A stretch of DNA of 64,000 nucleotides. It comes from Sphyrna mokarran. Taxonomy: Eukaryota. Every line of letters begins with the position of its first letter. Position 1 is the first letter of the stretch. A program made the position numbers and the translations under genes. The notes below the pieces were generated by a model. The model saw only the letters and a list, made by a program, of their open reading frames with translations. It searched no databases and was not told the origin of the DNA. Below, piece by piece: positions 1 to 64,000 of the stretch. The stretch covers positions 16,306,001 through 16,370,000 of the forward strand of contig JAGIQG010000013.1 of the NCBI GenBank assembly GCA_024679065.1, in the 5' to 3' direction.

Positions 1-1024
1 AATCTCTGGGTCCAGATGTTCTTCACCATAGGGCCTAAAAAGACATGGCTACAGAGGCAGTAGATCATTGGTGTTAATTTTTCAAAATTAACTAAATTCT
101 GCAAGAATTCATAACATGTAGAGATTTGTCACCACCCCCCACCCGACATCCGCCTCCAGATATCACCACTTCCCCAGACATCTCCCTCTGCCCGACCACC
201 CGGCCTCCAGTCCCACCAGTGTGGCCATCATGCCTGGTCCCCATTACTGGGGATCATACTTGATCCTCGCTGGCGAGGCCAGATGATTCCATCCCAGTCT
301 CACTAACACTATTTAAATAAAAATGTACATGTTAGAATCAGCCTTGTGCTTTTCCCAGGTGTAATGATGATTTCACCGGCTTAGCAGCACTGTTAAGATC
401 ACAAAAGGTGAGGAACTGGGCATGAATCTGGTTTCATACCTCTCTCATGATCTTACCAGTTTGCCATGAAGATTGATGTGACAAGCTGATAAGATTGCTC
501 CCAAAGAGTTTGCAGATGGATATAGATAGGTTGAGTAAGAGGGCAAAAATCTGTCGGATGGAATACAATTGTTCACTTTGACAGGAAGAATAAACAGCAG
601 AGCGTTACTTAAATGGAGTACGACTGCAGAATTCTGAGGTGCAGAGGGATCTATGTGCTTACATATATGAGTCACAAATAGTATGCAAGTGCAGGGTATA
701 ATCAAGATGGCTAGTAGAATGTTATCTTTTATTCAGGGAGGAATTGAATGTAAAAGTCAGAATATTATACTTCAGTTAATCAGGTTTTTGGCCAATATTG
801 TATGCTGTTCTGGTCTGCTTATTTAAGGAAGGATGTAAATACATTGGAGGCAGTTAAGAGGATGTTTATCAGATTGATACCTGAAATGAGCAGATTGCCT
901 TATGAGGATATGGCAGGCTGGACTTGTTTCTACTGAAGGTTAGAGGAGTGAGGGGTGACTTGATTAAAGATTGCAAGATCTTGAATGGTATTGACAAGGT
1001 GGACATGGGAAGAACGTTTTCTCA

Positions 1025-1938
1025 TTTGATTTGATTTATTATTGTCACATGTATTAGTACGCAGTGAAAAGTATTGATTCTTGCATGCTATGCAGACAAA
1101 ACATAGTGCACATAGAGAAGCAAAGGAGAGTGTGCAGAATGTAGTGTTATTGTCACAGCTAGGGTGTAGAGAGCCATCAGCTTAGTGTGAAATAAGTCCA
1201 TTCAAAAGTCTGATGGCAGCAAGGAAGAAGCTGTTCTTGAGTCAGTTGGTATGTGTCCTCACAGTATGACTGGGATGCATGTGATCCTTAATTATACTGG
1301 CTGCTTTTCCGAGGCAATGGGAAGTATAAATAGGTGTGAGGGTGGTTTAAGTTATGGACTGGGCTGCATTCACAATCCTTTGTAGTTTCTTGCGGTCTTG
1401 AGCAGAGCAGGAGCCATATCAAGCTGTGATACAACAGAAAGAATGCTTTCTATGATGCATCAAAGCTGGTGAGAATATTAGCAGACGTGCCAAATTCCTT
1501 TAGTCTTCTGAGAAAATTGAAGAGTTGGTGGGCTTTCTTAACTGTAGTGTCAGCATGGAGGGACCAGTACAGATTGTTGGTGATCTGGACACCTAAAAAT
1601 TTGAAGATCTCAACCATTTCTACTTTGCCCTGTTGATGTAGGCAGGGACATGTCTTCCACTACACTTCCTGAAGTCATTGTCTACCTCCTTTTTGTTGAT
1701 TTTGAGGGAGAGATTATTGTTGTTGCGTCAGTTCACCAGATTCCCTATCTCTTTTCTGTACTCTGTCTCATCATTGTTTGAGATCCGACCCGCTACTATG
1801 GTGTCATCAGCAAACTTGAAAGTAGAGTTGGAAGGGAATTTGGCCACACAGTCATAGGTCCATAAGGAGTATAGGAAGGAGCCGAGGTCCCAGCTTTGTG
1901 GGGCACCGATGTTAGGATGATTGTGGAGGAGGTGTTGT
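1025..1938 (-). mobile_element. Rex1/Babar-like LINE, 5'-truncated
   Basis: ORF 1728-1964: YSLWTYDCVAKFPSNSTFKFADDTIVAGRISNNDETEYRKEI; (aaatc)n tail at 1025-1036. Confidence 0.8.
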
Positions 1939-2090
1939 TGTGTGAATCCAGAACTAGGGGACATAGTTTTAATATTAGGGGTCTCCCTTTTAGGACAAAG
2001 GTGAGGAGAATTTTTTTTTCTTTGAGGGTTGTCACCTTTGGAATTCTGCCTCAGAGGACTGTGAAAGTAAAGTCACTGAATATTTTTAAG

Positions 2091-2263
2091 ATGTGAAAGT
2101 GCTGGCATTGGACTCAGGTGGGCACAGTTAGGAGTATCACAATATGAGCTTTTGAGCGCTGCTCCTTTAACAGGTCTGTGGAGCCACTCACCTGATGAAG
2201 GAGCAGTGCTCCAAAAGCTCATGATTCCAAATAAACCTGTTGGACTTTAACTTGGTGTTGTGG
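2091..2263. mobile_element. Penelope-derived inverted-repeat insertion with degenerate hammerhead motif
   Basis: Exact 13-bp TSD gaatatttttaag (2078-2090 / 2264-2276); cacCTGATGAaggagcagtgctccAAAAgctc at about 2188-2220 facing its reverse complement at about 2134-2175. Confidence 0.8.
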
Positions 2264-2389
2264 GAATATTTTTAAGGTAGAGTTAAATAGTTTTTTATTG
2301 GGTGAGGGAATCAGAGATTATTGGGGATAGCTGGGAATGTGGAATTCAAAACACAAACAGATCAGCCATGAGTTAAATATGAATTAACA

Positions 2390-2927
2390 AGCAAACTGTG
2401 GTTGAACAAACCACACTGCACATTTCTCAGAAGACGAAGGAAATTTGGCATGTCAGCCAAGACTCTCTCCAATTTTTACAGATGCACCCATAGAAAGCAT
2501 TCTTTCTAGTTGTGTCACAGCTTAATATGAATCCTGCTCTGCCCAAGACTGCAATAAACTATAAAAGACTGTGAATGTAACCCAATCCATCATTTAAATC
2601 AGCCTCCCATCCACTGATTCTGTCTACATTTCCCGCTGGCAAAGCAATCAGCATAATTAAGGACCCCAAGCATCTCGGACATTCCCTCTTTGACCGTCTT
2701 CCATCAAGAAAAAGATACAAAAGTCTGAGTTTGCTGACTTAAGAACAGTTGCCATCAGACTTTGAATGGACTATCTTGCATTAAGTTGATCTTTCTCTGC
2801 ACTCTAGCTATGACTGTAACACAACATTCTGCACTCTCTCGTTTCCTTCTCTATGTATAATGCGCAAAAAAATCTTTTCACTACATGCTAATACGTGTGA
2901 CAATAATCAAATCAAATCAAAATCAAA
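2390..2927 (+). mobile_element. Rex1/Babar-like LINE 3' end, inverted relative to 1025-1938
   Basis: Ends gtgacaataatcaaatcaaatcaa, the reverse complement of the 1025 tail. Confidence 0.75.
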
Positions 2928-3051
2928 TTGAATTCCAAGTGTAACCAGGACAGATTTCATAACTTCTAGGCCACCCACCTAGATGTTAGTGAACAATGTG
3001 AGTCACAACATTTCCTTAAAAATCTGTCTCCCTCACAAGACATTTCAACTG

Positions 3052-3680
3052 ATAAGAACATAGCAATTCAGAGCAAAAGTAGGCAAATTCAGTCCTTTGA
3101 GCCTGTTCCACCATTCAATCAGATAATGGCTGATCTCTTTCTTATCTCAATTCCACCTCCCTCCTGTTCCCCATATCCCTTTATCTCCTTTTTTATTAGA
3201 GATATATCAATGACCTTCTTGAAACCATCCAATGATTCAGATTCCATGGTGCTATGGGGCAGCAAGTTGCACAAGTCCACCACCCTCTGAGAGAAGTCGT
3301 TCCTTCTCATCACAGTTTTAAATCTACCTATACCTGTGACATCTTGTTCTAGATTGCCCCATAAGAGGAAACATTTGGTCTACATTTATTTTATTAATCC
3401 CTTTTAAAATTTTATATATCTCGATCAGATCCTTCTAAACACCAGCCCAAACTGTCATCATATGTTAATCCTTACATTCCCGGAATCAATCTGGTGAACC
3501 TCCTTGGAACTGCCTTCAATGTGTCCCTTCCTTAAATAAGGAGGCCAAAACTGGACTTGATACTCCAGATGTGGTCTCACCAATCCCTATGCAATTACAA
3601 CAACACTTTTCTACTTTTATACTCCAGTCCTTTTGCAATAAATGCTATTCTATTACATGCTGCATCTGCATACCTACATT
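3052..3680 (-). mobile_element. CR1 LINE 3' fragment
   Basis: ORF 3119-3313 MRRNDFSQRVVDLCNLLP...FKKVID; taagaacatag tail. Confidence 0.8.
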
Positions 3681-4015
3681 TATAGGACACACCAACCTTT
3701 ACATTGCGTGAGCCCACCTCCCATTAATATAATGTCGTGGGAACCCCTCCCCCCCACCACCCTTATTTTTAAACAATGAGCCTAAAAATTCAGGAGAGAA
3801 GCTGTCCTTGGAGCCGGTGGCTTACTTCCCATTTTTCACACCCCGACGTTGTAGAAAAATCAGAACATCCCGCCCCATATCTCTAGAATCCAACTGCTGC
3901 TTTATGACTCAATATTTTATATTTTGCCTCTATTAAACAAACATGGGGAACTTCTCAACTGCCACCTTCTGTTAGGTATTCTGGTAACTTCTAACTCCCA
4001 ACATTTTAGATACTT

Positions 4016-4315
4016 TAGGGTTTCCAACTGTGATTAAATGTATTCAAGGAGGTTCATCATAAGTCTTCCCTCATGTCTCTGCCATTAATCAGTCCTTCTG
4101 ATCTACCATCTTTCTATACCAATTGAAAACCAAGAAGATTCATTGCCTAATTAATTGAATGATACTTCACCACCAGCCAAGGAGCATTTCATAATCCACA
4201 GTTTTCAATATTTTTATACTTAATAAACCAAATCTTTTTAATGTCCCAGTGATTTTTCCCCAGAATTGCACACTGCAGTGTCCTGGAAATTGATCCTGGA
4301 GGGTTGGGAACACAA
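4016..4315. mobile_element. Possible MITE
   Basis: Imperfect terminal inverted repeats tagggtttccaac / gggttgggaacac. Confidence 0.35.
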
Positions 4316-5139
4316 AGTTACCTTCCCTTACAATAATAACCTTCCCAGAACTAAATATTACCTCAAAAGCCTCAACATGAAGAATGAACCGAGGTATTTG
4401 CAGCAATACGAATAGCATAGAATGATTATATGACATCAAAACATTCATTGAGTCATTTCTGACAGTGTTATTTATTTTTCTATGTTAGGGATATAATGAT
4501 TTATTCAGATTTGATTGTACTGACCAAGTTAATTTCTTGATCTAAAACAACTTTCTAAAACATTAAGGATATTTCTGGTAATTATATTATTTTCTTCTAT
4601 AAAAAGCAGTCCAGGTAGAGCAGAACTTGACTTTCGTCTCCGTAAATGTATATAGTGTCAGCTTCTGACTATCCCCAGATTATTACTATAGTTTGTCATG
4701 TGTAAAATGTTGCAGAATATTTACTCTGTATTTTCAATCCACGCATAATTCAGTGTCTTTTTCCTTAAAAGTGTGAATTATCCAATAATATGAATGAAAA
4801 AATATAGATGTCACAGTAATACTAGCTCAAAAAAAGTAATTATTAGATTGTTGGAGTTAAACTTGATAACAAGGTGGAGATTATATGATAACATAAGCCT
4901 GACTTGAAAAGACGTCTTTAAACTGCAGGTGGTGGCTGGTCTTTGGGCCAATTATGTACATAGCATATGTTGAGTAGTTTTGAAAGCAATAAATCACATT
5001 AGTACCCTTTTTATCTATATCATATGGTATAATTAAAATTGTGAATGTCATTATCCATCAAAAGCATACTGCATGCAAACAGCTGCTGCCAGCTGAAAAA
5101 AAAAGCAGATTAAATTTAAAGTGTCACTAATACTCTGAA

Positions 5140-5266
5140 AGGTGTGCTGGTTAGGTGCTTTGACCCAAAGTGGCGCCAGAGTGTGGCAACTAAGGGATTT
5201 TCACAATAACTTCATTGCAGTGTTAATGTAAGCCTTACTTGTCAGTAATAAATAAACAAACTTTAA
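5140..5266 (+). mobile_element. SINE 3' fragment (tail type a)
   Basis: gagtgtggcaactaagggattttcacaataacttcattgcagtgttaatgtaagcc, shared with 7236-7375, 36636-36922 and 52340-52475. Confidence 0.75.
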
Positions 5267-6006
5267 ACTGATATAAATGATCCTTGAATTATAGTCCTTT
5301 TTTTAACACTCGGAGAACTCCTATTTCCTAGGCCAAAACAGAGAAAAATTAGATGGACATCCATAAAAGTCAACCCTTTGCATTGCTTGAGTACTTTGCA
5401 AATTTCCCTGAGAATGCAGCACACCTGCAGCAGGTATAAATAGTTAACATAATACTAATCTGATGCAAATAGTATCACAATGAATGTAAAGTTGTATCAG
5501 TAATAGGTGTTTTTCCTCCAATCCAGCTCACTCAGTTTTGGGCATTTGAGAAGGACCTGGATGCAAAGTTTTTGAGGGAGTGTGAAAGTAAGTTTAATTT
5601 CTCCTCACCGGGTAAGAGAGTGAGATCTATGGAGCAAAGGCCTTCTAGCTGATACTTTTCGACCCCAGGTACAAGCCTCTGCCGATGGATGCTTCTGCAT
5701 GAGGGACATGTTAAGAAAATGGTATTGACCAGAAACCAGGAAATAAGTTGATTCAGCTCAGGTTATGTGGAGTAAACCTCAGGTATGTTCCACCTAACAG
5801 ACCCAGACAGAAGCGCAAATGAAATTCATCCCACCTGAATCCTTAATAGTTTGAAATTAGTAAATTCTTTCAATTTATGGTGTCATCTATACATCTCTGT
5901 ACTGGAAACCAGTTTTTTCATATGCAATCAGTGTTACTGAGGCTATTTATGTCATTGAGTTATTTCTGATAACCTCTCACTTGTACTTTTTATTTCTCCT
6001 TTCCAG

Positions 6007-6048
6007 CTGATGCTGAAATGCAGAGATAAGAAGTGGTATCAATTCTGA
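6007..6048 (+). CDS. STXBP5L: Terminal coding exon of syntaxin-binding protein 5-like (tomosyn-2); upstream exons not found in the window
   Basis: Polypyrimidine tract + ttccag acceptor, then CTG ATG CTG AAA TGC AGA GAT AAG AAG TGG TAT CAA TTC TGA = LMLKCRDKKWYQF*, the tomosyn C-terminus (KDKKWYQF). Tail-to-tail position with POLQ matches the human STXBP5L-POLQ arrangement. Confidence 0.88.
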   Translation: MMLKCRDKKWYQF

Positions 6049-7235
6049 AGACTTCAAGAGCTCTTAACAATGTATTAATTCAATAATGCCATTCAGGGAA
6101 ATGGACATTGTCTCCTTCCATTGGTCGCTGGAAAGGAAATGGCTTTTTTTCCTCCAAAACCCCTATTCTCAAAAATGGTTTGAAAAATAAATCAAGACCT
6201 TCTGATTGCACAAACATTTGAGCTAAAGGCTTACCAATGAGATCTCAGTCTAATATTTTACTAGGATTTTATCCTAGAAGTTTGTGTTTCCAGATTACTG
6301 AACTGCAACAGTGGACATGTTTTATTTAAGTAAAGCTTTTTCACTTTCAGAATGGGAAAGACAACCTGGAAATAATTGATACAGGTTTAAATAATAATGC
6401 TCCTTTAGAAAACAAGACATATTTTAAAACTTTGCATGAAAATACACCATCCTTATGATGAAAAACAAAGCATGTTATTATGGAAAGGAAGGGGATGGAA
6501 TTCATTAGGCAGCATATTAACAAAAAAATCAAAATATTTCTATTTTTAAACCTCTGTAACAAGCCAAATTGGGCATGTCAACTGTAGTAAAGGATTGATT
6601 AGTTAATTAATTGGCTGATTTGAATGGATGACTGGATGCGTGTTTGGAAACTGGTAACCATGTCAAATAACCTGGTAATGAAACTTCCACTTTCACTAAA
6701 GCTTCCCTTAGCTTTTGCTTGGAATTAGCACATTGCCCTGACATTGATAAAAGAAAATGCTGTACAGCTGATGTTAATAACAATTGAACTGAAGGTCAGA
6801 CCATCAGATTTGAATTTTGGTTACTCTGTTTGAGCATAACTGGTGCAGTTCTTTCTTTACCAGAACTTGGGCAAGCCAGTGAAAATCAGCCAACCTAATC
6901 AAACTGGCTAATATCTTATTCTGCATGGATTGCTATGGGAAGCAAAGATTATCCAGATTACAGAAGGTAATATACTTTTAGGAGGTGGACAATGCACTTG
7001 TCTATAGATGCCCAGACATTTTGTGCCATCTTAATTGTGTTTGGTTAGTCAGCGGTTTTTCCTTTTTTTTCCAGTTTGTTTAATGCTGTGTCAGCATATT
7101 TTAGTTCCACCCATTCTGAAATGTGATGGTTAGAGGAAAAACAAGATGCAAAATCTCAATAAATCAGGATGCCTGTAGTATAGTTTCATGCATGCTTCAA
7201 ATGTTCTCCAAATATCCAAAAAACATCTGAAGCAC

Positions 7236-7375
7236 GTACTGGTTAAAGCATTGTATATGCTAAATTCTCCCTCAGTGTACCCAAACAGGCACCGGAGTAT
7301 GGCAACTAGGGATTTTCACAGTAACTTCATTGCAGTGTTAATGTAAGTCTACTTGTGACACTAATAAATAAACTA
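7236..7375 (+). mobile_element. SINE 3' fragment (tail type a)
   Basis: gctaaattctccctcagtgtacccaaacagg...cttgtgacactaataaataaact, as in 36636-36922. Confidence 0.8.
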
Positions 7376-8294
7376 ATACTAACTACTTTACTGGTTGTTT
7401 CTAATAATGTATTGGTCAATAAAAACAAATTCCTACAGATGTTGGAAGTCTAAAATAAAAACAGAAAAACGTTGGAATGTTTCCAGCATTTTCTGTTTTA
7501 ATTACTGCTGCATAAATGTTGGATTAGTGACATTAAGCTTACATAATTTTGCTGCAATCACTCTGAGTACTTGCCAATATCAAACAAATGACACATTAGT
7601 ATTTTTTATTTCACACTCGGGATGACACAAACATGTAATCCACCTCTTCTGCTACACATTCAAAGTACAAGGTTCAACAGAGTTCATACTATTATATTTC
7701 TTCCAGTATTAACTTGACTATATATCACATCCTAGGCACTGAAGAGTTGCAAAGGACATTGCTGCCACATTGCTCTGTAATCTGATGCATCCCGTACATG
7801 GTTTGACATTTTTCCTATTCTTGATACTTTTTACAGTCTGAGTCTGACTATCAAGATTATGCTATTGAGTTATGAATTATCTGCTGTAGACAGGGGGCCT
7901 TTTTGTTAACTTAATCATAAACTATCCAGTCCAACTTGATCTGGAACTTCAAAACTAAAACCCAGATGTATAAGTTAGAAAGTTGGGATTTGTACTCTTG
8001 TGTCCTTTTGCTGAATGTTACAGTGGCTTGATTTATTTGCATAAACTGCAGGTTTACATTGTGATGTTTAATATGTTTCAGGCAAAGCCATTATTATAGT
8101 ATTGTGCCCCTCATTTCTAGTACATGGGTATGCATGCAGAAATGATTTCAACTTTCTAACAATTATTAAGAATTGAAGCAAATGGGGTCATCTGATCCTG
8201 TTCATTGCAGAAAACTTCCACAACACTCCAGATTCTCTTTATGAATTGGCACTATTTCACAGCCTTATTCTTATAATCTGCTACTATTATGGAT

Positions 8295-9284
8295 CAGGAA
8301 TTCTCAAATTGGGTTCCATAGAACCCAGAGGTTTTGCAGGAGTTTCCCAAGGTTTGCACATCAGGGTAGACAAATCAATCCTATTTGAATTTTGCATTGT
8401 TTCCATATTCTCTCAGCAGAGGCTGGCTTCTCCAGAATCTGGAAAAAGCACAGAATTTAAATTATATAGATCAAGGTGAGCCCGGATGAAAGCAGAGCCT
8501 GTGAGGCATAGGAGAGGAGTGGGGTGGTGGAGGGAGGAGAGCGGATTTGGACCTTGGGAAAGGAGAGTCAGCCTGCAAAGGTTAGGAGAGTGGGGCCTAC
8601 AAGGGATGAGAGTGCCATCAGATCTCAGAAAAGATGTTGAAGGGAGTTAATTTTTTGAGGCTCAGAGAAAGATGAGAGATTAGTGTGCGCTTGTGTGAGT
8701 GAGGTTGGATGTGCACTTGTGTGAGTGAAGATGGGTGTGCGCGTGTGTTAGTGAGGATGGGTGTGCGCGTGTGAGTGAGGATGGGTGTGCGCGTGTGTGA
8801 GCGGGGATGGGTGCGCGCGCGTGTGTGAGCGGGGATGGGTGCGCGCGCGCGTGTGAATGAAGGTGGGTGTGCGCGCGTGTGAGCGGGGATGGGTGTGCGC
8901 GCGTGTACGTGTGAGTGAGCATGAGAGCAGGGAAGAGTGTGTGAGCGAGACCGAGAATGAATGAGAAAGAATGAGTGTGTGTGAGCGAATTCCAGGAGCA
9001 ATCCTCCCATTTGAACCAAAGGATCAGCAACACTGTCCCATTATAAATGATGAAGAGGTAAGACTTAAATAAATTTTGTAATGAGAACTTTTTATTATTG
9101 TAAATGTATACATATAAGAAATATAAAAGACTTCCATACATTTGGTTTTTATATGTTTGTCAATATTGTGTGAAAACAATGTCTTTTCTGTTGTTTGGCA
9201 CTTCAAAATACTAGTAATGTTTCATTGGGATCTCTTCAATATTCTTGGGAGGTCAAAAGGGCTGGAAAAGTTTGTGTAACTCTG
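8295..9284. mobile_element. Non-autonomous hAT (Charlie-like) DNA transposon
   Basis: Termini caggaattctcaaa / tttgtgtaactctg; 8-bp flanks ttatggat vs gtatagat (6/8), near the NTCTAGAN target consensus. Confidence 0.6.
8682..8990. repeat. GC/CpG-rich minisatellite, unit about 24-28 bp (gtgagcggggatgggtgtgcgcgt)
   Basis: Roughly ten degenerate tandem units; source of the spurious HT/RA-rich ORFs at 8618-9141. Confidence 0.9.
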
Positions 9285-9939
9285 GTATAGATGATCAGAT
9301 GAATCAGGTCTTATTCAAATGCCACCAGACCATATTCTAAAACTCCCATTATCACCTGTCTGGGAGAAGATGGTCATTTACACCATCAGTTATAAAACTG
9401 AGCCTGCCACAAATAATATGGTCCAGCTTACATATTTTTATATTTGTGGGGCATTCAAAGAATAATTTGTGGATAAAATTTGTGATATTGGAGTGTGCTT
9501 TTCCCAGTGTGCTGAGATTTTTTTATCATATATATCCCAAAGCTATCCTTTGCTGCTAAATAGTCCAATCCTTTTTAGAACCACTCTAAAGGCAAAATAC
9601 AGCTGATGCTGTAAATCCAAAATAAAAACTGAAAAAAGCAGGAAATACTCAATAGGTGAGGCAGCACTAGTGATGAGAAACAGAGTTAACATCTATCTGA
9701 AATGTTGGGTAGGATTTGACAGCCAGCAGGATCTTTCAGTTCTGCCAAAGTTGGTGGCTTTTGAATGGCTCGCCACATTTTCCAGACCTGTCCCTGCAGC
9801 CATAGGGCTGTAAAACTCCACTAGTTATCTCTGTTTCTCCCCACAGTGGTTCAAACCTAATGAAAGGTAAAATATCAATTGTTTATATTCCATATTTTTT
9901 GCCAAATTTTTAATTTCAAAGTCCTTTGCCAAGGATTAA

Positions 9940-10135
9940 TTACACAGAAGGCTATGGAGGCCAGGTCATTGAATGTTTTTAAGACAGAGATTGATAGATT
10001 CTTGATTGGTAAGGAAATCAAAGGTTATAGGGATAAGGCAGGAGAATGGGACTGAGGAACTTATCAGCCATGATTGAATGGCAGAGCAGACTTGATGAGC
10101 CGAATGGTCTCATTCTGCTCCTATATCTTATTATG
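9940..10135 (+). mobile_element. CR1 3' end
   Basis: gaatggcagagcagacttgatgagccgaatgg...ctatatcttat tail. Confidence 0.75.
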
Positions 10136-10529
10136 ATCTAATGAATTAATCTTTTATGAGCTAAATCATTTAGTTCTTGCTTTAGTTTTCTTTAGTTAGA
10201 CTTCTATTTCCCAAACAGAATTCATTTTCTTTTACAAGGCGTTTTTTGATATTTTTGTATTGCTTTCATATAGTAGTAATCATGAAATTGTCATAACACA
10301 GAAGGAAGTTAATGGTCTCTGTAAAACCATTAAGTTAGCCTCATTCCACAGCTTTTTGCCCATAGCCCTGCAATTTTTTCTCTTCAATTAATTATCCAAT
10401 TCCCTTTTGAAAAACATGATTGAATCTGCACCGTGTTTCCAAGCAGAGCATTCCAGTTCCTAACCACTTGCTGCCTAAAAAAACTTTTCTTCATGTTATC
10501 TTTGGAACAATTTATCCCTATCTAGTCTG

Positions 10530-11584
10530 TCGAGGTACCTCAAAGCAAAGAGTGGGGGTAAGTGGATATTTTTCTGGTTACCTCAGGATCAGTGTTGGGA
10601 CCACAATTGTTTATGATTTACATAGATAATTTGGAGTTGAGGTCCAAATGTAGTATATCAAAATCTGCAGATGACACTAAGATGAGTGGCACAGCAAAGT
10701 GTGCAGAGGATGCTCAAAGTCTGCAAAGACTTTGAGTATAGAGTTAGTGAGTGGGTGAGGTTCTGGCAGATGGAATATAATGTTGGGAAATGTGAGGTCA
10801 TCCATTTTGGTAGGAATAACAGCAAAATTTATTATTTAAATTGCAGCATGCTGCTGTGCAGAGGGACCTGGGTGTCTTTGTGTAAGAATCACAAGGAGTT
10901 GGTTTTGCAGATGCAGCAGGTAATTAAGAAAGCAAACGAAATTTTGCCCTTCATTGCTCGAGAGATGGAGTTTAAAAACAGTGAGGTTATGTAGCAGCTA
11001 TAAGTTGCTGGTGAGGCCACACTTGGAGTGCTGTGTAAAGTTTTGGTCTCCTTACTTGAGAAAGGATATACTGGTGGTGGAAGGGATGCAGAGGAGATTT
11101 ACTAGCTTGATTCCGGAATTGAAAGTTTTGGCTTATGAGGAGAGACTGAGTAGAATGGGGCTATACTCATTGGAATTCAGAAGAATGAAAGGAGGTCTTA
11201 TAGAAACATATAAGATTATGAAGAGACTAGATAAGGTAGAAACAAAGAAATTGTTTCCAATGGCAGATGAAACTGGAACTAAAGGGCATGACCTAAAAAT
11301 AAGGGGGAGCAGATTTAGGACTGAGTTGAGAAGGAATTTCTTCACGCAAAGGACTGTGAATCTGTGGAATTCCCTGCCTAGTGAAGCAGTGAGGCTACCT
11401 CATTGAATGTTTTTAAGGCAAGGATGGATAAATTTTTGAACAGTAAAGGAATTCAGGGTTATGGTGAGTGGGTGGTGAAGTAGAACTGAGTCCACGAAAA
11501 GATCAACCATGATCTTATTGAATGGCGGAGCAGGCAAGAGGGGCCAGATGGCCTACTCCTGCTCCCAGTTCTTGTGTTCTTATG
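10530..11584 (+). mobile_element. CR1 LINE RT 3' part
   Basis: WQMEYNVGKCEVIHFGRNN; LVRPHLECCVKFWSPYLRKD; FFTQRTVNLWNSLP; gttcttgtgttcttatg tail. Confidence 0.92.
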
Positions 11585-12531
11585 ACTTTGAACATCTCCT
11601 TCTACCTTTTCTGTTCCTAAAGAAAACAAGCCCAGTTTCTCCAATCTATCCACATAACTAAAGTCCTTTGCCCCTCAAACTATTCTCATTAATCTTTTCT
11701 GCAGCCTCTTACAAGCCTTCACATTCTTCCTGAGGTCAGATTCCAAAATTGGATGCAGTACTGCAGTGAGGCCTAATCAGAGTCTTTTATAAAGATTCAC
11801 CATACCTTCCTTGCTTTTGTGCCCTGCAGCTTTACTGATAAAGCTCAGAATCCCACATGCCTTATTAACCATCTTTTCAATATGTCCTGACACCTTCAAT
11901 AATTTGCAAAATAGGAAGATCCCAGGTCTCTCTGCCCTTGCATCCTTTTAGGATTGTATCCTTTATAATGTCTCCCCATCTTCCTGCTAAAATGTGTCAC
12001 TTCACAATTCTCTACATTAAATTTCATCTTCTACATGTCCACCTATTTCACCAGCTTGCTGTGTCCTCTTGAAATCTATCAAAGCCTCCTCGTAGTTCAT
12101 AATACTTATAAGTTTTATCTCATCGCTTTTGAAATTTTGGTGTACATTGCCAAGTCAAGATATTGAAATGTATCTACAGAAACAATGGTCCTAATGCTGA
12201 CTCTTGGGTATGTACCATGCTATACTATATACCTTCCTCCATTTCAAAAAAAAGAGTTCAACACTCTCTGTTTCCTGTTATTTGGCCAACTTCTTATTCA
12301 TGCTACCTCTGTCTCTTCTATTCCATGGCCTTTAATTTTGTTGACAAGCTTTTTATGTGGCACTTTATCAGAAGTTCATGTACATCTGTTCAACCACATT
12401 GACCTCATCTACCTATCTGTTACCTGATCAACATCTCAATCAACTTACTTAAAAATGGTTTGTCCTTAACAATACTATTTTGGTTTCTTTCATTAATCAA
12501 GTTTTGCCCAAGTGATCTGTAATTTTGTTTC

Positions 12532-15500
12532 CATAGAAACATAAAACACTAAAGCACAGAAACAAACCTTTTGACTCTTCTTGGCTGTACCAAACCATTT
12601 TTCTCCCTAGTCCCACTGACCTGCACCTGGACCAGATTCCTCCACATCCCTCTCATGCATGTATGTACCGGTCCAAGTTTTTCTTAAATGTTAAAAGTGA
12701 GCTCGCATTTACCGCTTCATCTGGCAGCTCATTCCACACTCCAACCACTCTCTGTGTGAAGAACCCCCCCCTCCCAATATTCCCTTTAAACATTTCCCCT
12801 TCACCCTTAATCCATGTCCTCTTTTTTTCTCCCGTAGCATCAGTGGAAAAAGCCTGCTTGCTTTCACTCTATCTATACCCATCATAATTTTATATACCTC
12901 CATCAAATTTCCCCTCATTCTTCTACGCTCCAGGGAATAAAGTCCTAACCTATTTAACCTTCCTCTGTAACTCAGTTTCTCAAATCCTGGTAACATTCCT
13001 GTAAACCTTCTCTGCACTCTTTCAACCTTATTAATATCCTTCCTATAATTAGGTGACCAAAATTGCACACAATACTCTAAATTTGGCCTCACCAATGTCT
13101 TATACAACCTCATCATAACATTCCAACTTTTATACTCAATACTTTGATTTATAAAGGCCAGTGTTCCAAAAGCACTCTTTATGATCCTATCTACCTGTTA
13201 TGCCACTTTTAAGGAATTATGTATCTGTATTCCCAGATCCCTCCAATAACTTACCTACTACTGACGTCAAACTTACCAGCCAATAATTTCCCAGATTACT
13301 TTTTGAGCCTTTTTTGAACAACGTAACAACATGAGCTATCCTCCAATCAGCCGGCACCTCATCCCTGGGTACTGACATTTTAAATATATCTGCCAGGACC
13401 TCTGAAATTTCAACACTAGTCTCTTTCAAGGTCTGAGGTAATACCTGGGGATTTATCTACTCTGATTTACCTCAAGACAGCATGCACCTCCTCCCCTTTA
13501 ATATATATAGGTTCCATGACCTCTCTACTTGTTTTCCTTATTTCCATAGACTCCATGCCAGTTTCCTTAGTAAATACGGATGCAAAAAACCATTTAATAT
13601 CTCGCCCATTTCTTTTGATTCCATATATAGCCAACCACTCTGATTTTCAAGAGGAACAATTTTATCCCTTACTATGCTTTTGCTCTTAATATACCTGTAG
13701 GATCTCTTCGGATTATCCTTCACCCTGATTGCCAAAGCAAACTCATGTCTCCTTTTAGTCCTCCTGATTTCCCTCTTAAGTAGTTTCTTGCACTTTTATA
13801 CTCTCCAAGCATCTTATTCATTCCGTGTTGCCTACATGTCATACACCTCTCTCCTTTTCTTTATCTGAGTTGCAATATCTCTCGAGAACCAAGGTTCCTT
13901 AATCTTATTCACTTTACCTTTAATCCTGACAGGAGCATACAAACTCTGCACTCTCAAAATTTCTCCTTTGAAGGCCTCCCACTTATCAATCACATCCTTG
14001 TCAGAGAACAATCTGTTCCAATCCACACTTTTTAGATCCTTTTTCATTTCTTCAAATTTGGCCTTTTTCTAGTTTAGAACTTCAACCCGAGGACCAGATC
14101 TATATGTTGAAACTAATGGCGTTATGATCACTGGAACCAAAGTGGTAGTTATAGGACGGATGTCAGAGGCAGGTTCTTTACACAGAAGGTGATGAGAGCG
14201 TGGAATGCCCTGCCTGCAGCAGTTGTAGACTCGCCTACTTTGGGGGCATTCAAATGTTCGGTGGATAGACATATGGATGATATTGGATTAGTTTAGGTTA
14301 GAGGGTCCACTGGCCGGCGCAACATCGAGGGCTGAAGGGCCTGTACTGCGCTGTAATGTTCTATGTTCTAAAGTGTTCCCCTACACACACTTTCGTCACT
14401 TGTCCTAACTCATTTCCTAATAAGGGGTCTAATATTGCATCCTCTCTAGTTGGCACCTCTATATATTGATTTAGAAAATTTTCCTGAACACATTTTACAA
14501 ACTCCAACCTGTCTAGACCTTTAACAGTATGGGACTCCAAATCTTTATGTGGAAAATTAAAATCCCCTACTATCACAACTTTGTTTCTGGCAGTTGTCTG
14601 CTATCTCTCTGCAGATTTGCTCCTCCAATTCTCACTGACTATTGGGTGGTCTATAATATAACCCCATTAATGTGGTCATATCTTTCCTGTATCTCAGGTC
14701 CACTCATATGGTCTCAGTAGACAGGCCTTCTAATCTGTCCTGCCTGAGCACTGCTGCAACATTTTCCTTGACTAGCAATGCCACCACCACCCCACCCCAC
14801 CCCCACCCTTCATCCCTCTACCTCTATCATGTTTGAAACATCGGAACCCTGGAACATTGAGCTCCCATCCTGCCTCTCTTGTAGCCAAGTTTCACTAATG
14901 GCTATAATGTCATAATTCCATGTGTCAATCCACACCCTCAACCAGTCTGCCTCCCCCACAATACTCTGGTATTGAAATGGACACACCTCAGAAGATTATT
15001 ACCACCACACACAACCCTTCTATATGTGATTTTGCATGAACTATTAACATCATTTATTTTCACCCCCACTCCATTATTTGCTCTGGCACTTTGGTTCTCA
15101 TCCTCCTGCAAATCTAGTTTAAACCCTCCCCAATAACACTAGCAAACCTCCCTACACAGATGTTGATCCCCTTGTAGTTCAGGTGTAACCCGCCTTTCTT
15201 GTACAGGTCCCACCTGCCCCAGAAGAGGTCCCAATGATCTAGAAATCTGAAACCCTGCCCCCTACACCAGTTCCTCAGCCACGTGTTCATCTGCCTGAGC
15301 ATCCTACTCTTGCCTTCACTGGCATGTGGCACAGGTAGCAATCCTGAGATTACTACCCTCGGGCCCCTACTTTTTAACTTCCTACCAAGCTCTCTACACT
15401 TACTCTTCAGGACATCCTCACTCTTCCTTCCTACATCATTGATATCGATGTGTACTATGACATCTGGCTGAACACCTTCCTACTTCAGAATGCTGTGCAC

Positions 15501-15575
15501 GCAGTCAAAGATAACCCTGACCTTGGCACCCAGGAGGCAACAAACCATCTGAGAATCTCTGTCATGACCACAGAG
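12532..15575 (-). mobile_element. CR1 LINE with ORF1 esterase remnant, APE and RT pieces, internally deleted
   Basis: 15114-15341 LPVP...WLRNWCRGQGFRFLDHWDLFWGRWDLYKKGGLHLN (SGNH-type ORF1); IVGDFNFP...PTREDAILD (APE); DWRIAHVVTLFKKG; [20 protein letters not shown] core missing around 13240. Confidence 0.92.
14145..14369 (+). mobile_element. Short young CR1 3' end nested in CR1
   Basis: TSD aaagtg (14139-14144 / 14370-14375); tail gtaatgttctatgttct. Confidence 0.88.
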
Positions 15576-18500
15576 GCAAACTTTCAGATTATCATTTCTA
15601 AAATCTTTTCCACCACCAATGCTAAACCGACCGATCTGTAGTAACTGGGTTTATCCTGACACTGTTTGTAGAACAAGGGTATAACATTAGCAATTCTCCA
15701 GTCCCATCCTCTAAAGAGGATTGGAAGATTATAGCCAGTGCCTCCGCAGTTTCTACCTTCAGTCACCTTGGTATTCTCAGGTGAATCTAAACAAAGATCT
15801 GTTGCAGTCTTTGTGACCCATCAACCCATTAGCCTTTCTAATGGCTCCTTTTTATAATTTTTAGCCCATCCAGTTTGCCAATTACCTCCTTTATGATTGA
15901 CTTTGGTAACAAGTCTTCTTTGTAAAGACAGATACAAAGTACTTTTTCAGTACTTCAGCCAGGCTCTCTATCTTCATATGTAAATGTTCTTTGTACCAAA
16001 TCATCCCCACTTGTTTTAACGTCATTTTACTAATTATATGCCTATAGAAAACTTTTGGATTTCCTTTTATATAATCTGTATGTTTCTTTGCATACTCTCT
16101 TTTGCTTCTCTTTATTTTTCAATTCTACATTCAGCATGGGTCTGGGTATTACTAGTGTACTAATCCTAGTGTATTATCAACTTTTGTTCTACTTCATCTT
16201 ATTATCTATCTCTTCTGTCATCGAGGGAGCTTTGGCTTTGTTTGTCCTAACTTTCTCCCTTGAGGGAATATATCTCAACTGTATCCAACCTATTTCCTCT
16301 GTAAAGACACTTCATCATTACAGTTTTGCCTAACAATCTTTGATTCCAATCTACCTGAGCCAAATGCATTCTCACCTCATTGAAATTAACCCTTTCACAG
16401 TTAATAATTTTTACGCTTAGATATCTCATTTTCCTTAGCTAATCTAAACCTTATGATACTATGATCACTGTTTCTTAAATTTTCCCAGATTGAGGTTTGA
16501 TGTGCTTGACCTATCTCATTTAACAGAACTAGATCCAGCAATGCTTCCTTCTTAACTGGAAACATGTTGATCTTGAGAATGCTTCTGAACACACTTCAGA
16601 AACTCTTCCCCACTCTGCCCTTTACACTATTATTATCATAATCTGTATTAAAATCAAAGAATGGTCCAACAGCACAGAAGATAGCCATTTGGCCTGTTCT
16701 GGCAATGCTGGCATTCTGAAGGAGTAACTCATCAATGCCGCTCCCCTGCCTTCTCTCCATAGCCCCACACGTTATTCTTTTTCAGTTAATAATCCCGTTA
16801 TAACTATAGCATTTCCACCTTTATGTAATTTAAAATTGTTCCTCCTTATCTTCCCACCAAGTGGTACCTATAGAACACACCATGTTATACTTTGGTATAC
16901 CTTTGTTTCTCACTTTAATATTAATTACTTTCATGTGAATAAGTGAAACCAAATCTGACGAACTGCAACCTGTACTTTGACTGAAAGATCAAATGGCATA
17001 CTCTGAGAAGGGATAAATAAAATCTTAGCTCATCTTTGTACTTTAATCACAGATAGCAACATGTACTGTATATGCTTCCTTGAAAATACTTCATAGCTCT
17101 TTAATGGCCTGTGAACCAAATAGTTGTAGTATCCTAAGTGATATTCAACAAGAAAAGCACTTTATTATAGTGCTCCTATCACTGTAACATTTTTCTTATC
17201 ATTATGGCTGCCAAAGATTCAGATAATTGCTCACTGGTGACAGTGAATTACTTGCATTATTTTGTGCCTGTGAAAGCCCCATACTAGTGAATTATGAATG
17301 TCTTGTACAGGTGAAAGAATGCTTATTAATCACTGTCATCCGTGATGCATCATGTTTATTCTCTGCAAGTGAACAATCTTTTGAATCATATCACAGAATT
17401 GCTTAATGGCAAGTCTGATTATTTGCATTCATTTATCATTTTATTTGTATCAGGGTTACAAAACAAATCACTTTACTCTTTGGAAAAAAAACCATTATAG
17501 CAAAATATAGCTATCAAAATTTGTTTATTTAAATATTCTGTAATTAAATACAAGTATTATGTGTGCAATGTGTAGCAGAAATTCAATACATGGAATACAT
17601 TTTCAAACTCATTCTATTGATTTGTGCAGTGTACAATTCAATATTAATTAATGAACAAATCAAGGAAACTTGATCAGCAAACACCAGTCTATTAATACAT
17701 ACCTCAATCTTACTTCAATATGTCACTAAAATACATTTAATTTTAAACAAAAGAAAGACTTAAATGTTCATTCTTTTCTTTCTATAATAATTGATAAGTT
17801 ATGTTGTTGGGGTAGAGAAAATCCAACACTGAACCGTCATCAAGGCAAGGGTAATGTAAGCTTTCAGAACAGTAAAGCATGGAATATCTTCTTAAATACA
17901 AAAGTATGTATACTGATACAATATTAATGTAATTTTGTAAGGATAAAATAGCAGATGGAAATAAAAAGTCACTTTGAGAAAAATAATCTGTATTTAATTC
18001 TGAAAAGATAAACAACAATGGTGTAAATTGTTGACATATCTATGTAGAATTATATAGCTGTTATTTATTGGCTTGTGTGCAAAGCAACTATCTTTGCACC
18101 AAATGAGATGCACCAAGTTGCTGAATGTGCAGGGTTAAGTGTTTTTTTTTGTAAGTGTGTAAGCAGGAGCTTTAGAAGAACTCCAAGTATTTGTTGATAT
18201 AGTACATCTGACTCTTATTTCCTAATTATTTAGCTTTCTCTTATCCCTTTTCTAAGTGAGGAGAATACAGTGGTTTGATAGAAGTTATTTGAGACAATTT
18301 CCATAATAAATGTTAATGAGATGTACATGACGGTCATCTTTAGGACATGCAGTCTATTTGAGTTTGGTGCATCTATGACTTCTGCATGACAGGAGAAGTT
18401 TACAATTAGATTCTTTTGATGGTCTTTGGAGATTCCAAGTTAAAAATGAGGTGCCTCCCTTAACAGACATTGATGGGTAGATTGATATATTGGGCCTTAA

Positions 18501-19255
18501 CTTCTGAGTTCCCAACGTCAGACTGGGACTCTTCAAAGATGAGCTGGGGAATCCCCTTCAGACATTCCGAGGTAAGGTTCACATGCAATTGCCCTATACT
18601 GGGAACTGGCTGAAAAAAACCATTTAAATCACAAACTTGGGATGGTTCTGACTGGGTTACACCAATAGTTACCCAAAAAATGTCAAGAGGAATAAAACCA
18701 TTTCTAACTTCTGGTTACTATTACACAGATCCAGACCAAACCTCTATGGACTCCCTTCACACTCCAAATCCCCAACATAGCTCATCCCTCTCCAAGGTCT
18801 TACCTAGTCCCCCAAGGGGACTCCCATCACCATCAACCTTCTCACACAAGGGACTTCCTGACCAACCCAAGGGGTGTACTCCACCCCTGGCAGGCCTCAT
18901 GGCTGATGCTTGCTTACACATTCCCTGCCTGATCACAGGCTTGGCTAGCCAACCCAAGATCTGGTTCCCTTACCCAAACCCAATACCTCAAATCCCCCAA
19001 GACCTGACCTCTCCACCCTGAGACCCAAATCACCACTCTTGAGGCCCACAATCCTCATCCTGTCCAGACCTCCATGCCCTTAAACCCCCAATTACCGCCC
19101 CCCCATCCCTGCAATCTCCAATCCCCTGACCTCTGATTGGCCTGTCAAGGACCATTACGTTCATTGGAACTTTAAATTTACGTGGTGATTTATAGAAATT
19201 AGTGCCCTTTTAAAAAAAGTGACATTACACCCTTCACTTCCAATGCAGATTTCCA

Positions 19256-19362
19256 TAAACATAGACAAGGGTCATGGGTGGAAGTGGGAACGTTAAAATG
19301 GCAGCACGGGCTCGTTGGGCCGAAGGGCCTGTTTCCCATGCTGTGTTGTTCTTTGCTCTTTG
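19256..19362 (+). mobile_element. SINE 3' fragment (tail type c)
   Basis: ataaacatagacaaggg...ctcgttgggccgaagggcctgtttccc, shared with 35165-35292 and 52958-53184. Confidence 0.8.
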
Positions 19363-21345
19363 CTTTTGCTCTTTACTTTTACACCCATGAACATCATTGG
19401 ACTCTGGGGACATTCTGCATTGCTTCAATCTTCTTGCCTGGCCTTGAGTCAGGTCAGATGAGACAGGCTGGGAAACAAAATCAGGTAAGAAGCTGGACAT
19501 GGAGTGACAATCGATGTTAATTGCCACTCCAAGTTCAGGCTCATTGTGTTCCATGGTTTGCAACTTGTGGCCACAATTTAGAGTGGTGCTCATCTGCTAC
19601 TTATGGAGCATGTGGCTGTAAATGTGCCCTGTGGGGACTTGGTTGAGCTCTGTATACCATATTGAAGGGAAGTCAAAAAGCCAGGGGTTGCTGCTTTTGG
19701 GTGAGGTGTTTATTTTTTAATGCTGTATGCGACCTATTGTTCCATATCATGGGCTGTTGCCAGTTGCGTGAATGTTTTCCCCGAATGCTTCCCAGAATGG
19801 CCAGCATGATTTTAAAGGCTTTCTTGGGAGTTTTTTGAAGTCTTTGTGAATGGGAAGCTAGGTATTAATCAGGACTTCTTCCATCTCTTGGTGCACTGAA
19901 AGCTTTGCAGTAACAGCAGGTGGACAATATGGGACAGCTCCACGAAGTACACAGTTGGAGCAGATTTAAGCAACCTTAATACTGTCCTCGTAATGCCATT
20001 TAGCTGTAAGTATTTGTGCAGCAGCTGCAGCACCAGGAGGCAGAGCAATATTCTGTGACAGGGTGGATTAGGGCTATTGTTGCAGGGTAAATGGATCTGT
20101 ATATACTCCTCCTTGACTGTTCAGTGGCTGTCCAGGCTGTGTTCACCCTGATTTTTACTGTACATCTAGTATTAAATAAATAGAGATGATTAGCAAGGGA
20201 CAGTATAGATTGATAATCAGGTATTTTGCGTGGGGGGTTATGGTTAAGTTTCCTTCTACAGAAGGAAACATTGGCCTTGATCTTAGGGTCTGGAGATAGT
20301 CAGGTTGTCTCTGATATCTGGTCTCTTATGTACCCCCATCCCATAACCACGAAGATGTGTTATGGAAGTCACAATGCACTGATTCCTCCTCCCAGGACCC
20401 TTTAACTCTGAGTTAGCATCTCAGATTTTGTTACCTGGATAGTTGTCCAGAAAAATATCTTGTCTAGCACCTGGTTAAACTCATATCATTCACTCACCCA
20501 CCTTCAGCCTACCTGAACTGATTTCACCCTCCAACTCTCTCACCACCTAATCCCACCTCACTCCCTTACACTCTACCTGACCCAAATTTCACCATGGGGC
20601 CTGACCTTACCATCGGATACTCATTGATCTAACCCGACTTCACCATCCTAACCAGCATTCACCCCTCATCCACCATATCCCCAACCCACTTACCTTATCC
20701 ACCCTACCCTCTTACTGACCCCCTCTTACACAAACCTTCTCTCCATAGCTTCTCAAAGGAGCTTTAAGACATTTTAACTCTTTATTTGCCATAATAAAGC
20801 AGCTTGTGCTGATTAAGAAAAGGGAATGGCCTCTGTGCAGATTCCCTTTGCCGATGTAGTCAAGATTTCCTGCACTGCGTCAGTTTGAAAGGATTCTTCA
20901 TCTGAAGATTATCCAGAAACATTGCAGGGAGGTAAATGGGTATTTTTTTTTGTCTGATCTGGTTTGGAAATGGGTACTCCTATCCTGATTGGAAGGTTTG
21001 GACCATTGATTTTTTTTTTCCAGCTGCAGCATTGTTCAAATGGAATGCCAACATAATGGGATTGGGGAAGAGTCAGCAGATTCTGGAATTAGCCTTGCAG
21101 CAGTTCCAACCTCTAGTTTGGATTCTACTGGCTTTGTGTAGTGCTGATGTCTGCAGCAGCAATGCTATATCATTAATATAGACAAATTCCAGGATTTGAT
21201 GCTGAGTATGATGGTAAAAAAGACCTGAGCAGACCATTATTGAGCATCCATGTTCAGCTGATTTTGTCACCATGATAAATGTGCAATTTATAATTGTTGT
21301 CAGGATATTGATAAGTTTAAAAGTTTAGTGGCATGGAATTGATAG

Positions 21346-21645
21346 GTGACACAATAGTTAGCACTGCTGCCTCAAGAATCAGGGGTTCAATTCTGGCCTC
21401 AGTTCTCTGTGTGGAATTTTCACATTCTCCCCATGTCTGCGTAGGTTTCCTCCAGGTGCTCCAGTTTTCTCCCACTGTCCAAAGATATGAGAGTCCAGTT
21501 GATTGGCTATTCAAAATTGACCCCAGTGCTGGAGGATTAACAGGGTAAATATGTGGGGTTGCGAGAATAGGGCTTGGGTGGTATTGCGGTCAGTGCAGAC
21601 TCAATAGCCTGAATGACCTCCTTCTGCACTTAAGGATTCTATGAA
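21346..21645 (+). mobile_element. tRNA-derived HE1/V-type SINE (tail type b)
   Basis: tagttagcactgctgcctc...ggttcaattc B box; V-domain ggtttcctccaggtgctccagttttctcccac; ggattctatg tail. Confidence 0.85.
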
Positions 21646-21689
21646 TGATTATTGAGAACTTCAGTTGCTGGTTTTTGCACCAGACTGCG

Positions 21690-21985
21690 GCATGGTGGCA
21701 CAGTGGTTAGACTGCTGCTTCACAGTACCAGGGATTTGGTTCCATTCTGGCCTTGGTTCATTGTTTGCATGGAGTTTTCATGTTCTCCTGTGTCTGCATG
21801 GGTTTTCCCTGGGTGCTATGGTTTCCTCCCACATTCCAAAGATGTGCAGATTAGGTTAATTTACTGTCAGGGGGACTAGATAGGATAAATACTTGGGGTT
21901 ATGGGGACAGGGTGTGGATGGGATTGTTGTCAGTGCAGGTTTGATGGGCCAAATAGCGGCCTTTTGTACTGTAGGGATTCTATGA
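21690..21985 (+). mobile_element. tRNA-derived HE1/V-type SINE (tail type b), tandem to previous
   Basis: gcatggtggcacagtggttag head, V-domain, gtagggattctatg tail. Confidence 0.85.
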
Positions 21986-23311
21986 TATGCTGATGACAGG
22001 TCTATGAAGGCAGTCCAATTCTTCAGCTATTCTTGGAACTTGACTCAATTGATTAGGGGTGCAAAAATCCCAGTCTTTGCAGCCACTTCTTTCTCTAAAA
22101 TCCAACATGTTCATTTTGGAGGGCAGCTTTTTAAATTGGTTAAGGACAAGCCATTAAAACATCTTTTGGACTGGCAGACAGAAGTGCAATGGGGAACTCA
22201 TTATAATCTAGTCAATGCTCTGACAACATGAAATATACTCCCCAATTATCAGATGGGAAATCAGGTGGGTGCCAACTTGCGAAGGGCCTGCAGAAACTTT
22301 GTAAATCCAGAGTTATTTAGTGTCAGAAATATGTAGTAATAGGACCTTTGACTAGCAGCAAAATGCAGAACTCGCAGCAATAAGTGTATAGCACTGTCTA
22401 AAAGGTACCAAACCCACAAGAACTGTCTTCAACTATTCCAAGTAACTTTCCCTGAAAGAAGTTTAGGATCCATACAGCCATAGATGGTGAGTAGGAAAAG
22501 GAATTGATGGTGGTCAGGCTCCACCTTTACTGAATTACACAACCACAATTTGTATTTGTATCATATTCTTGACTGGTTCTGATAGAAATTCCAACTATCT
22601 GGCTGCAGGTCTGCAACAAAATACAGGATAAACATTAACATAAAAGTAAACTGGATTAACTTACTTGCCACTTGATTTTGAACCTGCTACTGCCTTATGT
22701 TTGAGCACAAATAGGGCAGTAATGACATAATTTAACTTTTAAATTGTAAGCGCAACATCACTTAGCATAGCTAAGAACAGCACTTGGGCCTGATTTTGGA
22801 TAATAGATGCACAAGATTGCCATATGTAAAACGTTTCTTTGAAGGTTTCCCACCACCCTCAGAAAGTTTGAAATGACATTTAGGGGAATTCTGGAACGTT
22901 GCATGTTGCTATTTCATAATGGAGTTAAATAGAACTCGATCATTTAGCCATTATTCTCTATGTGTATGTATTGTGGTTAAGTGAGTTTGTAGCACAGAAG
23001 GTTTGCTGGTTGAATGGTTACTGGAAGTATCTTAGTGCCTGTAAAGTATGTATCAACACCTGTGTCATGGATCTTTCACTGCTTGATGGTGATTCCTTAT
23101 ATAATGGCCAGGTGGAAGACCTTTCTTAAAATATTCTTTATTCTCTTGAAACAAAACAGTGTACCTTTAAGACATTCTCACATACCTATCATGCAAATTT
23201 GATAAAACATTTTGGGGCTTGCATTTTTCTCCACTAAAATGTATCAGTGAGATATAGTCATTTTTTTTAGTTTTTAAATACATTGGATTGTACCATTTTT
23301 CAGTTTATATT

Positions 23312-24019
23312 GGCCTGGAATTCATGGTCAATGGCAAAGCAAGAGTGCTCGCCACTGACCTCAAAAAGAATTGCCTATAAGGATCTGGTAATTTCTGGGG
23401 CAGAAATTTCCCCTTTCCTGTTCCCGATATCAGTTCAAATCTGGTGACAAGTCATGTCAACAAACAGGTAGGTAATCAAGCATGTTTAAATACCAGGAAG
23501 TTAAAAGTACTAGAAACCCTTTGCTTTTATTTAAATTTTCAAATTGTAAAACAACTACAATAGTATTAAAATAGAAACTAAAATCAATAAAAACACATTC
23601 TTAAAAGAAGCTTCTTTTTAAGGAAAAACTGTTTTTAATCATTCTGGACAAATTTGACATTCCATACACATAAAATTAGATTTTTGGTCCCAGTGATGGT
23701 ACTGAGCAGAAAACATAAAGTTAGTACATTGTTAAAAGCCCTTGTCAAATGAGGTGCAACTTCTTCAAGGGTCATTACGGCATGACTTAAGTGTGTAGAA
23801 GTGGAAGTTTTTATCAAATCATAATTACAATGGAGGTTCTAGCTAGTGGCAATCTCAACAGTGCACCCATTGGAGGAGCATAGTCTCACTGACAGCAGTT
23901 TCTGGGATTTTTGCATTATTCTGTGCATGTCAGGACTGCTGAAGTTGCTGTCAGTTTCGGCAGATAATGACAATGAAAGCTGACAGCATTAACAGCATCA
24001 CCACTGCAAAATCCAGGCC
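23312..24019. mobile_element. PIF/Harbinger-like MITE
   Basis: Terminal inverted repeats ggcctgga / tccaggcc with identical 3-bp flanks att (23309-23311 / 24020-24022). Confidence 0.6.
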
Positions 24020-26169
24020 ATTGTTGCAACACGTCACTGGAGTAAGGTTTAGCATAAAGAGGTGCTGCTGCCACAAATACCTATTGTTTCATTTTATATC
24101 ATAGAAATTAAAATACTTTAAGGAAAATGTGTTACTGTTCTATTTTATTGGATTGTATTTGTTTGACTGTGGATTTGTGTAAAAATGGCATTGGTGTCAT
24201 TTAAAAACAAAGGCCATGTTCTGCACTGATTGATAAGAATCGTGCTATTACTGTTGCACTGAGAAGAAACTATTCATTAGGGGATACCTTTGCAAGAGGA
24301 AAATGAAAATGCTAAACAATGAATCTTTACTGAGTATTTTATAAACTTTTAATGATCACAAAACACCAAATTAAAATGCTGCAAGTTACAACTTTAACCA
24401 ACTCATGTGAAACTATTGGAAATATTTAACATTTTTCTTTAATCTTTGGCAGAAATTCTGAAGTGATCATTTATTACCACACTGTAAATTAAATAGACAG
24501 TATGCCATCCTATTGGAGGTTGAGGTTTGGAAAGTATGAGACTATATTATAACATCATTTGTCCTTGTACTCCCTTTGCAAGTGCATGTGACAATGTGAT
24601 GACGCTCTTCTTTCTGACAGTTTTGAATGTTTGGAATCAGAAGGATTTTTTTTTGGTTTATTTTCTGCTAACAGTATCCACTTAAGATGTTCTTTATTTT
24701 ATACACAAGGTTCAAGGCTTGTTCTGGAAATACTAGTTTCACAAGTAATATTTTTAAATGTTTTGTTTTTTGTGGTGATATCAACATAAAGCTATTCATT
24801 GATCCAGATCACAAGGGGTTTGCTCATCCCTGTGTGCAGATTTGAACAGCTGTTCCTATAGAGCTGTGCATGTACAGGGCATGGAAATAGTGATGGAGTA
24901 TAACAAAAATGAGCATAGCAATATGTGAAAATACTGCAGAACAATTTTAGAAATGCTTATCAACTGTTTAGATTTTTTTATTGTGAATTGCTGCTTAATA
25001 CCATGCTTTACTTTTGAAAAGATGTGTATTGGTACTCAAAATCAACTGCTATACAAAATATTTTTGAATAGCAGTTTGGAGAATTACTTGTTGTTATTTT
25101 TCATTATGTCATATCTTGCTGTTTTAAAAAAATAATGTAAAAACAAAGATTAAAGCCAAAAAATGGAAATAAGGTAGCCTAAAGGTTTTGGGAGAAATTC
25201 AAGAATTGAGAGTTACCCTATTTCTTAGCCATAAGGTCATGTGTGTGATTTAGCAGGAAGTCAATGTTTCTGTGTAACATTTAAAGGGCAGCATTCTAAC
25301 AGGAATAGCTAGCAGTGACAATCGCCATAGCTAACCCTGATGTAGCTATTTGTGTTTTATTTTAAAAATGCTTCCTCAATGTTACTTCAGCACTTCAATG
25401 AACTGACATTTCTGTAGGTTATAGAATCAAAACTGTATATGGTTGTACATACAATGTTGTATATGTAATGTATATGTTGTATAAGTTTGTTAGTGCACAA
25501 TGTTGATGCTTTCTATTGAGACATGAGGTATTTGTGGAATAAACCTCATTTAAATTATACATGGAAAAAGCATTGATAGTTGAAATGTGCAGCTTAAAAT
25601 TCTATGGAATTATGCTGGGAAACAGAATCATTGTGTAACACATAGTGCATCTAGCTTTAAAATACTGAAATAAGGTATTCTGTTACTATGTTTTGAATTT
25701 TTTAATATGTTAGCTGAAAAAAAATTGTACTGTCTTGATGGTGCCTAGTTACTGGTTCAACAACCAGAAATCATGTATAATTGAACACTTCTCGTCATTG
25801 CATATAAGAGCCAACAGACAGAATCACCTGAATATTAATTTTTATTGTTCAGTTTTGGTTCATTAAAAGTGTGAGAAACAAACCCAAAAGTTAATCTGAG
25901 TATGTGCTGCGCAATGATAAAATTGATAGGCAATAAACCTCTGATTGAATTTCTGTCAATTATTTTTGTAATCTTTGTGTGAATCTACACAATCTAAAAT
26001 ATGACCAGTTTAGAATATAATTAAATATGGATCTGGATTAGGTCACTGATCCATTTCTGACAGAAATAGCTGTTCCAAAAGAAAATAACCAGCAAGAGGA
26101 TTCTTCACTTTCTCAGTGTCTGGGTTCTTAAGAATGCAGGACTTCATCGATTACCCCACCTCCTCCCCC

Positions 26170-26845
26170 ATGAGTCTATTCTCAATCATCAGCAAAGTAA
26201 TGGAACATGGCATCAACTGTGCTATCAAACAGCACTTGGTTAGCAATCACCTGTTCACTGACATTAAACTTATGTTCCATTAGGGTCACTGAGCACTTGA
26301 TCTTATTACAACTGTAATCTAAATATGAACAAAAGAGCTCAAAACTCCAGAGGTAAGTGTGACTGCTTTTGATATGAAGGCAGTGTTTGACAATGTGACA
26401 TCAAGGACCCCCAGCAAAACTGAAGTCATTGGGAATTGGGGGAGACATCTCTGTGCTGGTTGGACTCATACCTGACACAAAGGAAGATTTTTATGGTTGT
26501 TGGAGATCAGTCATCTCAGGCGCAGGGTATCACTGAAGGAGATCTTCAGGATAATGTTCTTGGCCCATCCATCTTCAGCTGTTTCTTCAATGACCTTCCC
26601 ACCATCATAGGTCAGAACTGAGGATGTTAATTTGCAACTTTTGAGATACTGAAGCGGCCCATGTCCATTATCAGGCAATATTCAGGCTGGAGCTAATAAA
26701 TGGCAAGTGACAGTGTCAGGCAATGACCATCTCTACAAGAGAGAATCTAACCATTGCCCCTGACACTTAATGGCATTATTGTCACTGAATTCCCCACTAT
26801 CAGCATCCAGGAGGTTACCATGACCAGACACTGAACAGGACACCC
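26170..26845 (+). mobile_element. RT fragment of old LINE (same family as 53370-57095)
   Basis: WLDSYLTQRKIFMVVGDQSSQ...VLGPSIFSCFFNDLP. Confidence 0.8.
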
Positions 26846-26957
26846 AAACACCAGTCTCACCTGTTTATTCAATTGCAGAGCACATGTTCTTTAACATCAG
26901 TCTTTAAGTAAGTAAACTTGGTCACGCACCCATATCCACAATGCACACTCATGCTGA

Positions 26958-27360
26958 ACAAAGAACAACACAGCACAGGAAACAGGTCCTTTGGCCCCAC
27001 AAGCCCATGCTGCCCATTTAAACCCTCAGTGAGTGCCTCATTCCCAATCCATCTTCTACCTATGACTTTTGTCTACATTTTGTAGACTCCACAATAAAAG
27101 GGTGCACATTTAGGGAATTATATGTGCACCAAATTAAGGAAAATTCAATTTAGGGACAATTTATTAACACCAATCAGCCGAAAAGCATGTTTTTGGAATG
27201 CGGGAGGAAACCGGAGCAACTGCAGAAAACCCCACGCAAGTAGGGGGAAAATGTGCAAACTCCTACAGACACCGACCCAAGCCGGAGATCCGACACGGGT
27301 CCCTATAACTACACAGCAAACAGTGATAGTCACTGAGCTGTCGTGTTACCTGCCCATTGG
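26958..27360 (-). mobile_element. V-type SINE (tail type c)
   Basis: gggaggaaaccggagcaactgcagaaaacccc (V-domain, reverse strand); aacacagcacaggaaacaggtcctttggccc tail. Confidence 0.75.
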
Positions 27361-27679
27361 TCCAGTTTAAGTGTATACTAATGATGTGAAGTGCTAGGCA
27401 ACTGTCAAAGCAACATCCAAAAGCAGCCCTCGCATGATCTACCATGTGTATGTCCCTTGTTGACCAACAAGGTGGACTGAGTTGCCTGTGGATGTCAAAA
27501 AAGAGACAAAGAAGAGACGTCAATAAACATACGATAGACTACACAGACTTTAATGGAAGATCCCCAATAGCTCCAACATAACAGACAGGTGAGCCATATA
27601 ATTTGTTGGACATCCAATAGGAATCTATTAATTCCCAGTAACATCCTGAGGCTCTTGATCCTTAAGTAGATCATTCTTT

Positions 27680-30140
27680 TGTATCCCTCCATCTCTAATC
27701 TGCTCATGTCCTTTCTAGGTAAGCCTTAAACAACCCTAGCATTGTCTGCCTCCACCACCCCACTTAGCAATGCATTCCAAGCCCCCACAACCCTCTGTGT
27801 GAAAAACCTCCCTCAAACAACTGAATTATACCTCACCTTGAGCCTGTGATTTTTCACATCCAAATTAGGAAAAAGCATCACACTGTTCAGTCTATACCCT
27901 TTCATAATTTTATATGCCTCTATTAGGTCGCCCCTCATTCTCCATCTTGCCAGAGAGAACAACTCCAATTTGCCCAACCTCTCCTCATAGCTAAGACCCT
28001 CCATACCAGGCAGCATCCTAATAAACTTCCTCTGCACTCTCTCCAAGGCCGCCACATCCTTCCAGTAGTGTGGTGACCAGAACTGGACACAGTACTACAA
28101 ATATGGTCTAACCAACGAGGTACACAACAGCAACATTAGATGCCAGTTTTTATACTCTATAACCCCTTCCAATGAAGGCAAGCATACCATATGGCGCCTT
28201 CATCACCTGTGCTGCCACCTTCAAGGACTTGCACACCTAGGTCCCTCTGTGTTTCTATATTCTTAATGGCCTTACCATTTATTGGATAGCTACCCCCTAC
28301 ATTATTTCTTCCAAAATGCATCACCTCACATTTACTTGGATTAAATTTCATTTGCCATTTCACTGCACAATGGTAGGATTCTTAATAGTGTTGATGAACA
28401 GAGGGATCTTGGTGTATATGTGCACAGATCCCTGAAAGTAGGCAGTCAAGTCGATAAGGTTGTTAAGAAGGCATATGGAGTCTTAGCTTTTATTGGTAGG
28501 GGGATTGAATTTCGGAGCCGCAACGTCATGTTGCAACTGTACAAACTCTAGTGCGGCCGCACTTGGAGTATTGTGTGCAGTTCTGGTCCCCACATTATAA
28601 GAAAGATGTGGAGGCATTGGAGAGGGTACAGAGGAGGTTTACCAGGATGTTGCCTGGTATGGAGGGCAGGTCTTATGAAGAGAGGCTGAAGGATTTGAGG
28701 TTGTTTTCGTTAGAAAGGAGGCGGCTAAGAGGGGACCTTATCGAAATATATATGATTAGAGGTTTAGATAGGGTGGACAGTGATAGCCTTTTTCCTAGGA
28801 TGGAGAAAGCTAGCACGATGGAAAAACAGCTTTAAATTAAGGGGTGATAGTTATAGGACGGATATCAGAGGTAGGTTCTTTACCCAAAGGGTGGTTCGGG
28901 AGTGGAATGCCCTGCCTGTGGCAGTTGTAGATGCGCGAAGTTTGGTGGCGTTTAAGAGGTTAGTTGATAAGTATATGGAAGAGAAGGGAATGGTTTAGTT
29001 TGGAGGGTCATTGCTTTTTATATTGATTGGCGCAACATCGAAGGCCGAAGGGCCTGTTCTGTGCTGTAATGTTCTATGTTCTATGCTGTATTGTCTGACA
29101 CTGTTCATCACTATCAGCAATTCCAGTCATCTTCGTGTCAGCTGCAAACTTGCTGATCACACCAGTTACTCCCTCTTCCAAATCATTTATATGTATCACA
29201 AAAGCAGCGGTCCCAGTAGAGAGCCCTACAGAACACCACTAGTCACAGACTTCCAGCTAGAAAAAGGTCCTTCCACTGCTACCCTGTTTCCTGTTGCCAA
29301 GCCAATTCTGAACCCATCTAGCCACCTGTCCTTGTATGCCATGAGCCTTAACCTTTTTCACCAATCTGTCATGAGGGACTTTGTCAAATGCCTTATTGAA
29401 ATCCATGTAGAGCTCTTGCTTTGTCAACTGTTTCTATCATCTCCTCAAAAAAATTCCACCAGATTTGTAAGGCACAACCTCTGTTTTACAAAGCCACGTT
29501 GCCTGTAATCAGATTACTATGTTCTAAATGCACGTACATCCTATCTCTAAGAATCTGTCTAACTTCCCTATCACTGACGTCAAGCTCACCAGCCTATAAT
29601 TACCAGGGTTATCCCTACTACCCTTTTTTAAACAGTACCATATTTGCTATCCTTCAATCCTCTGTGACCTTACCTGTGTCTAAAAAAGAGACAAAGATTT
29701 CCTTCAGAGGCCCAGCAATTTCATCTTGTGTCTTCCTAAGCAGCCTAGGATAAATGCCATCAGGCTCTGGAGACTTGTCAGTTTTAATATTACCTAAAAA
29801 CCATTACACTTCTTCCCTTGTAATGGAGATTTTCTCCATCAGGTCAACAACTCACTCCAAGACACTTCCAGACAACAAGTCCCTCTCCTTTGTGAATAAT
29901 GACAAGTATTCATTCAGGATCTCCCCCATTCCCTTGAGCTCTAAACATAATTCCCCTCTTTTGTCCCTAAGAGGACCGATTTTTTTTTTCTCTTAAAAAC
30001 TCTTTTGTTTCTAACACATGAATAAAATGCCTTTGGATTATTCTTAATCTTGTCTGCCAAGACCATTTTGTGACCTCTTTTCGCCCTTCTAACTCCCCAT
30101 TTGAGTTCTCTCCTATTCTCTTTGTATTCCTCCAAAGCTC
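27680..30140 (-). mobile_element. CR1 LINE ORF2 remnant hosting a young CR1
   Basis: [25 protein letters not shown]; WQMKFNPSKCEVMHFGRNN; LADKIKNNPKAFYS. Confidence 0.85.
28369..29085 (+). mobile_element. Young CR1 3' part
   Basis: [35 protein letters not shown]; nearly identical to 46496-47114; (gttctat)n tail. Confidence 0.93.
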
Positions 30141-30429
30141 TCGCCGTTCAGAACTTTATTCTTGTCAGTAACTGTGTCACTGCATCACTGTTGCTAGGCA
30201 ATAGTAAAGCTTTTCTACTTTGATTTGTTTCCAGAATCATGGCATTTATAATCCTTGAAGTTGAAGAGATGGATTAAAAGATCTTATTAAAAATTAATAT
30301 ATACAAACAAACCCAAAAGACCTCAAGTCTATCCAGACTCCCCAACACCAATGTTCATGAACAAAATCTAAATGGAACTGAAGCCTTGCTTAACTCGCAA
30401 TTTTAAGTTGAATTCATATATATTCATTG

Positions 30430-30683
30430 TTTATAGCAATGGAATCACCACAAACTGCAAGTTCCCCTCCAAGCTCATCACAACCCTGGCTTTGAACTAA
30501 ATCACTGTTCCTTCAATGTTGTTGGGTCAAACTTCTGGAACTCCCAAACAGCACCTCGTGTGTACACACATAACAGTTTGCAGTAATTCAAGGTGACTCA
30601 CCAGCACATTAAGGATATTTAGGGTTGGACAATAAATGCTGGGTTTTACAAGTAATGCTCACATCCCAAGATCAAATAAAAAA
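30430..30683 (+). mobile_element. 3' end of old LINE family
   Basis: Matches the reverse complement of 51050-51220; ends ggacaataaatgctggg...gctcacatcccaagatcaaataaaaaa. Confidence 0.7.
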
Positions 30684-33173
30684 GGTCATGAATCAGAATT
30701 CAGTAACTCCAGTAGTATGTGTTGGCATAAATTTATCTATTTGAAAAACAGATTACTATTAAAGAATGTGCTAAGAAACAGCAAAATATCATTTTTAATA
30801 ATACTTTTATCTCTTTTACCAGTAAATATAAGTCTGGTAAAACCTTTATCTTCAAATATATTATCTGGTTTGACATCATTTACAACTGATCAAACAATGG
30901 TGAGAAAATAGCCAGGAAAAAATGTAATTTATCATAAAAATCCAACTGGCTTGCTACTGGCATTTAGGAAACAGTGTTTGTCCCAATACCCGGTGTAACA
31001 TGCATGTGATTGCTGTCAAACACAATGCATTTGACTCAATACTGTGGCTGTTAAGCAACAAGGATATAGAGGAATTTCATACAAATCTTACATCAACATT
31101 GACTATTAAAATCTTTATGGCAGAAGAAAGGAGATTTCATTTTAATTTTAATCAATTAATTTAGCTCATTGCTTCCCAAATTTCCTTACAGTTTACTACT
31201 CACCTATAAATTTTTTTTATATATAATGGATACTAAATGGGAACTGAATTAGATCTCTCTGTCATGATCCAATTAGCTCTGGCTTCATAAACACTGTTTC
31301 CACTGAAAAGATTATTAGTCTCAATGTAATGGTATGGATGTAGTACCTCACTTACACAGCCCACATGATAAGCTTTAATTAGCCCAAAACAAATTAAATT
31401 ACACCAGGCTTGGTAATACTTTGAAAGAAAAGTATTTGGGAACCAATCCCTAATAATATATCCAAGTGGTCATGGGGGACAGACACAGTTACACGTGAGC
31501 TAGAGTTGTAGTCGGAAAGAAGTGCTGCATGATGCTGAGTTGCTTCCTCATCGATAACTTGAATGCTAAGCTATTCACAAGCATAATGAATGCTAAGCAT
31601 AACACAAAGATCTTGTGTTTAGGATTGTGTTGTACGGATAGACATGGTGATCAACAAATTACCAGGAAGAACAGGACTTATTTTTAAAAAATCAGTGTTA
31701 TAACGGGAAGATGATTTGGTCAGTTTTCTCAAAGAATTAATACATTCCTTATCCAAGTTCTTCCTCTATTCTGGAAAAAAAGTGATTACCACTCATTTTA
31801 AAATATGTAAAGAAACAGTACAATATCATTCCCAATAGTATATTTTCTATTTTATTGGTTAATACAGCACAAAAAAATCTAATAAAACCACATCCTCAAA
31901 TATATTTTCCAGTTTGACACCATTTACAGTTAATTGAACAACATTTTCAACTGAACACACTTGTCATTAGAGGTAAGCTGTTTCTGAATACTTTCCTTTC
32001 AGTTTATACTGCAAACAATTAACACTGAACTGGTTTACAAAAACCATTTTCCATGCTTAAGAACAATCCACTGAAAAAAAATAAAAAATATGTACAAAGA
32101 AATATGATTTTGAAAAGATTGGAGTCATTGGAATAATACTGCATTAATAGCTATTGACATTTCAACTACAATAACAAAATATTGGAAATCTGAAATGAAT
32201 ACAAAATTGCTGGACATATACATCAGGTCTAGCAACACCTATGAACAGAGTTTACTATTTTAGCTTGATGATCTTGCATCAGAATTGACTGAAAGCGTAA
32301 CTCTTTCTCTTGCCACAGATGCTTTCAAACTTGCTGAGTGCCGACATTTTAATTGTACAATAAATAATAAATTAACATTGTAAAATAAATTCATCCTGTA
32401 CACAATTTTATTACCATAAGCTGAGCTTTGTGTTACCATTTGATGGTTAGCAGTAGCTAAACACAAGAGCAGCTTTGAATATCCTCATCCCACAAGGTGA
32501 AATAGTATCTTTCCCCGGAATTCTATTCCTTTGAGTTACAGACATAAATGTCCCAAAGTAAGTTTTGGTCCCTTAGCATACATCTTACCAATTCTTAATC
32601 ATGTCAGTGTTGGAGTTAACTATTACAGGAGGATAATCCATCTTGAGAGAAAAACTGATTAATCGGCTTTCTTGAGAACCATAAGCACACCTCCAAGCAC
32701 AAAGCAGCATTGGTAGCATTTGCATGATTTTCTGTCGAGCAGATTTTCCCTCCCAGGTAAAGAATTCATGAGATGAACCACAGTTATTTAACACTATCAT
32801 TCTATACTATATTGTTTATGATAACTGGTATCTGAATGATATCTGAGATGCTATTATATAATCTTTAAGATACAAAATGTCTGTCTTTTCCTGTTTGAAA
32901 ATTACTTTTCATTAAATTCAACTGAATTTAATAAAATGCAATGCTACAAGTCAGCAGCTACAACATTAGAGAATTCCGTCATAGAAGCTCTTTTTAAACA
33001 GTTTCCTTAAAATACATCCAAGAGCATTACATTCAGTTTGTTTTTTTTTACAAATAAATAGATTTTTGTAAGTAAAGTTTCCAGTGATTAAAAACTTTAG
33101 GTTAACCTAATTATATTCCAACATAAATGTCAGCAATTCAATATTGAAAGAGCTGAAAATTTATCAGATTTAA

Positions 33174-33179
33174 TTTATT
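33174..33179 (-). promoter_or_regulatory. Candidate proximal POLQ polyadenylation signal
   Basis: AATAAA on the - strand about 150 nt past the stop; further candidates at 32407-32412 and 31851-31856. Confidence 0.4.
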
Positions 33180-33325
33180 TAAAAAGATATATTAATTATA
33201 TTCAGTGAACCCATAAGAAACAATTTCATTTCTGAACTGAGTATTAATTATAAACCAGGCGTCTAGCACAAGAAAATAAATAGACAGGAAAGTCACCAAC
33301 ATCTGTTAATCTGGCAAATTCTTCA

Positions 33326-33439
33326 CTACAAGTCTAAGTCTTGAAGATTCCCCCAACTTGGACCAATCTTCACTTTGACACAAAGTTTCACTAGCAGTTT
33401 CATGGCATTTTCCATTTCATTTTTCACTATCTGTGCAAT
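33326..33439 (-). CDS. POLQ: POLQ terminal coding exon (ex30 equivalent)
   Basis: IAQIVKNEMENAMKLLVKLCVKVKIGPSWGNLQDLDL*; CATCAG| acceptor, TAG at 33326-33328. Confidence 0.96.
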   Translation of the reverse strand: MAQIVKNEMENAMKLLVKLCVKVKIGPSWGNLQDLDL

Positions 33440-33713
33440 CTGATGAGGGCCAGAGATTGAGAAAAGTGATCAGAAACATAATTTGATTAAATAAATACAC
33501 ACAAGATAGTTTGGAGGACTGTATCCTCTATATTAATTACCCAATCTTTAAACAGAAAAAAAAGTACATCAAAAATTCTGCCTAAAACAAAAACAAAGCA
33601 CAAATGAAACTTAAAACATCAAATCAAAGGATGATTAAAAGAGTTAATGACCACACTCCAGTCCCTGCAGTGCTCAAAAGATGTGGAAGGCCTCAATAGT
33701 ATCCACACACATT

Positions 33714-33852
33714 ATGTAGAGATGCCAGCGTTGGACTGGGGTAAGCTCAGTAAGAGGTCTGACAACACCAATTTTAAATCCAACCAATTTATTTGATAGT
33801 AAACTTGCTAGCTTTCGGCGTTTGCGCCTTCGTCAGGCGAATGAGGTGTTCT
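33714..33852 (-). mobile_element. Penelope-derived terminal fragment in last POLQ intron
   Basis: atgtagagatgccagcgttggactgggg...; same family as 38128-38359. Confidence 0.8.
33805..33841 (-). ncRNA. Minimal type I hammerhead ribozyme motif
   Basis: TTCGC CTGACGA A GGCG CAAA CGCC GAA AGCT A GCAA: complete core, 4-bp stem II, palindromic stem III, short stem I. Confidence 0.65.
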
Positions 33853-34695
33853 AATCTCCAAAAGCACACATATACACATAGCCAGCTCTGGTTTTATATC
33901 CCAGCCCACTTCCATTCCCCCACAAGTAACCCCTCTCCCCCCAACCAACCCTGCCTGCTTCCTCTATCACCCCCTACTGCCCTTGGTCCTTGTCTACCTC
34001 CAATTCCCTAACTCCCCCAATCCGTGCCCTCCTCCATTCCCCCGCACATCCCTACCTCACCTCCGACCAACATTCCCTCTCCACACCCTAGTCCCCCTCT
34101 GTTCCCTCGCCCTCCTTTTCGTCCCACAGGATGTACCAAGATTAGATCTGCATCTGAACAATTGCTATAATCTTATATCCTTACTCTGTATCTTCTAATA
34201 GCTTTCTTTTTTGTATTACTGATGGGCAGCAATGCATTTAATATTCTAATATTTCTTTGTGTGAAAAGGTTCCTGGCTATCTTCGTTATTAATACTAAAT
34301 TTATGCACTTTTTTAAACCAATTTATTTGTGGAAAAGATTTTTCACTACCTATTTGATCATTTTGAACACTCTAATAGCTCTCCCCTTCTAATACAAACT
34401 TATTTTTTCAAGTTTTTCGACATAACTAAATCTACTGATTGTCTCGTTAGTAAATTTGTGTTAAAAGCCTTCTCCAAAATCTTTACATAATGGGGTTTGC
34501 AAAATCACTACTTCAACTTTAGCTTTTCTACCGAGTTACATAGATGCATCGTTACATCCAAGCTGTTGCATTCATCGTACACTCAGCATTCAATTAGCTT
34601 GTTTTCTGTTTTTTCATAGTATTTTGAGACTGAAATGAGCACTTTTTGAAAAAAAGACAATGTAAATTAAATGAACAAATTCTTCACACTCCCAC

Positions 34696-34811
34696 CTGTA
34701 TCAGGTCATTTTCTGCAACTTCATAAAGTAGCTCATCATGTAATTGCAAGATGAAAAAGCCTCCACTCTCTGGTCGGTAAGTTTCTCGCTGTTTTTTCCT
34801 TTCAATCATGT
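34696..34811 (-). CDS. POLQ: POLQ exon (ex29 equivalent), motif C
   Basis: 116 nt; DMIERKKQRETYRPESGGFFILQLHDELLYEVAENDLIQ; catalytic HDE. Confidence 0.96.
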
Positions 34812-35029
34812 CTACATTTGGGTACAAATATCAATTAATCTCAAATTACAAATTTCAACCAAGGTGATCACAATCTCCTCCCAACCTCATGACATGATTA
34901 GAATTTAAATGTCATCAAATGTACCTACAGTTCCAGAAAATAAATTAGATTTCAAATTCAATCATAGGGCAGGAGGCAAACGTTTCATTTCTCTCATCCA
35001 TTTCCTTCCCCCTCAAAACTACTATAAAT

Positions 35030-35660
35030 GTTTCCCTTGTCCTCACCTTCCACCCACCACCTTCTGTAATTTCAACAGATCATCCTCTAACATCTTCCGC
35101 TCTCCTCCCCTCCCAACATTCCAGAGGGACATTTCCCCTCCATAATACTGTTACAATGGCCCACTTGTCTCAAATTAATCCTAGATCTATAAACATAGAC
35201 AGGGATCACCGGTAGAGGTGGGAACATTAGGGTGGCGGCGCGGGCTTGTTGGGCCGAAGGGCCTGTTTCCCGTGCTGTTTTGTTCTTTGTTCTCAGTCTC
35301 ATTCAACACCCTATCCCCTTCCCATGGTACCTTTCCATGTAAAACGAGAAGACAAAACATCTGTTCTTTTACCTCCTCTGGCTCAATGTCCAAGGCCTCA
35401 AACAATCTTTCCTGGTGAAGCAGCAATTTGTGTGTACTTCTTTCAATCTTCTCTACGTTATTCATTGTTAATAATCTGGTCACCTCGCCAGGGGAAGCCC
35501 AAATGCAAATTGAGTGACTTCTCTGCAGAACACTTCCATTCAGTCTGCAAGCATGACCAAGTTTCCAGTGGTTTGTCAGTTTAATTCCCCACCTTGCTCT
35601 CACACTGACATCTCTATTCTTGGCCAGTTAACCTGTTCTAGTAGGGCTCAATGCAAATGA
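35030..35660 (+). mobile_element. Decayed Penelope-like ORF 3' end (GIY-YIG endonuclease region)
   Basis: Frameshifted pieces FRSPPLPTFQRD, HGTFPCKTRRQNICSFTSS, KCKLSDFSAEHFHSVCKHD resemble the PLE Cys-linker/GIY-YIG region; SINE nested at 35165-35292. Confidence 0.7.
35165..35292 (+). mobile_element. SINE 3' fragment (tail type c)
   Basis: Near-identical to 53052-53184. Confidence 0.85.
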
Positions 35661-36227
35661 TTTTGGCAACGTATAAAGTAAGGGGGTGATTTTAACTTCC
35701 TCTATATTGACTGGACTCACTTAGTGTTAGGGGTGTTAATGGACCAGAGTTTGTAAGGAGCATCCAGGAGAGTTTCTTGAAAGCCCATCCACAGAAGGGA
35801 TTATATTGGGGAATGAGCCTGGCAAGATGGTCAACATTTCAGCAGGGGAGCAGATCAGGAAGAGTGATCACAATTCAGTAAGCTTTAAATACTGATGGAT
35901 AAAGGTAAATGTAATCCTCAGGTAAATTGAGGGATGGCTAATTATAACAATATTAGGCTGATGTTTGAAGACAAATCAATATCTGGCACATGGGAGACTT
36001 TCAAATGTAAGGGGTAGGTGAGGTAAGAACAAAAGGAAGATCTGTTATAAGGTGAGAACAGGAGAGATTGAATGACAGAAAAGTTAGTCCTCCAGGGACA
36101 AAGGGAATGGAGAAGAGAAATAAACTAAAGATGTGGCTAGAGCAGTTTGCTGCTAACTCATGGTGGGAGAGAAAACCAAGCAAAGGAAACTAAATGTGTG
36201 CAGAGATAATGTTCTGAAGTTGTTGAG

Positions 36228-36422
36228 TCCAAAGATGTGCGGGTTAGGTTGATTGGCCACGCTAAAATTGCCCCTTAGTGTCCTGAGTTGCATAGGTTAA
36301 AGAGATTAGTGGATAAAATACGTAGGGATTTGGGGATAGGGCTTGAGTGGGATTGTGGTAGGTGCAGATTCGATGAATCGAATGGCCTCTTTCTGTACTA
36401 TAGGGTTTCTATGATTTCTATG
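36228..36422 (+). mobile_element. 5'-truncated HE1/V-type SINE (tail type b)
   Basis: tccaaagatgtgcgggttaggttgattggccacgctaaaattgcccctt...tttctatgatttctatg. Confidence 0.85.
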
Positions 36423-36635
36423 AATAGGAAGGCTAACTAAAAGATGACGCACTGCTCCTGAAGTTTGTGTTTAGTTCATGTGATACAGGTTGTCTGCCAT
36501 GTAATGAAATGACAACTCAGCATCATACTGACAACCTCACCTAATTGGTATAAGAATTGGGCTTCACATTCAGAAAGAGAGGTTCATGGCTCAATTAATT
36601 TGCTCTGAATAAAAATACACGCATTTGGATCAACA

Positions 36636-36922
36636 CAATGGCACAGTAGTTAGCATTGCTTCCTCACAGCGCTAGGGACCTGGGTTTGATTTCCAGCTTG
36701 GGTCACAGTGTGTGTGGAGTTTGCATATTCTCCCTGTGTGGGTTTCCTCCAGATGCTCCGGTTTCTTCCCACAGTACAAAAGACATGCTGGTTAGGTGCA
36801 TTGGCCATGCTAAATTCTCCCTCAGTGTACCCAAACAAGTGCCAGAATGTGCAACTAGGGGAATTTCACAGTAACTTCATTGTAATGCTAATGTAAGCCT
36901 ACTTGTGACTAATAAATAAACT
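36636..36922 (+). mobile_element. tRNA-derived V-type SINE (tail type a)
   Basis: tggcacagtagttagc head, gggtttgattt B-like box, V-domain, aataaataaact tail. Confidence 0.88.
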
Positions 36923-37304
36923 TAACTTTTTACTTTTGCAGTTCAGAGGAGTTAAGATGAAGGAATGGGAAAATGGCACAGGCGGGACATAACAAAAAGG
37001 TTAAAGACATATGTGACACATGTCTTTATCCCAAAGTCTTAAATTGCAGTTCCAAATCTGACTGAAACCTAAACTAGCTGAGGAATGTTTGCAGCTGCTT
37101 TGCTGTGACATCAGCTGGGAACTGAGATTATAGGATAAAACAAAACTGAAAAAAAGCCATCAGGATTCTCCTGGTATGTCACCTAAAGTCCCAGGAACAA
37201 ATTGGAACATTGGGGCCAAGTCTCGGAAAAGTCCACAGGTAGCTTACTGTTCCTATTATCTGGAGGGAACAGAAGAGAAATAAAAGACAGATCTTGGTTT
37301 TCAC

Positions 37305-37464
37305 CCAGTTTTGTGTCTTCCTGAAATCTGCTCTTCCAGTGACCGTGTGATTTGGCAACAGAAGGAAAGGTTTCCTCTAATCGTTTCTGAATATTAACAG
37401 TAGCTATTTTGACCAGATCAGCTGCTGATCCTTGTACAGTGGTGTTCACAGCTTGGCGTTGAGC
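37305..37464 (-). CDS. POLQ: POLQ exon (ex28 equivalent)
   Basis: 160 nt; AQRQAVNTTVQGSAADLVKIATVNIQKRLE...SHGH; CAACAG| and |GTGAAA. Confidence 0.96.
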
Positions 37465-37930
37465 CTGTTGGAATAGAATAACCAGAATGTGGATCTGTGA
37501 CAATAATGGAGCGTTGAACTTTCTCAGCTCACATGCAGCAAGGAGCTGGGATAGGATTGAAGAGCTATAAAAACTTGTATTACAAAACCCAATGATTAAA
37601 AGGTACTTTCCAGTTTGTGCTTCAAACAGCCGGTGCCCTGCTACAGAATAATATTCTGACTATTGTGCTTTAGAAAGTACAACCAAACAATGAAAATAAA
37701 TACTTCTGTTTTAAATTTGAACAAATGTGTACATTTTATTACTAAAAAAGCTGCATTTCCTCCCACAGTAATTTTATTACTAAACAAGTTACATGATTGA
37801 AACCACTTGAAATTGAGAGAATATCTATAAAATCCAGTTGATAGAAATCACTGTGCTGATTTAGGGGAGTTTATAGACATATGTAATAATGAGTTATGTA
37901 CTTTCGTAGTTGGCTGTCATCTGTACATTT

Positions 37931-38022
37931 ATGATGTGGAGTTGCCAGCGTTGGACTGAGCCCAGTCTAATGTCGGCATCTCCATATCATGACTACCACT
38001 GACACCACAAACTGGACTTCTC
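37931..38022. mobile_element. Penelope-derived fold-back of the terminal 30 bp
   Basis: atgatgtggagttgccagcgttggactgag directly followed by cccagtctaatgtcggcatctccatatcat; flanks tctgtacattta / tctgtgcactta (10/12). Confidence 0.65.
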
Positions 38023-38127
38023 TCTGTGCACTTACACATAGCTCCAAATTTCTCACACGTGTAAATGAACTTCTATTGAAGAGCAAATCAGGGTGATAAT
38101 TAGATTCACATTGCCAAAACATTTGAA

Positions 38128-38359
38128 GTCATGATGCCGGCGTTGGACTGGGGTAAACTCAGTAAAGTCTGGCAACACCAATTTTAAATCCAACCGATTT
38201 ATTTGATAGTAAACTCGTGAGCTTTCGGCCTTTGTGGCCTTCGTCAGGTGAATGAGGTGTTCTGACATGCCTGATGAAGGCCACAAAGGCCAAAGGTCAC
38301 GAGTTTACTATCAAATAAATCAGTTGGATTTAAAATTGGTGTTGCCAAACTTTACTGAG
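38128..38359. mobile_element. Penelope-derived palindromic insertion with hammerhead motif
   Basis: About 90-bp inverted arms (38158-38248 / 38270-38359); exact 13-bp TSD caaaacatttgaa (38115-38127 / 38360-38372). Confidence 0.88.
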
Positions 38360-38894
38360 CAAAACATTTGAACACAGCAGTGAAACAGCTATGTCTTTAA
38401 ACTGATACAGTGCAGCTTCCATGGGCAATTATAACGATCATCACCTTGAAATTCTAAAAGGCTTTTACCGTGATCCAGAGAGAATCTATTCAATATCCCA
38501 ACTACTTTACACTGCATTCTACTGATTAGATTAGGCAGCTTTAAAAAGTGCTTACAGAATCCAACTTAACTCCTCGGTAACTTGTAAACCAAATTTACAA
38601 TGAATTTACACTCCATGCAACTGCAATTCCAATCAATGCAAGGTTACAGGAATTCTTACTTCTTGCATTTCAAAATCAGACTAAGTCCTGATTCTAGATT
38701 TATATGTTAAACACTCACACTAAACTTGCAGCATAAATGTACTAAAGAGTAATTTTATCCATATACAAATGCTCATTCAATCAAACAGACTACTGGAAAG
38801 ACTGATTATGGACTAGTTTTTTAAATCTTGCATCAAACAGAATCCAATTTTAAGTTGACAACTATAACTTCATCAGAGTGAGATTTGGAGAATT

Positions 38895-39182
38895 ATAAAA
38901 TCCCGAGAGTGCAGGAGGCCATTCGGTCCATCAAGCTGCTCGAACAACAATCCCACCCAGACCGTTTCCCTATAATCTCATATATTTACCTCGCCGATCC
39001 TCTGACACTAAAGGGTAATTTAGCATGACCAATCCACCTAACCAGCATAACTTTGGATTGTGGGAGGAAACCGAAGCACCCAGAAGAAACCCAGGCATTC
39101 ACGGAGAGAACATGCAAACTCCACACAAGCAGTGACGTGAGGTCAGAACAGAGCTAACAGTGCTAACCACTATGCCACAACG
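38895..39182 (-). mobile_element. tRNA-derived HE1/V-type SINE (tail type b)
   Basis: tgggaggaaaccgaagcacccagaagaaaccc; gtgctaaccactatgccac head on the reverse strand. Confidence 0.85.
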
Positions 39183-39705
39183 CCACTCACTGTGCTGCCA
39201 GAAGGGAACAAAAGCTGAGAAAAACAGTGTAGCATTTGACTCCCACCTCAATTGGCCTAACTATGAAGCTAACCGGTGGCCAAGGTGTGAAATATTATTG
39301 AATAACTTGGCAGAGAAGTTGCAATCATATCAGAAGAGGAAATCTACACATTGACAAAAATCAGATCAAATGAAAAGTATTCTTTAGAATTAAATTTTCC
39401 TGTTATGCCTAGATTATTTTTTATTGGCTACATTCATAATTTGAGTCATACATCTTTTGTTTACCTACAATTGTAGATGCTTTTACTTTCTGTGTTTTCA
39501 TTCCAATATGAAGTCAATTTTAACACAGGTTACCATAAAATTTCATTTTATAGCCCCAGCAAAACAGAACAGGAAAATTTCATAAGGCACATTAAAACAT
39601 ATAGCTTGCTAAATACACACTACAATATACTCTAAAACTTCAAACATTAATTGGAGCAAGTTTATCACTTAGGATTTGAATCACTCGGTGCATTGTAATA
39701 CATAC

Positions 39706-39830
39706 ATGAGCTTTAATGTGAGGATTGGGATCCTTTATTGCTAGAAGATACCGTTTCCGGCCTAAAATTGTTTGAACAAATCCATTTTTCTGACAATTCT
39801 TTACTGTTTCCCGGAGAAATGTCTGAATTC
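39706..39830 (-). CDS. POLQ: POLQ exon (ex27 equivalent), fingers
   Basis: 125 nt; GIQTFLRETVKNCQKNGFVQTILGRKRYLLAIKDPNPHIKAH; CCACAG| and |GTATGT. Confidence 0.96.
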
Positions 39831-39949
39831 CTGTGGAAAATGGTAAATTTAAAAATTAAAGCGTTTTGTCACTTCTAAACAATTAACAATACACACACAC
39901 GTGCACACATAGCTGTTTCAAAACTGAGCTTTCCACGAGAAACTGAAAA

Positions 39950-40800
39950 TCCTTATTATTCTTGTCCGTCCGTGCAGGACTTTTGTTTTTAGCTCACCAC
40001 ACTCTGCTGGTTTTTATTTAGCACTTCTTTTGAACCAAAATGTTCTTTTTAAAAGTATAAACTTCAGACATTAATGTCAAATCTCCTGCCTTTAGCTTAT
40101 CAGTCAGATGGTTTACAAATTTGCTTTGGTCTGGGGTGGAGTGTTGGCTTAAATATCTCAGTATGTTTGCTTGGAAATGGAAGGTTCTGCTATTCCACTT
40201 CCTTCTGTTCAGGTTCATTGGTTTTACAAGAGTTACAGATTAGTCAGTTATATCAGTCGGGTTTCACCAACTGCAGCAGATATTTCATTGTGGCTGAAGA
40301 TCCCTGGATTTGATTTGTCAAATCTGATCAGTGCATGTCTTCCAGATTCCACAGGAAGCTTTGACATCATAGGTCAGTGATCCTGGATGCTTTGGTGTTC
40401 CACAAAATCGGGCCAAATCAGACTGATCCAAATTAAACTCATGAGTTAGTTTACTTGTATCACATAACCTTTCCTGATCAAGTTGCTCTGAGCCGAATTT
40501 TACTTTCAAATCCAGAGACAGCAAATCCAGCCTAGTAAACAATGGTCTTCCAAGCGCAAGTTTAGCAGAAGATATGCCAGCTGTTAAACGTGGAGTGTTA
40601 TGATATATCATCAAGAAATTCTTAAGAAATTTTCAACCTATTTGCATTCTCCCCATTAATATGGCTGGTTTGAATGTCAGGATAAAATGCTCCACTTCAC
40701 CATTTGAGGATGAGTGGAAGGGCAAGATGAGAATCCGCTGGAACCCATTGTTTTTCAGGAATATTTGACATTCACATGATGCTATACCATCAACACTCTC
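39950..40800 (-). mobile_element. Gypsy/Ty3-like LTR retrotransposon remnant (integrase C-terminal part)
   Basis: FLKNNGFQRILILPFHSSSNGEVEHFILTFK and YHNTPRLTAGISSAKLALGRPLFTRLDLL match the gypsy integrase PYHPxSNGxxER and YRNTPH..TG.SPA motifs. Confidence 0.75.
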
Positions 40801-40884
40801 AATTACCCCTCCCAAACCAACTATCTCTCCTGACCCATGTGTCATCACTCACCTACCATTTCATCCACACTATCTTCTGGAAAG

Positions 40885-42460
40885 GTGGCTAAACAATGGC
40901 TTACAAGGAAAATTACAGATAGCATTAAATCCTAGGATGAGGCATACAAGTTGGCCAGAAAGAAAACAGCAGACTTGAGGATAAGGAGCAGTTTAGAATT
41001 TAGCAAAGGAAGTCTAAGAAATTGATTGAGGGGAAAATCAAGTACAAAAGTAAGCTTGTAAGAAACATAAAAACTGACTATAACAGCTTTTATAAGTATG
41101 ATAAGAGAAAAAGATTGGTGAAGACCAACGTAGGTCCTTTACAGTCAGAAACAGGGGAATTCATAATGGGGAACAAAGAAATGGCTGACCAACTAAACAT
41201 ATTTTTTGGTTCTTTCTTCACAAAGGAAGACACAAATAATGTTCCACAAATGTTGAGGAGCACAGGGTTAGTGAAAGAGACGAAATGAAGGAAAGAGTAG
41301 GAAAATTGTGTTGGGGAAATTGATGGAATCATAGGCTAAATCCCCAGGATCTGATAATCTACATCCCAGAGTACCTCAGGAAATGGCCTTAGAAATAATG
41401 GATGCATTATGGTCATCTTTCAAGATTGTATAGACTCTGTAACAGTTTCTACAGATTGGAGAGTAACTAATGTAACCCCATGATTTAAATAGGGAGGTAA
41501 AGAGAAAACAGGGAATTATAGACCTCTTGACATTAATGAGGAAAATATTAAACACCCATTGCAAAACAATACGAAAGCACTCGGAAAACAATGACAAGAT
41601 TGGACAGAGTCAGCATGAACTTATGAAAGGAAAATCATGCTTGACAAATCTATTAGAATTCTTTGAGAGGGTAACTAATAGAGTTGATGAGGGGAAGCCA
41701 GTAGATGTGGTTAATTCGGACTTCAGGAGATTTTTGACAAGGTCCCACATAATAGATTAGCTTGTAAAATTAAAGCCCATGGAATTAGAATAATGTTTCG
41801 AGAGGCACAGAAAACTGGTTGGCAGACAAGAAACAAGGAGTAGGAAGAAATTGGTATTTTTCCAACTGGTAGGCTGGGACTAATGGTGTACCAAAGGGAT
41901 CAGTGCTAGGACCCCAGCTAGTCACATGTATATTAATGATTTAAATGAGGGAATTAAATTTAATATCTCCAAATTTACAGATGACACAAAACTGGGTGAG
42001 AGGGTGAACTGTGAAGAGGATGCAGAGATGCTTCAATGTGATTTGGACAAGTTGAGTGAGTGGGCAAATGCATGGCAGATGCAGCATAATGAGGATAAAT
42101 GTGAGGTAATCCACTCTAGTTGGAAAAACAAGACAACATATGATTTGAATGGCTATAAATTGAGAATGGGGAATGTGCAATAATACCTAGGTGTCATTGT
42201 ATACCAGTCATTGAAAGTAACCATGCAGGGGCAGCAGGCAGTGAAGAAGTCAAGTGATACATTGATCTTCATAGCAAGATGATTAGAGTACAGAAGCTAC
42301 TCTGGGGATACCTTGCTGCAATTATAGAGGGCCTTATGAGACCACACCCAAAATATCAGGTGCGGTTTTGGTCTCCTTATCTGAGGAAGTATGCTCTTGC
42401 TCTGAGGGGAGTGCAGCAAAGGTTTACCAGCCTGATTTCTGGAATGATGGGACTAACTGT
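40885..42460 (+). mobile_element. CR1 ORF2 remnant including RT core
   Basis: KGKSCLTNLLEFFERVT; YINDL...ISKFTDDTKLG; RPHPKYQVRFWSPYLRK. Confidence 0.92.
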
Positions 42461-42893
42461 TTTCATGCTGCTCATCTTCCCCAATCTATCCACTTAGCTC
42501 AGCCATTCTAACACCTTACCTATCACTTATTTATCCATCATCTATTCACTAACATTCACACTGAACCATTAAACTTAAGCATTAAACTAATGCTATAACA
42601 TGGGAGACATTATCCTATCTTCCTCCAACTCTACTGCGATATGATGAAGTTCCCAGATTTCTGCACTCTGGGAAGATCTGGTAAAAGACATGGAGTCACG
42701 TCAAAGTGGGGAATAGCTTGAACAAAACGACAATCTGAAGACGACAGCCATCTCCTTAAGATCCGGGCCAAGATTTTCTTTTCTCCTGCAGTAACCTTGT
42801 CCTTACTCATTTTGCCCTTTCTTTTGCTCACATGCAAAATAGATTAAAAATCACTCTGCTTTCTTCAAATCCAATCAGAGAAGTCTTGCTTAC

Positions 42894-43005
42894 CTTTATA
42901 TCGAGCTTTGAATGTTCCTAGATAACAACCAGCATCATTCTCATCCAAGCCCATTTGCTCACCAAGAGACTTGGCTCCAATCCCATAAATAATACCATAA
43001 CAGAT
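42894..43005 (-). CDS. POLQ: POLQ exon (ex26 equivalent), motif B
   Basis: 112 nt; ICYGIIYGIGAKSLGEQMGLDENDAGCYLGTFKARYK; CTTTAG| and |GTAAGC. Confidence 0.97.
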
Positions 43006-44989
43006 CTAAAGAAAGGAAAGCTGCACATTAGAAATTCAGGCAGCCATCACCAAAGAAGTGCATACAATAGCGATGAAGTTTGACACAAGTAAGCCCGTTG
43101 TGTGCTTTATGATCACAATTGACCAGATGGATATCCTTCCTTGAACAATTTATTCAATCATAAATATTGATTCTCCATCCAAATAACTTGTTTTAAAGAA
43201 ATGAAGAATTGAGGAATTACTGCATAAACTATGCTTGCAAAACATACTCTGAATTTTACACTCTCTGCTGGTAGAAATTTGGCTGGGGAATGGTAGTGGA
43301 GCATGTAGTTGCAGGGACAGGATTCCCTCTGGTTCCCACTTGCCCGACCACACAGCGATTTTACGCTGGGGCGGGCAAGGCCTCAAATGGAAGCTCATCC
43401 TTGCCCCAGTTGAGATTCTTAAATCACCAATTAATGATGTTTTAAAGGCCTTCACCACCCAACCTTGATCCACTGCGTGGGAAGGCAGTAAAGAATCGAA
43501 GTTAGATCTCAGGTGTTATAAGAGGAATTTTCTGAAGTGTCCCGCTAGAGTATCTTGTACTGAGTGATCTCACTCAATCAATACATAGACAACAAAGTCA
43601 GCATGTAATTGAAAAATGAAAAGGAATTTATTTGCTAATGCATGCATCAGGGGTGCAGTCAAGCAAAGCTGACTGCCTTCTCTGCCTTAACAGGCAGAGA
43701 AGTAGAATTTGATCTTTTGTTCTGAACACTCCAATATCCTGCCCAGCCTGTCGTTCAAATTGAGGTGCCATTCACAATATTACACATTACCTTAGCCAAT
43801 AGTGTTTCACCTATCAACAGAAATAGGAGATCATTAGCTCGCTGCTCCTGTAGGTTCCTCCCCTGTTACCTAGGGAATCTAACCCACATCATTCCCAGTG
43901 TCCAAGGCCAGAGCTAACATCTGCAAATTTTAATTGATGAAAGGAATCATTCGCTGCCCGAATCTGATCTTTTCTCATCAGCTTGACAGGCTGCATTTGC
44001 CTTGATATCCATGAACAAATTCACTCCCATAGATTCCAAGCCTATGATTAAACTTGTTTTCACGTACCCAAAAACAGATAAGAGAAGCTGCTTTTCTGTG
44101 CTCCACTGTATTAAAAGAATTTGGTCTGTCTACCACTGAGTTTTCCCATCATGCTGCATTCAGAACAAAGTTGGCCAAGATGCACAATACATATATATTG
44201 AAAATACAATTTAAGCTTTTAATACTTGGTAATTTGTGTTTGTAGAGTTTATAATACCTTTGCATATTTTGTTCCAGGCACATTGTGAATTCTCACAATA
44301 CATAAGGCACTTTAAAATTACCTTAACCTAGTCTATTTACTATAGTAAAACTAAAATGAAGGTCCTCATATTAAGAATTTGAGACTACTATAAGAGTAAG
44401 GGGTCCCTACTTCCTATTCTGTCCAGTGCAGTGCTGTTGCTACAGGGACTCAAGAGCTACCAGCCAATCAGATAGGCAACACTTTCTAATATGGGTCTTG
44501 CTCCCAAGTAAGAGGTGGAAATCCCACCTGCAGCCAATCAAAGCTCACTGGAGTATAAACTGGCAGCAGGGCAGTCAGAGTTAGCAGAGACATGTTCACC
44601 ATCCACTCTTTGGATGATGGGAAACTGGGCCCCACTATCCGAAAAATTCAAGCCATAATGTCCAATATCAGGCGAAATCTTCAATTGGACAGCAATTGAT
44701 AAACAATCACGATTGTGCAAGAAATTACACTGAAAACCAATTTAAGATTATCAGTCAGAGTTCACAGTGTAAAGCTACCTATATTTACACATAGAGAACT
44801 GACAAAAGGAACAGGTCCACATACTGTACACTTTTTGACTGAACAAAATTTTGGTGTCAGCCATTTCCTGATTCATTCTCAAGGGCAATGCCTTGACTAG
44901 TCAACCTATCTGGTTTGAACTTAAATAAAACCTTGACAGTTAACTGTTTTTGGTGCAGTCTCCATGGCAACGCTTTGATAAAGCCGAGG

Positions 44990-45320
44990 TACTTGAAAAA
45001 CTGGGAAAGTGGATAAATCACCAGTACTGACAGAATGCATCCTACTTTGCTGAGGCAATATAATGGTTAAAATTACTGAGGTGCTGGTTAGAATCTTCCA
45101 ACCCTCCTTTGATACAACACTGCCAGTGAACTGGGGGATTGCAGATGTTGTATCCACATTCAAAAAGGGACAGAAGGATATGCACAGCAATTTCAAGCCA
45201 GTCAGCTTAATGTTCATGATGGAAGCTTCTGGAAATTATTGGAGAAAATTAACAGTCACGTGATGAGCATGAAGTAACAAATGAGAACCAGCACGGATTT
45301 ATTAAGTGCCAAGGCAAAAT
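44990..45320 (+). mobile_element. CR1 RT N-terminal fragment
   Basis: LPVNWGIADVVSTFKKGQKDMHSNFKPVSL. Confidence 0.7.
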
Positions 45321-46127
45321 GCTTATTTAATACCTCAGCTTTCATTCTGTGCCAATACGTCCCTCTGATCGTCTCCCTGCTTCTGTAACAAATCCTCTCA
45401 CTGTTACTGTACATAACAAGCACCAGCTGCTTGTTATCAGAGTCACTCCCCTGAATATCTAATGCAACAGAGATTTTGTGTTCTGTTATCAGACTCCCAG
45501 TGTTCCAGCAGAGGTGCATTCCAGACACACCACTGATAAGGGAAATGCATGTTGCTCACCAAAATATGCTAGGAATACATTTGCTAGAGGTGTGAGTGAA
45601 TTCTACTCATGCAATTTAAAAACAATCGTGGGTTTGTTATGTGTGGCAGGACAAATGCTGTTTACTAGAATTTTAACAACTCTATAAAATCGTATTGATT
45701 TCTTGGTTTATCATCTCATTAAACATTAAATTAGCTGACTTTTAAAAGTAAGAAATGTGTCAGAGGCTTGTAATTTGTGCAAAAAGCTGTCAGCTATAAT
45801 ATTAAGAAATTCTGCTCTTGATGTTCGATAGCACAGTACATTTCATTTTGAAGAGTTAAAAGTTTATTACTAATTTATGTTTTGCTGGTCATAAGCAACA
45901 AGGTTATCTCGGCATGATTCTAAAGATAGAAGCAGCAAACAGAATAATGCCAAATAAAGCAAATTTTTAAGAAGCTTGTCTTGCCTGTTCTGTACAGAGG
46001 ACCAGTGTACACAAGGACGTAATGATACTCAAACACATTTTACTTTACACTTAACAAAAGGCAATGGTCTACCAGATAATTTCTCTGAAGTTGTCTATGT
46101 AACATTGCCAAATAATACACTTGGGTC

Positions 46128-47308
46128 CATACACTTAGAATATAGTGTTCAATTCTGGTTGCCACACTACCAGAAAGATGTGGAAGCTTTGTAGTGGGTA
46201 CAGAAAAGGTTTACAAGAATGTTGCCTGGTATGGAGGGGATTAGCTTTGAGGAGAGGTTGGAAAAACTTGTGTCCTCACTGGAGTAACCGAGGTTGAGGG
46301 GCGATCTGATAGGAGTCTACAAGATTACAAGGGGCATAGATAGACTAGATAGCCAGAAGCTTTTTCCCAGGGTGGAAGAGCCAATTACTAGGGGCCATAG
46401 GTTTAAGGTGCGAGGGACAAGGTTTAAAGGAGATGTACGAGGCAGGTTTTTTTTACACAGAGGGTTGTGAGTGCCTGGAACTCACTGCTGGGGGAACATA
46501 GAACATTACAGCACAGAACAGGCCCTTCGGCCTTCGATGTTGCGCCGACCAATATAAAAAGCAATGCCCCTCCAAACTAAACCATTCCCTTCTCTTCCAT
46601 ATACTTATCAACTAACCTCTTAAACGCCACCAAACTTGGCGCATCTACAACTGCTGCAGGCAGGGCATTCCACTCCCGAACCACCCTTTGGGTAAAGAAC
46701 CTGCCTCTGATATCCGTCCTATAACTATCACCCCTTAATTTAAAGCTGTGTCCCCTCGTGCTAGCTTTCTCCATCCTAGGAAAAAGGCTATCACTGTCCA
46801 CCCTATCTAAACCTCTAATCATCTTATATGTTTCGATCAGGTCCCCTCTTAGCCTCCTCCTTTCTAACGAAAACAACCTCAAATCCCTCAGCCTCTCCTC
46901 ATAAGACCTGCCCTCCATACCAGGCAACATCCTGGTAAACCTCCTCTGTACCCTCTCCAATGCCTCCACATCTTTCTTATAATGTGGGGACCAGAACTGC
47001 ACACAATACTCCAAGTGCGGCCGCACTAGAGTTTTGTACAGTTGCAACATGACGTTGCGGCTCCGAAATTCAATCCCTCTACCAATAAAAGCCAAGGCTC
47101 CATATGCCTTCCTATGGGGGAGGTAGTGGAAGCAGATACATTAGTGAGTTTTAAGAGATGTCTGAACAAACACACATGAATAGAATGGGAATGGAGGGAT
47201 ATGGTTCCCAAAAGAGTAGGGAGTTTCAGTTCAATCAGGCAACATGGTTGGTGCAAGCTTGGAGGGCTGAAGAGCCTGTTCCTGTGCTGTAATTTTCTAT
47301 GTTCTTTA
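46128..47308 (+). mobile_element. CR1 3' part, split by a young inverted CR1
   Basis: HLEYSVQFWLPHYQKDVEAL; host resumes at 47115; ttctatgttc tail ends about 47304. Confidence 0.88.
46496..47114 (-). mobile_element. Young CR1 3' part with uninterrupted 172-aa frame
   Basis: ORF 46577-47095; TSD tggggga (46489-46495 / 47115-47121). Confidence 0.95.
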
Positions 47309-47329
47309 TTACTTTAAGCTTTAGCTGAC

Positions 47330-47514
47330 CTGTTTAGCCTGTTGTCTGAGTTTTTCAGTCACTGATGCTGGCTCCACCATTTTCCATTCTGCAGCAATGC
47401 TCTTGAACACATCTTCCCCACTGTTTAGGACTTTAATAAGGCTCCTATCATTGGAAAGATGAGCCAGAATTCGGAGCTCCAGTTGGGAGTAATCTGCTGC
47501 CAGAATGAGGCCAC
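47330..47514 (-). CDS. POLQ: POLQ exon (ex25 equivalent), polymerase motif A
   Basis: 185 nt; GGLILAADYSQLELRILAHLS...LRQQAKQ; catalytic DYSQLELR. Confidence 0.97.
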
Positions 47515-48082
47515 CTTTAAAGGAAAAATTAAATCAGACATGGTTAGGTTATTAAACTGGAGATTAATTTGAAGAAAGAGAGACATGGAAAATGTGTAAA
47601 ATCATTCCTCTGACCTGAACAGTGAAGAGGCAGAGGGGCCAATCAGCATGGATTGAGAAAAGTAGCTTATGTCTTTATGTTTTAAAGATTAACTAAACTG
47701 ATACATAGCAACAATTCAGTTTTAAATATATGTTTGTATTGCTACATGTTAGAAATAAGATACAGATTTAAGTAAGTTTAATTTAGCATTGAGATGATTA
47801 GGTTAAAAAAAAAATCACACAAGCTGCAGCTGCTAAAATTCTCCAGAGAAACTTTTGATGAGAAACCATTTGCTTACGGTTAACAGTCAAGGACCCTGGC
47901 TGGATTAATTACAAGGGAGACTTTTTTCATACAATGTACACACAAGAATCCAACTGTACAGTTACAGCTCACGTAATCACTGGTCTAACGTATTTTTATC
48001 ATTCATGTATCTAAAGGTAAGTAGATAAATGGAAAAATATGTGCTTAGTGATATTATAATTAAGTAAGTGTGCTCAAATTGT

Positions 48083-48139
48083 AATTGAGCTATATTCATA
48101 CAAATTCAATTGAGCTATATTCATACAACTATATTCATA
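48083..48139. repeat. Local tandem duplication
   Basis: aattgagctatattcatacaa at 48083-48103 and 48108-48128, plus partial ctatattcata at 48129-48139. Confidence 0.9.
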
Positions 48140-48380
48140 TGTTATACATTATGTAATCCCAATTATTAATTGTTAACACACAAAGGTTTTTTTAAAATCA
48201 ATTTGATATTGTCTGTAGATGAACCACAGGATATCATTGACATTATATTTTCTTGTTCAGGAGCTCTGTGCGCCCTTCTGGCCAGCAGGCTTCCTTGCTA
48301 TAGCTCAAATAAAGATCTTCAACTCTGAATGTCACCTGGTCAGTTATAAAGATTGACGTACACTAAAGTAGCCAAAAAGC

Positions 48381-49503
48381 TGTGACACACCCACAACCAG
48401 TATTTTTGTATAAGAAAAGATAAAATTCTAGTTAAATTCATGTTAAACAAAGCTGTTTATATGTATGAGGGTTTCAATTCAAATTGTGGCTGCACTGTGC
48501 TGACAGAGTTTACAGCACAGGAAGTAAATAAAAGCTTGGAGAAAAAAAATGAGCTGTTACTTAGCAACCAGGGACCACGTTCGAGAAAAAAAACCTTTTT
48601 GAGTACTTGGCTGAACTCAAAAGACAGGAGAAGGAGCTTAGCAGCTAGAGAGAGAACATCTCTCTCAGTCATGCCTGAGGCAGAAACGAAACCATGGGCA
48701 AGAAAGCAAGCGCCAAAGAAAATTAAAGAACAGTTAGTTCTAGAAGCCAGAGAATGAAAGATACATTCCAAAAAAGTTTGAAGTCAAAGTTTGAAGCAAC
48801 TGGAATGGAACAGGATATTGTTCATTAAGTTAAATACTTAAAAGGAGTGAGAACTGGGAAAATCAGCTATTGAGGAGCCAGAGATATTTGCAGTGATCCT
48901 AAGTTTGTTATGTTTTATGATAGTCTGTGAAGCCATTGGTGGCTGGATCTGAGAGATTCTGTGGGTGGTGCACATGGCAATGCAAGACAAAGGAATACTG
49001 AAAGAAACGTTGTAAAACCTGGAAGCAAGACAGCTGAGGAAAAGCACTATGTGAAAGAAGATTTTAAGGTGAGTCTTTCGACAGTGGAGTTTGGAAACAC
49101 TCGTGTGACAATGATCTACGGGGAGTTTGAGGTGAAATCCAGAGAAGTTTGAAGGAGTGGCATCTGCCACTGGGTTTCAGAGTAGAATCCTGCCTGCCCA
49201 TAGTTGGTGCATGGAGTGCAAGGGATTGTGTGTTTACTGAGAACATTGCAACACAAGATATATGCTATAAACATGTGTTATCCTTAAAATTCATACATAT
49301 CTGTGAAGATAAGGAGTGAAGAAGTATTGCACTATAGTGAATTTTTTCTTTTTTTTTTTGCATAATTTTTTTGTTGGTAAAAGCTAATTGACAGCCCTGT
49401 GACTCTGTTCCTCGACACTTTTCAAAAGAAAATAAAAGTTTTGAGCCAGGGTTCCGTTCTCTGAACTTGCCGGCCACGAATAACACCAACTGAAGTCGTA
49501 GCA
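48381..49503 (+). mobile_element. Possible solo LTR (gypsy/ERV-like)
   Basis: Begins tgtgac, ends gtcgtagca, AATAAA near 49431, composition unlike flanks; no matching TSD found. Confidence 0.3.
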
Positions 49504-49741
49504 AATGGAGAAAACATGTCTCAACAAATTTACAAGTTAAACAAGCTAATATTGTGAGAGCTGTTCTATCAAGAATTGGAGTTCGCAGAACTCTGTTACA
49601 AACCATCTAACCTTATTTCATGGAGTGCTTATGCTGGCATACCTGAAACTAAGTCTGTTCTTAAATTTTTCTTCTTTTGTTAAGGACTTTGAGATTCTCG
49701 CATTGCTACAATTTGGTATTGTTTTAAACATGACAAATTAC

Positions 49742-49860
49742 CTGAAAATGGTACAAAAGCATGTCTGAGACTGACTGCAAATGGCAGTCCTTTATCCATC
49801 TTTCCATCATTCATTGTAACCTGCTGGGACGTAGGCAACATACCACAGCCCCTCCTTTTC
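49742..49860 (-). CDS. POLQ: POLQ exon (ex24 equivalent)
   Basis: 119 nt; RKRRGCGMLPTSQQVTMNDGKMDKGLPFAVSLRHAFVPFS; TTTCAG| and |GTAATT; phase 2 to 1 fits neighbours. Confidence 0.94.
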
Positions 49861-50246
49861 CTGAAACATAAATATATGAAGCAAAATTTAAAAGCATTGT
49901 CTTTGTTAACTTCTGTACACCACTGCTACATACTGTACAATTTTACAGTAAGTCATAGAGCGAGTGACCAGAAGCCTATACCAAGTACTAAGTAATTACT
50001 AAGATTAGTCCGACTGTAAAATAAATGGTGCACCTTGAAAAGTGATAATTAGTTTCAATACAGATACTTAGCTCTATAGTTCATTTTTAAAAATATATTT
50101 AAAATGTCCTAGAATGCACTTCTATACAGCAATACTAAGGACACCACCCTTTCAAATCCAGATAATAAAAGCACCCCAACACACCAAGCCAAACGAACAA
50201 GAAAAATCCCGAGGCAGAGGGGAAAGGCTTATTTGTCGAGAGTAAC

Positions 50247-50536
50247 AGTAAGAAGTCTCACAACACTAAGTTAAAATCCAGTTGGTAGTACGAGCTTTCG
50301 GAGCATTGCCCTTTCATCAGGTGAATGAAGAGTTCAGTTCACAAACATATAATAGTTGGAATGTGTTTCTTAACAGGTAATCAAGTCTTTACAAGTGCAG
50401 ACAATGTGAGTGGAGAGAGGTTTTAGCACAAGTTAAACAAGTGTGAATTGTTCCCAGCCAGGACAGTTAGTGAGATTTTGCAAGCCCAGGCAAGTCATAG
50501 GGGTGAAGAGGAGGGGCTTGCTGGCAACTCCACATC
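50247..50536 (-). mobile_element. Penelope-derived insertion with hammerhead motif and inverted terminal piece
   Basis: - strand CAC CTGATGA AAGGGC AAT GCTCC GAA AGCT C GTA (50289-50323); inverted gctggcaactccacatc at 50520-50536; flanks ttgtcgagagtaac / ttgtcaacagtaac (12/14). Confidence 0.78.
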
Positions 50537-51019
50537 TTGTCAACAGTAACTGAAGGCAAAGGGAGAAAAATGAAAAATTATAAACGTTTAAGAAGAAAAC
50601 AGGAAAAAGCAAAATAATTGAAATATTAAAAAGTTACAAGGGAAAAAAGATATACATTTTTACAATTCACCAGGCAGATAGTGTCAGCTTTTTGAAAATA
50701 AAACCATAAAATCAGTGATTACTTTAAAATTAAAGACATTTCATCCATATATCCCGATAGATTTATGGTGCAGATGACAAATAAATTGAGCACACAGAGA
50801 TCAAACTAAATTATTCAATAGTTTTGTTATACATGCAGAGATTTAACACGCTCTGGTCAAACCTATTCATGTAAGCTGTGGAGACTACTGAGACTGTGCC
50901 CAAATTATAACCAAGAAACAATTCTATAAAATAAATAAGGTCACCAATCAAAATGAACTACAGGGATGTTCGAAATATTCAGAAGAAATAAAATGTAGGA
51001 GTTCACTGAGTTCCCATAT

Positions 51020-51975
51020 TAAAATTGCCTCCGAGAAGGTGGGGGTGAGCTGGCTTCTTGAACCACTGCAATCCATACAGTATACGTGCACCCACAGTGC
51101 TGTTAGAAAAGGAGTTTCAAGACTTTGACTCAGCAATAATGAAGGAACGGCGATATATTCCCAAGTCAGGCTGGTGACTGTGTTTTGGAAGAGAATTTGC
51201 AGGTGGTAGTGTTCCCATGCATCTGCTGCCCTTGTTCTTCTAGGCAGTAGAAGTCATTGGTTTGGAAGGTGCTGTATAAGAATACATTGGGAGTTCATGG
51301 ACTGCATCTTGTAGATGGTACTCACTGTTACCACTGCATCGATAGTGGAGAGAGTGAATGGTTAAGTTGGTAAAACTTAAAAGCATTGTCTTTGTTAACT
51401 TCTGTACACCACTGCTACATACTGTACAGTCAAGTGGGCTCCTTTATCCTGGATGATGTCAAGCTTCTTGAGTGTTGTTGGAGCTGTTCTGATCCAGACA
51501 AGTGGAGAGTATTCTATCACACTCCTGACATGTGCCTTGTAGATGGACACGCTTAGGGGAGAGACAAAGTGAGTTATTCTCCACAAAATTTCTAGCTACT
51601 ACCTTCTGGTCAATGGTAACCCCAGGATGTTGCTGGTGGGGGATTCAATGACGGTAATGCCTTATGTATTGTATTATGACTTATTGTAAAATTGCACTGT
51701 ATGAATTTCAGGGGCAGATGGTTAGATTCTCTCTTGTTGAAAATGGTCAATGCTGGGCACTTGTGTGATACAAATGTTAATTGCCACTTATCAGCCCAAG
51801 CCTGAATATTGTCCAGATCTTGCTGTACATGGACACAAAAGCTTCAGCATCTGAGTCCCTGTGAATTGTGAACATTGTGTTATCATCAGCAAACATCCTC
51901 ACTTCTAACCTTATGATAGAAGGACAATCATTGATGAAGCAGTTGAAAATGGCTGGGCCTAGGTCAGTGCCTCCT
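51020..51975 (-). mobile_element. Old LINE 3' part (same family as 53370-57095)
   Basis: SIYKAHVRSVIEYSPLVWIRTAPTTLKKLDIIQDKGAHL. Confidence 0.82.
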
Positions 51976-52339
51976 CCACTGATGAAACAGACTGAGAGGG
52001 TTACCCAAATAGCAATTTAAAAATGTTAATTCAAATTTTTAAAAAAGTATTTAATTGGTTTACAGGTGGTAGTAAAGAGCATTTTTAAAAGTAACAGCTG
52101 GTATCTGTCTCTAAAGTGTATAATGATGTATGTTTATATATGGATAGATAAAGATGACTATTTAGAGGTTATCTATTAGATGGAAAGATAAATATCTCTT
52201 ATTTTATTTATCACTATTATTTTAAGGTAAGTTAAGTATTTAAATAAAGGAATATGGTTACTTATGGTTAATCAAGAAAACATGGAGAACACAAAGCCTT
52301 GGCTGAAAATCTAGTCACTGTCTCACAGGAGTTAAAAAT

Positions 52340-52475
52340 TAAAGTTTATTTATTAGTCATAAGTAAGGCTTGCATTAACACTGCAATGAAGTTGCTGTGA
52401 AATTCCTCCAGTCACCACACCCCAGCACCTGTTCAGATCAATGCACCTAACCAGCATGTTTTTCAGACTGTGGTG
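52340..52475 (-). mobile_element. SINE 3' fragment (tail type a)
   Basis: agtttatttattagtcataagtaaggcttgcattaacactgcaatgaagtt. Confidence 0.8.
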
Positions 52476-52507
52476 AGGATTGTGAGAGTTTCATATGGAA
52501 AAGATAC

Positions 52508-52631
52508 CTGAATCGTGTAGGAACACTGCATGTTCCCTGGGCAGAGGAACTGTCTCCAATCATTGCTGGCATTTCAATTTCAAAGTCCTTTGGTACATTT
52601 TGCAGGTTTGGTTCAATAAAGCTAATTCGAC
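52508..52631 (-). CDS. POLQ: POLQ exon (ex23 equivalent), start of insert 2
   Basis: 124 nt; GRISFIEPNLQNVPKDFEIEMP...; AATCAG| and |GTATCT; phase 1 to 2. Confidence 0.95.
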
Positions 52632-52957
52632 CTGATTTGAACAAAAGAGTGAGGTCTAGGTTACACGAAAGCAAAAATGTACATCTAAAGACGAACTAAA
52701 TTATCCAAGAAAATACTCGATTACATTTCATTCAATCCAAAGAGAACCACTTCAAAAAGATACTGCGTGTGAAATCTTGTTTGAATTCTGACATTTTAAT
52801 AAGTCATTTTAATGCGGTTACATTCTATTCAGAGTTAACTAACTGATCTTACCCATCAATTTTGCACAAAGTCCAATTTTAACTCGACTACATGTAAGTT
52901 TGGCTGCATTGGAGAAACCCAACAAGCATGCACATTTTATCCAGACTTCCATTTCAT

Positions 52958-53184
52958 TGTGCTTGCGTGGGTTTTCCCCGGGCGCTCCGGTTTCCTCCCA
53001 CATCCCTGAGATGTGCTCTTAGGCTATCTGGCAAAACAAATTCTCCCTAAATTGTCTCAAATTTGGTTTTTAATCCATAGATCTATAAACATAGACAGGG
53101 ATCACGGGTAGAGGTGGGAACATCGGGGTAGTGGCGTGGGCTCGTTGGGCCGAAGGGCCTGTTTCCCGTGCTGTTTTGTTCTTT
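52958..53184 (+). mobile_element. 5'-truncated V-type SINE (tail type c)
   Basis: gcgtgggttttccccgggcgctccggtttcctcccaca followed by the type-c tail. Confidence 0.88.
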
Positions 53185-53369
53185 ATCTGCGATGCTACAG
53201 AACCGGTAATACTGTGCAACCTGGTTCTTTTTACTCCTTACTCCAAAATAATGAAGGCAGGCAGGTTTGTTGTGTCACCAGGGAATAGAATAGAATGCAA
53301 AACGGTGGCATCTCATTGCATACAATTCTGCAAACCCAGTTTAAAACATTTTTCACTTTACTGGTTACT

Positions 53370-56300
53370 CAAATTCCCAATGGTGCTTATTGTGCAACCA
53401 GCACGTTAGGAAGGGAGTTCTAGGATTTTAACCCAGTACTAATGAAGGAACAACAATATAGTTCTAAGTGAACAGGATGCATGGCTTGGATAGGAACTTG
53501 CAGAAGATGGTTTCCCATTAACTTGATGCCCTTATCCTTCTAAGTGGCAGAGATCATGGGTTTGAAAGGTGCTATCAAAGGAGCTTTGGTGAGTTGCTGC
53601 AGTGCATCTTATAGATGGTACATACTGTTACCATTGTCCATTAGTAGGGAAAGATATCAATGCTCAAGATAGTGAATGAGATACAAGAAAAGTGGGCTGT
53701 TTACTATCAAGTTTCTTTGTTGGAATTGACTTCATCCAGGTAATGGAGAGTATACCATCACACTTCTGACTTCTACCTTGTAGATGGTGGATAAGCTTTG
53801 GAAAATCAGGGTTCCCAGTCTTTAACCTGCTCTAGTAGCCTCAGTATTTATGAGGCTAGTCCAGGACAGTTTCTGATCAATGTTAACCCCCAGAATATTG
53901 ATAGTGGGGGAACCTGTGATGATAATGTCATTGAATATCAAGGGGTGATCATGTCTTGTTGGAGATGGTTATTGCCTGGAACTTGTATGGCACGAATGTT
54001 ACTTGCCATTTGTCAGTCCAAGCCTGGATATTGTTCCGGTCTTGCTGCATTTGAACATGGGCTGTTTCAGTATCTGAGGAATCCCTAAAGGTGCTGAACA
54101 TTCTCCACTTCTGACCTTATGGTGGGAGTTCCACTGATGAAGCAGCTGAAGATGGTTAGGCCTAGGACATTACTCTGAGGAACACTATTGGAGATGACTG
54201 ACCTCCAAAAACCACATCCATATTCTTTTATGCCAGGTATGTCTCTAACTTGTAGAGAATTTTCCATCTGCTTCCCATTGTCTTGTTTTGCTGGGGCTCC
54301 TTGATGCCATCCTTGATCAACTGTTTCCTTGCTCTCACCTCACCTCTGAAGTTCAGCTCATTTGTCCATGTTAGGAGGAATGTTGAAACAAGGTCAGGAA
54401 CTTGATGGTTCTGGCAGAACCCAGCCTGAGTATCTTGCTGAGTAAATGCTGCTTAATAGCACTATCAATGACACCTTTGATCGCTCTAATGACCACCAGA
54501 AGTAGATTGACAAGTCAGTGATTGGTCAGGTTTGATTTATCCTGCTTTTTGTATATAGGAAATATATGGGCAATTTTCAGCCTCACTGAGTGGATGTCAG
54601 TGTTATAACTGTAGTGGAATAGCTTGGCTAGGAGTGCAGCTAGTTCTGAATCATAAATATTATTTCTGGAATATTGTAAAGGCTTTTGCAGTATCCAGTG
54701 CATTCAGCCATTTGATATCATGTAGAGTGAATTGACTTATAGAACATAGAACACTACAGCACAAACAGGCCCTTCGGCCCACAAGTTGTGCCAAACACAT
54801 CAAAAACCTACCCAGCCATAGACCTATCTATAACCCCCAATCCCATTGGATCCCATATACTCATCCAGAAGTCTTTTAAAAGACCGCAGCGAGTTCGCCT
54901 CGACCACCACCGACGGCAGCCGATTCCATTCACTCACCACCCTCTGAGTGAAAAACTTTCCCCTAGCATCCCCTCTGTACTTGCTTCCCTGCACCTTAAA
55001 TCTGTGCCCTCTCGTCACGACCATTTCAGCCCTGGGAAATAGTCTCTGAGAGTCCACCCTATCTATTCCTCTCAACATCTTGTAAACCTCTATCAGGTCG
55101 CCTCTCAACCTTCGTCTCTCCAGGGAGAACAGTCCCAGCTCCCTCAACCTGTCTTCATAAGGCATGCCTCCCAATCCAGGCAACATCCTTGTAAATCTCC
55201 TCTGCACCCTTTCAATAGCTTCCACGTCCTTCCTATAGTGAGGCGACCAGAACTGCGCACAGTACTCCAAGTGTGGTCTGACAAGGGTCCTATAAAGCTG
55301 CAGCATTACTTCCTGACTCCTGAACTCAATCCCTCGATGAACGAAGGCCAGTACACCGTAAGCTTTCTTAACCACATCCTCCACCTGGGAGGCCGATTTG
55401 AGAGTCTTATGGACCCGGACCCCAAGATCCCTCTGCTCTTCCACACAGCTAAGACTCTTATCTTTGATAGTGTACTCATTCATCCCGTTGGATCTGCCAA
55501 TGGGATGAATGACTTGGATGAAGGTTGGCATTTGTGGCCTCATGGAGAGGCAGAGATGGATCATTGACTTGGCATATCTGGCTGAAGGTGGTTGTAAATG
55601 CTTCAAGGCTTGTGTTTTGCACAGACGTGTTGGGGTCCCCGTCATTGAGAGTGGGATATTTCTGCAGCCACATCCTCCAGTAATGTATTTTATTGCCCCA
55701 ACACCTACGCTGACTGGATGTGGCAGGACTTCAAATCTCAGATCTCATCTGTTGGTTGTAGGATCACTTAGTGCTGCCTAATGCTGCTTCCACTGTATGC
55801 AAGTCGTCCTGTTTTAACTTCAAATCAGCAGCTCATTTTCAGATGTGTCTGATGCTGCTCCTGGCTTACCTTCCTGCTCTCTCTATTGAGCTACAGCTGA
55901 ACCACTGGCTTCAAGTGGGGGATATGTCGTGCCATGAGGTTACAGATTGTGATTGAATTCTGGTGCTGCTGATGGCCCACAGCACCTCGTGGATGCTAGA
56001 TACGAATTGCTAAACCAGTTGAAAATTTAGCCTGGTGGTAAAGCCATACAACACAACGGAAGATATTCTCAATGTGAAGATAGATTTTGTCTCCACAAGG
56101 TCTGTGCGGTGATCACTCCTACCGATATCGTTAAAGACTGAAGCATCTATGAGAAGTAGATTGGTGATGGTGAGGTCAAGTAGGTTTTCCCTCTTGCTTT
56201 CCTCACTGCTTGCCACAGTCTCAATTTAGCTGCTATCTCATTTCCGACACTGCCAACTCAGTCAGTAGTGGTGCTATCAAGCCATTCTTGGTGATGGACA

Positions 56301-57095
56301 TTGAAGTCCCCCTCAGCATATATTCTGTGCACTGGCCACCTCAGTGCAGCTTCCTTCTGTGTTTAATATGGGAGTACTGATTCATCAGTTGACTCGGATG
56401 GGGTGAGAATCTTGTCAATCAGCGGTGGATTTCTTTGTCCACATTTGATCTGATGCCACTTGATGTCTTGGGATCCAGCGTCAACAATGGGACCTCCTAG
56501 GGCAACACATTCCCAACATGTATATAATATATACATATTGAATATATAAAATATATTCAACATGTATATCACTGTACCACCAATTCTGGGATTGTGTTGT
56601 CTGGGACATTGTCCATAACATATGATTCAGTGAGTCAGACTGTTGCCTGACCAGCCTGAGACAACTCTCTCAATTCTGGCACAAACCCCTGTTAATGTTG
56701 GTAAGGAGGACTTTGCAGGGCCAATAGGGCTGGATATGCCATTGTCATTTTTGGTGTTTAAGCCAGTCCCACAAGTGCCATTGGTGTTTAGGTCAATGCA
56801 AGTTTCATTGCTTGTCCGTTTTACTGTAGTGATTACAACTGAATGGCTTGCCAGGCCTTTTCAGAGGGCCTGAATAGAGTGAACCAAAGCAGTAGGTCTG
56901 CAGTCACATATAGTCGAAGTAAGAACGGCAGATTTCCTTCTTTAAAGAACATTGGTGGACCTTATGGGCCTTTTCAACAATCGACTATGATTTCATGATT
57001 ATTACTTGAATTCAAATTCCACCAGCCACCCTGGAGTATTAGCCTGGGTTTCTGGATCATTAATCCAATGACATTATCACCATGCAACCACCCCA
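53370..57095 (-). mobile_element. Near full-length decayed LINE (APE + RT, CR1/L2/jockey supergroup) with SINE-like 5' end
   Basis: LLDLTITN...IGRSDH (APE); ELAALLAKLFHYSYNT...PIYKKQDKSN and VPQSNVLGLTIFSCFI (RT); tRNA/SINE-like head at 56860-57095. Confidence 0.82.
54739..55515 (-). mobile_element. Young CR1 3' part nested in the old LINE
   Basis: ORF 54824-55645 with EEQRDLGV...[24 protein letters not shown]; atagaacatagaac tail; flanks gaattgactt / gaatgactt. Confidence 0.94.
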
Positions 57096-57184
57096 CCTTA
57101 CACTCTACTTCATACTTAACATTTCAAAACATATTTAAAAAACTTTCCCTGAGACACACGTTTCTATTCCACCGCGTAAATGAC

Positions 57185-57359
57185 CTGTAGCACTGTGTGT
57201 CTGAGAGATAGGATAGATCCTCTCCATTCCCAGCTCAGGATGCAGACGTTTCTCCCGCTGCAGAGGGAACACCACTTTGCTCATTGCGTTAGTAATTCTT
57301 CTCCATTCCAATATTAAGCCTGGCAAAGGATGAAGTGGCTTCAATTTCTCCAATATCTC
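57185..57359 (-). CDS. POLQ: POLQ exon (ex22 equivalent), thumb
   Basis: 175 nt; EILEKLKPLHPLPGLILEWRRITNAMSKVVFPLQREK...SQTHSAT; TTTTAG| and |GTCATT. Confidence 0.96.
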
Positions 57360-58038
57360 CTAAAATAAATAAAGGACTGATCAGATTACATTGTTTTTAA
57401 TATGCCATCCTTGACTTAATTTTTTTATTGCTCCAACATAAAAATCTGTTTGAATTTGCTTGTTCCATTTTGATATTGTTTGTGTCAATGTCAAACTTTG
57501 GAAGATGCTCTTTCTTTGCATTTACCATTTAGTATTTACCTGCTATCTATATTCTGAAGTCTTATTTACCTTATGTATCAGCAACTGGCACCAGATACTT
57601 TCAGTCTTTAATCAGTTTTTCATGGAGTAATTCTCAATAACTTGCACAATAAATTCAGCTGACATGTTAAAATGCCTGTTTGATGTAACACACCCTCATC
57701 TTACCACTCCTATAATCGTCATCTCTTTTAATTCATTAGCTTTTATTGTTGCTTCTTGTTGCCAATAAAGATTCCTCGAAAGTCTCGTGACTGCAATTTA
57801 TTCCAACTCTTAGGAGGACATCTATGAATCTTTCATGCGTCAGTCAAATGTTTCCTCATCATCTATAATGCATGGTTACATTTCTCACTTAATTTCCAAC
57901 ACTCACTCACAACTGACTGAACAAATATTAAGATGTATATTCCACACCCATGAGTCAAACAAGCCTTACTTGATTCCCTTTTTATTTTTCTTTTAGGATT
58001 AGGAAAGTACAAAGTTTCCATAACAACCACACAATTAC

Positions 58039-58173
58039 CTTATTAGTGCTGAATTGTTTAGCCAGCCTGCTGCGTCCTCCTGTTGGTGCTTTCCTCCTGG
58101 TGGAACCAAGTGTCCTCTTGCCATTCGTGTTAGCATCCCCATTCGGAGGAAGTTTCAGCTCCAAAAACAGAGC
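58039..58173 (-). CDS. POLQ: POLQ exon (ex21 equivalent), thumb with insert 1
   Basis: 135 nt; ALFLELKLPPNGD...KRTLGSTRR...LAKQFSTNK; TTCTAG| and |GTAATT. Confidence 0.95.
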
Positions 58174-58694
58174 CTAGAACAGGAATTAAATCGCTGAGTC
58201 TGTGAAATTTTGAGTAGGGCAAAGTAGCAAGTCCAGAAACGGGCTGTTTTGTTGAACTGCGGATATTTTGTAAGATTTTGTATAAAAGCTGCAGTTCCTG
58301 TAGGCCTTTTGTTAAGCAATTGCTGCGGTGGGATACATTCGCTGTGTTGAAATCACCATAAAATTCACGTATAAAATCCAAATTTTAAAAAAGAGAAGCC
58401 TGTGGGCTTGTGGACGATATGAAATATTAATACATCTATATCTTAGGTTCACATGGGATATTGTAGCACAGCACATTTACATTTCAACACAATATTCAGT
58501 CTAAATCTTCCAAAAATATTGAATATCAATATCACGAATTGAACTCAGTCTCAACAGTCACTGCAATTAAAATAGTGCAACAGTGCACTGAAACTTCAGC
58601 CAAATTGACAATTTCTCCAGTGGAAGATGTAAGAGATATTTCACACCCTGGCCATTGCTCTTAATAAGAATTCAGATCTATAATACAATCTTAC

Positions 58695-58888
58695 CGTAGC
58701 AACATCATCTGAGCTGGTCAGAGAGAAGCTGTGACCTACGAGCTGGTAAGCCTGTGCCTCTATGAAAGCTAGCTTGGCCTGCATTTGGGATTTTTGGTTC
58801 TCACATTCAGCTGTACTGAATCCTATTCCATTCATCTCCAACAAGGCCAGGCAATACTGCGTTTTCATTTCAACATTCCGAAACACAT
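58695..58888 (-). CDS. POLQ: POLQ exon (ex20 equivalent)
   Basis: 194 nt; DVFRNVEMKTQYCLALLEMNGIGFSTAECE...FSLTSSDDVAT; TTGCAG| and |GTAAGA. Confidence 0.96.
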
Positions 58889-58935
58889 CTGCAAGCGAAC
58901 GTTACATATTGGTAAAATTTAACACCACGGTACAA

Positions 58936-59244
58936 GGGGAGGTGTAACATAGTGGTATTACCAGAGACCTAGGTTCAAATCCCACCATGGCAGGTGGTGG
59001 AATTTGAATTCAATGAAAAACTGGAATTAAAAGTTTCATCATGACCATGAAACCATTGTCGATTGTCACAAAAACCCATTTGGGTCACATATGTCCTTTA
59101 GGGAAGGAAATCTGCTGTCCTTACCTGATTGGCCTACATGTGACTCCAGACCCACAACAATATGGTTGACTCTTAAATACCCTCAGGAATGGGCAATAAA
59201 TGCAGCCCAGCCAGTGATGCCCACATCCCATGAATAAATAAAAA
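58936..59244 (+). mobile_element. tRNA-derived SINE with non-V central domain
   Basis: tagtggta A-like box, ggttcaaatcc B box (58972-58982), core gtcctttagggaaggaaatctgc, tail gggcaataaatgc...cccacatcccatgaataaataaaaa. Confidence 0.85.
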
Positions 59245-59439
59245 CAAAGGTATTTCACAATTGTCTTTTCCTCAATTAATACAATGCTTTGCCAGTCCCG
59301 ATGTACTGCAAGATTGATAGGGTGGATTAATGGTACATTTAAGCTGCACCTTGTGTACAGGAGACAGGATAGATGGATCAATTATTTTTCTCCCTGTCCT
59401 GTTTTTATATTTGTGTGTTAAGTTATGATGTTGCCGTCC

Positions 59440-59800
59440 ATGGCAATGGCATCCAAAGAAAGACATTAGTTTCCACCTATGACACCCACCTCCACCTTCC
59501 AACATCTCCACAGTTACTAAATTATTAATCTGTTTATCCAACATTCAACACTGGATGAGCAGAAGTTTCCTCCAATTAAATGTTAAGGCTGAAGCCATAG
59601 TTTTCTGTCCACTCCATTCATTAGCTACTGACTCTATCCATTTCCCTAGCAACAGTCCAAGACTGAACCAGACTGTTCACAACCTTGGCGTCATATCTGA
59701 TATGGAAGTGAGTTTCCACTTTCATTGCCATCACTATGACTGCCTAATTCTATCTAACATTGATTAATTCTGCTCATCTGCTGCTTCACCCTTAGAACCA
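59440..59800 (+). mobile_element. L2-like LINE RT fragment
   Basis: WMSRSFLQLNVKAEAIVF...QTVHNLGVISD. Confidence 0.65.
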
Positions 59801-59920
59801 TTCTGGCATTTAAAAACAAACCTAACATTTTAAAACAAAATTGAAGCCAAATATATCCAAAAGGCACAATTCTACCTATACTTATAAGATATGATCTAAG
59901 TTGTAAGATCTCCATCATAC

Positions 59921-60161
59921 CTTGCAGATTCTCTTTCTTAAGCAGCAAGTTAAGTTTATCCATTATATCATAGACCAACACTGACTCTATGGAGGCTCTG
60001 TTACGGCCTGAGGTATCTGTGCTGGCGCCCAACCCAAGACTCTGAACGCCATGGCTGCTGCCCACTCCTTCCAATAGGGCAAGCTGATGGGGGAGAAAAT
60101 TGGTCACCATATTGTGAAGTGTTCTCTCTTTGGAGCTGGGATCCAGGAGCCAACATGCCAC
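59921..60161 (-). CDS. POLQ: POLQ exon (ex19 equivalent)
   Basis: 241 nt; VACWLLDPSSKERTLHNMVTNFLP...LLKKENLQ; CCTAG| and |GTATGA. Confidence 0.96.
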
Positions 60162-60262
60162 CTAGGAGGGGGAACAAACATTTATTGTAGTTTTCTTCTT
60201 TCTCAAGTGAAAGTTAACTTCTTTTCTATGGATTCAGGCTTCCAGCAAAAATAAATTTGAAC

Positions 60263-60465
60263 CTTTGGATCTTCATAAATGCCTTTCATGGAGATGTTAC
60301 TGGCCTCCAGAAGAATTTTGTAATGTTGCTTGAAGTCATAGACAAGAATGGAGCACGGAGTCTCAGTGGCTGCACCTCGCTGTAAACATGAACGTACATG
60401 AAAAAGCCTGTCTCTCACAGTCAGCTCAGGGTCTAGAGGTGGAGGGGCCAAACTGTTGCTTAAAT
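60263..60465 (-). CDS. POLQ: POLQ exon (ex18 equivalent)
   Basis: 203 nt; DLSNSLAPPPLDPELTVRDRL...YEDPK; GGAAG| acceptor, |GTTCAA donor; phase 1 to 0. Confidence 0.94.
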
Positions 60466-60860
60466 CTTCCAAAAAACAAAATTAAAAAGACATTTAAATA
60501 TTTGTAAATAACAAGTACAAATGCAGTACCAGTTTAAGTGTTCCGTGACATTCTTTTCAAATAGGGTGGTGTGCAACAACAACAAATAGCATTATTTAGA
60601 GCCTTAAACATAGAAAAGTGAACCAAACTATGTGTGAGAGTACAACAACAGTTTTGAGATATATTACAAGGTTTACTTGTATATACAGGCACTTGAAAAA
60701 CAGCAACATGAATTATTTTTACCAGTGAGATCTCATCCTGACTGGATTTGGATATGCTGATTGTTGGGAAAGATGATAATCTAAGCAAATCAATCCAGAG
60801 CAAAGATTTTCAAATCTAATTTAGATTTGCCCAAGATTATACTGAAGGCATATTTCTTAC

Positions 60861-61004
60861 CAATAATTTCCTGCGTCTCTTGCAAGGAGATGTAGTAGGC
60901 ATCCTTCCCTCCCCAACACACACACAAACCAATCATGACAAGGTCTTTGTGACTGCTCACTTCAAATCCATTTGTCTTAGCCTGAATCTTTACAGCATTC
61001 TGGG
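60861..61004 (-). CDS. POLQ: POLQ exon (ex17 equivalent), exonuclease-like domain
   Basis: 144 nt, TTTGTAG|...|GTAAGA; AQNAVKIQAKTNGFEVSSHKDLVMIGLCVCWGGKDAYYISLQETQEII. Not in the ORF track. Confidence 0.95.
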
Positions 61005-61111
61005 CTACAAAGTAAATAAAGACATCAAGATTAATTTAGGACTCTGCATTAATTATAAAGTAATTAATTCCTTTACAGTCTACAAGTATATCCAATGTTT
61101 ATATGCAAATA

Positions 61112-61381
61112 TGAATGCTGAATGGCCATTCGGCCCATTTAGTCTACACCGACCATCCAACAGAACCTCTTACCCATGCCCCATCCTCGTAACCCCATAT
61201 ATTTACACCCCCCGCCCCCCCATTCTCCTAATCTACTCAACTTCGGACTGTGGGAAGAAACCAGAGCATCTGGAGGAAGCCCACGCAAACGCAGGAAGAA
61301 TATATAAACTCCACAAAGACGATCACCCGAGTCCAGAATCGAACCTGGGTCACTGGCGCTGTGCTAACCACTGTGCCGCCA
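61112..61381 (-). mobile_element. tRNA-derived HE1/V-type SINE
   Basis: gaatcgaacctgggtcactggcgctgtgctaaccactgtgccgcc head; V-domain on the reverse strand. Confidence 0.85.
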
Positions 61382-61692
61382 TTTAGAAAAGTTTCCTCAC
61401 CAGGCAGCACAGCAGAAAATTCATTTAACATTTACAACAAAATAAATTTGTACAATTAGTAGATAAACATATCAGGTGGAATTGGCCGAAAAAAATGTGA
61501 TCCAGCATCACAAACCATGCAAGTCCCCCATCCCCCCGATTATGGCCCCCCCCCCGCCAGCTATGTCCGGGCCAGTCACGAACCCACCCTCCCCGCCTAC
61601 CTCCTCCCATCAAACAGTCCTGACCCCCAACAGGCCGATCTCGACCTCCATCAAGCCCATCCCAATGGCCAGCCCCAATCAGCCCTTCCGTC

Positions 61693-62202
61693 TGTGAAGT
61701 TGTGCGAATGAAGTAGTGGCATGATGGGAAAATTGGTCAAGTATTTGGTACAAAATAAAGAAAGCTGATCAGGCTATTCCAAAATGCCCGTCCTCTGTAA
61801 GACCTGATAAGGCTGACTCCACATGACCTAGAGGTGTATGAGTGAGACAAACTAAGGTCAGTGGTGAAGGAGTCACCGACCTTCTTCTGTTCCATCAAAG
61901 GACAAGATAAAGATATGACTGATGAGACAAAGGTCTAGGAGGTCTGCAGGTTACACCGTGATTTATGACGTTGCTTATGACGCTACTAGTGATTGAATTC
62001 CTGAATAAGCTCTGGTAACGCAAACTGATATTGATTATGTATAAATACTGAAGTGATTCTTTATGTTCGCACTTGAGGAGGAATTAGCAAGTCATAACGA
62101 TGACTCTCTGAACTCAAGTTTTTGTTAATACTGCATGCAGTCTTTTGGAAATAAAGACAAGTTATTTTGTTGGAATGAACTTAGTTGACTCTTTCTACCA
62201 CA
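61693..62202 (+). mobile_element. Solo LTR, antisense to POLQ
   Basis: tgtg...caca ends; TATAAATA 62040-62047; AATAAA 62150-62155; flanks ccgtc / cagtc if the end is 62200; splits a GC-rich MITE-like element. Confidence 0.7.
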
Positions 62203-62732
62203 GTCAAGAAGCAGGAAAATTTCTACTTCAACACCTCCCTTTGTCACTCATCCCAAGTGCAGAGTAGCAGTGGGACCGAAACCATCCCCACCCATGCCCC
62301 CCAGAGACCCCGCTCCCTTGGCACTGCCCAATGCAGTGTCAAGGTGTCCCCAGGCATTGCCACTTTCCTCCTGGGGCAATGCAGGCTAGCAAAGCCTAGG
62401 GGGAGCTCCCATTAATCACCGACCTCCTGAGGGTGCTCCATGGATCCTATTCACTCCCAACCATGTTACAGATCTAAATTGTGATCTTAATATTAATGCC
62501 GGAAATCAGTGTGGAGCTGGCGATGCCGGAATTCCAGCGGCCAGAGAAGCGCAGAGGCCATGGCACCCAACAGGAAATCCATTATACAGCCTCACGTCTC
62601 CCGGTCCATTGTGCTGCAAGAATCCCACCCTCGCACTCCACCCTCCACCTCCGCCCCTCCAAGAGACCAAGAGTAGTCTGTTACTATACAGGCTGCTACT
62701 TTTTAAAGATAAATACTCATCTATTTACGTAC

Positions 62733-64000
62733 CTTGTTTAAACCTGCCACCTATCTCTGAACTGGATGATAGAACATGTGGCTTTTTCTCACAGGCAGCT
62801 GCTAGTGCAAATCTTTGTTTTGTTTTCCACTCTGTTATAAATGTCTGGAAAAGAGCTCGGCTACTAGCAACGTCAATAATGGTCAATATTTCCGCACTGC
62901 AGGGGCCAGAAAGTGGGGACAAATTGTCTTGAGAAAGTTGAAGTGAAAAGCCTTCCGGTATGAAAGAACCATCAGAATCCCCATCATTGTTTGTCACAGG
63001 ACTACAATCGACATGATGTAGGAGGGGATTTGCTTCTTCGCCTGCCCTACAAACAGGACTGTGAGGTAAATACACAGGGCTAGTTGGTGACGAAGCTGGC
63101 TTTTTGCATTTTTCAGCTGTCACTGCAGTCAATGCTATTTTCATTCTGGGAGTCACAGGTTCATTGGGAGGTGTTGGAGGGACTTCATTCCGACTGTCTG
63201 GCCTGGATTCGGGCAGTTTTTCCACTTCACAAGCGGACGTCTGGTTACTCGTGTCTGTCTTGTTGCTATGATTCAGTGACATCCGACTGGGGGGTTGCTC
63301 TGTTTGATCCAACACCAGCACATGTTCTGGATTTGGAGTTTCAGAGGTTCGTGTTGCACAGTCTTGAAAGTTACGAATTTCTGCAAATCTCCTTGAGCAG
63401 TGGCCCTCTTCTTTATCATTGATCTCTTTGTTCATATTCGGACATTTTTGACCTGAAGGAGCTGGGAATTGGTTTAGCATCTCTTTCATCCCTGGACTTA
63501 GTTTGAGTGAAGTGTCTGACCACATCCATTTCCCATTATCTGGTACCTCATTTCCCACTAAACAGTCAGATAACCCGTTAGTTAACGTGCCTGAATTTGG
63601 GTTGCCACCTTTTATCTGACTATTTACCTTCTCCTGCTCTTGTGAACTTAAGCAATCAGCAATATTGCCATTTTGGTAGGAATCTTTGAAATCAGAGAGA
63701 TTGAAGGACACATCACTCCAATGTAAACAGGCTTCAGGATCTTTGGGAGCTATTTTTTGGAGGTCACTTTGATTCTGCATTCCACCTCCTGCACCCAGAC
63801 TACAAGAAGACAAACGTTCAGAGATCATATCTGCTTTAGGCAGGAGTTGCTGGCCAGGCGGTAAGCCCTGTGTATATGTATCATCGCTGGAGGAAATTTC
63901 TGTGAAACTATCAAATAAACTATCACTCATGTTCAGGGTCATCTCGTAACCAGCATTGGAATGGACATACAGCTCCTGTTCTGTGCAATCAGAATGTGGA
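62733..64000 (-). CDS. POLQ: POLQ large central-domain exon (human exon 16 equivalent), 5'-partial
   Basis: Open frame to window edge; TLNMSDSLFDSF, FSLQLSQD, IIDVASSRALFQTFITEWK...IGGRFKQ; donor CAAG|GTACGT, phase 1. Confidence 0.96.

Follow-up and report, generated by a model that had tools for sequence, protein, structure and literature searches.

A Penelope-like minimal hammerhead motif in the last coding intron of POLQ in Sphyrna mokarran is likely an inert passenger

The last coding intron of POLQ in the shark Sphyrna mokarran contains, on its sense strand, a motif with every core nucleotide of a minimal type-I hammerhead ribozyme, and the question that this raises is whether the POLQ transcript is cut there. 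We addressed it in a 64,000-nucleotide stretch of contig JAGIQG010000013.1 (the window, to which all coordinates given without a contig name refer). The motif is best explained as the hammerhead of a terminal repeat of a Penelope-like element (PLE), carried in a truncated insertion of approximately 166 nt, and in POLQ it is probably an inert passenger, removed uncut by splicing. We give this reading a probability of roughly 0.88.

An earlier note on this DNA had described a core-complete minimal hammerhead on the sense strand of the last POLQ intron, and direct reading of the letters confirms it. The motif lies at 33841-33805 of the minus strand, the strand on which POLQ is coded, within an intron of 1,256 nt that runs from GT at 34695 to AG at 33440 (minus strand). 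This intron is bounded by the last two coding exons, the coding part of the final one, stop codon included, occupying 33326-33439 (minus strand). DNA polymerase theta chains are the top PDB matches of the exon at 37.4 kb (E 1.7e-13). POLQ may have an additional intron in its 3'-UTR, the host intron being the last coding one. The motif opens with the 5' arm of stem I, continues with C3 (at 33836) U4 G5 A6 C7 G8 A9, an extra A and a stem II of 4 bp capped by a loop of 4 nt, and ends with G12 A13 A14, an AGCU palindrome, A17 and the 3' arm. The cleavage triplet is CUA, and H17, the A at 33809, is the predicted cut site, 369 nt upstream of the intron's acceptor. Completeness, as claimed for the motif, applies to its core; stem I has a C-A mismatch that had gone unmentioned. 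Two pairs are followed by this mismatch at the third and then by U-A, U-G and A-U, where the description of the PLE minimal hammerheads (min-HHR) gives 4-5 bp. The mismatch is the usual state of the subfamily and is present in 28 of the 29 nearest copies.

The CTGANGA box on its own occurs in the window at chance level (37 against 38.8 expected). The motif as a whole is not a product of chance, because it belongs to a repeat family: the pattern of its subfamily has 1,090 exact matches in the genome and the reversed control has none. A scan of the window against Rfam at E<=5 gave no match to a hammerhead model and only four weak matches to unrelated ones.

The family can be placed. Metazoan PLE min-HHRs were described in 2014, with thousands of copies, mostly solo, in vertebrate genomes (PMC4209133). 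The core of that class (C3 U4 G5 A6 N7 G8 A9, G12 A13 A14, A15.1, U16.1 and H17) is present in the window motif, together with a stem III without a loop (AGCU, palindromic at 15.1-16.1), an extra nucleotide that separates position 9 from 10.1, and the pair G10.1-C11.1. What it shares with the published motifs is the type-I core, a loopless stem III with palindromic positions 15.2-16.2, the extra nucleotide after A9 and before 10.1, G10.1-C11.1 and a short stem I, and beyond these the occurrence of solo truncated copies, of many subfamilies with compensatory changes and of opposite-strand pairs (PMC4209133). It differs in that stem II has 3-4 bp here and 7-8 bp in the Schistosoma min-HHR families, and its fixed C-A mismatch in stem I sets the window subfamily apart (PMC4209133). 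The window motif is a further copy of the RNA class described in 2014, and the earlier assignment to the dimer type of minimal PLE hammerheads is supported. A monomeric min-HHR gave no detectable cleavage and dimers a low activity (PMC4209133). The hosts that we found named in that paper are fishes, coelacanth, Xenopus and reptiles, with no shark among them. A preprint on non-LTR retrozymes sampled one genome from the Chondrichthyes (bioRxiv 10.64898/2026.07.22.740005). Our search of the literature, mostly outside subscription journals, found no paper on shark PLE hammerheads; the supplements of PMC4209133 or of the preprint may list the family.

To characterise the host element we searched the animal's own genome (2.77 Gb) with 156 nt around the motif and scored the best 40 of 1,664 candidates. 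Among these 40, 29 non-self loci are 95-97% identical to the fragment in the window, and nearly all of the 29 stop at one common 3' point about 100 nt beyond the motif, with 5' cut-off points that vary. The window fragment is accordingly read as a 5'-truncated 3' end of a PLE (pLTR plus tail) at 33714-33879 on the minus strand, about 166 nt long with a 5' edge uncertain by about 6 nt. The letters ACACAT at 33707-33712 (plus strand) recur at 33874-33879 and form a possible 6-nt target-site duplication, short and of low complexity. Many short copies among L035-L104 break or invert within or beside the hammerhead.

Longer relatives show what such an element looks like when it is less truncated. 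One copy, L011, matches the window fragment at 93% identity across 175 nt and includes an ORF's terminal part, with a GIY-YIG domain (E 4.6e-4, under the Pfam cut-off). A genome search with this protein end found open frames of up to 905 codons among the best 150 of 32,134 candidates, and six long-frame regions were taken from these matches for closer reading. L170 (C1:56160500-56165500) is a near-complete PLE in which two hammerheads flank an open frame of 859 codons; the frame opens at the motif and matches RVT_1 (E 2.7e-9). L168 (C113:41101500-41111400) is a near-complete PLE array, both tandem and inverted, whose identical hammerheads suggest recent activity. Direct terminal repeats with a hammerhead on either side of the ORF are seen in L170 and in the tandem L168. 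The single ORF with reverse transcriptase and C-terminal GIY-YIG is found in the relative L165, where RVT_1 (E 1.6e-9) and GIY-YIG (E 2.6e-4, just under the Pfam cut-off) share one 905-codon frame; it is absent from the window fragment. The long-ORF copies that we examined are only 77-81% identical to that fragment and therefore represent related subfamilies, not its direct source.

These features invite comparison with known elements. A cysteine linker motif precedes GIY-YIG in L011, L006 and L170 and matches, compared by description, that of the endonuclease-bearing PLEs Neptune and Nematis; those elements bear the endonuclease, whereas the window copy is without coding sequence (PMC8557442). 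The Anolis carolinensis Poseidon element PAc is alike in two respects, the overlap of the hammerhead with the start of the ORF, as in the L170 frame, and copies with a common 3' end some 100 nt beyond the motif (PMC11167929). Retrozymes are similar in having a type-I hammerhead from a PLE pLTR, but they are arrayed in tandem, each unit having its hammerhead, and the window has a single fragment (bioRxiv 10.64898/2026.07.22.740005). A retrozyme comprises at least two consecutive tandem units with complete hammerheads, and the nearest same-strand copy to our single fragment is 4.4 kb away. On the reading that we prefer, target-primed reverse transcription of a PLE RNA would have started at the common 3' end and halted after about 166 nt. 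The motif would serve the RNA of the source element, in which paired terminal repeats (a dimer) or the element's own protein may allow cleavage, as published relatives suggest.

The age of the insertion was assessed with contigs from four runs (organisms A, B, D and E), compared with positions 33200-34900 of the window. In one contig of one run, from organism E, 33697 is joined to 33880 with 16 other letters between them; the window likewise has 16 letters between 33697 and the end of the element at 33714, and the insertion is therefore placed at approximately 33714-33879. This empty site is a single contig, and its short side (46 nt) falls in another repeat. For organisms A, B and D, no contig among the pieces listed bridges the insertion. 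A second high-copy repeat adjoins the PLE insertion at 33584-33697; it is also present in organisms D and E and therefore predates the insertion. The core is probably intact because the insertion is young.

An intact core is in any case ordinary in this genome. The earlier note had implied that an intact hammerhead is rare, and the copy number contradicts this: a broader core-intact pattern has at least 9,031 matches in the genome and none in the reversed control, an undercount, since the stems of the long-frame copies fall outside the pattern. The AGCU palindrome is enforced by the pattern. The count amounts to a mean spacing of 307 kb between core-intact copies, so that a stretch of 64 kb should hold 0.21 of them, and at that density an intronic copy on the sense strand is expected. 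A sample chosen independently of the core was obtained with a 29-nt anchor in the 3' flank, which has 1,560 matches; the first 73 on contig C1 were taken, 38 of them were set aside because a truncation or rearrangement came before the 5' side of the hammerhead, and 35 were left. The whole core is kept in 23 of these 35 copies, and in 13 of the 35 G10.1-C11.1, stem III and pairs 1 and 2 of stem I have survived too. Among 38 copies that had been chosen without regard to A9.1, 35 have it. Outside CpG, divergence from the commonest letter of the column is 10/315 in the core versus 32/1363 in flank and loop (p=0.42), the pattern that young copies decaying neutrally should show. Core Gs in a CpG context had changed in 4/70 cases versus 14/70 for non-core Gs (p=0.02, post hoc), which fits selection in the source elements; weak selection on the inserted copies would give the same result.

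Stem II had been called perfect, and its differences between the copies at 33.8, 38.2 and 2.2 kb had been taken as covariation. All 4 bp of the window motif are indeed paired, but the fourth pair is nearly private to it. The form GGCG-CAAA-CGCC occurs in 4 of the 1,090 subfamily matches, two of the four being one inverted pair, and every one of the 29 nearest copies has A at the fourth position, the stem of the subfamily being three pairs long. The fourth pair is likely a chance point change and not a compensatory one, which removes the case for covariation that had been built on these three copies. The copy at 2.2 kb is a PLE hammerhead outside POLQ (2184-2232, plus strand); it is on the opposite strand, lies 31 kb past the stop codon of POLQ and no longer has G12. 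We also considered whether the private G worsens the fold by way of a longer competing hairpin; the hairpin was lengthened, yet P(10.1-11.1) was 0.49, beside a median of 0.46 for 20 relatives, with no net effect.

The more general claim that the stems stay paired by covariation is upheld, in that stems I and II covary across subfamilies. This was seen in a set of 42 rows, made up of the window copy and 41 others hand-picked for diversity from the first 100 core-intact matches to a pattern that fixed three pairs and the core, with 500 shuffles as the test and not R-scape. Pairing cells made up 84.6% of the set versus 77.1+/-1.0 in the shuffles, and 34 cells had changed on both sides versus 13.2+/-3.2, a value reached in 0/500 shuffles. 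Measures of pair count and pair type in the same 42 rows were not above the shuffles (442/500 and 72/500). The ACGU variant of stem III with the same flanking pattern has 0 matches in the genome, and therefore no covariation of stem III was seen. The covariation speaks for function in the lineage of the mobile element, not at the POLQ locus.

How would the motif behave in the POLQ transcript? We predicted secondary structures with ViennaRNA, which models neither hammerhead tertiary folding nor help from protein. At 33.8 kb the predictions favour competing hairpins over the hammerhead fold as the ground state, and the probability of the first stem I pair is 0.18 for the motif alone and 0.0 with 100-300 nt of context. 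For the self-dimer, prediction places the minimum (-26.2) in a structure other than the double hammerhead, a weak result in that the comparison structure (-16.5) omitted stem I. The motif had been said to have no antisense arm to mask it, and this is true within 1.5 kb, a distance at which 9 of 14 full motifs sampled do have an inverted arm; an 82-nt arm of 82% complementarity is nevertheless present in the same pre-mRNA, 4.4 kb away at about 38.3 kb. Meaningful cleavage at POLQ is not to be expected, because stem III is loopless, no competent co-transcribed partner lies nearby and stem I is weak, and the POLQ intron would be spliced out with the motif uncut.

The alternative that survives best is that the solo motif is cut at a low rate with the help of the family's RT-endonuclease protein or of a related transcript acting in trans, the exons still being joined with little effect on POLQ. 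We judge this unlikely. The complete core of the motif speaks for it, as do the open frames of the related subfamilies, so that protein could be made, and the PLE hammerhead of Anolis cleaves only with the element's protein (PMC11167929). Slow cuts by intronic hammerheads have left splicing unblocked, so such a cut need not prevent it (Dye 2006 and Fong 2009, second-hand via PMC2995048). Set against this are the modest identity between the window fragment and the long-ORF copies examined, and the result that even in Anolis no RNA-seq ends were found at the cut site (PMC11167929). PAc, of a different PLE clade, is the one element for which protein-assisted cleavage has been shown. A broader version, in which thousands of intronic solo core-intact PLE hammerheads form a latent network that PLE protein helps to fold and that cuts host pre-mRNAs, including that of the DNA-repair polymerase POLQ just ahead of its last exon, strikes us as only about half as probable as this alternative.

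The earlier note had proposed that the 33.8-kb copy could find partners in those at 38.2 and 50.3 kb within one pre-mRNA, forming a double hammerhead that cuts at 33809. It was right that all three are on the POLQ sense strand, and as all retain AGCU their stems III could pair (-4.5 kcal/mol). As cleavage partners they fail. The 38.2-kb copy (C3 at 38247) belongs to an inverted pair of PLE ends at 38133-38360; it has lost pair 1.1-2.1 (A at 1.1), and it is predicted to be buried in a long hairpin of inverted repeats whose other side is its antisense arm at 38269-38360 (P(10.1-11.1)=0.0). The 50.3-kb copy (C3 at 50320), in a diverged PLE end of another subfamily at 50246-50504 on the minus strand, is without G10.1, and so without G10.1-C11.1, and without most of stem I. 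Not one of the six cross-pairings has an intact stem I, each being mismatched somewhere in its first three pairs, and when the 33.8-kb copy is the strand to be cut, pairs 2 and 3 are mismatched with either partner (duplex +1.6 kcal/mol). The three copies also lie in different introns: that at 38.2 kb is 4.4 kb from the 33.8-kb copy with no fewer than two exons between, and that at 50.3 kb is 16.5 kb from it with no fewer than four (the separating exons are at about 47.5, 43.0, 37.4 and 34.7 kb). Upstream introns are usually spliced out before the last intron is transcribed, which counts further against partnership. We attach next to no probability to this model.

For the POLQ pre-mRNA, prediction gives a hairpin some 80 bp long between the inverted PLE ends at 38133-38360, and long duplexes of this kind could be substrates for A-to-I editing. 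A further short inverted fragment of a PLE 3' end lies 200 nt from this pair, at 37931-37973. Other features of the window include two overlapping open frames within the POLQ span, at 48386-48757 (plus strand, 123 codons) and 48457-48783 (minus strand, 108 codons), of which the first has no Pfam match; they may be due to chance or belong to a region with an unmapped exon. Two LINE-like 3' ends, which we take to be CR1-like, lie about 18 kb apart at 28464-29081 and 46494-47114, one downstream of POLQ and one within it, and are 95-99% complementary. A degenerate GT-rich minisatellite of about 10 units of 26-28 nt occupies 8653-8950.

Among known intronic ribozymes, the RECK-type hammerheads and the CPEB3 ribozyme have in common with this motif a self-cleaving motif class on the sense strand of an intron, the window motif being known from its sequence. 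The CPEB3 intronic ribozyme is conserved across species and acts as a single unit. RECK-type hammerheads of amniotes are also conserved across species and are single units, whereas the window motif is a lineage-restricted repeat with a loopless stem III (PMC6155905). Domestication as a RECK-like regulator of last-intron splicing or 3'-end formation in POLQ is scarcely credible, since the sense strand, the last intron, the full core, the lack of a local antisense arm and the existence of domesticated intronic hammerheads (PMC6155905) are outweighed by an orthologous site that is empty in the one contig from organism E, by 95-97% identity to dispersed copies with preservation no better than that of the majority, and by the lack of the looped stem III of canonical hammerheads.

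If the motif in POLQ is, as we believe, a passenger left by a truncated PLE insertion, then the locus itself matters little and the family to which it belongs is more useful, with its at least 9,031 intact motifs, its many subfamilies and the near-complete elements alongside them. Given an annotated genome, one could use this family to test for in vivo cutting of host transcripts by minimal PLE hammerheads; such cutting would be expected to deplete the sense strand of introns of intact copies.

What the first reader, a model, noticed from the sequence alone, without database searches (positions are those of the whole stretch)
38115..38372. Palindromic mini-element carrying a hammerhead ribozyme and its own antisense, with an exact 13-bp TSD
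Seen: a 232-bp insert with about 90-bp inverted arms and a 21-nt spacer. On the POLQ-sense strand one arm reads CTGACGA-A-GGCC-ACAAA-GGCC-GAA-AGCT-C; one arm carries an extra terminal stretch of about 30 nt. Known: Penelope-like elements carry minimal hammerheads in their pLTRs and often insert with an inverted pLTR plus a short tail. Inference: either an extremely truncated PLE insertion or a member of a non-autonomous, retrozyme-like hairpin family. In the pre-mRNA the long hairpin would mask the ribozyme and make an ADAR/Dicer substrate. Stem I of this copy is mismatched.
Basis: partly seen in the sequence, partly recalled or inferred. Interest (0 to 1): 0.75.

Follow-up and report, generated by a model that had tools for sequence, protein, structure and literature searches.

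The report
Stump of a Penelope retrotransposon insertion
This 232-base hairpin in an intron of the DNA polymerase theta gene is a real, lineage-specific insertion, likely an ordinary stump of a Penelope-type jumping gene whose small ribozyme is predicted to be inactive, and neighbouring stumps hint at how such mirror-image ends would be built.

Summary
In detail: 232-bp insert, exact 13-bp duplication, 92/91-nt inverted arms (86 of 92 columns alike), 30-nt one-sided tail and a minimal type I hammerhead on the POLQ-sense strand. Two of three related species show the site without the insert. It is best read as an extremely 5'-truncated Penelope-like (PLE) insertion in the published 'inverted pLTR + pLTR + tail' form, not a discrete retrozyme-like family: 14 of the 21 'spacer' bases continue the same repeat in another copy, four other insertions of this repeat in the window have other breakpoints, and reads give 75 different joints across the centre (15 shown). 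The ribozyme is predicted dead here (helix I mismatched, masked by the hairpin, needs a dimer). No link to an RT/GIY-YIG frame could be made, no genome was held and no RNA run was listed, so the PLE label rests on structure and ADAR/Dicer use is untested. One lead: neighbours with tail-only or tail/tail arms fit two separate priming events, one from each nick, better than fold-back. The scan noted the same pattern before in two other genomes. Ordinary; interest low.

The parts
38115..38127 (.). Left copy of the 13-bp target-site duplication (23% G+C)
   Evidence: site present without the insert in relatives
38128..38157 (-). 'Tail': 30-nt one-sided extension, the 3' end of the element; a family tail of about 38 nt with an 8-nt internal deletion
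   Evidence: 8-nt gap against the neighbouring tail copy; loose ends at 38133 in all 4 runs (table 7)
38158..38264 (-).
   Evidence: 89% over 133 columns to the copy at 33721-33852; 5 of 32 listed contig pieces end at 38264 (table 8)
38213..38253 (-). Minimal type I hammerhead: core from 38247, 4-bp helix II, GAAA, self-complementary 4-base helix III region, predicted cleavage between 38219 and 38218; helix I mismatched at its first two pairs
   Evidence: consensus of PMC4209133 supplement
38265..38268 (.). About 4 unassigned bases at the head-to-head junction
   Evidence: boundaries uncertain by a few bases
38269..38359 (+). Inverted, tail-less pLTR-like stub with a broken hammerhead (38271-38298; GAAA box damaged)
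38360..38372 (.). Right copy of the 13-bp target-site duplication
33712..34130 (-). Comparator B: longer copy of the same subfamily, with tail, intact-looking hammerhead, TATA-like box 62 nt above the core and purine-rich upstream part; no inverted arm or duplication found; upstream boundary approximate
2078..2276 (.). Comparator C: palindromic insertion of another subfamily (insert 2091-2263) with tail and exact 13-bp duplication (2078-2090, 2264-2276), other breakpoints
50233..50550 (.). Comparator D: long tail-less arm plus an inverted tail-only arm (about 50518-50536), 12-of-14 duplication-like flanks
37927..37996 (.). Comparator E: tail/tail mini-palindrome, no duplication found, present in the three relatives
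37312..37464 (-). Host context: POLQ exon downstream of the insert (part matched to solved polymerase theta)
39706..39830 (-). Host context: POLQ exon upstream of the insert (ends approximate)

Best explanation
The insert is a lineage-specific insertion with an exact 13-bp duplication, made of two head-to-head stubs of a high-copy hammerhead-bearing repeat end that is likely the pLTR of a Penelope-like retrotransposon, likely put together during this single insertion, with a ribozyme predicted to be inactive. Steps: (1, shown) the site was empty in relatives and the 13 bases were duplicated; (2, shown) both arms are 5'-truncated pieces of one repeat, one with the tail and one without; (3, inferred from PMC11167929) the element's RT-endonuclease, supplied in trans by a full-length copy, nicked the AT-rich site on both strands 13 bases apart; (4, inferred, about 0.5 given a PLE) each nick primed its own cDNA on the RNA, one from the outer start site (tail included, about 137 nt) and one from the inner start site (no tail, 91 nt), both reading through the uncleaved hammerhead and stopping 17 and 2 bases above its core; (5, inferred) host end joining joined the two cDNA ends over about 4 filler bases; (6, inferred) the insert has since decayed neutrally. 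It has no function of its own that the evidence points to.
For: Architecture equals the described PLE form: inverted 5'-truncated pLTR, direct pLTR, 30-40-bp tail on one side, short duplication (PMC3846280; PMC8557442). Motif fits the minimal PLE hammerhead consensus; helix II keeps pairing through two-sided changes between copies A, B and C. The 'spacer' is repeat sequence. Empty site: X9 contig 25 has 2 letters where the window has 244, X5 contig 10 has 72 where the window has 284. The repeat is very abundant: 22,661 contigs of the window's own best-matching run were laid on the stretch. Four other insertions in the window have other breakpoints, one with an exact 13-bp and one with a 12-of-14 duplication. 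75 joints skip the centre in the four runs; the 15 shown are all different. For step 4: the two arms of D share no sequence and both arms of E are tail, which a fold-back of one cDNA cut at a fixed site does not give; the lizard PLE protein nicks and extends both strands and starts at two sites that bound the tail.
Against: No RT or GIY-YIG sequence was linked to this repeat: 0 PLE domains in 19 frames scanned, no protein relative of the pLTR-tail frame, 0 matches in four collection scans and none in one supplement of PLE sequences. Rfam does not reach threshold. 9 of the 15 joints shown are flagged 'between: not known' and may be alignment breaks at a diverged helix II. The number of copies with this exact junction was not printed; the locus's own centre contig is also missing from the 32 pieces listed, so that absence is weak. 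Both arms share rare letters against the family, which fold-back predicts as well. D could be a former full palindrome that lost its middle later; E and B have no duplication found. The relatives hold 3 more letters at the site than a clean empty site predicts. C's tail-less arm ends more than 10 bases earlier than A's, so the inner start is not one fixed place.
Confidence: 0.82

Rival explanations
1. Same PLE origin, but the inverted arm came from fold-back self-priming of a single cDNA (or antisense template), with the tail left by endonuclease resolution, as suggested in PMC3846280 and PMC8557442. This is a rival for step 4 only (about 0.3 given a PLE; L1-style twin priming on one RNA and others take the rest).
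For: Both arms of A share rare letters and a 2-nt deletion against copy B and the family majority; both arms of C belong to one subfamily; A's inverted arm lies wholly inside the direct arm.
Against: D's arms share no sequence and E has tail on both arms; A's junction shows no clear priming palindrome; both-strand extension is shown in vitro.
Confidence: 0.27
2. A discrete non-autonomous hairpin family: the whole 232-bp palindrome is transcribed and re-inserted as a unit by PLE machinery, like a retrozyme or SINE.
For: A and C are of similar size (232 and 173 bp) and both centre just above the hammerhead; X1 has many short palindromic joints, some at high depth; non-autonomous PLE derivatives are described.
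Against: No tandem units; hammerheads are head-to-head, one broken; centre is ordinary repeat sequence; 5 of 5 window insertions differ in breakpoints; the 15 joints shown all differ; none of 32 listed pieces crosses 38264-38270 (weak, see above).
Confidence: 0.08
3. Not a PLE: a palindromic remnant of another repeat (SINE end, MITE or DNA transposon) in which the hammerhead-like motif is incidental.
For: No coding link found; Rfam below threshold.
Against: Asymmetric tail, variable 13-14-bp duplications, variable 5' truncation and a hammerhead with covarying helix II all match PLEs and not terminal-inverted-repeat elements.
Confidence: 0.05
4. An insertion since co-opted as a regulatory hairpin of POLQ pre-mRNA (editing, small-RNA precursor or splicing control).
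For: Very stable intronic hairpin; a below-threshold match to a microRNA-precursor model (34.2 bits against 90), expected of any long hairpin.
Against: Absent from relatives whose flanks differ by only 7-8%; arms have drifted at 6 of 92 columns, 3 at CpG sites, with no compensation.
Confidence: 0.05

Closest known systems
Complex insertions of endonuclease-bearing Penelope-like elements (Pen2a_Av and others, PMC3846280; general scheme in PMC8557442)
   Same: Inverted 5'-truncated pLTR next to a direct pLTR, head to head; 30-40-bp tail on one side; short target duplication; AT-rich target; strong 5' truncation.
   Different: No reading frame at all, only the two pLTR stubs; duplication 13 bp against 8-10 bp in the rotifer examples read; clade (Neptune, Poseidon) not determined.
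Minimal type I hammerheads of metazoan PLEs (PMC4209133)
   Same: CUGANGAH box, extra base before helix II, G-C first pair, GAAA, self-complementary 15.2/16.2 positions; that paper also reports pairs of motifs 100-700 bp apart on opposite strands and mostly solitary motifs from truncated PLEs.
   Different: Helix I broken next to the core in this copy; second motif broken; no shark example in the supplement part read.
Poseidon of Anolis carolinensis (PAc), in vitro mechanism (PMC11167929)
   Same: Tail as the stretch between two RT start sites; hammerhead upstream of the tail and not cleaved in the template; AT-rich target.
   Different: Different sequence family; the main text does not address inverted pLTRs or duplications; nothing here was assayed.
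Metazoan non-LTR retrozymes (PMC7229834; bioRxiv 10.64898/2026.07.22.740005)
   Same: Small, non-coding, type I hammerhead, PLE-related.
   Different: Retrozymes are head-to-tail tandem units with at least two same-strand ribozymes that yield circular RNA; this is one head-to-head palindrome with one motif per strand.

Membership tests
EN+ Penelope-like element insertion | Terminal repeat carries a minimal type I hammerhead | tested here: met
   motif in A, B, C, D; covarying helix II; consensus
EN+ Penelope-like element insertion | 30-40-bp tail on one end only | tested here: met
   30 nt here, about 38 nt in the family
EN+ Penelope-like element insertion | Inverted 5'-truncated copy adjacent, head to head | tested here: met
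   also C, D, E
EN+ Penelope-like element insertion | Short target duplication made on insertion, AT-rich target | tested here: met
   13 of 13, 23% G+C; empty site in 2 of 3 relatives
EN+ Penelope-like element insertion | Variable 5' truncation among copies | tested here: met
   5 window insertions differ; 75 joints, 15 shown
EN+ Penelope-like element insertion | Repeat belongs to an element with telomerase-like RT plus GIY-YIG frame | tested here: inconclusive
   no genome held; no hit; longest window copies appear to stop short of any frame
Active minimal hammerhead ribozyme | Conserved core CUGANGA ... GAAA ... UH and helix II | tested here: met
   minus-strand arm; broken in the inverted arm
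Active minimal hammerhead ribozyme | Helix I of 3-5 pairs next to the core | tested here: not met
   first two pairs mismatched
Active minimal hammerhead ribozyme | Second same-strand motif for the dimer fold, and an accessible fold | tested here: not met
   helix II probability 0.000 in context; nearest same-strand motif 4.4 kb away at 33836
Active minimal hammerhead ribozyme | Self-cleavage | not testable with these tools
   needs an assay
Non-LTR retrozyme | Head-to-tail tandem units of 150-450 bp | tested here: not met
   0 arrays in 33000-39500
Non-LTR retrozyme | At least two same-strand hammerheads in consecutive units | tested here: not met
   one motif per strand, one broken
Non-LTR retrozyme | Expressed as circular RNA | not testable with these tools
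   no RNA holder listed
Discrete non-autonomous hairpin family / MITE | Many copies with the same ends and the same centre | tested here: inconclusive
   all compared copies differ, but copies of this exact junction could not be counted
Discrete non-autonomous hairpin family / MITE | Inverted repeats flush with the duplication on both sides | tested here: not met
   30-nt tail between left duplication and arm

The most novel reading that the evidence does not exclude
These stumps record the unexplained step of PLE integration: a dimeric RT-endonuclease primes two independent cDNAs, one from each nick, each choosing the outer or the inner start site, and end joining fuses them head to head. Because RT starts near the 5' end of its own mRNA, an mRNA from the pLTR promoter would give only a 100-150-nt run-off product, so the abundant palindromes centred just above the hammerhead would be near-complete copies of the mRNA 5' end and not random truncations. 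Shark genomes, with very many such insertions, would make this directly testable from arm-pair statistics (tail/tail-less, tail/tail, non-overlapping arms; pile-up of 5' ends below the start site or at the ribozyme cut).
Probability: 0.35. Interest if true: 0.55.

Novelty: new member of a known kind. Interest (0 to 1): 0.22.

Why it matters
As a single locus it matters little: it is one of very many decayed insertions and probably neutral. Its use is as a clean example. How PLEs form inverted pLTRs and tails is named as unresolved in PMC8557442, and the set of insertions in this one window (tail + tail-less, tail-only + tail-less, tail + tail, with 13-14-bp duplications) suggests that a genome-wide tally in a shark could decide between dual priming and fold-back, and show whether the hammerhead ever cuts the template in vivo.

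Tried and rejected
No whole genome is held, so the genome-wide BLAST could not be run. Pattern scans for the repeat found 0 matches in metagenome contigs, viral contigs and prokaryote genomes; these collections are not expected to hold it. Rfam: the mir-2009 match (34.2 against 90 bits) and six weaker ones were rejected as hairpin or chance matches; no family at gathering in the window. Pfam on 19 frames gave only polymerase A and a GDSL-like domain, no PLE domain. A protein search with the 52-residue frame over B's pLTR and tail found nothing (weak). The supplement of PMC8557442 held one unrelated 10-base match; file 1 of the PMC4209133 supplement was not searchable; the GenBank file of PMC11167929 could not be read and bioRxiv supplements were not seen, any of which may hold a matching family. 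A pile-up of breakpoints at the ribozyme cut site was considered (the 15 joints shown start at 38165-38218 and resume at 38301-38317) and not accepted: subfamilies diverge just there, and 6 of 6 hammerhead-bearing arms in the window read through the cut site. A splice-site origin of the 5' ends was considered and dropped: the four arm ends (-2, -2, about -8, -17) do not coincide. The helix II slice for D was off by one base and was not used. X8 was not counted as empty because its joining piece was not listed.

Full report
Observation. The insert 38128-38359 is 232 bp and is flanked by identical 13-mers; an exact 13-mer arose in 4 of 20,000 random pairs of boundary windows. The arms agree at 86 of 92 columns (four C/T transitions, three of them at CpG sites, one transversion, one deletion) and fold at -150.8 kcal/mol, z = -21.8. 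One side has 30 extra bases. The host gene is POLQ on the minus strand: residues 65-116 of the frame at 37186-37659 match solved polymerase theta at E = 2e-13, and further exons lie at about 39783, 42999, 47494, 34749 and 33364, so the insert is intronic. The organism is probably a shark or relative; this is an inference from recalled likeness of the repeat, a 'shark metagenome' label among the small-share runs and the earlier notes, not an identification.

It is a real insertion. Contigs of four runs were laid on 37700-38800 at 80% likeness. In X9 one contig joins 38120 to 38365 with 2 letters between where the window has 244; in X5 one contig has 72 letters between 38080 and 38365 where the window has 284, which agrees with X9 once its 30 gap letters are counted. 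So 2 of 3 relatives show the site without the insert; for X8 the joining piece was not listed. Each rests on one contig (depth 2 and 7.6), and both hold 3 letters more than a clean empty site predicts. The right flank differs from the relatives at 7-8% of letters, the arms from each other at 6.5%, which fits an insertion after that split followed by neutral decay.

Anatomy. Five of the 32 contig pieces listed end at 38264. The insert is therefore a direct stub of about 137 nt with tail, about 4 unassigned bases, and an inverted stub of 91 nt without tail. The tail has an 8-nt deletion against a neighbouring tail copy, and loose ends at 38133 in all four runs show the same extra letters, so the family tail is about 38 nt. 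The repeat is very abundant: 22,661, 7,231, 3,901 and 3,572 contigs were laid in X1, X5, X8 and X9 (depth is no copy number).

Ribozyme. The minus-strand motif fits the minimal PLE hammerhead consensus in the supplement of PMC4209133 (main text parts 1-2 of 4 read). Helix II keeps pairing through two-sided changes between A, B and C, which argues that the fold is real at family level, though Rfam's type I model gives only 11.9 bits against 34. In this copy the first two pairs of helix I are mismatched; both changes could be CpG decay (inference). In context helix II has pairing probability 0.000 against 0.997-0.999 alone, and the antisense arm is transcribed first. Such minimal motifs showed no cleavage as monomers in PMC4209133 and needed the element's protein in PMC11167929 (parts 1-2 of 4 and passages read). 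The ribozyme is predicted dead here. The inverted arm's motif has a damaged GAAA box.

One-off product or discrete family. A profile of nine window segments found nine pieces at E below 0.02 in five loci, plus one at E = 0.65 that was dropped. C (2091-2263) is a palindrome with tail and an exact 13-bp duplication but another helix II and other breakpoints. D (50247-50536) has a long tail-less arm and an inverted arm made only of tail (17 bases identical to another tail copy) between 12-of-14 flanks (1 of 400 random pairs reach that). E (37927-37996) is tail against tail, without duplication, and is shared with the relatives. B has no inverted arm found. In the laid runs 75 joints skip the centre; the 15 shown all differ, 13 of them occur in X1, and 9 are flagged as possibly having unknown letters between. 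None of the 32 listed pieces crosses A's junction, but A's own centre contig is not listed either (37,676 pieces not shown), so the count of exact copies is open. There is no tandem array in 33000-39500. The balance favours independent truncated insertions.

Mechanism. PMC11167929 shows in vitro that a lizard PLE protein nicks and extends both strands at AT-rich sites, starts inside the RNA at two sites that bound the tail, and uses uncleaved RNA. Applied here (inference): two nicks 13 bases apart give the duplication; each primes a cDNA, one from the outer and one from the inner start; the cDNAs are joined head to head. Six of six hammerhead-bearing arms in the window read through the cut site, in line with an uncleaved template. 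D, whose arms share nothing, and E, with tail on both arms, fit two primings better than fold-back of one cDNA, the self-priming idea of PMC3846280 (passages and Discussion read) with endonuclease resolution of the tail (PMC8557442, passages). Against: both arms of A share rare letters, which fold-back also predicts; D may have lost its middle later; C's inner end is more than 10 bases off A's. I put dual priming at about 0.5 and fold-back at about 0.3, given a PLE. Four of six arms stop 2-17 bases above the core, about 15-30 bases below where B's TATA-like box would place a start site (spacing from general knowledge); this fits a run-off product trimmed during joining but four arms are too few.

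What could not be shown. No RT or GIY-YIG sequence was tied to the repeat, so membership rests on structure. No RNA run was listed.

Comparison with what is known. Inverted pLTR, tail and duplication are described as typical of PLEs, and opposite-strand pairs of minimal hammerheads 100-700 bp apart are reported in PMC4209133. Non-LTR retrozymes are tandem, same-strand units (PMC7229834, passages; bioRxiv 10.64898/2026.07.22.740005, part 1 of 5 and passages), which this is not. I did not find a dual-priming account of inverted pLTRs in six searches (most hits seen as listings only) or in the main text of PMC11167929, but subscription papers and repeat-database notes were not visible, so it may be in print. 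Two earlier notes of this scan describe the same pattern in other genomes; they agree with a reading I had stated before and are not counted as support.

Verdict. Observation confirmed; interpretation partly supported; a new instance of a known kind; interest 0.22. The novel reading (dual priming and run-off from the mRNA 5' end) has probability about 0.35 and would deserve about 0.55.

Noticed in passing
window 2078-2276: Second palindromic pLTR-like insertion of another subfamily with tail, an exact 13-bp duplication and an internal deletion of about 40 nt in the tailed arm.
   Followed up: yes
window 50233-50550: Insertion with a long tail-less arm and an inverted tail-only arm between 12-of-14 duplication-like flanks; the arms share no sequence.
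   Followed up: partly
window 37927-37996: Tail-against-tail mini-palindrome 130 bp from the finding, older (present in the three relatives laid), no duplication found.
   Followed up: partly
window 33712-34130: Longer copy of the same subfamily with a TATA-like box at 33898 on the minus strand and a purine-rich upstream part; no duplication or inverted arm found.
   Followed up: partly
window 38269-38359: With B as outgroup, 5 of the 6 differences between the arms fall in the inverted arm; too few to be significant.
   Followed up: partly
window 37976-38120: Relatives X9 and (by arithmetic) X5 hold about 30 letters here that the window lacks, and 3 extra letters at the insertion site.
   Followed up: no
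window 27997-28100 and 28563-28666: Inverted repeat with 104-nt arms, 84% complementary, 462 nt apart; not matched by the pLTR profile.
   Followed up: no
window 10924-11406, 12709-13197, 46577-47140, 54824-55744: Four related open frames without a Pfam match; they look like 3' remnants of CR1/L2-type LINEs (recalled likeness, not tested).
   Followed up: no
window 15114-15479: Frame with a GDSL-like lipase match (PF13472, E = 1e-9), possibly the esterase-like first frame of a LINE (recalled).
   Followed up: no
window 38205-38218 / 38301-38317 (joints): The best-supported joints of other copies lie just below the ribozyme cut site on both sides; may be an alignment effect of subfamily divergence or a sign of cleaved templates.
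   Followed up: partly

Follow-up and report, generated by a model that had tools for sequence, protein, structure and literature searches.

A tRNA-type head at the 5' end of elasmobranch Zenon LINEs, and a short element built from the two ends of the same family

Results

A decayed Zenon-type LINE begins with a tRNA-type head

The window analysed here, a 64-kb stretch of DNA, holds on its minus strand a Zenon-type LINE copy (53400..57097) that is 5'-complete, 3'-truncated and decayed. Stops, frameshifts and internal deletions are found along it, and it measures approximately 2.86 kb once two insertions are taken out. Sequence comparison places an AT-rich palindromic insertion (56512..56570, unstranded) within the endonuclease region, and a 3' fragment of another CR1 LINE, in better condition, is inserted at 54739..55505 (minus strand), where it retains a 306-aa open frame and is bordered by a target-site duplication of 10-11 nt with one indel (55515-55506 / 54738-54728). 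The shark and ray proteins P0006, P0008 and P0009 match the focal LINE on either side of this CR1 insertion. The focal LINE is a member of the elasmobranch Zenon family of the CR1 group, as judged against the published consensus sequences described below.

The copy starts with a tRNA-type head (57029..57097, minus strand), delimited from the sequence, from alignments and from by-eye comparison with published consensus rows. It contains a degraded A-box region, an anticodon-like hairpin (57068-57052) and a second hairpin (57047-57030), and approximately 24 nt are deleted at ~57029, the B box among them. Downstream lies a 5' UTR core (56839..57028, minus strand), which alignments show to be common to the LINE and the short element described below, and which opens with the B-box arm repeated in inverted orientation (57009-57023). 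The decayed AP endonuclease region and linker (55506..56714, minus strand) start at motif I (KVLLTNI). Only ~385 nt separate this motif, at ~56714, from the start of the head, which leaves no space for an ORF1. A decayed reverse transcriptase region and C-terminus (53400..54738, minus strand) complete the copy. The first-pass annotation had described a 5' end that runs within about 150 nt into sequence resembling an APE and a copy without a B box or its last ~100 bp; these points were confirmed, with KVLLTNI ~146 nt past 56860 and alignments placing the missing 3' end at 100-140 nt.

The Pfam APE match was weak (PF14529, E 0.0069, under the curated cut-off, in one of the six frames given), and RVT_1 was absent among the focal LINE frames given to Pfam, although it matched the whale shark homologue P0001 (E 1.2e-6) and two sister copies (0.033). 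Ten stop-free frames gave nothing relevant in Pfam. A protein search with the reverse transcriptase frame returned five short and four longer matches, none of them a full-length ORF, and the relatives found were fragments from whale shark, Mobula and Heptranchias. No match was obtained in protein searches with the endonuclease C-terminal frame or the frame of the short element, nor in a PDB search. Bacterial and archaeal genomes searched for contaminating shark DNA gave no matches, and phage and plasmid collections gave matches at chance level only, none on tRNA genes.

A short element joins the two ends of the LINE

At 58936..59244 (plus strand) alignments identify a 309-nt element that consists of ~250 nt of the LINE 5' end and ~60 nt of its 3' end. 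Positions 58941-59205 align with 57081-56839 of the LINE (minus strand) with a score of 156, compared with a mean of 26.6 and a maximum of 43 for 500 shuffles, and whole-window blastn gave E 2e-15 for the same relationship. Identity is 54/69 over the head and 108/143 over the core; the first 60 nt alone, which precede the shared inverted arm, are marginal (score 24, equalled by 15 of 1000 shuffles). The tail (59185..59244, plus strand), which by alignment and folding is LINE-derived with a stem-loop and a short A-rich end, aligns with 30621-30682 at a score of 54 that no shuffle among 1000 reached. That target belongs to a sister copy identified by alignment (30438..30683, plus strand) that holds the true 3' end of the family. 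Because 30438-30545 aligns with 53519-53413 of the focal LINE (E 7e-10), the tail can be assigned to the same LINE family. Both homologies, that of the head and core and that of the tail with 30625-30683, had been proposed from the letters of the sequence, and both hold against shuffled controls.

Two further sister copies were recovered by alignment, one running from the reverse transcriptase to the C-terminus with a decayed tail (50960..51994, minus strand) and one a reverse transcriptase fragment (26174..26842, plus strand). The tail was not seen in the former (score 14, equalled by 712 of 1000 shuffles). The short element and, at 30683, the first sister copy each finish in a short A-rich run, the focal LINE having no 3' end; a poly-A tail, as opposed to a microsatellite tail, is characteristic of Zenon.

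The 5' UTR-derived and 3' end-derived parts of the short element meet at 59183..59195 (plus strand), at a short purine-ATGG microhomology. The best candidate target-site duplication at its ends is 4 nt, which is at chance level. It is the one complete short element in the window, although the short form is presumably common in shark DNA. A much older core-like stretch is present at 30869-31042.

Promoter-like motifs and tRNA character

An A-box-like motif with one mismatch lies at 58945..58955 (plus strand) of the short element. As such matches occur at chance frequency in the window (55 against 50 expected), it is informative by position alone. The B box and T-arm-like motif (58972..58986, plus strand) is the sole exact match within the window. 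By-eye comparison with the consensus sequences indicates that two pieces of the head are missing from the short element, so that only 16 nt separate its A and B boxes; the putative promoter is damaged in both window copies, that of the LINE by loss of the B box. The B-box arm can also pair with a downstream inverted copy, forming a 14-bp inverted repeat (58974..59008, plus strand; 93% complementary, 7-nt loop). Folding of this region gave z -2.25, with 4 of 200 shuffles as good, and folding of the LINE and short-element cores was not significant (z -1.55 and -1.24, respectively).

ARAGORN called no tRNA gene in the window; a whole-window Rfam search with E up to 1 gave two chance matches, and one with the two heads at E up to 10 gave no tRNA or ribozyme. 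Cloverleaf-like arms are visible by eye in the published consensus sequences only. The acceptor stem seems ill preserved, and the competing 14-bp hairpin of the short element engages its B-box arm.

The core was compared with known SINE domains, as had been proposed, and matched neither the Meta nor the V domain. It bears no likeness by eye to BivaMeta-SINE1 or BivaMD-SINE1, none of six window motifs occurs in the supplement file searched, and no alignment scoring at least 46 was found to other repeats of the window that we take to be V-SINE-like. For the Deu, CORE and UCON3 domains the comparison comprised exact short-motif searches in supplements and two UCON3 rows inspected by eye. The core was also considered as a hammerhead-like fold (TGA...GAAAC...GTC); this was rejected, since the core pair and stems misfit by eye and Rfam gave no match.

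T4 runs, the Pol III terminator, are absent from the short element and from 56600-57090, which for the short element is weak evidence (0 in 309 nt against 0.8 expected); the first one 3' of it is at 59266, 22 nt downstream. By eye there are none in the seven published 400-nt shark and ray rows described below, and all three other Zenon rows have them. Decayed copies do carry T4 runs, with four in the focal body and ten in the copy at 51k, against 3.9 expected for the latter. Such runs were shared in none of six pairwise alignments of decayed copies, compared with 16 of 21 CR1 control pairs; a three-way alignment had one shared T4 run in 868 agreeing columns, equal to A runs.

The head recurs in consensus sequences of five elasmobranch species

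Elasmobranch Zenon has already been published without an ORF1 (Stuart et al., 2026; PMC13343379), and ORF1 is absent from Zenon in all phyla, including those that have no tRNA-type head; a single ORF is a known trait of all Zenon elements. We compared consensus rows from the supplement of PMC13343379 by eye over the first 400 nt of each row; the elasmobranch rows were CarCar_, ScyCan_, HypSab_ and RhiTyp_Zenon-1 and SquAca_Zenon-1 to -3 (seven rows, five species). All seven begin with the tRNA-type head, and none of the three hagfish and coelacanth Zenon rows does so. A 13-mer derived from the window occurs at five places in the supplement, all of them in shark Zenon rows. When the whole supplementary file was searched (first 400 nt per row), the three matches to the B-box 10-mer TTCGAATCCC were all in shark Zenon, as were two of the four matches to TTCAAATCCC.

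The elasmobranch heads comprise an A box, an anticodon-like hairpin and a B box, damaged in two of the seven, and by eye their 5' ends lie 5-10 nt ahead of the A box. In a tRNA, 7 nt precede the A box. The anticodon-like loop CTAGTAA is exact in four of the seven rows and its AGT is kept in six. Comparison by eye of the Squalus rows with those of Carcharodon, Scyliorhinus and Rhincodon shows two double-sided changes in the second hairpin that leave its pairing intact. An upstream ATG is also conserved and, judging from the Hypanus row and the window frames, does not seem to share the reading frame of the endonuclease.

The first-pass annotation had asked whether the head is consistently upstream, and had named a different 5' UTR or an ORF1 in other copies as the sign of a one-off SINE insertion or recombination. 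Because the consensus sequences of five species begin with the same head, we reject a one-off junction. Its description of a single-ORF LINE with a tRNA-type 5' end, accompanied by a short element composed of the two LINE ends, stands at the level of family architecture; in the decayed window copies neither ARAGORN nor Rfam called that end a tRNA.

Discussion

Single-ORF Zenon elements and internal-deletion derivatives of Zenon, formed at microhomologies (PMC6740152), are already known. The head and the short derivative are left undiscussed in the main text of PMC13343379, which makes no mention of tRNA, Pol III or promoter and contains SINE once, in the reference list. In the literature searched, no account of a tRNA head shared by a whole Zenon family came to light.

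We favour, at slightly better than even, the interpretation that a captured tRNA-derived head acts as an internal promoter and that deletion of the middle of the LINE gives the short element. Zenon would have captured the head before the shark/ray split as a new 5' end, probably from a SINE or a tRNA by template switching. The A and B boxes would most likely bind TFIIIC and set the start at the first base of the head, and each new full-length copy would therefore inherit the promoter. The LINE protein would recognise the 3' stem-loop and A tail and integrate the RNA by target-primed reverse transcription, a mode of recognition and integration established for the CR1 group. Deletion of the middle at a short microhomology would then leave head, core and tail, that is, a Pol III-type SINE that needs no separate acquisition of a head. 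The element at 58936-59244 has the structure of such a deletion derivative; from this one copy we infer that it is more likely derivative than donor, and a candidate SINE. The promoter-capture interpretation is supported by one genomic copy in which the head runs on without a break into core and endonuclease.

The polymerase is a separate matter. Within the promoter-capture interpretation, that Pol III itself would make the 3.3-kb coding RNA is possible, at appreciably below even; alternatively, Pol II would start at the same place, with Pol III serving the short forms only. It is somewhat unlikely that elasmobranch Zenon would prove to be an autonomous LINE whose full 3.3 kb is transcribed by Pol III and translated cap-free, possibly from a non-AUG or frameshifted start. 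In the L1/Alu system Pol III transcripts retrotranspose without ORF1p (PMC2666806). The missing ORF1 is nonetheless no argument for Pol III, because Zenon has none in any phylum, headless ones included, and it counts against a Pol III transcript that translation of the 3.3-kb RNA would have to proceed without a cap.

We consider it unlikely that the head is a captured passenger, SINE-derived and carried by an ordinary Pol II LINE with its promoter in the 5' UTR core, so that the boxes matter for short derivatives only. LINEs are as a rule transcribed from an internal Pol II promoter (PMC2666806), capped RNA is translated without a special step, lepidopteran Zenon and Persaeus function without a tRNA head (PMC6740152), and the focal copy lacks a B box, though it is a dead copy. 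Such a head would, however, be expected to erode from its 5' end, and instead both boxes and the start position have been maintained in five species. A fixed 5' end would equally be explained by a role for the head as RNA, either as a tRNA mimic cut by RNase P at tRNA position +1, freeing the 5' end from host read-through transcripts, or as an element for cap-independent translation. The head would then stand in for the HDV-like ribozymes of R2, RTE and L1Tc. Selection on RNA structure is suggested by the paired changes seen by eye in the second hairpin, the conserved upstream ATG seemingly outside the endonuclease frame is in keeping with such a role, and a tRNA-like fold cleavable by RNase P has been proposed for the L1Tc 5' UTR (PMC3383444). 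We regard this role as quite improbable: RNase P requires an acceptor stem, and the one here looks ill preserved; the inverted arm would take the T arm apart; and Rfam matched no ribozyme family.

Highly improbable, in our judgement, is an abundant bipartite SINE of Bov-tA type, with a tRNA head joined to an internal-deletion derivative of Zenon, whose head was absorbed into the LINE consensus, the window LINE copy being a rare chimera. A tRNA head joined to an internal-deletion derivative is a known route of SINE birth (PMC5786205), the consensus sequences were made by automatic extension with manual inspection (PMC13343379) and could hold heads taken from abundant short copies, and a head-bearing LINE copy was seen directly only once. 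Nevertheless, seven per-species consensus rows agree, with Table S3 copy counts of 59 to 2313 for the six with readable counts (PMC13343379), and the window's one 5'-complete LINE copy has the head, which was not copied from the neighbouring short element because it retains two hairpins lost there. A further possibility, compatible with promoter capture in the LINE, would make the short element an isolated LINE copy with an internal deletion rather than a member of an amplified SINE family. We think this fairly unlikely. It is a single complete copy in 64 kb with no clear target-site duplication, the deletions in its head would spoil the promoter, and LINE copies in the window have many internal deletions; but it retains exactly the two mobility modules, stops at the tail with a T4 run 22 nt downstream, and is accompanied in the window by the much older core-like stretch.

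Textbooks assign LINEs to Pol II and SINEs to Pol III, the latter borrowing the proteins of LINEs, and a tRNA-type promoter is normally confined to a LINE's small non-coding parasites. This split is blurred by a LINE family in which a tRNA-type A/B box head has been kept at the 5' end across sharks and rays, and the head suggests that the family is switched on in a manner unlike other LINEs. Such a family also offers a one-step route to new SINEs as an alternative to the head-addition model (PMC5786205). If the full Pol III reading were true, a single transcription unit would have the LINE as its long form and the SINE as its short one, and one deletion could be enough to produce a SINE. Two questions become testable: can a Pol III transcript that occurs naturally act as retrotransposon mRNA, and is it the polymerase that determines whether ORF1 is needed (PMC2666806)? 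For annotation, copies of the Zenon 5' end would be labelled as SINE or tRNA pseudogene.

Among known systems, the elasmobranch Zenon of PMC13343379 is the same family, at ~3.3 kb with one ORF and an A tail, and by eye its first 400 nt agree with the window in head, core and the beginning of the endonuclease. Lepidopteran Zenon and Persaeus provide a single-ORF Zenon with a 260-390 nt derivative of its 5' and 3' ends and microhomology at the deletion (PMC6740152). Persaeus, however, has no homology to tRNA, 5S or 7SL and no Pol III promoter, whereas the parent LINE in sharks itself has a tRNA-type head and the short element, though made of two LINE ends, carries A and B box motifs that set it apart from a type defined by having no Pol III promoter. 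Bov-tA, AfroSINE, SINE2_Gav, CoeSINE4 and SINE2-1_ACar likewise combine a tRNA head, a piece of LINE 5' UTR and a LINE 3' tail (PMC5786205), but there the head was added to a non-autonomous derivative, the LINE is headless, and the partner is RTE or Vingi rather than the CR1 group. A tRNA-like stretch within a LINE has a precedent, since RTE-1_DAn and elements related to it contain one; these belong to the RTE clade, and the stretch was treated as a nuisance match, without position or function (PMC5786205). The known elasmobranch SINEs HE1 (a V-SINE, partner HER1) and SacSINE1 (a DeuSINE with an L2-type tail, compared by description) share tRNA-derived heads and the host group with the short element but have other partner LINEs, and against the V-SINE-like repeats of the window the short element gave no alignment beyond generic A/B box positions. 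L1Tc/NARTc Pr77 is alike in being a 5' module that acts both as promoter and through RNA structure and that a LINE has in common with an internally deleted partner; it differs in being an HDV-like ribozyme of the trypanosome Ingi clade, rather than a tRNA-derived A/B box head (PMC3383444).

A LINE and a nearby short element share head and core

The 309-nt short element at 58936–59244 (+) aligns with 57081–56839 (−), the 5′ part of a minus-strand LINE (~57097–53400, of which ~2.86 kb is left; the focal LINE), with a score of 156, whereas 500 shuffles gave at most 43. The head part (the tRNA-type 5′ end) is identical at 54/69 positions and the core, the part of the 5′ UTR that follows, at 108/143; the first 60 nt by themselves are marginal, their score being reached in 15/1000 shuffles. 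The final 60 nt of the short element align with 30621–30682, a score reached by none of 1000 shuffles, and that copy is tied to the focal LINE through a match at 30438–30545 (E 7e-10). Endonuclease motif I lies at ~56714 (−), downstream of the shared core and ~385 nt from the start of the head, while the focal LINE copy lacks the B box and also its final 100–140 nt. The first-pass annotation had described a head and core common to both elements, a tail from the 3′ end of the same LINE family, an endonuclease soon after the core, and a LINE copy without B box or its own 3′ end, and this description is accurate.

The focal LINE is interrupted in its endonuclease region by an AT-rich palindrome (56512–56570) whose ends carry an 11-nt repeat and which weakly resembles a second AT-rich stretch at 58453–58535 (E 0.007). 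A second insertion, at 55505–54739, is a 3′ fragment of a CR1 element in better condition and has a 10–11 nt duplication; shark proteins are colinear with the LINE on both sides of it. When reverse transcriptase fragments were compared with predicted proteins, whale shark accounted for four of five matches, and the longer matches (n = 4) include Mobula and Heptranchias proteins. Three further fragments of this family are present in the window.

Among the other repeats, two CR1 3′ fragments, 28464–29081 (+) and 47114–46494 (−), are 96% identical and form the window's youngest repeat pair. tRNA-headed SINE copies of another family, which we take to be V-SINE/HE1-like, occur at 21696 and 36639 (+), at 39177 and 61378 (−), and at 52960–53184, and have at least two different 3′ tails.

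The head is found throughout elasmobranch Zenon rows

The accessible text of PMC13343379 reports Zenon in elasmobranchs, coelacanth and hagfish; all of these elements lack ORF1 and end in a poly-A tail. Its supplement contains a 13-nt motif of the window at five places, all of them in shark Zenon rows. We compared the published consensus rows by eye over the first 400 characters of each. All seven elasmobranch rows (Carcharodon, Scyliorhinus, Rhincodon, Hypanus and three of Squalus) start with the window's head, followed by the same core, and two of them reach the endonuclease start; the head is at the row start in none of the three hagfish and coelacanth rows, whose 5′ ends may be more poorly resolved. 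It had been proposed earlier that a different 5′ UTR or an ORF1 in other copies would make the junction a one-off; since 7/7 elasmobranch rows carry the head, this is not what was found. From these comparisons, we assign the focal LINE to elasmobranch Zenon and judge the architecture with the tRNA-type head to be real and family-wide.

By eye, the published heads run in the order 5–10 nt, A box, 5-bp hairpin, second hairpin, B box and inverted B-box arm. The 7-nt loop of the 5-bp hairpin is CTAGTAA in 4/7 rows, with AGT kept in 6/7 (by eye); we read AGT as a putative threonine anticodon, with a presumed likeness to vertebrate tRNA-Thr. In Squalus the second hairpin repeats the anticodon arm almost in tandem, as a 21-nt copy; in Carcharodon, Scyliorhinus and Rhincodon two of its pairs are altered on both sides (all by eye). 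Exact B-box 10-mers are present in five of the seven rows; in the whole supplement file TTCGAATCCC has three matches, all in shark Zenon, and TTCAAATCCC has four, two of them in shark Zenon. Two observations count against the tRNA reading: the acceptor stem is apparently poorly kept, and neither ARAGORN nor Rfam gave a tRNA call for either window copy of the head. Losses in the window copies are complementary, the LINE lacking the B box and the short element half the anticodon arm and the second hairpin; the LINE's head was therefore not copied from the neighbouring short element. After the head comes a copy of the B-box arm in inverted orientation, in the short element (58974–59008 (+)), the LINE (57009–57023) and the published rows alike; it forms a 14-bp hairpin and puts a B-box-like site on the other strand.

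The core was rejected as a Meta domain, having no resemblance to it as given in the available part of PMC4824008, and as V-SINE-type, having none to the window's V-SINE-like repeats; Deu, CORE and UCON3 were compared through short motifs only. The core motif TAGGGAAGGAAATCTG, at 59099–59114 (+) and 56944–56929 (−), resembles a conserved RTE 5′ UTR/Ceph-domain motif of PMC5786205; the pattern, fitted after the fact, has one match in the window and none in 100 shuffles. Because both clades lack ORF1, an RNA element common to Zenon and RTE is possible.

The short element is probably a derivative of the LINE

The short element joins the LINE's first 250 nt to its last 60 nt, with a short purine-ATGG microhomology at the junction. 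The 3′ stem-loop is kept (z −1.63, not significant), a T4 run lies 22 nt downstream, and no clear target-site duplication was found at the element, of which the window holds one complete copy. Because Zenon repeatedly yields such derivatives, according to the accessible text of PMC6740152, the short element would more likely be a derivative of the LINE than its donor. The two diverge in orientation, 1.8 kb apart (57097–58936); their ~76% identity is a point against an origin by recent local duplication. Another stretch resembling the core, but far older, lies at 30869–31042 (+), 190 nt past a Zenon 3′ end; it scores 56, where 424 tiles of the reversed window reach at most 38, but its nhmmer E-value is 0.59.

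The head as a candidate promoter

A retroposon passes on only what its transcript contains. In five species the head has stayed precisely at the 5′ terminus, which requires an RNA that starts at tRNA position +1 or is cut there. We lean towards the head acting as a promoter, because internal A and B boxes would directly set the start of the RNA at this position. A Pol II promoter whose start falls at +1 by coincidence could give the same end, which we think improbable; so could RNase P cleavage at +1, which has a precedent in L1Tc (in the part of PMC3383444 available) and to which we give still less credence.

If the head is a promoter, Pol III might also transcribe the full-length coding RNA, a doubtful proposition that hinges on the absence of T runs. 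None was found in the short element, in 56600–57090 or, by eye, in the seven elasmobranch 400-nt rows. T4 runs are present in the coding region of decayed copies (in one, 10 against 3.9 expected); none is common to both copies in six pairwise Zenon alignments, as against 16/21 CR1 control pairs, a comparison in which pairs are not independent and one Zenon pair was omitted as too short. A three-way alignment has one shared T run in 868 agreeing columns, and A runs are equally many. Pol III transcripts do not need ORF1p, according to the excerpt of PMC2666806; together with the absence of ORF1 this is consistent with Pol III and not support for it, because ORF1 is missing from Zenon elements both with the head and without it.

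A conserved ATG before the endonuclease (56800–56690 (−)) apparently starts a short reading frame that differs from the frame of motif I, as read from the Hypanus row and the window frames, and the annotation of Heptranchias protein P0008 begins at a Met located after the endonuclease. The Zenon start codon may be non-AUG or frameshift-dependent.

Comparison with known systems

That elasmobranch Zenon lacks ORF1 was already known from PMC13343379, whose main text has no mention of tRNA, Pol III or promoter. No published description of the head was found in a literature search mostly at title and abstract level, with most subscription papers, Repbase and Dfam outside it, and the tRNA-headed Zenon is apparently undescribed as an architecture. 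From the portions of the sources available, Persaeus is an internal-deletion derivative of Zenon that lacks a tRNA head (PMC6740152), and SINEs derived from RTE or Vingi combine a tRNA head with both LINE ends, the LINE there being without the head (PMC5786205). The latter source mentions once that RTE-1_DAn contains a tRNA-like stretch, and bivalve SINEs are described as mobilised by Zenon (PMC11481361, in excerpt). The tRNA-headed Zenon is an architecture assembled from known parts.
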